DNA of 57,879 nt, the filler included, from Squatina squatina (taxonomy: Eukaryota): assembly GCA_031763465.1 (NCBI GenBank). It is 3 parts of 3 records of this genome, joined end to end, with 100 filler letters (N's around TTAATTAATTAA, not from the genome) between each part and the next. Parts side by side here need not be neighbours in the genome. Positions count along the whole stretch, not along the records: positions 20,144 to 45,266 come from JARFOE010000203.1; 2 more parts are not named here. The stretch is one strand, 5' to 3'. A program made the position numbers and the translations under genes. The notes beneath the pieces were generated by a model. It searched no databases. It saw nothing but the letters and a program-made list of their open reading frames with translations, and had not been told where the DNA came from. Shown here in pieces: positions 1 through 57,879 of this stretch; the stretch's first letter is position 1, and every line of letters begins with the position of its first letter.

Positions 1-170
1 CCTTCAATCCCATCAATTTACCGAACACCATTTCCCGACTAATGAGGATTTTCTTCAGTTCCTCCTTCTCGCGAGACCCACGGTCCCCTAGTATTTCCGG
101 GAGGTTATTTGTACCTTCCTTAGGGAAGACAGAACCAAAGTAGTTATTCAATTGGTCTGCCATTTCTCCC
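1..170 (-). mobile_element. CR1-type LINE ORF2 fragment
   Basis: Minus strand reads [18 protein letters not shown]...ILISREMVFGKLMGLK, typical of the CR1 ORF2 region upstream of the RT domain. Confidence 0.75.
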
Positions 171-204
171 CATGTCTCTCACACGCTCCATCCAGTAATC
201 TCAC

Positions 205-353
205 CTTGCTCGTCTCAGGACTGTCTGGGTCGAATTGAACCTGTTTCACTGCCAGTTCTCTTGCCGTGTCTGCATCGTAGCACAGATAAACCCTGCCGAA
301 CGCCCCCTGGCCCAGCAGCTTGCCCAGTCTCCAATTTGTGGGCGCTCTCGGAG
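205..353 (-). CDS. MAP3K2: MAP3K2 (MEKK2) internal exon, start of kinase domain
   Basis: 149-bp exon between tttgtag and gtgaga. Encodes [49 protein letters not shown] (Gly loop and catalytic Lys). RAPTNWRL and LAVK fit MAP3K2 rather than MAP3K3. Confidence 0.93.
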
Positions 354-619
354 CTACAAAGAAATATAATAGTTCTGATGAATGAGAAAGCAGAAATGCG
401 ACGATTCCCCCAAGTGTTGTCAGCCCTCACAGAATATCAAGTAGTAACATTTGCCTTTGCTTTAAAACCAAACACACGCCAAGAGTGCAACCACCTCAGC
501 GGACCGTTGCGCTGTCCTGCTTGATATCTCCGCTACAGCGCACCGCTATAATATACAAGTCCCTGTGCCCTCCCGACTGTAGAAGGGGTAAGGGAATCAT
601 GTAGTGCTTTTTAAAATTT

Positions 620-699
620 TATTCATTCTTGGGATGTGGCTGTCACTGGCAAGGCCAGCATTTATTGCCCATCCCTAATGGCCTTTGAGAAGGTGGTGA
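620..699 (-). mobile_element. 3' end of a CR1-like LINE family
   Basis: ttcttgggatgtggctgtcactggcaaggccagcatttattgcccatccctaat recurs near 24340-24410 (opposite strand), 36240-36340 and 41265-41320. Confidence 0.65.
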
Positions 700-800
700 T
701 NNNNNNNNNNNNNNNNNNNNNNNNNNNNNNNNNNNNNNNNNNNNNNNNNNNNNNNNNNNNNNNNNNNNNNNNNNNNNNNNNNNNNNNNNNNNNNNNNNNN

Positions 801-1010
801 TCAATTCATCTATCGTGTTACGAATGCTGCATGCATTCGGATAAAGAGCCTTTAATTTTGTCTTTTTGCCATTTTTCCCTCCTCTGACCTTATTTGCTGG
901 TGCACTCTTATGTTTGTACGCTCTGTCCCTTCCAGTCACACTCCGGCTATCCTTACCCATATTGCTACCCTGTACAATTGCCTGGTCCTCTCTAATATTC
1001 TAAAATCCCC
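801..1010 (-). mobile_element. CR1 ORF1/ORF2 junction fragment
   Basis: KLKALYPNACSIRNTIDEL matches the endonuclease N-terminal motif (LYLNARSIRNKxDEL). Confidence 0.7.
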
Positions 1011-1466
1011 TCACCTGAACCCTCCCCCTCACCACCACCCCCGCCATGCTTGAGGGGCCGAATGGCCTACTCCTGCTCCTAGTTCTTATGTTCTTACTAC
1101 TCTATAGTTCTTGCACATCTCTAATTTCCCTGCAAATTTGCTCCTCTATATCCTTCCCACTAGTTGGAGGCCTATAGAATACACCTAGTAGTGTAATGGC
1201 ACCTCCATTATTTCTTAACTCTAACCAAATTGATTCTTCCCTCCAGGACATCCTCCCTCTCCAGCACTAACATTTCCTTAACCAATACTGCCATCCTTCC
1301 TTTCCTTCCAGAACACCTTATGTCCAGGAATATTTAGTACCCAATCCTACCCTTTTATAAGCCAGGTCTCTGATCGCCACAACATCATATTCCCATGTGG
1401 CGATTTGCACCTGCAGCTCGCCAACCTTATTTACCACTGGTCAGCCATTACTTGCANNNNNNNNNN

Positions 1467-1672
1467 TGATGGGACAGTGTAGAGGGAGCTTTACTCTGTA
1501 TCTACTACGTGCTGTACCTGTTCGGGGCGTGTTTGATGGGACAGTGTAGAGGGAGCTTTACTCTGTATCTAATACGTGCTGTACCTGCCCTGGGAGTGTT
1601 TGATGGGACAGTGTAGAGGGAGCTTTACTCTGTATCTAATATGTGCTGTACCTGCCCTGGGAGTGTTTGATG
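1467..1672. repeat. 67-bp tandem repeat, 3 copies visible, left end in a gap
   Basis: Units beginning tgatgggacagtgtagagggagctttactctgtatct start at 1467, 1534 and 1601, with a partial unit at 1668. Confidence 0.95.
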
Positions 1673-1817
1673 CCGAAGCTGTGGTACCTGAAATGAAGAG
1701 CGTTTCATGCCCAGCACTGACCTTTCTCACCTTTAGGAGTTCAAAAATCCAGACACAAAATAAAATAAAAACGAGATTGAAATGAAAACCAGATAGGCAG
1801 GTGCGACATATAAAAGA

Positions 1818-1823
1818 TTTATT
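1818..1823 (-). promoter_or_regulatory. Poly(A) signal of ARPC2
   Basis: AATAAA on the minus strand about 360 nt downstream of the ARPC2 stop. Confidence 0.65.
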
Positions 1824-2181
1824 CTTTTGGAAGTGCTTACAGTCTCCGCCTCTCCTCCTGTTGCACAGTCCTAGGCGGATTGGAGAGCCAGATACCGAAT
1901 CAATGTGTTAATGGCTGTGCAAAGCAACAGCAAAACGTTAGTGGGCAGGGAGAGGAAGTGGTTGAAAGATGGAAGGGTTTTCTATTCATTATACGGGTCC
2001 CTTGAACACCATGAGGAGGGCAGGAAGTTAATGCAAGCAAAGCTTGGCTGAGAATCGCTCTCAAATTAATGAGATGAAAGAAATAATCCACGCTCGCTCT
2101 TGATGAGGGTCCAAATGACCCTTCGCTGGAGTTCCGTGGGGGCATCCTGAGCTTTGGACTCTTAATGACCTGAAGGTTTAA

Positions 2182-2206
2182 TTATCGGGCTGAAAAGGTC
2201 TTCCCC
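2182..2206 (-). CDS. ARPC2: ARPC2 last coding exon
   Basis: ccacag|G GGG AAG ACC TTT TCA GCC CGA TAA = (T)GKTFSAR*, matching the ARPC2 C-terminus GKTFSSR. Confidence 0.88.
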
Positions 2207-3224
2207 CTGTGGATTGAATGGGACAACAGGATAAATATAAGTTGCACCGGCACCAGCCCCGTCCCTCCCCCTCACCAAGGGACCAGCCCCACTGCTCACC
2301 ACAGTTCCATCCCTCACCACCCATTCCCCCCCACTGCCCAAGTTGTAATGTGTTACAGAAAAGATTCCCTCACTCCCGCTGCCCGTGCTGTGCGAGAGGT
2401 CAGACTAATCGTCGCTTCAAGGAGTTTTGTCATCGTGCACCACACGGAGAACAAACTGTTGGTGGCGACCACTGCAATTCGGCCTTTTATTGTCATCATC
2501 CCTCCAGTGGGTTCCAACAGCACAAGCAAGGCGCCCAGCAGTCAGCCCGCCCCAGTAACCAGCCTCGCGTCCAGCACCACCCGCCCAGCAACCAGCGATC
2601 CCGTCCCCCCACAAACCCCAACAGCCAGCCCTAATCCCCAGCTGCCCCCACAGCACGCCCTGCCACCTTGCCCCCGCTCAGGAAGCAGAACAGTCAAAAG
2701 CAGTAGAGGGCTCTCCCCTCGAAAAAGGGCCGTAAACCTGAATTTCTGTTTGTGAACTACAAAACAGTGAACCCTCAGCGCTCTCCACTTGCAGGTTTTT
2801 CACCCCTTCTCCAGACTTCCTGCTCCTCCAGACCCTGACCCCCACACCCACCTGGTACCTGAGCCAAGTAACAGGTCTTCACAGGTGAGCCCAGCAGACA
2901 CCTGCCAGCTATGCATTCCACTGTGGGGGACCAGACCCTGTTCTCACTCAGCGAGGAGAGTGTTCGACAGCTGTGGAGTGTGAACTCATTTCTCTCTCCC
3001 GTCTAGCTCAGGGATTGAGCCTTATTACAGCACAACTGCTGCGCTGCCCGAGTACAGAGCAGGGATGGAAGCCTGATTTAGATCACGGGCCTCGCTGTAC
3101 TGGGCTGTGATCTCTGCACTCAGGCCCTGCGGGAGCAGGGTGTTTTACTGTAACTACTTATTTCCGTGAGACCAGCTTGCAGGGGAAGAGTACTACACTC
3201 CAGTAACCTCCCTGTATCACTCAC

Positions 3225-3361
3225 GCGTGTATCTATCTGAAGACCTGACACTCCTGGACTGCACTGCACTGTCTGTCCACTCTCTAGGCACTGTAGCTAT
3301 CGGACTATCGCCAAAGGCACTCTGCTGCATAAAGCCAGAGTAGAGTCTGCCATGGAAACAC
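3225..3361 (-). other. Candidate alternative exon in the last ARPC2 intron
   Basis: Strong acceptor (ttgtttatttctcccttccccctag) and GTGAGT donor; 137 bp; open in the phase-2 frame. Confidence 0.4.
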
Positions 3362-3450
3362 CTAGGGGGAAGGGAGAAATAAACAAGCACCATAACACAT
3401 AAAGCAACATGCCACAGGTAGAGCTGGATGCAGTGTACACACATGCTGTT

Positions 3451-3576
3451 TGTCACTATAACACTGGGGTACAGTACTGGTGGGTACAGGCCTGTCACAG
3501 TATAACACTGGGGTACAGTACTGGTGGGTACAGGCCTGTCATTGTATAACACTGGGGTACAGTACTGGTGGGTACA
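3451..3576. repeat. 44-bp tandem repeat, about 3 copies, runs into a gap
   Basis: Unit tataacactggggtacagtactggtgggtacaggcctgtcacag at 3457, 3501 and 3545. Confidence 0.95.
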
Positions 3577-3975
3577 NNNNNNNNNNNNNNNNNNNNNNNN
3601 NNNNNNNNNNNNNNNNNNNNNNNNNNNNNNNNNNNNNNNNNNNNNNNNNNNNNNNNNNNNNNNNNNNNNNNNNNNNTGGGGGCGCTGGGAGCCCGGGGCC
3701 CCCTTCCCCAAACAAAACTGTTGAGTAATCTTCTGAAGTTGTGGGTTTGGGCCAAGAACAGCAAGTGAGTGAGGTGCTGAGGTGAGATCCAACAGGATCG
3801 CGTGGCTTAGGAGAGCAATGGGAAGGTGGGGGGTGAGCAGGGGATTGGCTAGTTAGTCAGCATCAAGGCTGCACGCTGACTGGACAGGAGTGCTGGGACA
3901 GGACTGGACCCAGCTTTCCGATGGTACGAATCTTGCCCAGACCAGTGGCTGTGTCCCAGCCCCTCGAACACTCAC

Positions 3976-4162
3976 AGGGTCTCGTCCTCACGGTAGTGGA
4001 TCAGCGCTCGTCTCTCTCCTTCCTTTCCCTCCGCCTGGAAGTTGAAGTACTTCTCGAAGACAGAGGCGAAGCAATTCCTTTTCAGCAAGCCGGCCTGATG
4101 CACCACCTCAGCCTTGTTGGGTGGAATGTTTTCCAGATCAAACAGCAGAGATACATTGTACC
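3976..4162 (-). CDS. ARPC2: ARPC2 internal exon
   Basis: 187 bp with tag and gtgag boundaries. Encodes [61 protein letters not shown]. Confidence 0.97.
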
Positions 4163-4513
4163 CTACGGAGGACAAACGGAGACCTCAGCACAGTCAAAAA
4201 CTACAGGAGCTAAGATCGTTCCATTCTGGGAACGTGGGTCAGACACCGTCAGGGAATATTTACAGCACAGAAACAGGCCATTCAGCCCAATGGGTCCATA
4301 CTGCTGTTTATGCTCCACACGAGCCTCCTCCCACCCGTCTTAATCGAACCCCATCAACATATCACAGGATCACAGGATATACGGAACAGAAACAGGCCAT
4401 TCGGCCCAACCAGNNNNNNNNNNNNNNNNNNNNNNNNNNNNNNNNNNNNNNNNNNNNNNNNNNNNNNNNNNNNNNNNNNNNNNNNNNNNNNNNNNNNNNN
4501 NNNNNNNNNNNNN

Positions 4514-4730
4514 TGGCGGCCGTGCCTTGAGCTGCCCTAAGCTCTGGAATGCTCTTAAACCCCTCTCTCTCCTCCTTTAAGATGCTCCTTAAAATCTTTG
4601 AACAAGTTTTTGGTCAGCTGTTCTAATATCTCATGTGACTCGGTGTCAAATTTTCTTTGATGACACTCCTGTGAAACGCCTTGGGACATTTTACTACGGT
4701 AAAAGCACTATACAAATACAAGTGGTTGTT
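4514..4730 (+). mobile_element. L2-type LINE 3' end
   Basis: ggcggccgtgccttgagctgccctaagctctggaat...gtgaaacgccttgggacattttactacggtaaaagcactatacaaat is a typical L2 tail. Confidence 0.65.
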
Positions 4731-4777
4731 AATAATCGGGAGCGACATCCTTCACACCCCAACCCGGATACACTCAC

Positions 4778-4890
4778 CTCATCCGCTCCATGATCCTGCA
4801 GCTCTTTGTAGAACTTCAGGGCAATGCTGACCATCACCTTGGTCTTGTCCCCATTTGGGTTGGAAATGTGGTAAAGGACGCCATCGAAAT
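4778..4890 (-). CDS. ARPC2: ARPC2 internal exon
   Basis: 113 bp with cag and gtgag boundaries. Encodes (D)[37 protein letters not shown]. Confidence 0.97.
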
Positions 4891-5468
4891 CTGCAGCAAA
4901 ATGGAAACGCGTGAGAAACTCCCAAAGGAATGTCTCGACACTGACCGTTCAATGATCCCCCACCCCCAGAGGATCACCCCGTCCCTTCCAGCCCACCCCA
5001 CGTGCCAGAGACAGACAGACTGCCCAGTGCCTCCGTTCTGCATGTTATCCTAGAATCTTAAGAGCACAGAAAGGGGCCAATGATATTACAGCCCGGCCCA
5101 ATGCCCTGTCCTGGACCCCACCTGAAGCACTGGATAGCCTTCCGGAATAGGAACATTTCCCTCCAGCGTTCGGGGAGTTCAGACAATTGTAGCGTCCTGA
5201 TCCCTGCCCACTGCAAACTGAGCAAAGAGTGGAAACCAAAGCAGAGCCTGCCAGCTCCATACGGGGCAATCGTGGCACAGCTCAACCCAGCGGCCCACTC
5301 GTTGCGCTGGGAGTCGGGCGCGGCCCAAGCTCCCACACGGGGTCAGAAGCAGCCCGTGCGGAACCCATGCATTAACAGTGCAACCGTGGCCTCTGCCACT
5401 CATGTCAGCCCCGGGTTACAGAGTTACATGCTAATGTCAGCAGTAATATACCGCTGGGTAAAGCTTAC

Positions 5469-5503
5469 CTGCAAAAGTGACTTCCACCGTGTCAGGCTTG
5501 TTG
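5469..5503 (-). CDS. ARPC2: ARPC2 small internal exon
   Basis: 35 bp with cag and gtaag boundaries. Encodes NKPDTVEVTFA (human NKPEAVEVTFA); phase joins the next exon. Confidence 0.93.
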
Positions 5504-5740
5504 CTGCAAACAGCATACGTGTGTTACTACAGTTCACTCTTCTTTCAATAGATTGTGACCCCCAATAACCTAAGGTTTTCCTCTGTCCTTGGATACCAGC
5601 CACTCAAATAGGAAAAAACAGCCACAGACACTTCCTTTGANNNNNNNNNNNNNNNNNNNNNNNNNNNNNNNNNNNNNNNNNNNNNNNNNNNNNNNNNNNN
5701 NNNNNNNNNNNNNNNNNNNNNNNNNNNNNNNNNNNNNNNN

Positions 5741-6293
5741 AGAGATGGGAGGGCAGGAGATGTGTTGCAGCTGTAGCATGTGGGAGCTGCGGGACACTGG
5801 TGTGATCCATGGCAATCACATCTGCAGTGAGTGTATTAAGTGTCTGCAGCTCGAGGAACTTAAACTCAGAGTTGATGAGCTGCAGTCTTTGCAATGCATC
5901 TGGGAGGGAGGGAGTTACCTGGACACTTTGCTCCAGGAGGCAGTCTCACCCCTTAGGTTTAATACTTCAGATTTGGCCCGTGGTCAGGGACAAGAGGTTG
6001 TGACCATGAGTGAGGCAGGTGTGGGACTCCAGAAGGTAGCACTGGAGGAGCCTTGCACTTGTGCAACAGTTACAAGGTTCTCGCAAGCTGTATGGATGAG
6101 AGCAGGGATTGCAGGGAGGATGAGCAAACAGACCACGGTACCGTGATACAGGGGGCCATTCAAGTGGGATGAGTAAAAAGGAATGTAGTAGTGGGAGGGG
6201 GCAGTATAGGGACATAGATACTGTTCTCTGCAGCCGAGAGAGTGAGTCCCGAAGGCTGTGTTGCTTGCCCAGTGCCAGGGTTAAGGACACCTC
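5741..6293 (+). mobile_element. CR1 ORF1 remnant (Cys-rich region plus esterase-like region)
   Basis: CCSCSMWE...HICSECIKCLQLEELKLRVDEL and RLCCLPSARVKD (compare CR1 ORF1 VCCLPGARVRD); frameshifted. Confidence 0.75.
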
Positions 6294-6393
6294 NNNNNNN
6301 NNNNNNNNNNNNNNNNNNNNNNNNNNNNNNNNNNNNNNNNNNNNNNNNNNNNNNNNNNNNNNNNNNNNNNNNNNNNNNNNNNNNNNNNNNNNN

Positions 6394-7110
6394 GCCAACT
6401 TGCCCCCGCCACACAACACCGCCCCCCCGACTATCAACATCCAATATGAGACCTTGGACAACGTGGATCACTTTCCATATCTTGGGAGTCTTCTTTCAGC
6501 AAGGGCAGACATTGATGATGAAAACGAACACTGCCTCCAGTGTACCAATGCAGCTGAGGAAAAAAGTGTTCCAAGATCCAGGACCTCAAACCCGGCACCA
6601 AGTTCATGGTCTACAGAGAAGCAGTGATATCTACCCTTGTGTATGCTTCGGAGACATGGACAACATACAGCAGGCACCTCAAAGGACTGGAAAAGTACCA
6701 CCACTGCTGCCTTGCAAAATCCAACAAATTCACTGGCAGGATAGGCGTACAAATGTCAGTGTCCTCTCTCAGGCCAACATCTCCAGTATCGAAGCATTGA
6801 CCACGATCAATCTGCTCCGATGGGCGGGCGGGCCACATTGTCCATCTGCCTAACACAAGACTCCCGAAACAAGCACTCTACTCGAGCTCCGTCACGGCAA
6901 GCGATTACTAGGAGGGCAGGGAAAATGCTTCAAGGACGTCCTCAAAGCCTCCTTGAAAAAATGTAACATCCTCATCGACTCATGGGAATCCCTGGCCCAA
7001 GACTGCTCAAACTGGAGGAGAAGCATTCGAGAAGGCCCCGAACACTTTGAGTTTATTCGACGGGAGCAAGTGGAGGTCAAGCCCAAACAGTGGAAGGACC
7101 GTGCGACAAT
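6394..7110 (+). mobile_element. RTE-clade LINE, 3' part of ORF, degenerate
   Basis: VDHFPYLGSLLS, VYREAVISTLVYASETWT, IHWQDRRTNVSVL, LRWAG and RLPKQAL motifs spread across frameshifts. Confidence 0.8.
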
Positions 7111-7266
7111 CTGAGATCATTTATTAAACCTGCCTCATTACACATCACCCGATCTAGGATAGCCTGNNNNNNNNNNNNNNNNNNNNNNNNNNNNNNNNNN
7201 NNNNNNNNNNNNNNNNNNNNNNNNNNNNNNNNNNNNNNNNNNNNNNNNNNNNNNNNNNNNNNNNNN

Positions 7267-7453
7267 CGAAGATCTCAGCCTTGTGGATGCTCCACAGTGA
7301 TTCCAGCCGCAGCTCCAGATCCGAAACGTGGATTTCGAGTAGCTGCAGCTGGAGACACTTCCTATGCACGTGTTCGCCCTGGACACTGGAAGTCTCCCTA
7401 GCTTCCCATATTGCATAGGAGGTGCATTCCACGCGGCCCAGCTGTCCTGCCAT
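7267..7453 (-). mobile_element. CR1 ORF1 N-terminal remnant
   Basis: VECTSYAIWE...HVHRKCLQLQLLEIHVSDLELRLESL, similar to the copy at 5741. Confidence 0.7.
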
Positions 7454-7796
7454 GTCTTACCATGAATTGAGTGGGATGTAAAGGTAACCGCAACATTCCT
7501 GCTGGGTCGATTAGGTGTATCTTCAAGAGAGGAGAGCAAAAAACATTTCTATTATGAGTGGATATGGGCACATATCACATGAAGATCACAAAAAGCACTT
7601 GTTTCTGTGGGGGCTCTCCCACCGCAACTTCGGTGGAAGTTCAGCGGATACCCGGAGAAATGGGAAATTAGGTGAACCCGCCTCTCCCACCGAATTTTTA
7701 CCTCGTCATGTTTAACAGATATTTTTGACATAACTGTACAAATTACAGGTTGGTTTTACTCTCATTTCCTGATCTGCTTTTTGTTTCTTTCAGAAA

Positions 7797-8855
7797 ATGT
7801 TTGCTCGAAAATTCCAACTGGGCAATTCCCGAAATAAAACGGACTATTTTGAATATTACACTCCTGATCCAAACACAATTCCCTGTACACCAGTGATAAA
7901 TCATTCAACCGACATGGCACTGGCTGCTGTCTATAGCCTGGTGTGTTTCCTCGCTGTGGCAGGGAACATGGTCGTAATGATCGTCCTACTTTACAATCGA
8001 CGCACAATATCGTCCACGGACATCTACCTGCTTCATCTGGCCGTAGCCGATCTGCTCTTTGCCGTGACCTTGCCCTTTTGGGCAGTGGATGCCACATCTG
8101 GGTGGGTGTTTGGTGATGCCATGTGTAAGATTATCAGCATGTTACAGGAAGTTAACTTTTACAGTGGCATTCTGTTGCTGGCTTGTATCAGTATCGACCG
8201 CTATCTGGCCATTGTCCACTCTGCACAGTCCCATAAGCAGAAGAGACCGTTTCTAATCAAGCTGGTCTGTGCTGCTGTTTGGGTGCTGGCCATTGTTCTG
8301 TCTTTACCTATTCTGTACAAGGGTGAATACACGCCACCCAGTTCCAACAGAACGATGTGTTATGAGAAACTTGATGGCCAATCGGGTGAAATGTGGAGAG
8401 TAGCCACCAGGTTTACACGCCACTTTATTGGGTTCCTCATCCCACTGGTTATCATGATCTTCTGCTACAGTGTGACGATCCATAAACTGTGTCAAACGAA
8501 GGGATTCCAGAAACAGAAAGCCATGAAGGTCATCATAGCGGTCGTGCTGGCCTTTCTCATTTGTTGGCTGCCGCACAATCTTACTGTGTTCATCGACACG
8601 CTGATGAGGAGCAAACTCATTGATGAGACTTGTGACAGGCAGAATAATATCGACAGAGCTCTGTCTGTAACCCAAATTTTGGGATTCCTGCACAGTTGCA
8701 TTAACCCAATCTTATACGCCTTCATCGGGGTGAAATTCAGGAGGAACCTGGTCAACCTCTTGGCTACGAAAGGAATTAAACAAAGTGGAGATTCACAGTA
8801 CGGGAGATCTGTATCCTCCTCCTCTGAATCTGGGCTCATTCCAAGCACCATATAG
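7797..8855 (+). CDS. CXCR1: CXC chemokine receptor of the CXCR1/CXCR2 (IL-8 receptor) group, intact 352-aa ORF in one exon
   Basis: Seven TM helices with GN, LAVAD, TLPFW, SIDRY, CWLP and HSCINPILY; acidic Tyr-rich N-terminus; Ser-rich tail. Acceptor tttctttcag ends at 7793 and AATAAA lies at 8899-8904. Head-to-head with ARPC2, like human CXCR1. CXCR1 versus CXCR2 is not resolvable by eye. Confidence 0.9.
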   Translation: MFARKFQLGNSRNKTDYFEYYTPDPNTIPCTPVINHSTDMALAAVYSLVCFLAVAGNMVVMIVLLYNRRTISSTDIYLLHLAVADLLFAVTLPFWAVDATSGWVFGDAMCKIISMLQEVNFYSGILLLACISIDRYLAIVHSAQSHKQKRPFLIKLVCAAVWVLAIVLSLPILYKGEYTPPSSNRTMCYEKLDGQSGEMWRVATRFTRHFIGFLIPLVIMIFCYSVTIHKLCQTKGFQKQKAMKVIIAVVLAFLICWLPHNLTVFIDTLMRSKLIDETCDRQNNIDRALSVTQILGFLHSCINPILYAFIGVKFRRNLVNLLATKGIKQSGDSQYGRSVSSSSESGLIPSTI

Positions 8856-9210
8856 ACTCCTTGTGAGAGAGATACTTCAACCAATCAGGAAGATTGCAAA
8901 TAAAAAACATCAATAAGTGAATGGATGAGCTATTTCAGAAGTAAATCATTGTGTAACAGTGCTGTGTAGGATTCAGGTGTAAACAGCAAAGAAGCTGTTT
9001 CCCAGATGGTTTATTGTGTCTGTATCCAACGCACGTTCGTCGAAAATAAGGCTTGTGTGATTTCAGTCCTGGGGCTCTGCACCCAACGATACACCAATTT
9101 CCACTGAACCATCCACTCCATAATGTTCTGATTATGTACAATTGATATGTATATTCTTCAGTCACTGAATATCCACAAGGATCATTAACTTCACAGTTTT
9201 TGTCCTGAAT

Positions 9211-9840
9211 TATAGAATTGTACAGCACAGAAGGAGGCCAGTCGGCCCATCGTGCCTGTGCTGACTCTTTGAAAGAGCGATCCAATTAGTCCCACTCCCT
9301 CAGCTCTTTCCCCAGAGCCCTGCAAATCTTTCCACTTCAAGGTTTTAGACAAATTGCTTTAGAAAGTTACAACTGAATCTGCTTCCACNNNNNNNNNNTT
9401 TCAGGCAGTGCATTCCAGGTCATAACAACTCGCTGCATAAAAAGATTTCTTCTCACCTCCCCTCTGGCCTTTTCGTGAGTTACCTTAAATCTGTGTCCTC
9501 TCATCACTGGATCTCCAGTCAGTCGAGCTGGTTTCTCCCTGTTTACACTATTATAACCCCTCATAATTTTGAACATCTCGATTAAATCTCCCCCGAACAT
9601 TCTCTGCTCTAAGGTGAGGCTTTCCACATAACCAAAGTCCCTCATCCCCGGTACCACTCGAGTAAATCTACTCTGCAGCCTCTCCAAGGCCTTGACATCC
9701 TTCCTAAAGCCTGGTGCCCAGAATTGAACACCAACTGGGGACGAATCAGTGTCTTCTAAAGGTTTAGACGAACCTTTCGTACTCCATGCCTGTATAATAA
9801 AGCCAAAGTTCCCAGAAGCTTTTTTCATGGCCTTATCAAC
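9211..9840 (-). mobile_element. CR1 LINE 3' end
   Basis: VQFWAPGFRKDVKALERLQSRFTRVVPGM...RGHRFKV...QRVVMTWNALPE followed by a CR1 3' UTR. Confidence 0.85.
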
Positions 9841-10006
9841 TTGTCACTCCACCATCAAAGCTTCGTGTATGTACACCACCGGGTCTCTGCAGCCCTTTTA
9901 AAATTGNNNNNNNNNNNNNNNNNNNNNNNNNNNNNNNNNNNNNNNNNNNNNNNNNNNNNNNNNNNNNNNNNNNNNNNNNNNNNNNNNNNNNNNNNNNNNN
10001 NNNNNN

Positions 10007-10256
10007 ATTGCTTCCTATCACGATTCTATTTTTTTCTCCCCTTGTCCAGTCTTTTCCCACCTACATTCAGGATCTTCCGACGCCCTCCGTCACTTCAACA
10101 GTTTCCACTTTCCTGGCCATAGCCGACTTCTTTTCGCCATGGCTATCCAATCTCTCTACACCTCCATCCCTCAACAGGATGGCCTGAAGTCACTCCACTT
10201 CTTCCTTGAACAGAGACCCAACCAGTCCCCATCCACCACCATCCTCCTCTGCCTGG
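10007..10256 (+). mobile_element. Penelope-like element RT fragment
   Basis: LLFAMAIQSLYTSIPQQDGLKSLHFFLEQRPNQSPSTTILLCLA resembles the PLE RT motif MDVxSLYTSIP. Confidence 0.75.
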
Positions 10257-10725
10257 CATTCCAGATCCTAACCACTCGCTGCGTAAACGTTTTTTTATTG
10301 CCAATCACCTTAAAGCTGTGTCCTCTGCTTCACAACCCTTCTGCCAANNNNNNNNNNTCTACTCTGTCTAGACCCATCATGATTTTGAACACCTGTATCA
10401 GATCTCCCCTCAAACTTCTCTACTCCATGGAGAACAACCCCAGCTTCTCTAGTCTAGCTACGACATCCGCTGGTTCCCCTTTATCTGCCCTGTTAGTTAC
10501 ATCCTCAAAAAACTCAATAAATTAGTTAAACACGATTTCCATTTCATAAAAGCATGTTGACTCTGTCTAATTATATCTTGATTTTCTATGTGCCCTGTTG
10601 CCACTTCCTTAATAATGGATTCCAGCATTTTTCTAATGACTGATATCAGGCTAACTGGCCTGTAGTTCCTTGTTTTCTCTCTCGCTCCTTTTTTGAATAG
10701 CGGGGTTACATTTGCTACCTTCCAA
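10257..10725 (-). mobile_element. CR1 fragments (3' end and RT region)
   Basis: LEGSKCNPAIQKRSERENKELQAS is a frameshifted WKVANVTPLFKK...NYRPVSL motif. Confidence 0.7.
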
Positions 10726-12434
10726 NNNNNNNNNNNNNNNNNNNNNNNNNNNNNNNNNNNNNNNNNNNNNNNNNNNNNNNNNNNNNNNNNNNNNNNNNNN
10801 NNNNNNNNNNNNNNNNNNNNNNNNNAACTGGAAAAGGGCTTTCCTGAGTGGAGAATTGGGCTGTTTGCCCAACTCTTGCCCTGAGAAAGCTCTTTAATTT
10901 CTTCCGCCTTTGTAAAAGCAAGCGTACAGGCCTGCTTTTACCAGCAGAAGGGTTTTAAAAATATAAAAATCAATTAAATCACTGGATTATTGATTAAAAG
11001 CCATGTGCATTAATGTAAGTATATTTTTATATATCTTAAAACATTTTTTTTTCATTTTCAATTTTTTTGTATTAGTTATTTAATTATGTCATTTTATTAA
11101 ATTTTAATGTTTGGCAAGTTTTAAAAATATATTTTGAAGTGCGAATGCTGTTTTTTGTATCTCCCATTCGTGCTTCTACAAATCTCCATGAAGTCAGAGA
11201 TGAACAGATGTAGGAATGGGAGGTACTCCTACCTGATTGGTTTGGGGCCTCCCACGTGATCCCACCAGTGTATGCGAACTGCCTACGCTGGGGAGATCCC
11301 TGGGCCGCTCCGCCTACGCTCCTGTGGAGGCCCAGGAACGGAAGTTTTCGCAGTCCCCGGACCACCAGGTACTTGCGTAGAAATATTCCCGGTTGGGGCC
11401 CTCCGCACGCAGAAAGCCTCCGACTGGAATTTTCGGGCCAGTGTGTTTACTCCTATCAAAGCTGAGATCAGCTTCTAGCCTGCATACGGCAGTACGTTTG
11501 CTAGGGGTAATTTAACTATGCAACTATCCACAGATTTCAATTATTGCTCGGAAATGGGCCACCTGACCTTTGTAAACACATCTAAGTATTGTTCCGGCTG
11601 GTGTTAAGCAGCAGAAAATAATGAGTAAGAAGCAAGCTCGAAAATTTTGCCTTATGTTCTGGAGGTGCATTGCTGTTCAATGAAATTACGAAACAGCGAG
11701 AAGGTGATTTGAGCTTCGACTCCTCAAGTGTGTCATAAATTCTAAGCAGAAATAACTATTGCTATCAGGGCCATGTGAATAAAATAAAAGGGGCCAAAGA
11801 GATGAAGAAGGAATTTTGAACCAGCAATGATGATGGAAAAAATCCAAAGAATACTGCAATAAAAATAATAATAGAGTCCACTGGCATTCCTGCAAGGTTC
11901 GGCTCCTATTCCTGAATGGGACAGACTGGGACCACTAACTCCCTCTGATTAGCAGGGCTGCGCTGGGAATGAATGACATTCTCCGGCCATTGTTGCTAGG
12001 ACACAGCCTTGCGAAGGCCTGTTTAATGGACCTCCCAGCAGGTGCCAACAGATGAATGGGAAGCCAGGGCTAGAGAAAGTGCAATAATGGCCGAACGTTC
12101 CAGGAATTTGTGTCCGACGGCCCAATTATTTCCCAGATCCCTGATTGTACAAATAGCGGACCTGCCATTGAAGTAGTTGCTGGAGACACGGCTCCGAGAT
12201 GGGGCTTTGATTGGAAGTGGGCTGTCGAGGATTGAAATTATATCGTAAAATCATTAACCTCATGACCTTCTGTCCTTTTGGAGACCTGAAGCTTTGTGTT
12301 GCCATCGAATGGCTGTTCTCAGAGGGTGGGCACCTCCATCACACAGTCGCCCAATCCACCTCATTCTTTCTCAGCATCCCAAACTCTGGAATTCTTCTCC
12401 TCCCTCAGTCTCCCCATTCTCCTTCTCCTCGTGG

Positions 12435-13655
12435 CTGTGGGACTGGGCCCTTCCACTGGTGCACTGTGGGACAGGGCCCTTCCCCTGGTGCACTGTGGGA
12501 TAGGGCCTTTCCTGTGAACCCTGCACTGTGGGACTGGGGCCTTCCACTGGCCCTGTACGATGGGACTGGGCCCTTCCGCTGGTGCACTTTAGGACTCGGC
12601 CCTTGCACTGGTGCCCTGTGGGACTGGGCCCTTCCACTGGGCCCTGCACTGTGGGACTGGAGCCTTCCACTGAGTCCTGCACTGTGGGACTGGAGCCTTC
12701 CACTGGAGTCTTGCACTGCGGGACTGGGCTCTTCCACTGGGCCCTGCACTGTGAGGCTGGGGCCTTCCGCTGGGCCCTGCACTGTCGGACTGGAGCCTTC
12801 CCTTGGTGCACTGTGGGACTGGGCCCTTCCCCTGATGCACTGTGGGACTGGGCCTTTCCCCTGGTACCCTGTGGGACTGGGCCTTTCCCCTGGTGCCCTG
12901 TGGGACTGGGCCTTTCCCCTGGGATCCTGTGGGATGCGGCGCTTCCCATGGTGCCTGTGTCACTGGGACTGGGCCTTCACCTGGGGCCCTGTGGGCTTGG
13001 GCCCTTCACATGGGACCCTTTGCAACTGGGCCCTTCCCCTGGTGCCCTGTTGTCCTGGGCCCTTCCTCTGGTGCCCTGACATCCTGGGCCCTTCCACTGG
13101 TACCCTGAGGTCCTGGGCCCTTCCCCTGGTACCCTGAGGTACTGTGCCGTTCCCCTGGTGCCCTGAGGCCCTGGGCCCTTCTCCTGTTGCCCTGTGCGAC
13201 TGGGCACTTGCCCTGCTGCCCTGTGGGACTTGGCCCTTCTCATGGTGCCCTATATTACTGGGACTGGCCTTCCCCTGGGGCCCTGTGGGACTGGACCTTC
13301 GCCTGATGACCTGTGGGAATGGGCACTTCCCCTGGTGTCCTGTTGGCTGTGCCCTTCACCTGGTGCTGTGCCCTGTGGGACTGGGCCCTTCCCCTAGGGC
13401 CCTGTGGGACTGGGCCCATCACCTGGAGCTCTGTGAAATGGGGACCTTCCATTGGGGTCCCGTGGGACTGGGTCCTTACCCTGGGCCCTACCCCAGGGGC
13501 CCTGTGAGACTGGGCCATTCACCTGGTGCCCTGTGCGGCTGAGTCCTTCTCCTGGTGTCCTGTGGGATGGGGCCCTTCCCCTACTGCCCTGTGTGACTGG
13601 GCCCTTCCCCTGGTGCCCTGTGTGACTGGGCCCTTCCCCTGGTGTCTTGTGGGAC
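12435..13655. repeat. GC-rich minisatellite with 29-bp and 33-bp unit variants, roughly 40 copies, right end in a gap
   Basis: Units ctgtgggactgggcccttcccctggtgcc (29) and ctgtgggactgggcccttccactgggccctgca (33). Confidence 0.97.
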
Positions 13656-14017
13656 NNNNNNNNNNNNNNNNNNNNNNNNNNNNNNNNNNNNNNNNNNNNN
13701 NNNNNNNNNNNNNNNNNNNNNNNNNNNNNNNNNNNNNNNNNNNNNNNNNNNNNNNGCATTTATGTTTGTCTATTTATCATAATTTATTAAAGTAAATAAG
13801 AATGTACTTCATACAGATGTAAGCAGAAATATCTTGGGCACGTTTCAGCAAACATGAGAGAAGGAATGTGAAGTATGCCCAACCAAGCCCGCAGGGGCAC
13901 GTAGTTAAGATAAGGGAGAGAGAGCCTGCAGTGCCTGGCCCAGTGTTTACATCTTAATGCAGTCAGATCTCCTGCGAGAACCCTCGGAGTGAAGTACCGC
14001 TAGTGTGCGAGTGGGAC

Positions 14018-14150
14018 ATGAAGACACAGTGCAAGGGTGCTGCCGAACTCACACCACTGTGTCTGGTAGCAAATCGCAATCCCAAGATCAGCAAGAAGCC
14101 GTCTCTTACTGAGGGCAGTCTGACGTGCCTGGAGACCATGCCCGTCTCTG
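14018..14150 (+). CDS. Candidate first coding exon of an unidentified gene
   Basis: gacATG opens 44 codons (MKTQCKGAAELTPLCLVANRNPKISKKPSLTEGSLTCLETMPVS) ending at a consensus CTG|GTGAGT donor in non-repetitive sequence. Confidence 0.35.
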
Positions 14151-15849
14151 GTGAGTTTACATCGCACCTCAGTCTTTTTAATAGTTACAAAACGTGACTT
14201 TCTCTCCTCTCGCCCCTCCCTGCACTGGGCTCATTGTTGGCTGGTCAGTGGATGACCTGCTGACCTGCTCCACAACGTCATTAATGATGTGTTGGAGCTG
14301 ACGGCAAGGAGTTGTGTCTGCACTGACTCACCTTTGAATCTGGTCCCCACCTCGCTCTGTTTCTCTCTGCCTTTGCCTTCCCTCTTCCGCATCTCCCTCT
14401 CACCCTCCTTCTGTCCCAACCTGTATTTCTCTGCTCCTTGCCCACCCTTTGTAGGGTAAATCTGCCAATTTTACACTCGCCATAGGGAGCCAGGCTTGAG
14501 GGGAGCACAGGCCAGAGAATCACTGCAGTAGTGTTCTAGCCCTCTCTCTGACCCTATGAGTGCAGCTCCATTTCGGGAGGCAGAGTCTGAATTACCAGAA
14601 TATTGTTTCATCCCCTTCTCTATCTCTATCTGTCCATTAGCCTGAGTGGCCTCTTGGCAAGCTAAACTTTAACCCCGATCACTACCCAGTGCAAGTGTGT
14701 GGACATCCTGTGAGGATCGGATTNNNNNNNNNNNNNNNNNNNNNNNNNNNNNNNNNNNNNNNNNNNNNNNNNNNNNNNNNNNNNNNNNNNNNNNNNNNNN
14801 NNNNNNNNNNNNNNNNNNNNNNNGTTCAAAGTTGAGAGAGGAAGTTAATGGTTCCAAAAGGGGCAAACTTCTTCATGTTAATGAATTGTTCCCTTGCCTT
14901 ATCAATCGTCAGAGGCTTTAGCAGAGGAAGAAATACCAGAGGCTGGTGGACAATTGTGTGAGGGATGTAAATTAAAAGCAGCGCTGCATTTATCATCTCT
15001 TGTATCTGCAATTGGAGCTCTGCACCCATAACCCATAAACACCTTGCCTACAATCCAACGGATGCCAAGTCCAAGGGGAAAGACTTACGAAATACAAGTT
15101 GCACGGAGCTCCGGGCGGTTTTAATATTGTCCAGGGCACCCTGTAGAGCCAAGGATTTATTTTTCTTCCACAGTACCACACTGCCAAGCTCGCTGCCTTC
15201 AGTAAATCAAAAGAGTGAACTCAAAAATATGTTCCAAACATTTACATAACACATGGGCTGCTCTCCCAGTACCTTCAGAAACTATTCTCCTGCATGTCTG
15301 GCCTTTTATGGTAGTCTTTGACCACTAGTTAGTGGGGTGGGTGGCTCAGAAGGAAAAAGCTTACTTCTGTTTGTTCACTAAATAGTATTTTGGCTGTCGA
15401 GTCAGAATGCTTCCATGGCAAGTGCGCGTGAATGTGTCATAGTCTATGTGTACAGGCGCATGGCTCGGAGAGGTCCAGAGCGAAGGACCCAGAGCTTTAG
15501 TTACCTTTCTTTTCTGAATTAACTGGGCTCAACCCATGCAGAAGTTGGAGCACCTTGATTGGCCTCAGAATTGAGAGAGTGTGGGGAGAGAGTGTGGGTT
15601 AGCCAGGGCTCCTGCTCCCCATCATTATCTGCTGATGGTAGCCCAGATGTGCAAACATTGGATGAGGACNNNNNNNNNNNNNNNNNNNNNNNNNNNNNNN
15701 NNNNNNNNNNNNNNNNNNNNNNNNNNNNNNNNNNNNNNNNNNNNNNNNNNNNNNNNNNNNNNNNNNNNNGGAAAGCTTCTTTCTATCCACCCTATCAAAT
15801 CCTTTAATCATCTCAAAACATCTCAATTATATATTAAAGGCTAATGGAA

Positions 15850-16075
15850 TGTTAGCCTTCATCTTAAGTAAATATAAGCCTAGTCTCTGCAACCTGTCCT
15901 CATAATTTAACCCTTTTAGCCTCGGTATCGTTCTGGTGAATCTGCGCTGCTCCCGTTCCAAGGCCAATATCTCCTTCCTGATGTGCGGTGCCCAGAGCTG
16001 AAAGCAGTTACTCTGGATATGGCCTAACCGGAGCTTTATACAACTGTAGCATAACTCCTACCCTTTTTGTATTCC
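15850..16075 (-). mobile_element. CR1 3' ORF2 fragment
   Basis: gtgcggtgcccagagctgaaagcagtt and tccaaggccaatatctccttcct correspond to QFWAP and RKDILALE on the minus strand. Confidence 0.65.
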
Positions 16076-16586
16076 ATTAGCCTTTAACATGCCATTGCAC
16101 CTTGCACCTTATGAAACTGACATTGATTTGAAAGCTCAGACCGGAATATCAAGTTGGGTAGAGAACCAAAATGATCTCCCATTGTGTATCTGCCGCATGC
16201 ACCGCACCACGCTGGGAAGCATGCTGCGAGACTCCGAGCAGTGCCGCTCTGTAACTGCTCGAAGGTGCACAGCAGCTGTCTTTGCTGCCCCACCTCTGCT
16301 CTGTTACTGGCGGAGATTAAGAACTGGCTGTACACAAGCCTTTGTCACCACTCCCAGCCATGTTGCATTTGGCCTCTGGCCATCGGGAGCAGAAGCTGCT
16401 TCTAACTTTGAATATTCGGTCAGGCGACTGCATTTTCCAGCACTTGCTGCAGCGGTAAGGTGGTATAGAGTTACTGGAGAGTTTAGNNNNNNNNNNNNNN
16501 NNNNNNNNNNNNNNNNNNNNNNNNNNNNNNNNNNNNNNNNNNNNNNNNNNNNNNNNNNNNNNNNNNNNNNNNNNNNNNNNNNNNNN

Positions 16587-16780
16587 CTCCCCTCAAACTG
16601 TGGGACTCCTCCCCTCCCTCAGTCTCCCCTCAAACTGTGGGACTCCTCCCCTCCCTCAGTCTCTCCTCAAACTGTGGGACTTCTCCCCTCCCTCAGTCTC
16701 TCCTCAAACTGTGGGACTTCACCTCTCCCTCATTCTCTCCTCAAACTGTGGGACCCCTCTCCTCTCTCAGTCTCCTCTTC
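16587..16780. repeat. 37-bp pyrimidine-rich minisatellite, at least 5 copies
   Basis: Unit ctcccctcaaactgtgggactcctcccctccctcagt at 16587, 16624, 16661, 16698 and 16735. Confidence 0.95.
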
Positions 16781-17424
16781 CCCCAAAGTCTACAAGCTCT
16801 TCTTTCTGAAATGCAAGTATCGCGTCAGCTAATCAGCGCTCTCTGATTTACCTTGTCCTCCCTCCTCAGTAACACAATACCAGACTTGAGATCTGCTCCA
16901 GCGCCGAGTATGCAGTGAAAGAGTTAAGGTCTCATTTCCTGTCCCCTGATGAGACGTGTTTCCGAGGTAGTTCAATGAGAAACATAATGGCATTAGGCGC
17001 TGGTTCGTGCTATCAGCTGATGTACGCATGACCCTGGTTGTCAGTACGGAGGAGGTGGGTGTTATGAGGGGAGGAGAAAGAGTACAGCAAAAACAAGCAA
17101 GGGAGCGTTGATGTTGTGGTCTCGTCGTTAACCACAAGGGAAGGAAGGAAGGAAGGAATGGGAAACAAGAGAGAAAAAGCTGTTCAATGTCGTGAAGCAC
17201 AGAGAGGGATATCTGTCAACGTACTTCAAGCAAGCTACATGCCTTGTTAAACATGATCGATCATAAGTGACTGGATCTGAAATCTAAACAAAATAAAAGT
17301 GGCTCTGTCCCAGGCACTGGGCTGGCCATTCATTTCTTGTTGGCTGTGGCTTTGAGATAAGATCGGAGAGGAACAATGTCCTGGAGGTGGAGTTGGAGGA
17401 GCCTTTCACAGGTAACAGGTACAA

Positions 17425-17578
17425 GGGAAGAGGGGAGGGAAGGGTGGGGGAGGAGAGAGAGGGAGAGAGAGAGAGAGCAGGGGAGGAGATGATAAAGGGG
17501 AAAGAGAAAAAGGAGAGAGAGAGAAGGGGGAAAGAGAAAGAAGATGGAGAAGGGAAAACGAGAAGAAAGGAGAGGGAT
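17425..17578. repeat. Purine-rich (GA) low-complexity tract
   Basis: Almost only G and A on the plus strand. Confidence 0.85.
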
Positions 17579-17949
17579 GCCAGATATTTCAGGTTGTATC
17601 GGAGATCATATAGACCGCTCAGGTTTTCATTAAACTGCCATTCCATTTCGCTAATGCTTGAAAGCAGGGTGCCCAACCTTCAGTCACATCTGACCCTCCC
17701 CATCCCTGGCAATTTGCCCCTTAAAAACCCAGGCAGCTCAGTCCCATTTGCAATTATATTATTTGCTGCTTTGTCATGTTTGAATTTTTGTGTTGAGTCA
17801 ACACAGAATCTTTAGTATGATTGCAATATTACCAGCTCAGATTTTGTTTAACGTGAATCTTGTGAGCTTACCATGAACAGATTGTCTCACAATGTTTTGG
17901 CTTTTGATTGGATATAGGACATCTGCCACTGGAAGCAGTTTCTCCTTAT

Positions 17950-18216
17950 TTACTCTATCAAATCGCCCCTTAATCTTCTCTGCTCCAACAAGAACAACCC
18001 CAGCTTTTCTCGTCTCTCCACATAATTGAAGTTGTTTATCCCTACCACCATAGTGAAGAAGAACGCTGTAGACTGCAGGAAGATATCAGTAGACAGATGG
18101 GCAGAACAGTGGCAAATGGAATTCAATCCGGAGAAGTGCGAGGTAATGCATTTGGGAAGGGCTAACAAGGTGAGGAAATACACAATAAATGGTAGGACAC
18201 TGAGAAGTGTAGAACA
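17950..18216. mobile_element. Two CR1 fragments in opposite orientation
   Basis: Minus strand: ERREKLGLFLLEQRRLRGDLIE. Plus strand: RWAEQWQMEFNPEKCEVMHLGRAN. Confidence 0.8.
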
Positions 18217-18339
18217 NNNNNNNNNNNNNNNNNNNNNNNNNNNNNNNNNNNNNNNNNNNNNNNNNNNNNNNNNNNNNNNNNNNNNNNNNNNNNNNNNNNN
18301 NNNNNNNNNNNNNNNNGGCTTTGGAATGTTTTGAAATCC

Positions 18340-18746
18340 GGCATTGAGAATCACACCTGCGTTAGGGAGGCAGGGCGGGGTGCGGTGGGGTGGGGAAGGG
18401 TAGGGGGAGAACGCCGGCGCCGCCGACCTTCGGACCAGTCGCAAGCCGAGCTTTGCGCTTCGAATCGCGGCCACTGGCTCTCCGGAGGAAGCTGGGTCCG
18501 CCTTGAAACCGACATTGACGATCCATGTTAGTTTCGTGAAACTGACGAGGAGGAGGAGGAGGAGGTTTCCATGTTGTGAACCCGCTGCTCAACCGCGCTT
18601 TCTCTCTCTTTTCCCCCCCCTCCCCTCCTCCTCCTCCCCTTTTTAAAAAATATATAAATCTTATTTTTTTTCCTGGGGAGGGAAGGGGGGGGGGGAAAAG
18701 AAAAAAAAATCAATTGTTTTAAAAAGAATAAAAGAAGATTTAGCTC
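18340..18746 (+). promoter_or_regulatory. CpG-island promoter and 5' UTR of CTDSP1
   Basis: CpG-dense, non-repetitive sequence with a GC box (gggcgggg near 18373), directly upstream of the first coding exon. Confidence 0.7.
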
Positions 18747-18813
18747 ATGGACAACTCGTCCATAATCACCCAAGTCAGCAAAGAGGAGGCGCACACCCCG
18801 CTCCGAGAGAAAG
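18747..18813 (+). CDS. CTDSP1: CTDSP1 (SCP1) first coding exon
   Basis: ATG...AAAG|gtaac, 67 bp, MDNSSIITQVSKEEAHTPLREK (human CTDSP1 [22 protein letters not shown]). Same scaffold as the 2q35 neighbours ARPC2, CXCR1 and ZNF142. Confidence 0.88.
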
Positions 18814-19678
18814 GTAACAATTCAGTTACATTGAAACTAACGCGGCAACATTGTATCACCGACCCCATTGTTGTGGTTTGAACATCGCAACTTTGTATCA
18901 ACTCAACCGCAACATTGTTGCGATTCCTCCCTCCTCCCCTTTCCCTGCCAGCTTGCGATGCTGTGTCCGCTGGCTTAAACCCTGTTTGTGTGTCTCTTCC
19001 CGCCCTCCGTTTATCTCTTCAGTTCCCGTTTGAATTTGAATTTTTTTATATTGTATATGCTTTCGTGTTTTTTTTAAACGGTTCTGCTTCGGGTTAGATT
19101 AAAAAACGGTCTCTCTTTTCCCCCATTAATAAATGGTGTTATTTTCTCTGGTGGGTCTTNNNNNNNNNNNNNNNNNNNNNNNNNNNNNNNNNNNNNNNNN
19201 NNNNNNNNNNNNNNNNNNNNNNNNNNNNNNNNNNNNNNNNNNNNNNNNNNNNNNNNNNNGCATATAATGAAACATTTAGATAGATTGCAGATACTGCTGC
19301 TTATTAAGAATCTCAGCTTCTGAGTGACCAAACTCTGGATCATTGCTAACTCTAATGTCTTGGACTAGAGCACTGCTACTTGATCATTAGGGACTGAAGA
19401 TACGCAATGTACACGATCAGTGGACTGCCAAACATCAGTCACACACTCCATACTGAATTTGCCGCAGCCTTGAACATATACCCCATATTCATCATAGCCA
19501 CACGGATTTACTAGATGGTGACCACTGCAACTATGAATAATAATGTTATAATTAGACTTTGGATCTCCATGAGATGTGTAACTGAAGGTAACTGTTTTAG
19601 GAATTATAATTAAAGAAAAAAAATAAATTGCATTTATTTTGAACATCTCTGAAATTTTTTTTTTATGGTGCGTGCCAG

Positions 19679-20043
19679 TTGACGTCCAGGAAGGAATGGA
19701 ACATCTGTACAAGACTCACATCTGCCCTGAATGCAAACGCTGCTTCAAGAAGAGAACCCACCTGGTCGAGCACCTTCACCTGCACTGCCCGGAGCCAAGC
19801 CTCCAGTGTCCCCACTGCCAGAAGTTCTTCACCAGCAAGGGAAAGCTGAAGGTCCACCTGATGCGGGAGCTGGGTGAGAAGACCCACCATTGCCCACTGT
19901 GCGACTACAGCGCGGTGGAAAAGAACTCGCTGAACCGGCACATGGCCAGCATGCACGAAAACACCACCAACTTCTACTCCGATGTGTACTCGTGCCCGGC
20001 ATGCGAGGAGAAGTTCACCATCAGCAACTCGCTGAAGGAGCAC
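19679..20043 (+). CDS. ZNF142: ZNF142 exon with C2H2 fingers, truncated by scaffold end
   Basis: CPECKRCFKKRTHLVEHLHLH, CPHCQKFFTSKGKLKVHLMRELGEK, CPLCDYSAVEKNSLNRHMASMH and NFYSD match ZNF142; acceptor tgccag ends at 19678. Confidence 0.9.
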
Positions 20044-20143
20044 NNNNNNNNNNNNNNNNNNNNNNNNNNNNNNNNNNNNNNNNNNNNTTAATTAATTAAN
20101 NNNNNNNNNNNNNNNNNNNNNNNNNNNNNNNNNNNNNNNNNNN
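20044..20143. other. Artificial scaffold-joining linker
   Basis: N44 + TTAATTAATTAA (stops in all six frames) + N44; syntenic group changes across it. Confidence 0.97.
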
Positions 20144-20525
20144 GTTCCTGAATTTCTCCCTCAACCCCGAGTTCCTGACCTTCTCTCTGCGCCCTCCGCC
20201 TCCTCCCCAGAGTTCCTGACCTTCTCCATCCCCGCTTCTATCTATGCCGTGCTTTTGGACACATACTGATTGACTCAGAATAATATTCTCATTGATAGTA
20301 TGCAATCACATTGTGCATTCAATGCCGTTATTTCCACATTTACAGTTGGACAAGCACTCAACTAATAGTATTGATGTTATATCGATAATATTGAATTGTT
20401 CAACCTATATGCTCACGGTCAATCATGTATGCTCACACCTACACTCTTAATCTACAACTGTGAATTTGTGCAGTGTCACAACTCTACCCAACAAAACAAA
20501 CAAAAACGGGCTGGTGGGAACTCAC

Positions 20526-20681
20526 CTGATTAGCAAACAGAGTTGTAACGAACTTTCCCGGTTTGAAGATATCCACTACCTTCTTAATCAGGTCAGTGTA
20601 GGAATCCAAGGCTAGATTCGTTTCGAAGCTTACATAGGAGAAGTCAGGCTCTGGCGTGATGTGAACCGTCCAATATGTTCC
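20526..20681 (-). CDS. AMD1: S-adenosylmethionine decarboxylase (AMD1-like) exon
   Basis: 156 bp with tag and gtgag boundaries. Encodes [52 protein letters not shown]. Family assignment is secure; may be a paralogue. Confidence 0.9.
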
Positions 20682-21223
20682 CTAAAGTTATGCAGAGACA
20701 AAGAAAGAAGTAGCTGNNNNNNNNNNNNNNNNNNNNNNNNNNNNNNNNNNNNNNNNNNNNNNNNNNNNNNNNNNNNNNNNNNNNNNNNNNNNNNNNNNNN
20801 NNNNNNNNNNNNNNNNCTGGAATCGCTGATTGCGTCCAAAGCAGAAAATCTACTGCACTATTCCACTCTCAGTGCATCACTGTTAATAAGGCAAAGGGTC
20901 GATCTAATCCATTGCAAACAGATCCGCATTTCCACCTTCATTTAAAACAGAAAACGATTCAAAGTCTACTTTGTAACTCTTAAAGTGATAGTCATACTGT
21001 CTGCTGTGTTCACTGAGCAGAATTATGCTTAAGGGCTATTAAACATCTGTCACAAAGGCGTTATGTGTCATTTTATGGAACCACTAACCAGATTTTTTCT
21101 CAGTTCTTATTTTAAACGCTGTTGATGCATTAACAGGCTACCGATCTCAGAAGATTGTTTTTCATGATGGCCCGTGCAATGAAATATTTGGATGTTTGCT
21201 TGTCTGTGTAGCTGAGTACTTAC

Positions 21224-21316
21224 ATCTGCTTTCAGTCCATTCATAGAGTAGCCACAGGGATTGAACATTGTGGCATCTATTACCGAGCCGGGTATCAGGT
21301 CACGTATCCCACTCAT
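21224..21316 (-). CDS. AMD1: S-adenosylmethionine decarboxylase (AMD1-like) exon
   Basis: 93 bp with cag and gtaagt boundaries. Encodes [31 protein letters not shown] and splices in frame to the exon at 20681. Confidence 0.92.
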
Positions 21317-21703
21317 CTGAGAAAACAGATCATTTTAGGAAAGTGTAAGGCACATTAAGCTCCAGTTATGTGTCTATAATCATCTGTGCCCAGCCTATAT
21401 GACATGTTGGTTTTGAGGCTGGAGTTTTGGAATTCTGAGCATTCTCAAAATGGCTACAGATCCAAACGACAAAGGATTTTACTTTTCAATTTGTTGCATA
21501 CCTGCTTTCAGTTCTGCAAAATAAGCCAGACTTCATCCCACGTGAAGCATGACTAAGAAATTGCAAAGTTTCTGAGTGTGCCGTGCTGAAATGTTTTCTA
21601 ATTATCCCTTCAAATTGCACTTTATGGTGTTTCTTTTTACAACTGTATTTCCCAAAGAAGGCATAGCAATTATATCACAATGTGCCATTGTCTTGGATTC
21701 ACC

Positions 21704-21886
21704 ATGTCGGAAGCACAGAGAGTTCCGTTTTGCCCGTTGGCAAGAATCGCTGAGTTCGCAGCAGGAGAACTGAGAAGAAGATTCCATCTGAATTCCACAC
21801 TTGCAGAGCTCTACAATGGAGTCTCTATCACTATTCACCAAGTGTTAGAACCCAAAGCTTTCTGCTGTCAGGAGAACCAGAGTTCT
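21704..21886 (+). CDS. Candidate coding start of an unidentified protein
   Basis: caccATG context; 61 codons open up to the gap (MSEAQRVPFCPLARIAEFAAGELRRRFHLNSTLAELYNG...); not a repeat I recognise. Confidence 0.3.
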
Positions 21887-24104
21887 NNNNNNNNNNNNNN
21901 NNNNNNNNNNNNNNNNNNNNNNNNNNNNNNNNNNNNNNNNNNNNNNNNNNNNNNNNNNNNNNNNNNNNNNNNNNNNNNNNNNNNNNAATCTTGATAGCTG
22001 TTAATGTCGCACGGCAGAATGTTTTGCCCGCTTGAGTGCCCGCCAAAACTGGGAAAAGCTCACCATTCCCCAGACGTGGCTACTTTTCTAAGGAAACAGT
22101 CTGAGTTTTACAGGAAATGGGTTCTAAAAACACACAATCCCTGATTCCAACTTCAGTGATTTCTCGATAATTTTTCTTTAACGCAAAAGCTAAATGTATG
22201 CTGCATGCAACTGTAATTTCAATGAGCTTTTCATGGGCTGACATCACATCACGGTCTAATTGCTGCAACTATATTTATTGATTTGAAGAACATATTTTGA
22301 GCACAAAAATACCTAAGCACACATCACACAACAAAAACCTAATTAGCGCCTGTTCTCTCGCTGGGTGCACTGGAACGAAAGCAAACGATGCACCATTAAA
22401 TCCATCTTTTCCTCACTTACCCAATTCATTTTAGTTGTTAATTTCCTGATCTCCCATGGCATTACACACAGGCAGTCTGGAGTCTGGAATATAGATATGA
22501 TGATTAGTGTGTTCCCATCCTACCCAGGGGGTGGGCGCATGGCGGGGTGGGGAGGGGGCGATGGGTGGGGAGGGGAGAGTGGAGGAAGAGGACTGGGTGT
22601 GCAGCATCGCGGAGGGGAGGGGAGAGTGGGCGACAGAATGTTAAAATTAAAACCACTGGGCCTTCAGATTGCAGTTCATGGATGTGATTAAATGTGATGC
22701 CAGCTGTTCTGAGAGAGAACACTTATTTCCTGGACCTGAATTCCAATTGGAAAGCTGTATGTGTGAGAATTTTTTTCTGTCCAATTTTGCAATGTGCCTT
22801 TGTAGCCTAGGATTAAAAAAAAAATTACAGTACAGCTTATGATTCACAGTGAAAGCCACAATTTCCGGTTTGTACGCCCAGCCGTGCCTGTCTAACCCTG
22901 TAGTAGACCAAGGAGAAAGAGCTGGCATTAATTAAAACAATTCTGGGAGTGGAAATCTATCAGAGTGACACTGGTAAACTCTCGGAGTCCATTACTTAGT
23001 TATGCCTTTTTATTCAGGGAAAGTCCAGATACACAACGGAACCTGGAGAATGAAGCAGAACTCAAGCCTTAGGCAGCAGAGAGATGGTCACGGGAAACTT
23101 CTTAAGAGTTATTTTTGACATACAGTGGCTGGTTCTGCCAATATATTTAGTGNNNNNNNNNNNNNNNNNNNNNNNNNNNNNNNNNNNNNNNNNNNNNNNN
23201 NNNNNNNNNNNNNNNNNNNNNNNNNNNNNNNNNNNNNNNNNNNNNNNNNNNNGTTTCTATTGTTGTGGTTGCATCCGTCCAGGTGAGTTGTGAGTCCTCC
23301 ATCTCGCTCTTGACTTGAGCCGTACAGTGAGACTTTAAGGTGTCAGGGGATAAGGAACTTTTCATTGAGTACCCAGCTTCTGACCTGCTTTCGTAGCCAC
23401 AGTGTTGATATCACATGAATCCTGACACCCAGAGGCATTCTCTGCGTTGTGTATGTTTCAAATTTACAATTATAGTTATGGTCAAAATAATTTAACTGGC
23501 AACTTTTGGGATTTCAAATTGGTGCATAGTGGGGATAAAGTGCACCCAAAAGTTCTTGAAGGAGGCTAATAAACAAGAACAAATTGTCTCTGGCAACATG
23601 GTAAATTCAATAACACATAATTAGTTAATGGAGAATGATACTTGCAGCCTTGTGCAGTCATCCGACAGATGAGATAATTGGAGATCAGTTAATTGTCTTT
23701 TTTCCCCAACTGCTAATCATTTGAAATGGGTTACTGCAATAGCCTGTGACAAGTTCTTCAATGGCGTTGCTGCCGTGTCAATGAGAGATGTAATGCTGCA
23801 GGTAAACTATGAAGTTAAGTCAAACCCACGTAGTATTTGACATGGATTGCTTTCATTCACACTGAGAGCATTCTGTCTGTTTGAATGATTTTTCTGCTTA
23901 GGTGTGAAGATAAAAATTGAAAGTGATGAGCTCTTTGGTCTTCTCCAACAGATGTAATAATTACAGTGTTGTGAATATCTCCCTGACTGGTGTTAACATC
24001 TCCTTTCCAGCTTTATCATTTGTGTTTAATTTTCACAAAAGTTTAGCATTTTCTGAAATCCTGTACTTTTCCAAAGCCAATTATTTCAACACTGCTTTTC
24101 TTAA

Positions 24105-24420
24105 CACCAAGCACTCAAAACCCGTGACCTCTACCACCTAGAAGGACAAGAGCAGCAGGCGCATGGGAACACCACCACCTGCAAGTTCTCCTCCAAGTCA
24201 CACACCATCCTGACTTGGAAATATATCGCTGTTCCTTCATCGTTGCTGGGTTAAAATCCTGGGACTACCCCCCTCACAGCACTATGGGAGCACCTTCACC
24301 ACACGGACTGCAGCAGTTCAAGAAAGTGGCTTACCACCACCTTCTCAAGGACAATTAGGGATGGGCAATAAATGCTGGCCTTGCCCAGTGACGCCCACAT
24401 CCCATGAACGAATAAAAAAG
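24105..24420 (+). mobile_element. CR1-like LINE 3' end
   Basis: Typical tail ending ...gggcaataaatgctggccttgcccagtgacgcccacatcccatgaacgaataaaaaa. Confidence 0.75.
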
Positions 24421-24469
24421 AAAAATTAGCAATTAAAGCCACATCAGGGAAAAATAATATAAAGTTCAA

Positions 24470-24685
24470 ATTAAAAGTGCCATAGCTGAATGCATGAAGC
24501 ATTCGCAACAAGATAGATGAATTAATCATGCAAATAGATGTAAACGGGTGTGATATAATTGGGATTACGGAGACATGGCTGCAAGGTGACCAAGGATGTG
24601 AACTGAACATCCAGGGGTATTCAATATTTAGGAAGGACAGGCAAAAAGGAAAAGGAGGTGGGGTAGTGTTGCTGGTTAAAGAGGA
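24470..24685 (+). mobile_element. CR1 ORF2 endonuclease N-terminus
   Basis: SIRNKIDEL...DIIGITETWL...IQGYSIFRKDRQKGKGGGV. Confidence 0.88.
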
Positions 24686-24785
24686 NNNNNNNNNNNNNNN
24701 NNNNNNNNNNNNNNNNNNNNNNNNNNNNNNNNNNNNNNNNNNNNNNNNNNNNNNNNNNNNNNNNNNNNNNNNNNNNNNNNNNNNN

Positions 24786-25140
24786 CTTTACAGCCAATGA
24801 AGTACTTTTGGAGTGTAGTCACTGTTATAATGTAGGAAACGCGGCAGCCAATTTGTGCACAGCAAGCTTCCACAGCAACGTGATAATGACCAGATAATGT
24901 GTTTTTGTTATGTTTGAGGGATAAATATTGGCCAGGACACCAGGGATAACTCCCCCGCTCTTCTTCAAAATATTGCCATGGGATCTTTTACATCTACCTG
25001 AGGGGGCAACTGGGCCTCGCTTTAACATCTCATCCAAAAGATGGCACCTCCAACAGTGCAGCACTCCCTCAGTATTGCACTGGAGTGTCAGCCAGGATTT
25101 TTGTGCTCAAGTCTCGGAGTGGGACTCGAACCCACAATCC
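24786..25140 (-). mobile_element. SacSINE1/DeuSINE-like SINE
   Basis: Minus strand has a tRNA-like B box (gggttcgagtccc), then a Deu-like domain (cactccagtgcaatactgagggagtgctgcactgttggaggtgcc...gatgagatgttaaa), then a tail shared with 38385-38572. Confidence 0.8.
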
Positions 25141-25457
25141 TTGCCAAAGCCACGTCTCCGTTAATGCTATTAATATACAGCCGCACCCCCACCCCAATTT
25201 TGCCTCAAGCCCACTTTTTGTGTTCAGAACACTTTTTTTATGTATTTATTTTCATGCAAGTCAAACCTGCCTCCTGTCTGACGGTCTTTTTAAATCCCTA
25301 TTTTTCAAGTTTCTTTTGCTGGTTGACTGGACAGGATGTAGTCTAGAAGGTGCTATCGTGAAGAAATCTGATGGCATTACAAAATTTCAATCTTTGCATT
25401 TTGAAGTGAGCATTTATAGTTCGTGGCTGTTCAGCTGTCTTCTTTAATTCTTAACAG

Positions 25458-25592
25458 GTAAATATGCCGAGGATATCTTTGGTGAGCTATTTAGGGAAGC
25501 AGGCAGCTTTGCTACTAGGGTAAACAGCCTTGGAGAACGGATTGACCGTCTGCAGGTTAAAGTAACACAACTCGATCCCAAAGTAGAAGATG
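25458..25592 (+). CDS. WASF2: WASF2 (WAVE2) SCAR/WAVE-homology-domain exon
   Basis: 135 bp with cag and gtaag boundaries. Encodes [44 protein letters not shown]; [11 protein letters not shown] is WASF2-like. Confidence 0.88.
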
Positions 25593-25937
25593 GTAAGAAT
25601 GGCCTTGTGGCATAATTTGTGTTCATTTAGAGATCATGTGAATGTTGCTTTCTTTTAATGTTGGGTTCATATAAAACATCTGGTAGTTGTGCAAAGAAAA
25701 CCTCTTCATTCTGTGCTGTTATCTCTGTTCATGCCTTAATTTAGAAGCACCTACAAACTCTCTGCCCTTTCCGCCCCCAGACCAGCAGAGCGTCATCACT
25801 TTGCTGACTTTTTTTTTAACTTAACTTCAAGTCCTGTGTCAATAATTAAGATTGCAAAACCACAAGACAGCACCAGTAGCTGACACAAATGGCTCAGCTT
25901 CGGTCTAGTAAACGAGTACTAATCTTAAAATGCATAA

Positions 25938-26080
25938 CAACGTTCCCTTTAAGCTGTGCAGCTGCACAGCGCTCCGGGGTCCTGCGCAGCTGCTGAGCCG
26001 GCTTTTAAATTGGAAAGAAGACGTGCATGGCCGGACTTTGACCGGGCCGTGCAGTCCAAAAAAAATTATGGGTAACGTTG
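25938..26080. mobile_element. MITE-like non-autonomous DNA transposon, copy 1
   Basis: Imperfect terminal inverted repeats caacgttccctttaa and ttatgggtaacgttg; cataa on both flanks; inverted homologue at 34912-35069. Confidence 0.75.
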
Positions 26081-26442
26081 CATAATATTTTTTTTTTCTA
26101 AACACATTTTCAAGTTGACCTTAATTACATATTTAAGAAAATGAGAAACACACCCTAATCTCACCAAATATTTTTGTGGTGTGTGTTCATCTGAAAAATA
26201 CGAGAATTAAAAAAATCGTATTGCTGCTAGTTTAGGTGCACGGTGATTGAATGCATTGAAGGAAAGACTTGTTTTTGCTATTTGCATCTGGCAAATATTA
26301 AAATAAAAATGTAATTTGGTGAATTTTGAGGCGGGTTAATGCTGGCCAGTGGAGCAATGTCTTCAGGCACTCAGTGTGTGCATTGAGCATTCTCTGGTCA
26401 AGGGCAGTCCAGATTAGATTGAGTAAATCAAAATATAAAATA

Positions 26443-27070
26443 CTAGCCAGAGGGCTGTAACATGCCTAGTAGAAAGATGAGGTGCTGTTCCTCAAGCTTG
26501 CGTTGAGCTTCAGTGGAACAGTGTAGGAGGCCAGGACAGAGAATGCAACCCTGCATTTGGACTTGCACTTGGAGGTGTCCAGCAAAATGATCGCCCAATT
26601 TGCATTTGGTGCCCCTGATGTAGAGGAGACTGCAGCGAGTAGGGTACACTAGGTTGGAAGAAGTGCAAATAAAATTGCTGCCTCACTCGGAAGTAATGTT
26701 TGGGGGAACCAAGTCGGTGGGATGGAAGGAAGAGGAAGGACAGGTCTTGCCTTGCGGGATGGTTCTTGGGGCAGGATCGCAATCCTGGCTGAGGGAAAAG
26801 GGTGTTTTGGAAGCTCTGATGTGGAAGCTGGCAACATTGGAGCTGCTGCGACTGAGCCAGAGAAGCTGGGAGAAGGGAATGGAGTCCTTGCAGGAAGTAG
26901 CTGTGGGAGCCAGTGGGCTTGTAGGAATCAGTGGACGGTTCATCCTCAGAGATGGAGATAGGGAAGAGAAGAATCAGCGATGGACCATGTAAAGAAACGG
27001 GAGGAAATTGGAAGCAAAATGAATGAAATTCTCCATCTTGGGACGAGAGGAAACTGCACCGACGAATCAA
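26443..27070 (-). mobile_element. Penelope-like element remnant (RT end plus GIY-YIG endonuclease)
   Basis: CSLLYIRGTKCKLGDHFAGHL and RKLEEQHLIFLLGMLQPSG resemble the PLE GIY-YIG C-terminal motifs. Confidence 0.8.
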
Positions 27071-27322
27071 GCTCCCACTCTACCTCAATAACGTGCCCTA
27101 ATCTCAGACCCTAAATCAGAGCAGCAGTGTGACATGGTTCACTTGCTACACCACTCATTCTGAGTGAGATTGCCAAGTTGCAGGCAGTAACTTTGTGTTG
27201 TGCGATCATCCACCCCATCCCCAGCAGCTTTAGCACCAGCCAGGCGAACTGCACTGGGGTTCTGTGCAAGTGCACACGTGCAGACCGGGTTGAGATTTTC
27301 TAAACGCATACATTACTTATAT

Positions 27323-27347
27323 GTGTGTGTGTGTGTGTGTGTGTGTG
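27323..27347. repeat. (TG)n microsatellite
   Basis: About 12 TG units. Confidence 0.95.
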
Positions 27348-28028
27348 AACTTACTGTGAAATATTTTCAATTACATTGGTAGCAGTNNNNNNNNNNNNNN
27401 NNNNNNNNNNNNNNNNNNNNNNNNNNNNNNNNNNNNNNNNNNNNNNNNNNNNNNNNNNNNNNNNNNNNNNNNNNNNNNNNNNNNNNACCTATTTTCTATG
27501 TTTTCTATGTTTCTATATCATGCTAAAGTCAATCACTGTAGAGACAGAACTGTAGGTCCACAGTTCTCCTTTCACGGCATTGCAGTCTAGCTGTGGGGAA
27601 AACTTACTTATATGTGTTTATGGGACTGTTTTGGCAGACAGTGAAGCTGAGAACCGGAATGTTGCGGGTGGCGTTACAATCGAGATACGTCTACAGACGC
27701 CTTAAGTTTATTATTAGATTGTGTGTTCTTTTGATTTGTTGAAAATTTCTGAATGCCCTTTCAATTTTGTCTGACTTCATAGCAACAGCTCTCATTGTAG
27801 AATAGTGCAAAATCTGACAACAGAATGAAATCTGATTGCAGAGGCGCTGGCATAATTTGTCCCGTGTGATTTGAGGGCACTAATATTTTATCAGTCTCCA
27901 GCATTAACCTGCTGTTGCATTCACCGTGTTTAATCTTAAGCCGAAAAAAGGACCGAGTCCGATAACCTCTATATTTTTAATGTAAATGACAAACCGAACA
28001 TCTCAAATCTATTTTGTTTATTCAATAG

Positions 28029-28183
28029 GCTTCCAGCTTCGTAAAGTTGAAGAGCAGCGAGAACAAGAGGAAAAGCGGGACCGGGTCGGAAATGACGTGG
28101 CCACGATCTTGTCGCGACGTATAGCAGTTGAATACAGCGATTCTGAAGAATCGGAATTCGATGACGAGGAATGGTCTGACTAG
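28029..28183 (+). CDS. WASF2: WASF2 last coding exon (end of WH2, central and acidic regions)
   Basis: tag acceptor; (G)[58 protein letters not shown] and WSD fit WASF2. AATAAA at 28564-28569. Confidence 0.9.
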
Positions 28184-29644
28184 GACGGGCTATTCTGACA
28201 TAGTAATCGACAGATGCCAATAATTCTTCTGTTTGAAAAGCCAAACTTTTTCCAACAGTGCCTTCACACATAGATGTAGTACTCTAATGTATTATTTGCA
28301 CAGGATGTGAATCTGTTGGGGAAGATGCATGTCAGACAAGAAATCACTTGGCGATATTGTGGAGGGCTTATTATATCTGAAGTGCCACATTTACAATAAG
28401 CAATAAGATAGACTTGTCCACGTAGGATCACCATATGCACTGCACGCACACACATTACAACAAGAAGGAGGATGAGCGTGCTACAAACCGCTGGATTACT
28501 AAAATGAACGCAGCTTGCTGCCTTGTACCAGACTTTAATTGCAGTGCACACACTCATCCCATGAATAAAATAATGTATTTATCAGCCAATATTTTCTTCC
28601 ATTTAAATTAATGATATTCTGCCTTTTAATCAAATACTGTAGTTAGAATGATGGAATTTTATAATCTGTTGCACATCAACTATATAAAAATGTATATGCA
28701 GATATAATTTAGAGTCCATATTCTCACATTTGCTAGTGCTAACTGGGCTTATCCAAATCCTTTCCAATAGTCTCCACACAATCATACCAACCTGTCTTCT
28801 GTGCATTTAACAATGCCACCAAAGTGCTTTATTGAACAAAGTTTTTAAAGGGAACATGTGTAAAATGTGTTTTGTAGGAGTCTTCAGGCCTTAATAATTT
28901 TATTTTTTAATATGGCAACATGGTGCTAAAATAATGTACCAACAGCTTGTATTAATTGCCTACAGGTACACACTGGTAATCTTCTGTAAGGAAGTGTGGA
29001 ATGGTAGACCAAAAATGACTCTAAACTTCTGAGGGGACTGCAATTTAATCTTTGCTTAGTTTACATCATTTGTAGGTGTTTCTACATCTTGCTTATGCAA
29101 TCATTCAACGAATAGATGTGAGGAGAGAGCTTCACTGACAAACTATGCAAATTCAGCACCAATCAAAACTAACACAAGATGCACAATAACGTAATTGATA
29201 GTGCTCCAAATATCTTGATCTAAAGTTTAACAGATTATTTTCTTAGTGTTTTTTCTGGTGAATTTTGTACTTGTACAGCATCATTCATAATTGGGTAGCT
29301 GGGTTCATGAAATTCTATAATTTCCTCCCCTCTTTTGGTCTTTTAGGGGTCGGGGAATTGCATTTAAAATCTGGAGTTACTCCGAGTAATTTCAATAGGA
29401 CTTAACCAAGACTTATTGTAGCAGGGATACTCACAAGAATGTATTTAATTAGAATTGTATGTAACTAAAGATCATGTGCAGAGTTTGCTATGGAAATTCC
29501 TTTTTTAAGGAATTCTTATGGAGGATTTTAAAGAGGATGNNNNNNNNNNNNNNNNNNNNNNNNNNNNNNNNNNNNNNNNNNNNNNNNNNNNNNNNNNNNN
29601 NNNNNNNNNNNNNNNNNNNNNNNNNNNNNNNNNNNNNNNAGGAG

Positions 29645-30146
29645 CTAGACATCACTGGGCGACCGGGACCTGAAGGAAAGCTTAGGCGACAGGCAGCCAC
29701 AACACACTCTCCACAACACCTTCTGGATATCTTGGTTCCGGTACGCATATATGACTGGGTTGAGCAGGGAATTGTAGATGGCTGGTAGGAAAGTAACGTA
29801 GGTGTAGAGAGACGGGTAGGTGTAGTCTCCCATCAGGCAGTATATCGCAAAGGGCAACCAGCAGATTGCAAAGGCTCCCAGGATGACTGCGAGCGTGGAG
29901 ATCCCTTTCCTCGTTGTCACATAGTGGGAAGTAGCGAGGAAGTGACGCTGGAGAGCAATCTGGTGAGCGTGTCTGCAGACAATCTTGCAGATCTGCATAT
30001 ACAGCTGCAGCATCATCCCGAATACCATGAAAAAGGTGATGGACAGGATGATCAGATTGTTCTTGGTGAGCGGCGTGACGATGCTGCAGGAGGAGATGTC
30101 TTTTAGACAGTTCCAGCCCATGATGGGGAGCCGACCGAGGCAGATG
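29645..30146 (-). CDS. GPR3: GPR3-like orphan GPCR, TM4 to C-terminus (5' part lost in gap)
   Basis: RHAHQIALQRHFL, TRKGISTL, CWLPF and NPVIY place it in GPR3/6/12. QDIQKVLW and FRSRSPSDV fit GPR3. Convergent with WASF2, as in human. Confidence 0.85.
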
Positions 30147-30789
30147 NNNNNNNNNNNNNNNNNNNNNNNNNNNNNNNNNNNNNNNNNNNNNNNNNNNNNN
30201 NNNNNNNNNNNNNNNNNNNNNNNNNNNNNNNNNNNNNNNNNNNNNNATCAATCAAAAAGAAATGGGCTTCTTATTACAAATGGCCTTTCCCCCATCTTCC
30301 TAAAATTTCCATTGTGGATTTGGACTCACGTAGTTTACTGTCCTCCCAAATATTAGCACCATCTTGTGGACTGTCTTAGATTGTTCACACAAATATAATT
30401 ATGTAAAGTAAGATTTTCTAGTTCTTTCTTTTTCTGGATCAGTTTGCTATATCTCAGCAAAATTGATGTAGAAATTTGAGTTCACCTATCTTGTTGCCAC
30501 CCGTTTGGAAGTGAAACACATTAGTGCGGATTTTGTGAGGCTATGTTTGTGCATATTGGACAGCAACCGCCAGAGACTGCGTATGCACAGTTAAACGTGG
30601 AAATCCGTCATTTGCTTTCTGAGATGGTCTGCTCTTCCAAAAGCTGTGCGAAAACACGATTTTGCCATCTGATGCACCATTCAAATGTATTGAACGACGT
30701 GAAGTTCCTGTATTTACCTCATAGATAAGGACTAAATTCAACAAAAATAGTTAGGGCTAGTCCTTTCCAGTCTAATTGCCCCTTTCACT

Positions 30790-31110
30790 ACGTGATAAGT
30801 CTTAGTTACTGCCAAAAAACCTCTCTAGCACTGAAAATTAACTTTTACAAGCATGGAATCTCATTCCTTCGACTTTTACTTATTGTTGGTTGAAAAAAAA
30901 TACTTTTTAACTTTTTTATCTCTCCCTTAATCCAATCTTTATTTCCCTCTCTTTTAATTTCACTTTCTGTACCTGATTTGATATTGAATTCACTCTTCTA
31001 ACTGACACTTCCCAGTTCAGACTCTGTGCTGCTCATTAATGATTCTTCAATCTGATTGGTCAAGGAAATGCATAGTTTCCTGTTCACACAGGTCCCAGAT
31101 GTCCCTTAGA
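30790..31110. repeat. Unclassified interspersed repeat
   Basis: Colinear similarity with 32460-32772 (ttactgcca...ctagcac...tctcattccttc...aatccaatct...ttgaattcac...aatctgattgg...ggtcccagatg). Confidence 0.75.
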
Positions 31111-31762
31111 AGGCACTGCGCTTTTTTGGATGGTTGGCTGATAGCTTCTTGCTGTGCAAAAACCCATAGAAAGTCTATGGGCAAGTCCAAGTCTAACAAA
31201 TGGTTGGTGCTGTCCCTTTGCCACCCAGAGCAAAATCCAGCCCAAGATTGTAGGGGGCAAGATTGCCACATACCTGTATTTTGAAGAACTGAATTGGAAG
31301 GGTTGCTCTGTTCACTCTGCCCCTCGGGCAACAAACACGAGTGGAGAATAAAGGAAATCTCAATGCAAACGTGACAAGAACAACTCATTTGAACACTTGT
31401 GCTTTCTTCAAATGTAGTGCTGTAGGGGCCTGCTCAGATGAAGACGGGAAGTTTGTGGGCAGTCCAGTGGGAGCAGAGAATACTGTTACCAGTCACTGCC
31501 TATATTTCTAGTTGACTGTGTTTTCCCCGGGGCACTATATCCAGGAAAATTGGCCCTAACATGTCAACAAGGGCTTTAGATTAACCCGAGTTGGTGGTTT
31601 GAAAATGTGTGGGAATAGCATCCATATTCAAAAGTCAGACATGTTTCAATTGTGAACAAATAGAAACCACTTGTGTAAGGTTTGCCAACTTTAGTAGTTG
31701 GCAATAATTGTAATCTACTCCTGATAAGTTATTTTTTGCACCAAAAAATTTATTTGATAAAA

Positions 31763-32210
31763 TTATAGAAATTTACAGCACAGAAGGAGGCCATTCAACC
31801 CATCATGTCTGTGCCGACCGAAAAAGAGCTAACCAGCCTAATCCCACTTTCCAGCACTTGGTCTATAGCCTTGTAGCTTCTGGCACTTCAAGTGCATATC
31901 CAAGTACTTTTTAAATGCTATGAGGGTTTCAGCCTCTACCACCTTTTCAGGCAGTGAGTTCCAGACTGCCACCACTTTCTGGATGAAAAAGGTTCTCCTC
32001 AACTTCCCTCTGATCTTTCTACCAATTACTTTAAATCTATGCCCCCTGGTTAATGGCCTCTCTGCTATGGAAAATAGGTCCTTCCTATCCCCTCATAATT
32101 TTATACACCTTAATCAAGTCTCCCCTCAGCCTCCAAAGAAAACAACCCCAGCCTATCCAATCTTTCCTCATAGCTAAAATTCTCCAGACCTGGCCACATC
32201 CTTGTAAATC
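31763..32210 (-). mobile_element. CR1 LINE 3' end
   Basis: FTRMWPGLENFSYEERLDRLGLFSLE and LRGDLIKVYKIMRG, followed by the 3' UTR. Confidence 0.85.
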
Positions 32211-32310
32211 NNNNNNNNNNNNNNNNNNNNNNNNNNNNNNNNNNNNNNNNNNNNNNNNNNNNNNNNNNNNNNNNNNNNNNNNNNNNNNNNNNNNNNNNNN
32301 NNNNNNNNNN

Positions 32311-32453
32311 ATCCTCTCGCCCCACCAAATACCACCTGCCCCAGCTGTGGTCGAGTTCGCGGATCCTGCGTCGGACTTTTCAGCCACTTCGCAACCCACA
32401 ACTCTGGAGTGGAAGCAAGTCATCCTCGAACCCAAGGGCCTGCCTAAGAAGAA
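32311..32453 (+). mobile_element. RTE LINE 3' terminus
   Basis: Same terminus as 55120-55262 (ggagtggaagcaagtca...gcctaagaaga). Confidence 0.8.
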
Positions 32454-32459
32454 ATTGTT

Positions 32460-32772
32460 CATTACTGCCAACTAACTTCTCTAGCACCAAAAGTTTACTA
32501 TTACAAGTGTGGAGTCTCATTCCTTCAATTGTTGTTAGATATTTAAAAAAAGTGAAATTTAAGATTTATAATTTTTTTTACTTTTCCATTCTGCTTTTTT
32601 TCTCTCTCTTAATCCAATCTTTCTTTTCCTCTCTTTATTACTCTTTCTGTACATGATTCAACATTGAATTCACCCACTTTAATTTACACTTCCTTCTCAG
32701 TTCTAAATCCTTCAATCTGATTGGTTAAGCAGGTATACAGTTACTTGCCTCATTCACTTAGGTCCCAGATGC
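32460..32772. repeat. Unclassified interspersed repeat, second copy
   Basis: Homologous to 30790-31110. Confidence 0.75.
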
Positions 32773-32841
32773 GCTCTCTGTACTACTTAAGGCAGGAGTG
32801 ATTTGTTGCAGAAGCATCTCATTTTCATTGTAGAGCAAGCC

Positions 32842-33067
32842 ATGGTACAGCAACCAAGGGAGCAAGCAAGAAGGTTTTTAGATGCTGCACTGGAGGCCTT
32901 GGTCCGGGCCATGCAATGAAGGTGAGCTGTCCCGTACCCACAGGGTGACAAGAGGCTATCCAAGGCCAATTGCAGAATGTTGTGGCACTGTCACGGCCAT
33001 CAGTGTGGTTCCAAGGACCTGGATCGAGTGCCGAATAAAGTTTGATGACCTTACACGGCAGGTCAAG
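32842..33067 (+). mobile_element. Degenerate Myb/SANT-like ORF of a PIF/Harbinger transposon
   Basis: REQARRFLDAALEALV...PRTWIECRIKFDDLTRQVK|gtaag with internal stops and a frameshift. Confidence 0.65.
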
Positions 33068-33682
33068 GTAAGGGAAGACTTCAGCAAATTCTATATCCCA
33101 CTATCTGCACCACAAGCCTCACACACTGCTCAATGCACCACACCCCCATCACTCACCTACCAACAATCTCTAGCTATCANNNNNNNNNNNNNNNNNNNNN
33201 NNNNNNNNNNNNNNNNNNNNNNNNNNNNNNNNNNNNNNNNNNNNNNNNNNNNNNNNNNNNNNNNNNNNNNNNNNNNNNNTAGCTTGTCCAAGGCCCACAC
33301 AAAAATAATCACTGGTCTTCAGCTCCCACATAGGAACAGGAGGAGGCCACAGCCACTCAAGCCAGCTCCACCATTCAGCTGGCTCATTGCTGATCTCTAC
33401 CTCAACTCCATTTACCTGCCTTTGCTCAATTATCGCTTGATAACCTTACCTGACACACCCTCTGTCTCCGTCTCTCAAATTTCAACCGGGCTGGCTCCCG
33501 GCATCCACAGCCTTTTTTTGGGGGGGAAGGAAGGAAGGGGAGAAGAGAAAGAGTTCCAGATTTCTGCTATCCTTCGCTTGATTAAAATCCTACCCAATTC
33601 ACCCCGTTGTTTTGTAGGGTGAGGCAGGGACCTACAAATAGATTATTTTGCAACACCCAGTTCTAACTTCTGTTTGCATTAG

Positions 33683-33804
33683 TTGCCATTTGTTGAACCT
33701 TATTATAGCAAACTGGTTTGGTGGGAGGGGAAACGGTATGGGAGGCAGTGAAGTTGTTCTGTTTAAATCTTGTAGCAATAAAAGATTGCTTCAACGACAC
33801 CAAG
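33683..33804 (+). other. Candidate exon of an unidentified gene
   Basis: Branch point CTAAC (33663), pyrimidine tract with tag acceptor, and consensus CAAG|GTAAGT donor; 122 bp. Confidence 0.4.
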
Positions 33805-34389
33805 GTAAGTGTTTATAACCAAGTGTTTGTGATAATAAGGTGCTGCTGTAGTTTGTGTGCTGGCTGGCATTGTCCTGTGTGCTTCATTTGTCTTTTTTTG
33901 TTTCATCTTAACCCGTTACATGCTGCAAGTAGTGAGGAGGCACAGTAGATTGTGTAAGAAGTGGCTGCAACATCACCCTCCTATAACGGAAGTAATAGTC
34001 TGTCCTGTAAATGAACAGCAAGATAAAACTTCACTTACTTTCACGTCTCTGTCACAGTGCACTTAAGTGCATCTTTATTGGTGTGGTGTGCATTTGTTTA
34101 AATTCTGTTTGCAATGATTCATCATCTAATATGAGGTTTTAATATGGTATGTATGCAGGGACAATCCATGCTCTTAAAAAGATACACTTTGTATTTTCGT
34201 GAATACTGCTAATCGTACAAATATTGGGTTCGGAGAAAAGTGATGCTCGGTAAATGTGTAATTTTTTAATCTACATTTATTACTGTTAACCACGGCTTAA
34301 TTTAGCTACAATGGCACTCAGAAATTTTCTGCAAGTAGCCAGCATGCAGCTTGCTCTTAGTGTAATGAGCAGCTCAACACATGTTGCAA

Positions 34390-34805
34390 GACTAAGGCCT
34401 GGTCATTTGCGCCTCCCGTTAGCGCCCTCGGGCACAGCGAGGCGTTACTAACGGCTGCCGCAGGAGTGTAGCAGTGGCGGTAACCCTTAAAGGGAAGATG
34501 TGCTGCGGTTTTTAAAAAAAAATCTTTTTGCGCCCCATTGCCGCTTTGAACGCAGGATCTGTGCCGCGATCGGTCTGCGTGAGTACCAGGCTGTTGGCAC
34601 AGCGCCCTCACTCCCCGGCGGTCCAGGACCTTTTTGCTGCAATGTTTGCAGCTTGGGCCCTTTCCCGTTAAGAGAAGGACCCTCCTACATGGCAGTTCTA
34701 TGTGACCCAGTGCGCAGCGCTCCCGAGGCGTCCGCCTCAAAGCAAGTGCGCCACTTTTTTACGCGATAGACGAGACTTCTGCACCTCGAGTGTTACCGCC
34801 CGCAC
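34390..34805. mobile_element. CpG-rich interspersed repeat, probably Harbinger-derived non-autonomous element
   Basis: Shares a cccttaaaggga-type core and composition with 42894-43540 and 51056-51699. Confidence 0.45.
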
Positions 34806-34911
34806 CATTTTTTTCCCTGTAAATGTTCAATCCCAGTTTAGTTTTTAGGTTCCTCGGCATATTTCATTGGTTTGTAACTTGCTCTAACCAGTAGCTTGAA
34901 GGTGTCCGGAC

Positions 34912-35069
34912 CAAAGTTCCCTCTAACTTTTTTTTGGGCTCGCGCAGTCCTTTTCGACGGGCTGTATGGGCCGTTCAGAATTCCGCACATGTCTGGTTTT
35001 TCTATTTAAAAGCCAGCTTGCCGCCTGCGCTGACTTACTGGAGCGCTGCGCAACTTAAAGGGATCAGTC
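34912..35069. mobile_element. MITE-like element, copy 2 (inverted)
   Basis: caaagttccctctaa ... ttaaagggatcagtc, flanked by gtccggac and gtcaggac (7/8 match). Confidence 0.75.
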
Positions 35070-36479
35070 GTCAGGACAACTTTTTTTTTTCTTTGGGTTA
35101 ATTTTGTTTCCCCACCCACAAGGAAGTACCAAACCTCCCCTGACGGCCTGACTGAGGGCGAGAGCTCCATCTATAGGGATTAGTAATATCTGCCTTCGTT
35201 ATTGGCAACTGTGCCCATGATAGCTTGACCTTTCAACTGGCNNNNNNNNNNNNNNNNNNNNNNNNNNNNNNNNNNNNNNNNNNNNNNNNNNNNNNNNNNN
35301 NNNNNNNNNNNNNNNNNNNNNNNNNNNNNNNNNNNNNNNNNACCATTGGCTTCATGTCTTGTGTCACTGCCTGGGCATCCCGGCCCCACCTCCTAAGTAT
35401 TGTTTTAGCAGGCCCATCAGACCTGGTATGCACTGCTGTCTTGCAAAGGTTGACTCGAGCGGTGCCACTATTACTGAGCCCAGGTTCTGGGTGGCCACTG
35501 AACAATGGAATGGCGGATCTACTGGCTTCCACCGGATCCTGAAAACCTCAAGAGGTTGTTTCCTGTAACCTGGCCTGAAACTGGAATGCAAGGTTCTCTC
35601 ACCCAGAAATCCAGCAGTACATATAATATCAACCTACAAGTGTATTGTCTATTGTTCTGAAGTGTCAGAGTTGGTGCTGGTATGTAGGTATAAACAGGAG
35701 CTGCAATGCATGTTATAATGTTTATGCTACTGTGAGTATTATTGTGGAATGTAAGTCCTCATATTCAACTAGTCATTCCTTTGTCCTGATAACTCACAAC
35801 ATTTTTTAAATTATTAATTTGAATTAAGCAATGTAAATAACACAGCAACGTTAGTATTGTTAGTGTGTTGCATAATTAGATTTTGCATTTGGGTTTATAA
35901 ATTCAGTAGACATTTATTATTCTTATTGAAATAAAGTTTAGAAAAACTAATTAGAATAATTCAGGAGTAAAATCTAAATAATTAAAATACTAAAAAATGT
36001 ATTGCATTTTAAATATAACAAATAGTATGCAACTAGATTTTATCTTTTTGTCTAATATAGAAGCTTGATTTCATTTTACTGTTTTCTATGCTATTTTATA
36101 CTATTTCGGCCTGATGTGCTGATTGATTATCTTTCTCCAACAGTAATTTTAAACAAAGCTTTCCTCCAACAGATTTGCTGGTGAATCAATTATATTTCAA
36201 TTGATTCTTTTATTTTCAATGGAATTTTTGAAAAATTTGTTCTTGGGATATGGGCGCTGCTGGTGGGGCCAACATTTATTGCCCATCCCTAATTGCCCTT
36301 GAGAAGGTGGTGATGAGCCGCCTTCTTGAACTGCTGCAGTCCANNNNNNNNNNNNNNNNNNNNNNNNNNNNNNNNNNNNNNNNNNNNNNNNNNNNNNNNN
36401 NNNNNNNNNNNNNNNNNNNNNNNNNNNNNNNNNNNNNNNNNNNCCTTAAAAATAGAATGAAAGATCAATGTGTTTAGGG

Positions 36480-37075
36480 TATTCCAAATTAAGTCCACGT
36501 CTAGTTTCAAAATGGCCCATGTTTGTCACGCAGCCTAAATCACGCCTTGTATATTCCAGCAATTAAAAGGAAATATAGAGCTGAAATCATACACAGAATG
36601 ATTGGTGGATAATGGGAGCAATGGGCCAATTTCAACTGAATGTACTTTAATCTATTGCAGATAGAACTTTTATGGACTAGAGACCATATGTATTGCCAGA
36701 TGTCATCGACAAGGTTGTTGTTAAGGTTTTCCTCCCAGATGGATTTCAACGAGCTGTTTTTGAAATCTGTGCTCAGAAGAGTATCCAGATGAAACTAATT
36801 TTGTGTTGGAACCTTTGCTTATTCTAAACTGATTAATAGAGTTTTGAAGCTGAGTGGTTCCCTGTCTGTTAACTAATACTATGAAGTTAAACGTTTGCAA
36901 ACATTGTTATTAGTGGTATATCTAAAATTCTTCTTAAGAGTTGTTGACATTTTTTGATTGCATTCTGAGACCTGTCGCTGTAAATATTCAGTCCGCTGTC
37001 ATTCCTATTTTTGCCGCCTATCAAGGTCAAAGGCATCAGAAACACCACTAATGTCTCTGAATAGGGAGACATTCA
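36480..37075 (-). mobile_element. L1-clade LINE ORF2 C-terminal remnant
   Basis: WEENL...IWQYIWSLVHKSSICNRLKYIQLKLAHCSHYPP resembles the zf-RVT-associated region of fish and amphibian L1. Confidence 0.65.
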
Positions 37076-37101
37076 TGATGATTGACATACAGCATCTCTA
37101 T

Positions 37102-37312
37102 ACTCCAGTGCAGTGCTGAGGAATGCTGCACTGTCGAGGGACAGTACTGAGAGAGCGCTGCACTGTCAGAGGGACAGTACTGAGAGAGCGCTGCACTGTC
37201 GAGGGACAGTACTGAGGGAGCGCTGCACTGTCGAGGGACAGTACTGAGAGAGCACTGCACTGTCGAGGGACAGTACTGAGAGAGCGCTGCACTGTCGAGG
37301 GCCAGTACTGAT
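37102..37312. repeat. 32-bp minisatellite derived from a SINE Deu-like domain, about 6 copies
   Basis: Unit cagtactgagagagcgctgcactgtcgaggga, preceded by actccagtg as in the SINE at 25046-25090 (reverse complement). Confidence 0.93.
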
Positions 37313-38384
37313 GGAGNNNNNNNNNNNNNNNNNNNNNNNNNNNNNNNNNNNNNNNNNNNNNNNNNNNNNNNNNNNNNNNNNNNNNNNNNNNNNNNNNNNN
37401 NNNNNNNNNNNNNNNNCTTTCAACGTTTCATTGATTTTGAAAGCAGCCACCTAATAGCTTCACCTCTCACCATCCAAGAAGGTTTTGCTTTGTTGCAATG
37501 GGAGTTTTATCATGATACACCACTGCGATCATATACAGTAACCTAAGATTCAGCCCCTATATCTTCACACTTTATGACTGGCAATCCGAAACTGACAATA
37601 ATAGGAATCTACTGGCAGCTCGATCCCTGAAATATTTCCTGTTATGCAATTTCCTGTTATGCAATTTCTACGTTGGCGCCACTCAGCAATTTGACTAATT
37701 ATCGCTTTAAGCCATTTTGATACATGTGCGACCCAGTATAAAATGCAGTTGTTCCAGTCTGGTTGGTGTGCAGACCCGCTGACTCTGATGTAAAAGATAA
37801 GTAAAGCAGTGTGTTGCTTTTACAACAGACTGACATAATGGTGCGGTGCCAAAAGAGTTTTGCTTCTTATTTGAAGCGCTTAATGATCCCATACAGGGCA
37901 GGGTGAGATAACACCTTTCATGAATATTTGGGGCTGGCTTTCTGCAATTTTTTTGTGGTACTTGCTTTTGGGGCTGAGTGGAACTTTGCCGCACCTTTCC
38001 TCGGGAGGTTAAATGGGTTGGGTAAAGTTTATAATCGAGCAAATCGCACATGATCTGTGGGCAGAACAAGCCTGGTGGGGCGAGTGGCCTTTTCTCAATC
38101 CATGTTGTCTATGTCTCCACCTAATCAGCTTAGACCGCAGATATGCTGACATTTTTGTGTCGATGCAAAGTATTTTTGGGTGTGCATCAAGGCAAGAGTG
38201 TCAGAGTAACTCTGAGAGCTATTAAGTGCACTAAAACCTTGAGGACTGAGAGAGTTTCAGGGGTCGAATCACACTGGTCTGAGCTCCTGACGACTGCTGT
38301 ATGAATTCAGCATTACTAACAGTGATTGTGACCAAGTTGCACATGGAACATGAACATGGAAGTTACATCGCAAATATTCCACAG

Positions 38385-38572
38385 AAAGAAAGACTTGCAT
38401 TTATATAGCACCTTTCATGACCATCGGACCTCTCAAAGCGCTTCACAGCCAATGAAGTACCTTTTGAAGTGTAGTCACTGTTGTAATGTTGGAAACGCAG
38501 CAGCCAATTTGCGCACAGCAAGCTCCCACAAACAGCAATGTGATAATGACCAGATAATCTGTTTTAGTGATG
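38385..38572 (-). mobile_element. SacSINE1-like SINE 3' part
   Basis: Close to 24786-24910; ends in atgcaagtctttctttct on the minus strand. Confidence 0.8.
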
Positions 38573-41264
38573 NNNNNNNNNNNNNNNNNNNNNNNNNNNN
38601 NNNNNNNNNNNNNNNNNNNNNNNNNNNNNNNNNNNNNNNNNNNNNNNNNNNNNNNNNNNNNNNNNNNNNNNNCTCCTAATTAGTGTCTGTTTTAGACAAC
38701 GCTTTGATAGCAATCAAACGGAGGCAATTTAGATTTAATTCCCCATTTTATCTGCTAGATTTCTCTGCCACCATCACCTGCACCTATCCTTCATTCAATT
38801 AGAACAGCAGACTGACTGGCTCCGTGACTTCGCTAACAAGATATGTGCTTAATGCACGGAAAAACAGAATGGTCCAGATTTTGCAGTAGTAATAACAGAG
38901 ACAGTGTCAGCATTACTGTTATTACTGGGTAAAACTGACAGCAACTTCTGGCATCTGCACGTGCGCAGTTGAACCCGGAAATCTGGAACTTGCGGTCACA
39001 GATACCCTGCTCCTTCTCAAGGTGTGCTGTTGCAGTCTTCACCAATGGAATCTACACAGATATCACTGTCATGGCATGAACTTAAGCTAATTACCCAATA
39101 TTATCACACAAAAGAATGATGAAAAACTTTAGCATTGTTCAATCAAGAGTAACAGAGATTTTAATAGCGTAATAAGTCATAATTACTGCTGAACAACCTC
39201 TCTGGNNNNNNNNNNNNNNNNNNNNNNNNNNNNNNNNNNNNNNNNNNNNNNNNNNNNNNNNNNNNNNNNNNNNNNNNNNNNNNNNNNNNNNNNNNNNNNN
39301 NNNNNCAGCTTTCAGAGCAGCGTGTTTTCTGTTAACTTAGGAGTTGCGTTTGCCTGAGAACTCCCTGAATCAGTACATCTTTTCCAATTCTCTTCACTCC
39401 TGAAATGGTTGACCCTTGCTGTGGGACAGGCGCAGGAAGTCCTTCAGTAACTTAGTGAAGTCTTTGTTTCATTGGTCCGTCTGATGGTGAGTGTGAGGGA
39501 TAATGGAAGCGAGGCTGACCCTGTGATCACCACGCCAACATTTTCTGAAGAGGTCACTGGATGGTCAGGAGCAGGAACTATGGCTGGCATTGTTTGGTTC
39601 TTTTGCCTTTCCTTAGCTCAGGGGGACTGATGGACTATTCCGACCCTTAATAGAAGTCAGTCTAATGGTGCAACCTTGTCATCCTTGACTCAAATCTATG
39701 TCATGGAAACATTACATTTTTCAAAGCAAACTATTCCAACTCATTGCTAAGTTGCTGAGAGGCATTTTATGTTTCTACTGAACACTGATTATAATCACAG
39801 ACTAATTACTATAATACCAGTTGAGAATAAGGAATGTAAATAGCAAAGTTTAGATCTCACAGTTAAATACTCTATTATTATTGAAAATAAGAACAAGGAG
39901 ATGAGTCGTTTTACTCTTTATGATATTCCTTTTATATAAGGGTGACATTTNNNNNNNNNNNNNNNNNNNNNNNNNNNNNNNNNNNNNNNNNNNNNNNNNN
40001 NNNNNNNNNNNNNNNNNNNNNNNNNNNNNNNNNNNNNNNNNNNNNNNNNNTTAATATACTGCAGCTGATCCCGGTTTGTTCAAATTAAAACATCTGGGTT
40101 CACTTAATTGAACAACTGTTTTTCCAAAGTGCAAGGTCACTCTCCTGTTACAATTATTATTTTGCCTGTTTGCTCTTTTAATTGCCATTAAGTAAACATA
40201 TTGCCTCAAATTTACTTGCGATCCCTGGTAGGGTTGGGACTTAAAACGAGCCTAGTGACATTTTTGGAAGATAATGCTTGGGTGGAACCTGTTTCTACTA
40301 GATATGCACTACNNNNNNNNNNACTACATAATAACAGCATTGTAGTTTTCATCGCTCTCTGGTGCCTTCTCGAAGTGTGAATGTTCATACACACTTGGGA
40401 GGTCATTAATCTAGAAGCTAATAAGGAGAGACAGCATTGCAGTGCCAAAAAACCCTGGCTTGTGCTCCCATTGTACCAAGGGTAGTTAATGACATGTTGA
40501 AAGAGGTGTGCCGGTGACCAACATCAGCCAAGATTGGCAGAAGTGCTTTACTTTGGAGCCTGCAGCCTGTAGAAACTTTGAAAATGGCTGGTTTGTTACC
40601 TTACCTGCTCCTGCCATATCATTGAACTCTTTTCAGCACTAGTTTTCAGTTCCAGGGGTGAGAGAGTATTACCATCTCCCTCCACATGGCATGCAAAATG
40701 CTTTTCTGCAGTTTCCTCCCATGGGCCCTCAGCACTCTTTGTATCCTTTGCTGAATCTCTTCCAAGACTATCTGTAGATTGGCCAGATTAAAATTGTGTA
40801 CTCTTCTTTTCTGTCTTCTTCCAATACCCTGCTCCCTTTCTTGATTGCCTCTCCTGTTCTTCTACTTGAACCATCAATTACAGCTCTGCTGTTTTATGAA
40901 ATGGATTCTGCACAAAAAAGAAAATGATGGAACGTTTAAAGGAAGGGGTAATGTGGTCCCGGGTGCGCACTTCAGAAACTATACATTACGTATTAATTCC
41001 CATTTTAAATCATAATTATGGCGCTAAGTGCTGGCACAGGCTACTGTAGTACAATTCGAGAGTGCCCTAGGTGCTCACTGCAAACCTTTCCTACCACCGG
41101 CTGCTTCTTGCTGTTCAAATATGACAGTGCAACAGCCATAGAGAGACTTCATAAAACAGACGCTGAGCAAAATTAAAAGACTTAAATATTGCAAGTGTCG
41201 AGCCATTCCTATCTGAGTGACGAACTGCTGCTTTGTATTCTCACGGTATTTAAAAAAATTCATT

Positions 41265-41780
41265 CAATTATTGCCTATCCCCCATTGCCCTCAAGAAGGT
41301 GGTGGTGAGCCGCCTTCTTGAATACAACCAGACTGGCTTTCAGAGGGCAGTTAAGAGTCAACCACATTGCTGTGGTTCTGGAGACACATATAGGCCAGAC
41401 CGGGTAAGGACGGCAGATTTCCTTCCGTAAAGGATATTAGCGAACCAGATGGGTTTTTACAACAATTTGGTAGTTACACGGTCACATTACTGGTACTTGC
41501 TTTTTAATTCCAGATTTAATTAGCTGAATTTAAATTCCCCAGCTGCTGTGGTGGGATTTGAACTCATGCCTCTACCCCAAGGGCTGTGGATGCTCAGTCG
41601 TTGAGTATATTCAAGGCTGAAATCGATAGATTTTTGGACTTTCAGGGAATCTAGGGATATGGGGGTCGGGCGGGAAAGTGGAGTTGAGGTTGAAGATCAG
41701 CCATGATCTCACTGAATGGCGGAGCAGGCTCGAGGGGCTGAATGGCCGACTCCTGCTCCTAATTCTTATGTTCTTATAAA
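41265..41780. mobile_element. Cluster of CR1-type 3' fragments
   Basis: CR1 tail ...ggctcgaggggctgaatggccgactcctgctcctaattcttatgttctta, also seen at about 1050-1097. Confidence 0.75.
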
Positions 41781-42584
41781 AAACAATCTTGTACAAAGAA
41801 TGGTGTCATGCTCAAAAAGTGCAATGTTTATTATGTGTTGCTGTTTTATTAGACTGGATTTTGGATATTCTTAAGTACATTGCATGTATCTCGCCTCCTA
41901 ATGGTCTTGCATTAAGTGAAAGAATAGCGATTATCTGATCCTTGCCCTGCAACCTTTGATTGATAGAAGAGCCACAGAACTAGCAAAGTAATTTTGTATT
42001 CCCCTGTAAACCCATCTGTCTCTGAACACGAAACAAATCCTTCTGCAAGCTCCCCAGTCCAATCAGTATAAAACTACATGGAGGCCTGGTTTGGTGAAAT
42101 TAATTATCTGAGCAGTGAAAAGCTCAGCTCTGCCACTAAATTAATCTGCATGACTTTTAATCTGTGTGCATCATTATGTAGGGTGTTGTCAGTGAGACAG
42201 AGTCAAGAGATGAAGCATGAATGAATGGAGCATGAGCCTGTGGGGCAACAGAAGGCTCGGAAAAACCTTAGCAGCTCCTGATGAAATCCCAGGGAATTCA
42301 TTAATATTTCATGGTCCTCTAAATTATTGCCTCCTCTGCCACATTCGGCATCTGTCTCTTTAAATAGACACCATAATAATTATTGGACCAGAACCATGCC
42401 TAACAAATCTTCCCCGCCCCTATCTAAAATCCTTTTCATTACAGAATCATACTGTAAAACCCTTCGTTCTCATGAGCAATTGATTGAATCCTACACCCAC
42501 CCCACCCCCACTAGATGGAGATCCTAGTGAAGGAGATTACACAGGATTGCAATGAGAAAGAAAAAAGACTTGCATTTGCATAGG

Positions 42585-42890
42585 ATTACATCAGATATCT
42601 GGCACAGAAACAGGTCATTTGGCCCAACCAGTCCATGTAGGTGTTTATGCTCCACTCGAGCCTCCTCCCGTCTTTCCTCATCGAAATCTATCAGCATAAC
42701 CCTCTATTCCCTTCTCCCTCATATGCTTGTCTAGCCTCCCCTTAAATGCATCTATACTGTTCACTTCAACCACTCCCTGTGGGAGCAAGTTCCACATTCT
42801 CACCGCCCTCTGGGGTTCTTCTCAATTCGCTATTGGGTTTCTTGGTGACTATCTTATACTGATGGCCTCTAGTTTTGCTCTTCCTCACAC
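42585..42890 (-). mobile_element. CR1 LINE 3' end
   Basis: cacagaaacaggtcatttggcccaaccagtccatg...ttccacattctcacc; related to 4260-4413. Confidence 0.75.
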
Positions 42891-42893
42891 TCT

Positions 42894-43540
42894 TGGGCCT
42901 CAATTGGTCTGACCTCACGCCAGCGTTGCGTTGAATAGCAGCGCAACGTGGGCGTGAATTCAGCGTTGAGGCCTAAAAATGCTACATCAGGAATTGGGCC
43001 TCGTGCGCTGGCGGCGTAAATGGCCCACCGCCGGTGGCGCAGGGGCCGATGCGTGATATCGTCACATCGTGCGCCGACTACTCGCCACCCGCCCGCGATC
43101 CCTTTGTGTGCCACGGAGGCGTCACCTCCGGTATTGGAGGTGGCCGCCCCCCTCCCAGTACCACTGGCGGAGGCGACAACAGGTTTCCCCTGTCGTAGCC
43201 TGGGAGCCTCAAAGGCACGTGGCCTGTGCCGTCGGCCGCTATCTTTTATTAGCGGCAGATCATCGGGCGATGTCTGGTGGCCGACCCACCCCGCGAAACC
43301 TCCCCCCACCTTGCCGGCACCCTCAGAATTTTTTTTCAACTTGCCTGATGGCCTAGTGGGCTGTTGAAAGCTTGCGGCCCTTGCCCTTAAGGGAGGGGGC
43401 GGGGCTGCAGCTCGCACATGCTTGCATGCAAGCTGCTGGCATAACCAGGAAGTGATACAGCATTGGTTGGGTCACTACCAGGTCAGCGCCGTGACAATAC
43501 TGATTTTGCATTGCCACACTACGCCGGCTCGAGACGGCCT
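42894..43540. mobile_element. CpG-rich interspersed repeat, probably Harbinger-derived
   Basis: Starts gggcctcaattgg (compare ggggccgaagttgg at 51057), abuts a CR1 fragment, and has no exon signals. Confidence 0.5.
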
Positions 43541-44145
43541 NNNNNNNNNNNNNNNNNNNNNNNNNNNNNNNNNNNNNNNNNNNNNNNNNNNNNNNNNNNN
43601 NNNNNNNNNNNNNNNNNNNNNNNNNNNNNNNNNNNNNNNNCCCTCCTCCCCACAGGATGTGGATGGTGGGGGATTCAGCGATGGTAATGCCATTGCATAT
43701 CAACGGGCAGTGCTTAGACTCTCTCTTGTTGCAATTATGGAGAGAACATTCTGATCTGGCATGGATTCCTTCAAATGATAAGTAGGGACTTAAAGAATCA
43801 ACCTGTTACAAGATTCACTGATATCTCTGCATTCCCAGGATTCACAAAGGAAAATTCTTTAATTATAACAATCTAAAAAATCAAAGGGAAACTCAACTAT
43901 AATTAGAACTATGCAAGGACTCCAAAGCCATTTGGAGTTAGTAATATTTTACTGGCTGTGAAGCCCTGGCACCAGTAATTGTAAAAGTTAAGGTGATTAT
44001 TATAACAAGGTTAAAAATGGAGCTCCAATTTGTACACAAGTGGTTCACAATCATTTGTCTTAACAGGTGAACTTGTGTGTAAGTTGTCAGTAATGTGTGG
44101 GTACATTCACAAAGACTTGACTGCCAGGTATATTTAGGCATGGAC

Positions 44146-44284
44146 TCAGGCCGAGATTTTCCAGGGGTCAGCGGGCGCGATCGGTGGCAGGTTGGGTAGG
44201 AAAGTGAAGTTATTCCCCAGTGTGTCGGGACCATCCTGTGAACCTGCCACCACGTGCCTGTCCCCGATGCCAGGCTTGTCAGCG
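44146..44284 (-). CDS. Candidate terminal coding exon of an unidentified gene
   Basis: Acceptor tctgctcag; ADKPGIGDRHVVAGSQDGPDTLGNNFTFLPNLPPIAPADPWKISA*. GC-rich block followed by AT-rich, UTR-like sequence. Confidence 0.45.
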
Positions 44285-44470
44285 CTGAGCAGACCCGAAA
44301 CGCAGTGGCAGGGTACACAATTCAGGTAATTATGACTATGTTTAGAGATCATTAAGAAAACATTTGAGCTNNNNNNNNNNNNNNNNNNNNNNNNNNNNNN
44401 NNNNNNNNNNNNNNNNNNNNNNNNNNNNNNNNNNNNNNNNNNNNNNNNNNNNNNNNNNNNNNNNNNNNNN

Positions 44471-44560
44471 TGGATTTTTGTGCTCAAGTCTCTGGAGTGG
44501 CACTTGAACCTGCAACCTCCTGACTCACAGGTGAGGGTGCTGCCCACTAAGCCACAGCTG
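44471..44560 (-). mobile_element. tRNA-derived head of SacSINE1-like SINE
   Basis: Minus strand gtggcttagtgggcagcacc...gagtcaggaggttgcaggttcaagtgcc carries A and B boxes; matches 25095-25140. Confidence 0.75.
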
Positions 44561-44799
44561 ACATGATGACATGAGATGTTCAGTATATAATTTACTGTGG
44601 ACAGTTTTGGGAAGCACACTGTGCTACTGAACAGATTTGTAATTGTGACAGAAGTTTAGAGATAAGGCGTGGTGCAAAATGCTATCAGAATCCATCAGAC
44701 CAACACATACTCTGAACTGATGCAGGTGTTTTATTTTCTGGGGGAAGTCTGTGCCGTGACTGCACATCAGATAAAGTAGTACATTCAACCACTGATTAA

Positions 44800-45266
44800 A
44801 GTATATTATTTAAAACAATTTATTAATGAAAATACACTGTACAATACACTATACACATCTCCTCACATTGCAATTTTCACAAACCTTTACAGCACAGTTT
44901 AAAGTTTTACATTCATTAAGGTATGGATATCTTAATCAAATGACTGTAGCGCACAAAATCTGAACTGATAAGAGAATACAACATGTTTTATGGGTTTATA
45001 GACAGATACAGCTGCAACGCGATCCACTTTCTGTTGAACTCAAGTTCATGCTGGTTTCACAGCATTTAAATTAAAGGAACAGTACAACACAAAGGTGTAT
45101 TTTTATATTCATCACATATGGTTTCTTAATGGTGTGACAAGGGTTAATCCCTTAGCAGATTGGACCTGTTCCAACCCCCAACCTTTCCCTCTTCCTCCCC
45201 CAGAATACACTTCATGAAATTTTGATAAACCTTCATTTAAAAGCACTGGTTGGTTTTCCACTTTCA
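44800..45266 (-). other. Probable 3' UTR end of a minus-strand gene
   Basis: AATAAA on the minus strand at 44819-44824, preceded by U-rich, UGUA-containing unique sequence. Confidence 0.35.
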
Positions 45267-45366
45267 NNNNNNNNNNNNNNNNNNNNNNNNNNNNNNNNNN
45301 NNNNNNNNNNTTAATTAATTAANNNNNNNNNNNNNNNNNNNNNNNNNNNNNNNNNNNNNNNNNNNN
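45267..45366. other. Artificial scaffold-joining linker
   Basis: N44 + TTAATTAATTAA (45311-45322) + N44. Confidence 0.97.
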
Positions 45367-47082
45367 GCTGGATTTTATCAAGGTTTTGTACACCGTAGAC
45401 ATTCCACCTGGCAAAACAAGATGGGTCTATATGACCTGCACCTAAAGGCTTTGAAAAATTGAAGTGGTTTGTTTTAAACTTCAGTAATAAAGAATCATTG
45501 GTGAAAATATAGTACTGCAATTCATCATCCACCCCAGAATATATAGTTCATTTGTTTATATTTAAGTGAGCTTATAAACCTCATATGTTACTAATAGTGC
45601 TAGCTTTTAATAAAATGTCAATGTGAAAAGATGATTCAAGGAACTTTTCCATCGCTTCCCGCTGCAATAACATTCCTAGTCCGGTTCAGCCCCATAACAT
45701 TGTATGAGTTTTTTTTCACATCGTGCTTGAGACCTTCCATGAGCAGATTCATGACATACTTTATCATTGAATATGGCACAAATCTGAATGTGTTGCCAAG
45801 GAGAAGTGGATGATGGTAAATAATATGGATACTGTGTGACTAATGATAGCTCAGTAGGGAAAGATGAGAGACGATTGTAGCCACTGTTATTTTATTTGCC
45901 TCTTATTTAGTATAGTTGAAAATGGTTATTATGTGTTACCCCCCCCCCCCCCATCCCCCACAGTCCTCCACCAAAAAGGTCAGGGACATCTTCCACAAAC
46001 TTATGCAGTATTTGTTAAATTTATGTATACAGCTTTGTTACTGATTTTAAAATGAGATTTTTCAGGAATTGTTACTTGCTTATTGTTCTAGACTTACACA
46101 ATGTTAGCTGAACTAGGGAATCATATTGCACAATCCCTAAGTGGGGAATGGTTAAAGGGTTGCTGTAAAAAGNNNNNNNNNNAATATGAACTACATATCT
46201 AATAATCAAAAGAGATCAAGTGGTTAAAATATATGCTGCAAAGTATATCTGCAAAGGAAAAACACACGATGAAATGTCCAAGCTATCATATATTTTTCTT
46301 TCAGATGAAAATGTTAGAAATTTGATTTTCTGTAATCCTAAATTAAAGGGAAACAGTACAGTTGGGAAATGACTCAGCTCCTATGTGTCCCATGGTGTTT
46401 CATGTTTAACAGAGCCATTCAACAATAATTGGTAGTTGAGAGCTCCTTCATGAAGATCAGCAGCTTACATTCCAACAAAGTACAAGTGAAGTAGACGAGC
46501 TCCACATACGTCACACAATCATTATGGAACACACCCGCTGGTCACAATTGATTGCTGCAAGGTTGATCTGTTTAGAGATTGCGAGGGAGCTATTTAAAAT
46601 AATCAATTCCTGCTGAGATTTTCTGTTGGTTAGCAGAGATTACATCAAAACTAGGCAGGGACTGATTTAAAAAGAAAGCAAAAGATGGCTTCTGATCAGC
46701 CTGGAAACAGACCAACTTTGCAACAAGGATTCTGAAGTCCACAGATCTACTTCAAACTGGTGGGGGGTGAATTTTAACCCAGAGTGGGAGGCAGGCAGGG
46801 GTAGAATGAGTGCGAAATGCATCCACCATCATAAATTTCAGGCCCAGGGTATTTTAACTTTCGGGCTTTATTAACATTTGCTTGTTGAGATTCCCACCTG
46901 ATTGCACAAGAACAGGCAGCCCGCTCACTTTCTGGGTATAATTACTAGCAGGTCTTCCAGAACCCTATTTAAATCGGGAATGTACCTCTTAAAGAGAGGC
47001 TGCATTCGCTTTATTGACATGGTTGCTTCCGGCACTGCCAATTTGAAGACTAGTCAGAAACATGCCCTGAGATACTCTTACA

Positions 47083-47398
47083 CTGTTCCAACGTAAGCTC
47101 GAAGAACAACACCTCATCTTTTGTTTAGGCACTTTACAGCCTTCTGGGCCCAACATGAAGTTTAACAATTTCAAACCATAACCTCTGCCCCTATATTTTT
47201 TTATTAATTTAGTTATTCTCTGTTTTTGTTTCCCTCTAACGACTGTTGCTGATTTACACCCTAGCTATACTCATCTTTTATTTCTTAACTTGCCCATTAC
47301 CATCTCCTTTTGCCTTGCACTATCTCTTAATGTCCCTTAATCTCTTCTGCCTTCCACCCTATCACAGACCTTCCCTTTTGTTCTTTCCTCCCCTCCCC
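47083..47398 (+). mobile_element. Penelope-like element 3' end
   Basis: RKLEEQHLIFCLGTLQPSGPNMKFNNF, the same motif as 26443-26520. Confidence 0.75.
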
Positions 47399-47498
47399 NN
47401 NNNNNNNNNNNNNNNNNNNNNNNNNNNNNNNNNNNNNNNNNNNNNNNNNNNNNNNNNNNNNNNNNNNNNNNNNNNNNNNNNNNNNNNNNNNNNNNNNN

Positions 47499-47940
47499 CA
47501 TGTTTGGACCAAAGCTGTAATGAGGTCTAGAGCCAAGCGGTCCTGGCAGAATTGAAACTGAGCATCGATGAGCAGGCATTTGATGGCACTGTAGATGACA
47601 CCTTCCATCACTTTGCTGATGATTGAGAGTAGACTGATGGGATAGTAATTGGCCCAGTTGAATTTGTCCTGCTTTTTGTGGACAGGACATATCAATCAAG
47701 GAAACTGCTCTACCCTGGATGTTACTGAGCTTCTTAAGTGCTGTTGTAGCCGCACTCATCCAGGTGAGTGGTGAATATTCCATAACAACCTTGACTTGAT
47801 TCTTGTAGATAAGGGAGAGGTTTTGAAGGGTCAGGAATTGAGTCACTTGTTGCAGAGTACAAGCTTCAACCCAGGTCTTATAGCTACAACACTGATATGG
47901 CTGGCCCATTTCGGCTTCTGATCAATGGTGAACCCGAGTG
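47499..47940 (-). mobile_element. Two abutting CR1-like RT fragments
   Basis: PVHKKQDK...NYYPISLLSIISKVME and IYKNQVKVVMEYSPLTWMSA. Confidence 0.75.
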
Positions 47941-50900
47941 GTATCAACTCTTATTAGCATGTATCATTCTCATCCAGATGGCCCATAATATTTGCTTTGG
48001 ATTTGAAAAAAATAAGATGTAGCGGTCACACAAGATGCGATGGAAAGTAAAAGTAGGTTTCCAAATTTCGGGAAAAAAATTCTCCACTCAAAGAATTTCA
48101 TGCCTTTCTTTATCTTAGTGTGGACTGCAGTTGGTCTGAATATTAATTTATGACCAGTCAGTGACGCACTCATACTGGCAGTTTTCTTTAACCACATGCA
48201 CCCCCTCTCTTCTCTTATGCCCCACAGATACGACACATAGGGGGAAGTTTTAACCCCCTCCATGACAGATGGGATAAATGTTGCGGGGGTTAAATCCTAG
48301 AACTTCAGAAACCCAATCCCAACCCGCGGCAATCGCACCCGCTTCTGTTTTAAGTGCAGGTGGTTTGGGGGCGTCTGAGTAACCCGCTCTCGAGAGGTGG
48401 GTCTCTGATTATAACATTCAAATGATCTGCATTCCCAATACTTTGGCAGGCATTTAAATTTTGAAGTTGGCCGGCCGCGTTTTGCAGAGCTCGGGAAAAT
48501 TGCAGCTAAAGGGAGGCAGGAGCAGCCGGATCCAGCAGGTAAGTTCTTCTCCCGGCCCCTCAAGCATATCTTCTGCTGCGACCGTCCAACCCCACCTCTC
48601 CAAACACATGATCTCTCCCTTTCTCACGAATGCCAGCCCAACCCCAGCAATTGGAATCTGATTAAACTCTTTAGGACCTGAAACTGCCAATGCTACAATT
48701 TGCTTTAAATATTTTTTTTGTTTTCTAAAAACCTTGTTTTGTTTATCGTACTACTACTAATCTTACAAGCATAATCTCTGTAAATTTATATACCCGTAGA
48801 AGTCTGGAAGGCCACTGGCCTCCTGATAGAGAGGGGAATCTATGGTCTAGAATTTGCCTTTCCCTCTTTCAGGTGATTCAAAGATGTTGAATAGATTAAG
48901 GTCTGGTTACTATGGTGCCCAAGACACATCTTCAGGGAGAGTTTCTGTTTCTTTCCAGCGTAATTTCTCCAGTTACACCTATTAGAAGTTTTGTTTAAAA
49001 GGGAGAGCCTGTATCTCACTGAAAATAGAAATGCCGTACTATCTAGAAGGACTGACATGGTAGTGAATAACTAGGAATGAGCAAATGCATTTGAATTTTC
49101 TATAGTCTTTAAGGGGCAATAATGAGACAGATTATTTTTGTATTTTCCTTATTTTTGCAACCTGAAGGTTTTTACATTTCCATATTATCTTCATGTGGAA
49201 AATGAATGCAAGTAAAGCACAAAGCCTGTGCTTGTCTCTGGAGGTAGTGCTCTAACTTTATCACTCAATCAGTCTTAAAGGTCTTACATGTCCTGTGAGG
49301 GCAGAAACATCACCAAACCTTCAATATTTACTGATGCCAGTAGATGATGACATTTGTGGCATTCACCACATGGATGAACGAGCCAAGGAGTGAGCTATGT
49401 ACCAACTAGGGATCCGTCATTTAATTTTCATGTACTGATTTCTAAATAATGGAATATATTTTAACAATATGTCATTGTCTTCATAAATTGGCAGACACTT
49501 TTTTTTTTAAATACCAAACTAGGTGATAGGATTAGATGCCAGAAAATAAGTTCTCTAATGTTAAACAATTCTATCTACATTTATTTAACTTCTGAAAAGG
49601 ACAAGTATTTTTGTCATTGGTTATTGTGCTTGAAATTATTAACACACATGAAAAACAGTGTGTGGGTATCTCAGTTTGTTGCAGAAGACCATCTGACCTT
49701 CATAGGCCATTACCTCCTCTCCAGGTATCAAGCAGAACATGTTCCCAGCTCCATTTCCACTTGTCTGAATCACACTACCGCTCTCTCTCTCTCTCTCTCT
49801 TCAGCTCCTATCCTCATCCTATGCAACAAGTCTTTTTAGCATTATTGCCACATGTCCATAGCCCTTACAGTAGCTCTGTTTCCAATCCTAGCCAAGAGCA
49901 CTTTCTGAGCAATTGCATGTTCTTATCTGGATTCCACACTGTAGCTTCTAGTGCCTTACATGTGTTTGCCTCCTATCTGAATTCCTGTGTAGCAACTCTT
50001 CCCAGATTAATTCATTGTAACTGGTTTGTTCTCTCGCATGAAACATCCTGTATATCATCAGTGCCACAACTGAAGAATGTTTATGGCTGATCACATAATT
50101 AGAAGGTGCTACACATCATATTAAAAAAAATAAGAATTAGGTGCCTTGTTACCCAGGTAGATTCAGTTCACCAGTGTGCTCATGAGTTAGGCAGTCGGCT
50201 AATTCATAATATTAAAAAACATATACTACCAGAAATACTGTAATATGTATCCTTTATTCACAGGCTTACTGAAACTCTTTTAGCCAGTGAAAATTCCCAA
50301 GCAATTGCTTTCAGCTCCACACAGCTAGGCAACCCCTTTATTATGTCAAATATCTTTGCACAATACTTCTGCAGATGGGTGAGTTCAGGTTCTGTTGACA
50401 TTAGCAGTGTGAGCTGCATGTGCCTTATGGTGATGTTGTAAGCTTCATGAAACCTCATATAGATCAGGGAAGTATTTTCATTCTCTACCTCCCTGAGATT
50501 CATGGCTGCCATCCTTATTTTTGGCCTCTCTGTAGTTAACTACAGTAACACCGCTCACAATATAAGTCTGGCCTCTGACTGTTGGGAATACCATTCTTTG
50601 AATAAAAATATACCATGACAAGTACTTCTTTACCTGTTATGAGTTGTTTTTGTAAGTTAAATATAGGTGACCAATTTGACCACTGCATACAATTTTACGC
50701 CACTTAAATAAAGACAATCTGAATATCTTTCAGAAGTGTAAGTTAAATTCTAATCAGTAATTTCTTCACTTATTCTGTAATTCCTGAGCTACCTCCTCCA
50801 ATTTCACTACCCCTCCTAGTTTGGTGTTATCAGCAAATTTGACTACTTTGCATCAAGTTTGTGAATCCAAGTCATTGATGTAAATTAGAAAAAGTAGTGG

Positions 50901-51055
50901 TCCCAACACTGATCCCTAGAATACCTCACTTGATTTTCAGTCGACCACAACATACCTCGCCTGACAAGTGCCTGTTGTTTTCTATCTTTCAGCCAATGTC
51001 TTATCCATACCCAAGATATAGCTGCACAGCTTTGAGCTTACAGCTTCTGATATAT

Positions 51056-51699
51056 GGGGGCCGAAGTTGGCCTATTGTAACGTCCCACTGTTGTCTCTGA
51101 GTGGCGCTAATGGCATCGGAAGGCAGCCATCTCCTCTCCTCCGAAATTTAGCCGGGGCGCAAAGACCTTTGCATCTGCCCAGCTGAATTTCGCGGTGGGT
51201 CGGCGCATGATGTCATCAAAACGCGTGCCTACCCTCAATGCGCAGCTGCAACGCCCTTCGCTGTCTGTTTGCGCCCCGTGGGCGAAATTGACCCGCGAGA
51301 GGCGGCCGCAGCGACAGTAAAACCTGTCGCTGCAACGGGCCTGTTAAAGGGGAGGGCATCTGCGCCCCCGACCGCCATCTTTATTTTTCAGTTGACTTTG
51401 TCAGCGGCGGCCGAAAGATGGCAGCCTTCGGCCGGATCGGGCCACCATCCCCTCGCCTGGCACGCTAACTGGCGTCTCTGGTGGCCCAGTGTCGGGCTGC
51501 GGGGCGCTGTCAGGATGGCCGGTGGCCCTCCCCTTTAAGGGAGGCCTGGCACTGCTGATGACGCCGATGACGTGGCGCTGAAGCCACACCAACAACATCC
51601 AAGGCCTGTCGCCCCAGGAGTGACTGGGTCCTCGCTGCGTCTCACAGGTGCCCTGGATCACTCCCTTCTGGGCGGAGCGGGGCAGGGCGGGCGCTCGCG
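51056..51699. mobile_element. CpG-rich interspersed repeat, probably Harbinger-derived
   Basis: Abrupt GC-rich block starting ggggccgaagttgg, with ttaaaggggaggg and ccctttaagggagg cores. Confidence 0.5.
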
Positions 51700-53878
51700 N
51701 NNNNNNNNNNNNNNNNNNNNNNNNNNNNNNNNNNNNNNNNNNNNNNNNNNNNNNNNNNNNNNNNNNNNNNNNNNNNNNNNNNNNNNNNNNNNNNNNNNNT
51801 ATAAAGTTGACAGCAAGTTCAAGTATGAAATAATAAAAAAAATTTGCATTATCTAAAATGCACCTGACCTCATAATTCTGAACAGTTATGCAGTGAAATC
51901 TGTCTATAATGACTACCTCTGGGACTGTCTTCAGGTAGTCTTTGTACACAGGTGATCTGCTAATATGAGTTCAAGTCTGAATCATTAATTTATAGTTGGG
52001 ATTGACTTTTACACAGATGATCTTTAACACAGATTTAACTGTATATATTACACACAGCTGTAGCTAGTAATTATAGAAGTTTCTAATACATGAATTTTTA
52101 AATAGTAATATTGCCATTTTTAATAACTGGTGGATTTTGCATTAAATTGCATTATCATTATTTGGCTGCACCACAGTATTTCTAAATATGCCAGCACAAT
52201 TGCCAGGCACCAGTCTGATCATTATAATGAGAAATTCATGAGCCAGAATTTGTCAAAACAAGTATCCTGGTGGGAGAACTGGGTGAGAGATAACTGACAA
52301 TTCTATAAAAGTAATTTAAGCATGTGAACAAATAGTGTAATTCAGTAGAATTCCTGAGTTAAAGAAAAATAATACTGGGTAACTATCACTAATGAACCAT
52401 CAGGAGGGAAGCAGTAAGCCAGAGGCTACTCTTATTTTTCAAGGAGTTATGTCACTATTATACTGATTNNNNNNNNNNNNNNNNNNNNNNNNNNNNNNNN
52501 NNNNNNNNNNNNNNNNNNNNNNNNCATGTTGATAATAATTTGCCATCATACCGTGACATGCCTAATGCTATTTATGCCAGACTGTACACGGCGTAGATTT
52601 TGAAACAAAACAAACATAGCATATTCATTTTTGGATCTATTCCAAACAGGTTTATTGCCATTTTACCTCAATCACAGCATAATTTTGTACTGTTGACATG
52701 AATTCTGCGGTTTGTCACACCATAATTAGCAATAACAAATAAAGTGTGCTGGTGAACACACTTTGGGATTTGTTTGACCACCTGGCCTCACCTTGTGCCC
52801 AAACTAATTCTGGCATGTAGTGAAATGACTTGCATTAATTAGCAATTAATTTAGACCTTCTTGTTCATTATTGCTTAATTAAAGTAAAGTATGTGATACA
52901 AGGAGCGAGTGCATTGTGTAATTGATTGTTTCAGTAATCACAGTCTGCTTTTACTGCTCAGAGTCTTTAGATGTTTTCATATATTGAGCTCTAATCCTCA
53001 GTGTATCTGTGCCGTCGATTCCGTTTTGCATTACAAATCATTCTGGCTTTGCAGTCTGCTGTAAGAGGTCATNNNNNNNNNNNNNNNNNNNNNNNNNNNN
53101 NNNNNNNNNNNNNNNNNNNNNNNNNNNNNNNNNNNNNNNNNNNNNNNNNNNNNNNNNNNNNNNNNNNNNNNNTATGTTTATTTACCTACTTTTCACAAAT
53201 TGGACTATTACTATTCACTCAAGGTTCAATAGTCCGGTAGGGACATCATCTATTTGCAGAATATAACAAGAAATGTTATTTCTCGGTTTATGTGAAGAAT
53301 ATCATTAAAACGGCAAGTTGTATAACACTTGTAGTGTATTGTAAGGATTCATGTTGTTAACCAATAGGTTTGCAAAGGAAGAACAAATTCAATACTGCAG
53401 GGCCAGGTTTAAAAAAACAGTATGACTTTATTGTTTAACTGTCAGCTCTGATCCACAGTGAATTTAGTCTTAAGAATTGAAGCAAATCTTCATGCTATTT
53501 TGGACACCCTCCAGGCAGAATACACTACATTTTACAGTCAGTGCAGAGATTTACTAGTATTTAGTCACATGTACAGACACATGACTTGACACAGAAACTA
53601 ATTGCTAACTTGGACTAGCGAAACCCAACTATAATTAACCAGAACACGGAAGGAAATATTTACCATATTGTTACTGATTCAACTATTAATATATCCAGAT
53701 ATAAGTTACCAATATGCAGTTAGCTATAAGATTGAGATTTATCATACAAAAGGAAAAATGTGAGTTCCCTTATTACTGAAGATTTTAGACCCTGAATGAA
53801 ATACAACAGTGCTGCCTATGGCATCAGGCATTGCATTTCATCCTCAGTTTAAAGCTTTTCAAAAATTGCATTTAATTA

Positions 53879-53930
53879 CTATATATATATATATATTATA
53901 TATATAGTTATGTATATGTGTGTGTGTATA
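53879..53930. repeat. (TA)n/(TG)n microsatellite
   Basis: Seen directly in the sequence. Confidence 0.9.
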
Positions 53931-54811
53931 ATTGTTGAACTGTAANNNNNNNNNNCTGTAAGGAAGTAAATGCAATCAATTTAACCAAAGCAAAATGGAA
54001 TATAAAGAATGTGGCCTCAGTATGCTTGCTGTGTGTGATATTGAATGAAGATCAGCTGCTGAAAACACTTACCTTGCTTCTGTTAGCTGAAAATGATTGA
54101 TGATAAGCTTGCCTATGCTAGCTGCATGTGACAGGAAAATAGGAAGGGTCAGCAGGAAGTATTTATGATTGAATATTTTCTAAATTATTTTCCTTTAAAG
54201 ACAGCCTTTTAAAACTTATTCGCAAAGATTCTCCAGTATCTGCTGGTTTAAATCTCATCAACCCAAATGACAATATAGCGGTCATTACTAAACGGAAAAT
54301 CTTTACCTGTGGGACAATATTTAAATCTGCTCAATGGAGCAGAGCTACCCTCATGTACGGTAGAGTTCTTGTTTAAATAAATGGAGGTAATTTTCAACTT
54401 CGACAGGCATAGAGAACTGGCGGTAACTGATCAGCAGTCCATTATACATGCTTCCTTGCCATTGCATGTTGCTATATTGAAGTGAGGCTGGTTATTAGCA
54501 AGCCATGTGATAATAGGTCAAATGCCACTCTAGGCTCTAGCCAGTCTTCACTATCAACCACCTTCTTCCTCCTACCNNNNNNNNNNNNNNNNNNNNNNNN
54601 NNNNNNNNNNNNNNNNNNNNNNNNNNNNNNNNNNNNNNNNNNNNNNNNNNNNNNNNNNNNNNNNNNNNNNNNNNNNCCTTCCTGCAATCCATCCAGGCGT
54701 ACTTAATGCCCAGATGGTAAGGATGAAAATGTTGTGCGGGAGCAGGCTGGTAAAGGACCTTTGTCATTCAGATGTTTATCGTAAGGCCCATTCTCTCATA
54801 CACCTCAGTGA

Positions 54812-55262
54812 ATGAGCTGCCATGGGTGGGCCACATCATCCACATGCCTGATACAAGGCTCCCAAAACAAGCACTCTGCTCCAAGCTTCGTCATGGCAAG
54901 TGATTATGAGGAGGGCAGAGGAAACACTTCAAGGACGTCCTCAAAGCCTCCCTGAAAAAATGTAACATCCCCACCGAATCATGGGAATCTCTGACCCAAG
55001 ACTGCCCATACTGGAGGAGAGCGTCTGCGAAGGCACCAATCACTTCATGCTTCTCTGGTGGGAGCAGGTAGAGGCCAAGCATTAGCAGCGGAAGAAGCGT
55101 GCGAAAATCCGAGCATCCCACCAACCCGCCCCATTAAACACCACCTGTCCCACCTGTGGCAGAGTTTGTGAATCCACTATTGGACTTTTCAGCCACCTCA
55201 GAACCCACAACTCCGGAGTGGAAGCAAGTCACCCTCGACCCCGAAGGACTGCCTAAGAAGAA
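54812..55262 (+). mobile_element. RTE LINE 3' end
   Basis: Homologous to 6815-7110; ends gcctaagaagaaaa. Confidence 0.85.
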
Positions 55263-56624
55263 AAAAGATGAAAATCTACCCCACACCACTAGTACCATCA
55301 GTACCATTGTGTTGCGATCTAGTAAATATATCCAGCAACACAACGCCAAAACATTCTGTGCCATCTACCTTAAATGTGTTATTCTGCTTGTACCATTGCA
55401 GATAAAGAGGTGAACAGAATGGATACTGGAAATTGTACTGATGCCTGGGGCCAAACTTGTACTGTGTCCAGTCATAATATTAGCAGGTGTAGAATATTTC
55501 ATACTGTGGTTCTACCTACATGCCTTAGATAAAAGTTTCACAATGTTTAATAAATTTTATACAGAAAGAATAGTGGGTTAATTGACTTAAACCTTGGGAA
55601 TTGACCAAGGTTTATATCGCCATTAGCCGATCATCATGATCTCTTTGCACCATCAGTAATTGAGGGAGCACTATTATAGTAACAAGGTAATTATATTTAA
55701 ATGGAGGCTCATTTAAAATGTAATGGTAAAGATTCTACTGCTTTCACTGTTGCTGAATGTGTGACAGGCTCCAGAAGGAAGGGAAGAAAACCACCTGAGG
55801 AGTTGTTTCATACCATGTTAAACATGTTCTGAAAGAGCATCTCATTAAGCGAATAACAGTAGTTTTAAATTGCAAAAATAAAGAAATGAATTAAATTGCA
55901 GTTTTCTAATTATGTTTTGCCTACAGACATATTTTAAAAGATAATGAATGAGTACTTTTTACAAGAAATTCATGTTCAGACAATTAATGAACTTTAGTAA
56001 TCAAGTCCATTAATTATCCTTGATGAGCCCATCTCAAACCACTTTCACTTTGGAACTTTTGCATAGTAAGGATTTTTTTAAATGAAATAATGTGAGATTT
56101 TGCTTACTTGACAGGTTTTTGTCCATGTTATAACATTACTACAGTAATCCCACCAAATTTTAATATGAGGTTTTTATCAGGGAGTATTCATGTTGAAAAT
56201 TTGGACCACGGCCCAGGGCTTGTGGATTATATATGCCATAGCATCTGAAGCTAATGACAAGGATCAGTGGATATCGTTAAAGTCATGCAGAAAAATGTGG
56301 GCCTAAACTGTCACCCTTGCCCACCTATTGTAAAACACGGCCGATTTTGATCCCATTGAAATCAATAATTAGCAGGCGATTATTCCACCAGATTCCCCAA
56401 GGCAAAGGTGTAATTGAGTCCCATGCAGTCAACTGGGCCCCCAGAGCATTTGTGCAGGAGAACCCTGCATTAAGAGCAATCCCCTTTGGAGTAACCTATC
56501 TCAAGAGGGGAAAGATGGGGAAAANNNNNNNNNNNNNNNNNNNNNNNNNNNNNNNNNNNNNNNNNNNNNNNNNNNNNNNNNNNNNNNNNNNNNNNNNNNN
56601 NNNNNNNNNNNNNNNNNNNNNNNN

Positions 56625-57040
56625 TACGGGTAGAAAGTTAGTTGATGAACACAAGAAACTTGAGATACTGGGACTATTTCCACTGGAGCAAAGAGGACTA
56701 AGGGGCGATTGAGTGGAAGTTTATAAAATTATGAAAGGTTTTGTTAGTGAATAGGGAAAGACCATTTCCTCCACTTGGAGCATCAATTTATAATTCTCAT
56801 GAGAATGAGGAGAGCTGTTACGAGAAATTTCTTTATGCAGAGAATTGTTGGAGCATGGAATGCTTTGCCATAGGAAGTGATTATGGCAGAGACCAGGATA
56901 ATTGGATAAATATTTGAAGCAGCGGAAGGTGCAGGGTTGTGGAGAGAGTTGAGGCAGTGGCATTGATTTTTGGATTCATCTAGCCAAAAGCTGGCACAGA
57001 TATGATGGACTAAATGTTCTCCTTCTGTGCTGTAATGTTT
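56625..57040 (+). mobile_element. CR1 LINE 3' end
   Basis: LEILGLFPLEQRGLRGD...agaattgttggagcatggaatgctttgcca plus tail. Confidence 0.8.
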
Positions 57041-57351
57041 CACTAAAGTCCGATGATATTGCATTTTAGTGATGTGGAATGCAGACCCCCATTGGTGGTA
57101 TTGTATTTGTAATTAATCAATTATAGGCCTTTCTTACTCTTTCTGCTCCAGTGCCAATCAAGTATTTGTAAACTGAGATCAAGCACAGAGCTAGAAATGA
57201 TAAATCGTTCAGTAAGAGTTGACTTCAATACAACAGAAAATAATTCTCCATTAGCACTTAAGCAGTAAGCAAATCATCTCAGTGTGTTTAATCATTTTTC
57301 TTAAGACATGAAATGACCACAGTCCCTCACTGTATCAGAGAATGGTATTTA

Positions 57352-57729
57352 TCACAGTTCATCATCATCATCATCATCTGTGCTGAAGCTGCTTCTCCTA
57401 CTGCTTCCTTTAGATGCACCAGGTGATGATGCAGACAACAGTGGATCAGCACCCAATGGAGAGACTATTAGAATGTCATCAAGACTGTTCTCCTGCTTCA
57501 AAGCAGCACTGAAGGACAAGTCTGTGAAATGTGATAAAGGATCCAAGAAGTTACAGGACCCTTCATTGAGTTCACTCAACATCTGCGGCAAGGTTGGCTG
57601 CTGCAGGTAATCAGGGCCATTGTCCTCCTGGTAGGACTCGTGCTTGACGAGGTGAGTGGCCAGCTCCGTTGGATTATGAGCCAATGACATGGTGGGCAGC
57701 CCATGGGCTCGGGCCTGCATTTCCAACTC
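57352..57729 (-). CDS. TFEC: TFEC (MiT/TFE bHLH-ZIP) last coding exon
   Basis: cag acceptor at 57730-57732. ELEMQARAHGLPT...DPLSHFTDLSFSAALK...DPLLS...SSRRSSFS...DEL*; FTDLSFSAALK and the terminal DEL distinguish TFEC from MITF, TFEB and TFE3. Confidence 0.93.
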   Translation of the reverse strand, partial: ELEMQARAHGLPTMSLAHNPTELATHLVKHESYQEDNGPDYLQQPTLPQMLSELNEGSCNFLDPLSHFTDLSFSAALKQENSLDDILIVSPLGADPLLSASSPGASKGSSRRSSFSTDDDDDDEL

Positions 57730-57879
57730 CTGCAATTTGAATGAGAAAAAGTCATCTTGGGTGTATCAAATCATTTAGATATGCAATAGAAACCCATAAC
57801 TTGCATTTAAACATGGAGAAGGAGGCTATCCTTAAAGTCTAATGCATGTAGAACCCTTCCAGTGCATTATTGTAGTGCG

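What the first reader, a model, noticed from the sequence alone, without database searches (positions are those of the whole stretch)
20526..30146. Candidate retained ohnologue of AMD1 on the WASF2-GPR3 paralogon
Seen: AMD(-), WASF(+), GPR(-) in one scaffold, with WASF2- and GPR3-type diagnostic residues. Known: human AMD1 lies at 6q21 in the order GPR6(+), WASF1(-), ..., AMD1(+), the same order and orientation as here, while the human WASF2-GPR3 block at 1p36 has no AMD gene. The exon differs from human AMD1 in a segment I recall as well conserved ([13 protein letters not shown] vs NLSQTSYDDLIRK), and it has introns, so it is not a retrocopy. Inference: a second SAM decarboxylase from the vertebrate genome duplications, lost in mammals, implying an extra layer of polyamine control.
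Basis: partly seen in the sequence, partly recalled or inferred. Interest (0 to 1): 0.7.

Follow-up and report, generated by a model that had tools for sequence, protein, structure and literature searches.

The report
Second SAM decarboxylase gene in sharks
This shark carries a second, intron-containing copy of the polyamine enzyme gene AMD1, shared with other sharks and the chimaera, likely left over from an early vertebrate genome duplication and likely lost in bony vertebrates, and it keeps AMD1's upstream control peptide while lacking AMD1's long readthrough tail.

Summary
Confirmed and extended. The window holds exons 7-8 of an S-adenosylmethionine decarboxylase gene, two WASF exons and half of GPR3. 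The genome has a separate AMD1 beside WASF1 and GPR6. The window's copy belongs to a clade that public annotation labels 'AMD-like' in 8 cartilaginous fishes, chimaera included. It shares a chromosome with GPR3 in 7 of 7 assemblies where this could be checked. Trees place the duplication before the shark/bony split (shark-only origin rejected, p-AU 0.022). Four flanking paralogue pairs (REV3L/AHDC1, WASF, GPR, FOXO) match in order and orientation. Seven of nine exons were found, all open; catalytic residues are kept; RNA-type contigs of close relatives splice it. No bony-vertebrate member was seen, so the loss likely covers all bony vertebrates, not only mammals. New here: the copy keeps the MAGDIS upstream ORF but has an in-frame stop 16 codons after its stop codon, whereas shark AMD1 stays open for at least 56 codons (the readthrough tail). 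Verdict: a real but ordinary kind of thing, a likely 2R ohnologue kept by cartilaginous fishes; auto-annotated, not found described in the papers searched; the regulatory asymmetry rests on one genome.

The parts
20526..20681 (-). AMD-like gene, coding exon 8 (52 aa; holds the H243/T245/E247, E256 and F285 equivalents)
   Evidence: (PF01536, E 1e-19)
20682..21223 (-). GT-AG intron 7 (542 bp as assembled, with a 100-N gap inside)
   Evidence: skipped exactly by contigs of runs X1 and X4, two studies
21224..21316 (-). AMD-like gene, coding exon 7 (31 aa; holds the F223/P225/C226/S229 equivalents)
   Evidence: spliced to the exon-6 sequence of contig C602301 in X1 and X4 (loose ends)
25458..25592 (+). 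WASF (WAVE) internal coding exon, WASF2 by position and elimination
28029..28183 (+). WASF last coding exon (WH2 end, central and acidic region, stop)
29645..30146 (-). GPR3, 3' half of the ORF (166 aa and stop); 5' half lost in the gap at 30147

Best explanation
The window holds part of a second, spliced S-adenosylmethionine decarboxylase gene of cartilaginous fishes, likely born with AMD1 in the jawed-vertebrate (2R) genome duplication, likely lost in bony vertebrates, and predicted to encode an active, putrescine-stimulated enzyme that is likely still braked by its MAGDIS upstream peptide but not by a readthrough tail. Shown: two loci in this genome; an old clade shared by sharks and chimaera; the same chromosome as GPR3 in other assemblies; matching flanking paralogues; conserved catalytic and putrescine-site residues; the MAGDIS uORF; an in-frame stop 16 codons into the 3' UTR. 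Inferred: whole-genome rather than segmental origin, 2R rather than 1R, self-cleavage to a pyruvoyl enzyme that supplies decarboxylated SAM for spermidine and spermine synthesis, polyamine sensing by the uORF, and retention through partly divided regulation or expression.
For: Two loci. All 7 recovered exons (261 aa) are open, with canonical splice sites, and each is at least as close to AMD-like as to AMD1 proteins; exon 8 separates them weakly (45-49 vs 42-46 of 52), exons 6 and 9 strongly. Clade in 8 species. Same chromosome length as GPR3 in 7 of 7 assemblies with both values; adjacent RefSeq accessions in 2, within 45 in 3 more. AMD1 shares a chromosome with GPR6 in 9 of 9 sharks with both values listed. 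Shark and bony AMD1 form one clade (99/97) without AMD-like; a shark-only duplication is rejected, p-AU 0.022. Block match: C4 REV3L(+) AMD1(-) WASF1(+) GPR6(-) FOXO(-) against C203 AHDC1(+) AMD-like(-) WASF(+) GPR3(-) FOXO(-); REV3L and AHDC1 share DUF4683. Four GPR and four FOXO loci lie on the same four scaffolds. GPR3 and GPR6 are sisters (99/98), which fits the younger round. 25 of 26 checked positions are identical in all six AMD-like proteins and in mammalian AMD1. 90-91% identity between shark and chimaera copies. Splicing in RNA-type contigs. uORF. Tail.
Against: The AMD tree alone cannot tell 1R from 2R: the jawed-vertebrate clade has 58/48 support, and lamprey fits with either copy (p-AU 0.32, 0.31). 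The AU test used the simpler LG+G4 model on 17 rows. Gene order in this genome comes from a heavily gapped scaffold, and other assemblies were checked only through chromosome length and accession numbers. Exons 1, 3, 5 and 6 lie on unplaced contigs and are assigned by sequence (exon 6 also by RNA); exons 2 and 4 were not found, so a lesion there is not excluded. The RNA contigs are 95-99% alike, so probably from relatives, and their RNA status is a guess of the tool. The missing tail is seen in one genome only, and the role of the AMD1 tail is itself unsettled (PMC8831848). Absence in bony vertebrates rests on listed protein hits (120 of 3404 and 120 of 199), not on genome searches.
Confidence: 0.8

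Rival explanations
1. The gene arose by an old segmental duplication or transposition before the shark/bony split, or in the first (1R) rather than the second genome duplication.
For: The AMD tree does not resolve the position of lamprey. At 20 fixed differences lamprey shares the AMD-like residue 9 times and the AMD1 residue 6 times.
Against: Four flanking pairs match in order and orientation, within a four-fold set of GPR/WASF/FOXO scaffolds. GPR3 and GPR6 are sisters to the exclusion of GPR12. PMC8065388 (passages) derives GPR3/6/12/12L from the two rounds.
Confidence: 0.12
2. The copy is a decaying or catalytically dead paralogue in this species, or acts as a non-catalytic partner of AMD1, like the trypanosome prozyme (recalled).
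For: Exons 2 and 4 were not found. No AMD-like record was seen for 12 rays, carpet sharks and horn shark that have an annotated GPR3, which suggests repeated loss. This genome and the sawshark have M instead of K at position 74.
Against: All 7 recovered exons are open; 23 of the 24 checked positions visible in them match mammalian AMD1 (read). AMD1 itself is missing 5 of 9 coding exons in the same searches, so gaps are expected. Splicing is seen in relatives.
Confidence: 0.05
3. The duplication happened only in the cartilaginous-fish lineage, or the link to WASF2-GPR3 is a scaffolding artefact.
For: The copy is seen only in cartilaginous fishes. The scaffold is made of about 1-kb pieces.
Against: The AU test rejects one chondrichthyan clade, p 0.022. 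Shark AMD1 is closer to mammalian AMD1 (82.5%) than to its shark paralogue (77.7%). 7 of 7 other assemblies put it on the GPR3 chromosome.
Confidence: 0.03

Closest known systems
Vertebrate AMD1 (eukaryotic AdoMetDC, PF01536; human structures such as 1JL0)
   Same: Family, 72-78% identity, nine-exon layout as far as recovered, cleavage site E67-S68, active-site and putrescine-site residues, MAGDIS uORF.
   Different: Separate clade and chromosome; 20 fixed differences; shorter C-terminus; no long in-frame tail in this genome; seen only in cartilaginous fishes.
Ohnologues kept in chondrichthyans and lost in bony fishes (PMC10115646 reports 19 such genes, such as wnt6b and cspg5)
   Same: Same evolutionary pattern.
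   Different: AMD1 does not occur in that paper's main text or in the supplement text I could search; the list of 19 genes itself was not in what I saw, so it may or may not be on it.
RefSeq/UniRef 'S-adenosylmethionine decarboxylase proenzyme-like' records of sharks and Callorhinchus
   Same: These are the orthologues of the window's gene.
   Different: Automatic labels only. The same label on sturgeon, salmon, sole and buffalo records marks members of the AMD1 clade.
Mouse Amd2 and human AMD pseudogenes (retrocopies; recalled)
   Same: A second AMD locus.
   Different: This gene has introns at the AMD1 positions and an upstream promoter motif shared with AMD1, and it predates the shark/bony split.
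Trypanosomatid prozyme (inactive AdoMetDC paralogue; recalled)
   Same: A paralogue beside a canonical AdoMetDC.
   Different: Catalytic and processing residues are all kept here.

Membership tests
Eukaryotic AdoMetDC (PF01536) | Profile match above the curated cut-off | tested here: met
   Exon 8: 71.2 bits against a cut-off of 22.2
Eukaryotic AdoMetDC (PF01536) | Glu-Ser self-cleavage site giving the pyruvoyl group; catalytic Cys, His and two substrate-binding Glu (roles from PMC1282579 passages; residue numbers recalled) | tested here: met
   E67, S68, C82, S229, H243, E11, E247, F7, F223 are kept in 6 of 6 AMD-like proteins and in this genome's exons
Eukaryotic AdoMetDC (PF01536) | Putrescine-activation site of the mammalian enzyme (residue list recalled) | tested here: met
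   E15, K80, F111, S113, D174, T176, E178, E256, F285, Y318 kept in 6 of 6; F111 and S113 lie in exon 4, not found in this genome
Eukaryotic AdoMetDC (PF01536) | Proenzyme processing and decarboxylase activity | not testable with these tools
   Needs recombinant protein
AMD1 orthologues | Groups with shark and bony AMD1 and lies in the WASF1-GPR6 block | tested here: not met
   Outside the AMD1 clade; AMD1 proper is on C4
AMD1 orthologues | MAGDIS uORF in the 5' leader (PMC13025110) | tested here: met
   Exact uORF 124 nt upstream of the start codon on contig C683526; 2 pattern matches in the genome, 0 for the control. Its presence in the mRNA was not shown
AMD1 orthologues | About 127-codon in-frame readthrough tail (PMC13025110) | tested here: not met
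   First in-frame stop at codon 16, 6 stops in 340 nt; this genome's AMD1 has 0 stops in the 168 nt before a gap (74 of 10000 shuffles). One genome only
Vertebrate ohnologue (1R/2R) | Duplication older than the chondrichthyan/osteichthyan split | tested here: met
Vertebrate ohnologue (1R/2R) | Lies in a paralogon with other duplicated pairs | tested here: met
   REV3L/AHDC1, WASF, GPR6/GPR3, FOXO pairs; chromosome-level support in 7 of 7 other assemblies
Vertebrate ohnologue (1R/2R) | Duplication younger than the split from invertebrate chordates, and assigned to one round | tested here: inconclusive
   AMD tree unresolved at this depth; the GPR tree favours the younger round
Retrocopy (Amd2 type) | No introns | tested here: not met
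   Spliced GT-AG introns
Prozyme-type inactive paralogue | Loss of processing and catalytic residues | tested here: not met

The most novel reading that the evidence does not exclude
After 2R the two AMD copies divided their translational controls. AMD1 kept both the MAGDIS uORF and the readthrough-and-stall tail, described as universal in vertebrates; the chondrichthyan ohnologue kept only the uORF. It would be the first natural tail-less vertebrate AdoMetDC, a higher-output isozyme, possibly for tissues with high spermidine demand such as those that make polyamine-bearing aminosterols, and a built-in control for the open question of what the tail does.
Probability: 0.3. Interest if true: 0.6.

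Novelty: new member of a known kind. Interest (0 to 1): 0.4.

Why it matters
AMD1 is a rate-limiting polyamine enzyme usually treated as a single-copy gene in vertebrates (recalled). An old second copy shows that the jawed-vertebrate ancestor likely had two and that bony vertebrates likely lost one. It also dates the MAGDIS uORF to before the duplication. If the missing tail holds across sharks, the pair offers a natural comparison, in one cell, of an AMD mRNA with and without the readthrough stall whose purpose is debated. As a kind, an ohnologue kept by sharks is a known pattern and the gene is already auto-annotated, so the surprise is moderate.

Tried and rejected
No RNA holder was listed for this exact sequence; the four runs are RNA by guess only. 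Laying them on exon 9 and the 3' UTR gave one contig that ends 5 nt past the stop, so the tail could not be checked in a second species; X2 gave nothing in either call, and X3 only a 35-base intronic match. No remnant of the AMD1 tail was detectable in the paralogue's 3' UTR (995 of 1000 shuffles scored as high). The end of this genome's AMD1 tail lies in a gap, so the K..R..F clamp could not be checked. A search for exons 4-5 found exon 5 of both copies and exon 4 of neither. No named full-length WASF2 reference was available: PDB gave WAVE1 and one weak WAVE2 peptide hit, E 0.23. The Src-family exon left of AHDC1 matched SRC better than FGR, so I do not count it as an FGR/FYN pair. Placing lamprey with either copy was not rejected. 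Literature: searches returned 0 papers; one search returned 5 plant papers; one search listed 15 of 34, none on a shark AMD duplicate by title or abstract start. One review looked up by a recalled id was not held. The whale-shark supplements were searched in 12 of 24 files, without a hit. Earlier findings of this scan: nothing in 3 look-ups. No structure or complex was predicted: at 72% identity to solved human structures a pass would only reflect that likeness.
Full report
Where the finding lies. The window is a pack of three stretches; the finding is in the middle one, 20144-45266, which is part of scaffold C203 of G000, a 1.5-Gb assembly in 1.15 million contigs. The stretch is 19 pieces of 262-3218 bp joined by N runs, so distances within it are not real and its order may have been imposed by scaffolding (inference). 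The closest named proteins are from sharks.

Observation. Two AMD exons with canonical borders lie at 21224-21316 and 20526-20681 on the minus strand, two WASF exons at 25458-25592 and 28029-28183 on the plus strand, and the 3' half of a GPR at 29645-30146 on the minus strand. Exon 8 scores 71 bits on PF01536.

Two AMD genes in this genome. The family search gave 4 matches and the protein search 9. One locus, on scaffold C4, is of the AMD1 type (exons 2, 5, 8 and 9 found). The other is the window's: exons 7 and 8 here, exon 9 about 10 kb further along C203, and exons 1, 3, 5 and 6 on four unplaced contigs. All 7 recovered exons, 261 residues, are open and have canonical splice sites; exons 2 and 4 were not found. 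Each exon is at least as close to the 'like' proteins as to AMD1; exon 6, for example, matches 42-47 against 33 of 48 residues, while exon 8 separates them only weakly. In exon 8 the two copies differ at 15 of 20 four-fold sites, as expected of an old split.

The same gene in other cartilaginous fishes. The best hit was a sawshark 'S-adenosylmethionine decarboxylase proenzyme-like' protein. A related cluster of 19 sequences, of which 15 were listed, holds the same gene from Callorhinchus, white shark, basking shark, two catsharks, smooth-hound and sevengill shark: 8 species in all. Shark and chimaera copies are 90-91% identical, against 93-94% for AMD1 and 76-78% between the paralogues.

Age. 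In a 42-row tree, shark and bony AMD1 form one clade (99/97) and the six 'like' proteins another (98/98) outside it. In a 17-row subset under LG+G4, forcing all cartilaginous-fish copies together was rejected (p-AU 0.022). Joining lamprey to either copy was not rejected (0.32, 0.31), and the jawed-vertebrate clade had only 58/48 support. So the duplication predates the shark/bony split, but the AMD tree does not name the round.

Neighbours. The window's GPR falls in the GPR3 clade (100/98), the C4 receptor in GPR6, the C80 receptor in GPR12, and GPR3 and GPR6 are sisters (99/98). WASF exons map to C203, C80, C58 and one unplaced contig, and the C4 gene is of the WAVE1 type; WASF2 for the window is therefore by position and elimination. 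Read along the scaffolds, C4 has REV3L(+), AMD1(-), WASF1(+), GPR6(-), FOXO(-) and C203 has AHDC1(+), AMD-like(-), WASF(+), GPR3(-), FOXO(-). REV3L and AHDC1 both carry DUF4683. All 4 FOXO matches and all 4 GPR loci lie on the same four scaffolds. PMC8065388 (passages read) derives GPR3, 6, 12 and 12L from the two vertebrate rounds. That human 6q21 and 1p36 show these orders, with no AMD gene at 1p36, is recalled and was not tested.

Independent linkage. AMD-like and GPR3 records give the same chromosome length in 7 of 7 species with both values; the sawshark records carry no length, and an older catshark draft has the two on separate short scaffolds. Accessions are consecutive in sevengill shark and smooth-hound, within 45 in the two catsharks and basking shark, 234 apart in Callorhinchus and about 1,600 apart in white shark. 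AMD1 and GPR6 share a different chromosome in 9 of 9 sharks with both values. This is indirect, but it does not depend on this assembly.

Distribution. A full-length query found 3404 proteins, of which 120 were listed; after the 'like' clusters, identity fell straight to the 76-77% of AMD1. Of 214 AMD proteins held, 23 scored higher on a 'like' profile than on a shark-AMD1 profile: 18 chondrichthyan 'like' records (6 of them used to build the profile), the 2 window exons, and 3 invertebrate-type proteins by tiny margins; none was from a bony vertebrate. Coelacanth, lungfish, sturgeon, paddlefish, teleost, amphibian and amniote records all belong with AMD1. Twelve rays, carpet sharks and the horn shark with an annotated GPR3 showed no 'like' record, though 4 cluster members were not listed. 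Loss in bony vertebrates, and again in some elasmobranchs, is likely but rests on protein collections.

Is it working? 25 of 26 checked positions, covering the cleavage site, the active site and the putrescine site (roles from PMC1282579 passages; numbers recalled), are identical in all six 'like' proteins and mammalian AMD1; the exception is K74, M in the sawshark and in this genome. Contigs from two runs of two studies skip exactly the exon 7-8 intron; loose ends continue into exon 6 (both runs) and exon 9 (one run) sequence. They are 95-99% alike and RNA only by the tool's guess, so this shows splicing probably in close relatives.

Regulation. The exon-1 contig carries an exact MAGDIS upstream ORF 124 nt before the start codon; the pattern occurs twice in the genome, the second time on another unplaced contig behind a TATA box, which I take to be AMD1's leader. 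PMC13025110 (passages and section 8 read) describes MAGDIS as the spermidine-sensing brake, and a 127-residue readthrough tail with a stalling clamp as conserved across vertebrates. This genome's AMD1 stays open in frame for the 56 codons before a gap (74 of 10000 shuffles do so), whereas the paralogue meets a stop at codon 16 and has 6 stops in 340 nt. A second species could not be checked, and PMC8831848 (passages read) shows that the tail's proposed mechanism is unsettled.

Mechanism, with its basis. Shown: gene, clade, block, residues, uORF, short 3' frame. Inferred: an ohnologue of the jawed-vertebrate round that self-cleaves to a pyruvoyl enzyme, is stimulated by putrescine, feeds spermidine and spermine synthesis in parallel with AMD1, answers to polyamines through the uORF, and escapes whatever limit the tail sets. 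Why sharks kept it is open; a link to squalamine-type aminosterols (search listing only; the spermidine moiety is recalled) is a lead without evidence.

Novelty. Ohnologues kept by cartilaginous fishes are a known class: PMC10115646 counts 19 lost in bony fishes. AMD1 was not found in its text or searchable supplement, but the list itself was not among what I could see and one file could not be read; 12 of 24 supplement files of PMC8455134 were searched without a hit. Searches for a described shark AMD duplicate found none; most subscription journals are not covered. The gene is auto-annotated in RefSeq. Verdict: real, a new member of a known kind, interest 0.4; the tail asymmetry is the part worth following.

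Noticed in passing
L008:264-275 and L064 (minus strand, upstream of each MAGDIS uORF): Both AMD upstream regions carry the same ACTACAnnTCCC motif (recalled as a ZNF143/THAP11 site); 0 matches in 302,516 other bases held. This suggests that the promoter was duplicated with the gene.
   Followed up: partly
L015, L020, L063 (G000:C58:2.52-2.55 Mb): A fourth GPR (outside the GPR3, 6 and 12 clades; probably GPR12L/GPR185) next to a fourth, WASF3-like WASF gene, with a FOXO on the same scaffold: the fourth copy of the block, with a WASF that humans lack (recalled).
   Followed up: partly
L026 (G000:C203:303-307 kb) and L041 (G000:C4:1.44 Mb): AHDC1 and the REV3L insert both carry DUF4683 and sit at matching places in the two blocks, which points to AHDC1 as a block paralogue of the non-catalytic part of REV3L.
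   Followed up: partly
L016:981- (G000:C4:1604181-1604668): GPR6 has a frame break at a short N run, probably an assembly flaw.
   Followed up: no
L028 and L037 (G000:C203:354 kb and 417-420 kb): A FOXO exon (FOXO6 by position) and a Schlafen AlbA_2-domain gene (SLFNL1-like, recalled) lie to the right of GPR3.
   Followed up: no
protein records: No AMD-like record was seen for rays, carpet sharks or the horn shark, although their GPR3 is annotated: possible secondary losses within elasmobranchs.
   Followed up: partly
window 7773-8852 (+), first stretch: A 360-residue open frame of a chemokine-receptor-like GPCR (CXCR1/2-like by recalled motifs); another stretch of the pack, unrelated to the finding.
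   Followed up: no
window 19680-20043 (+), first stretch: A C2H2 zinc-finger exon cut by the joint.
   Followed up: no
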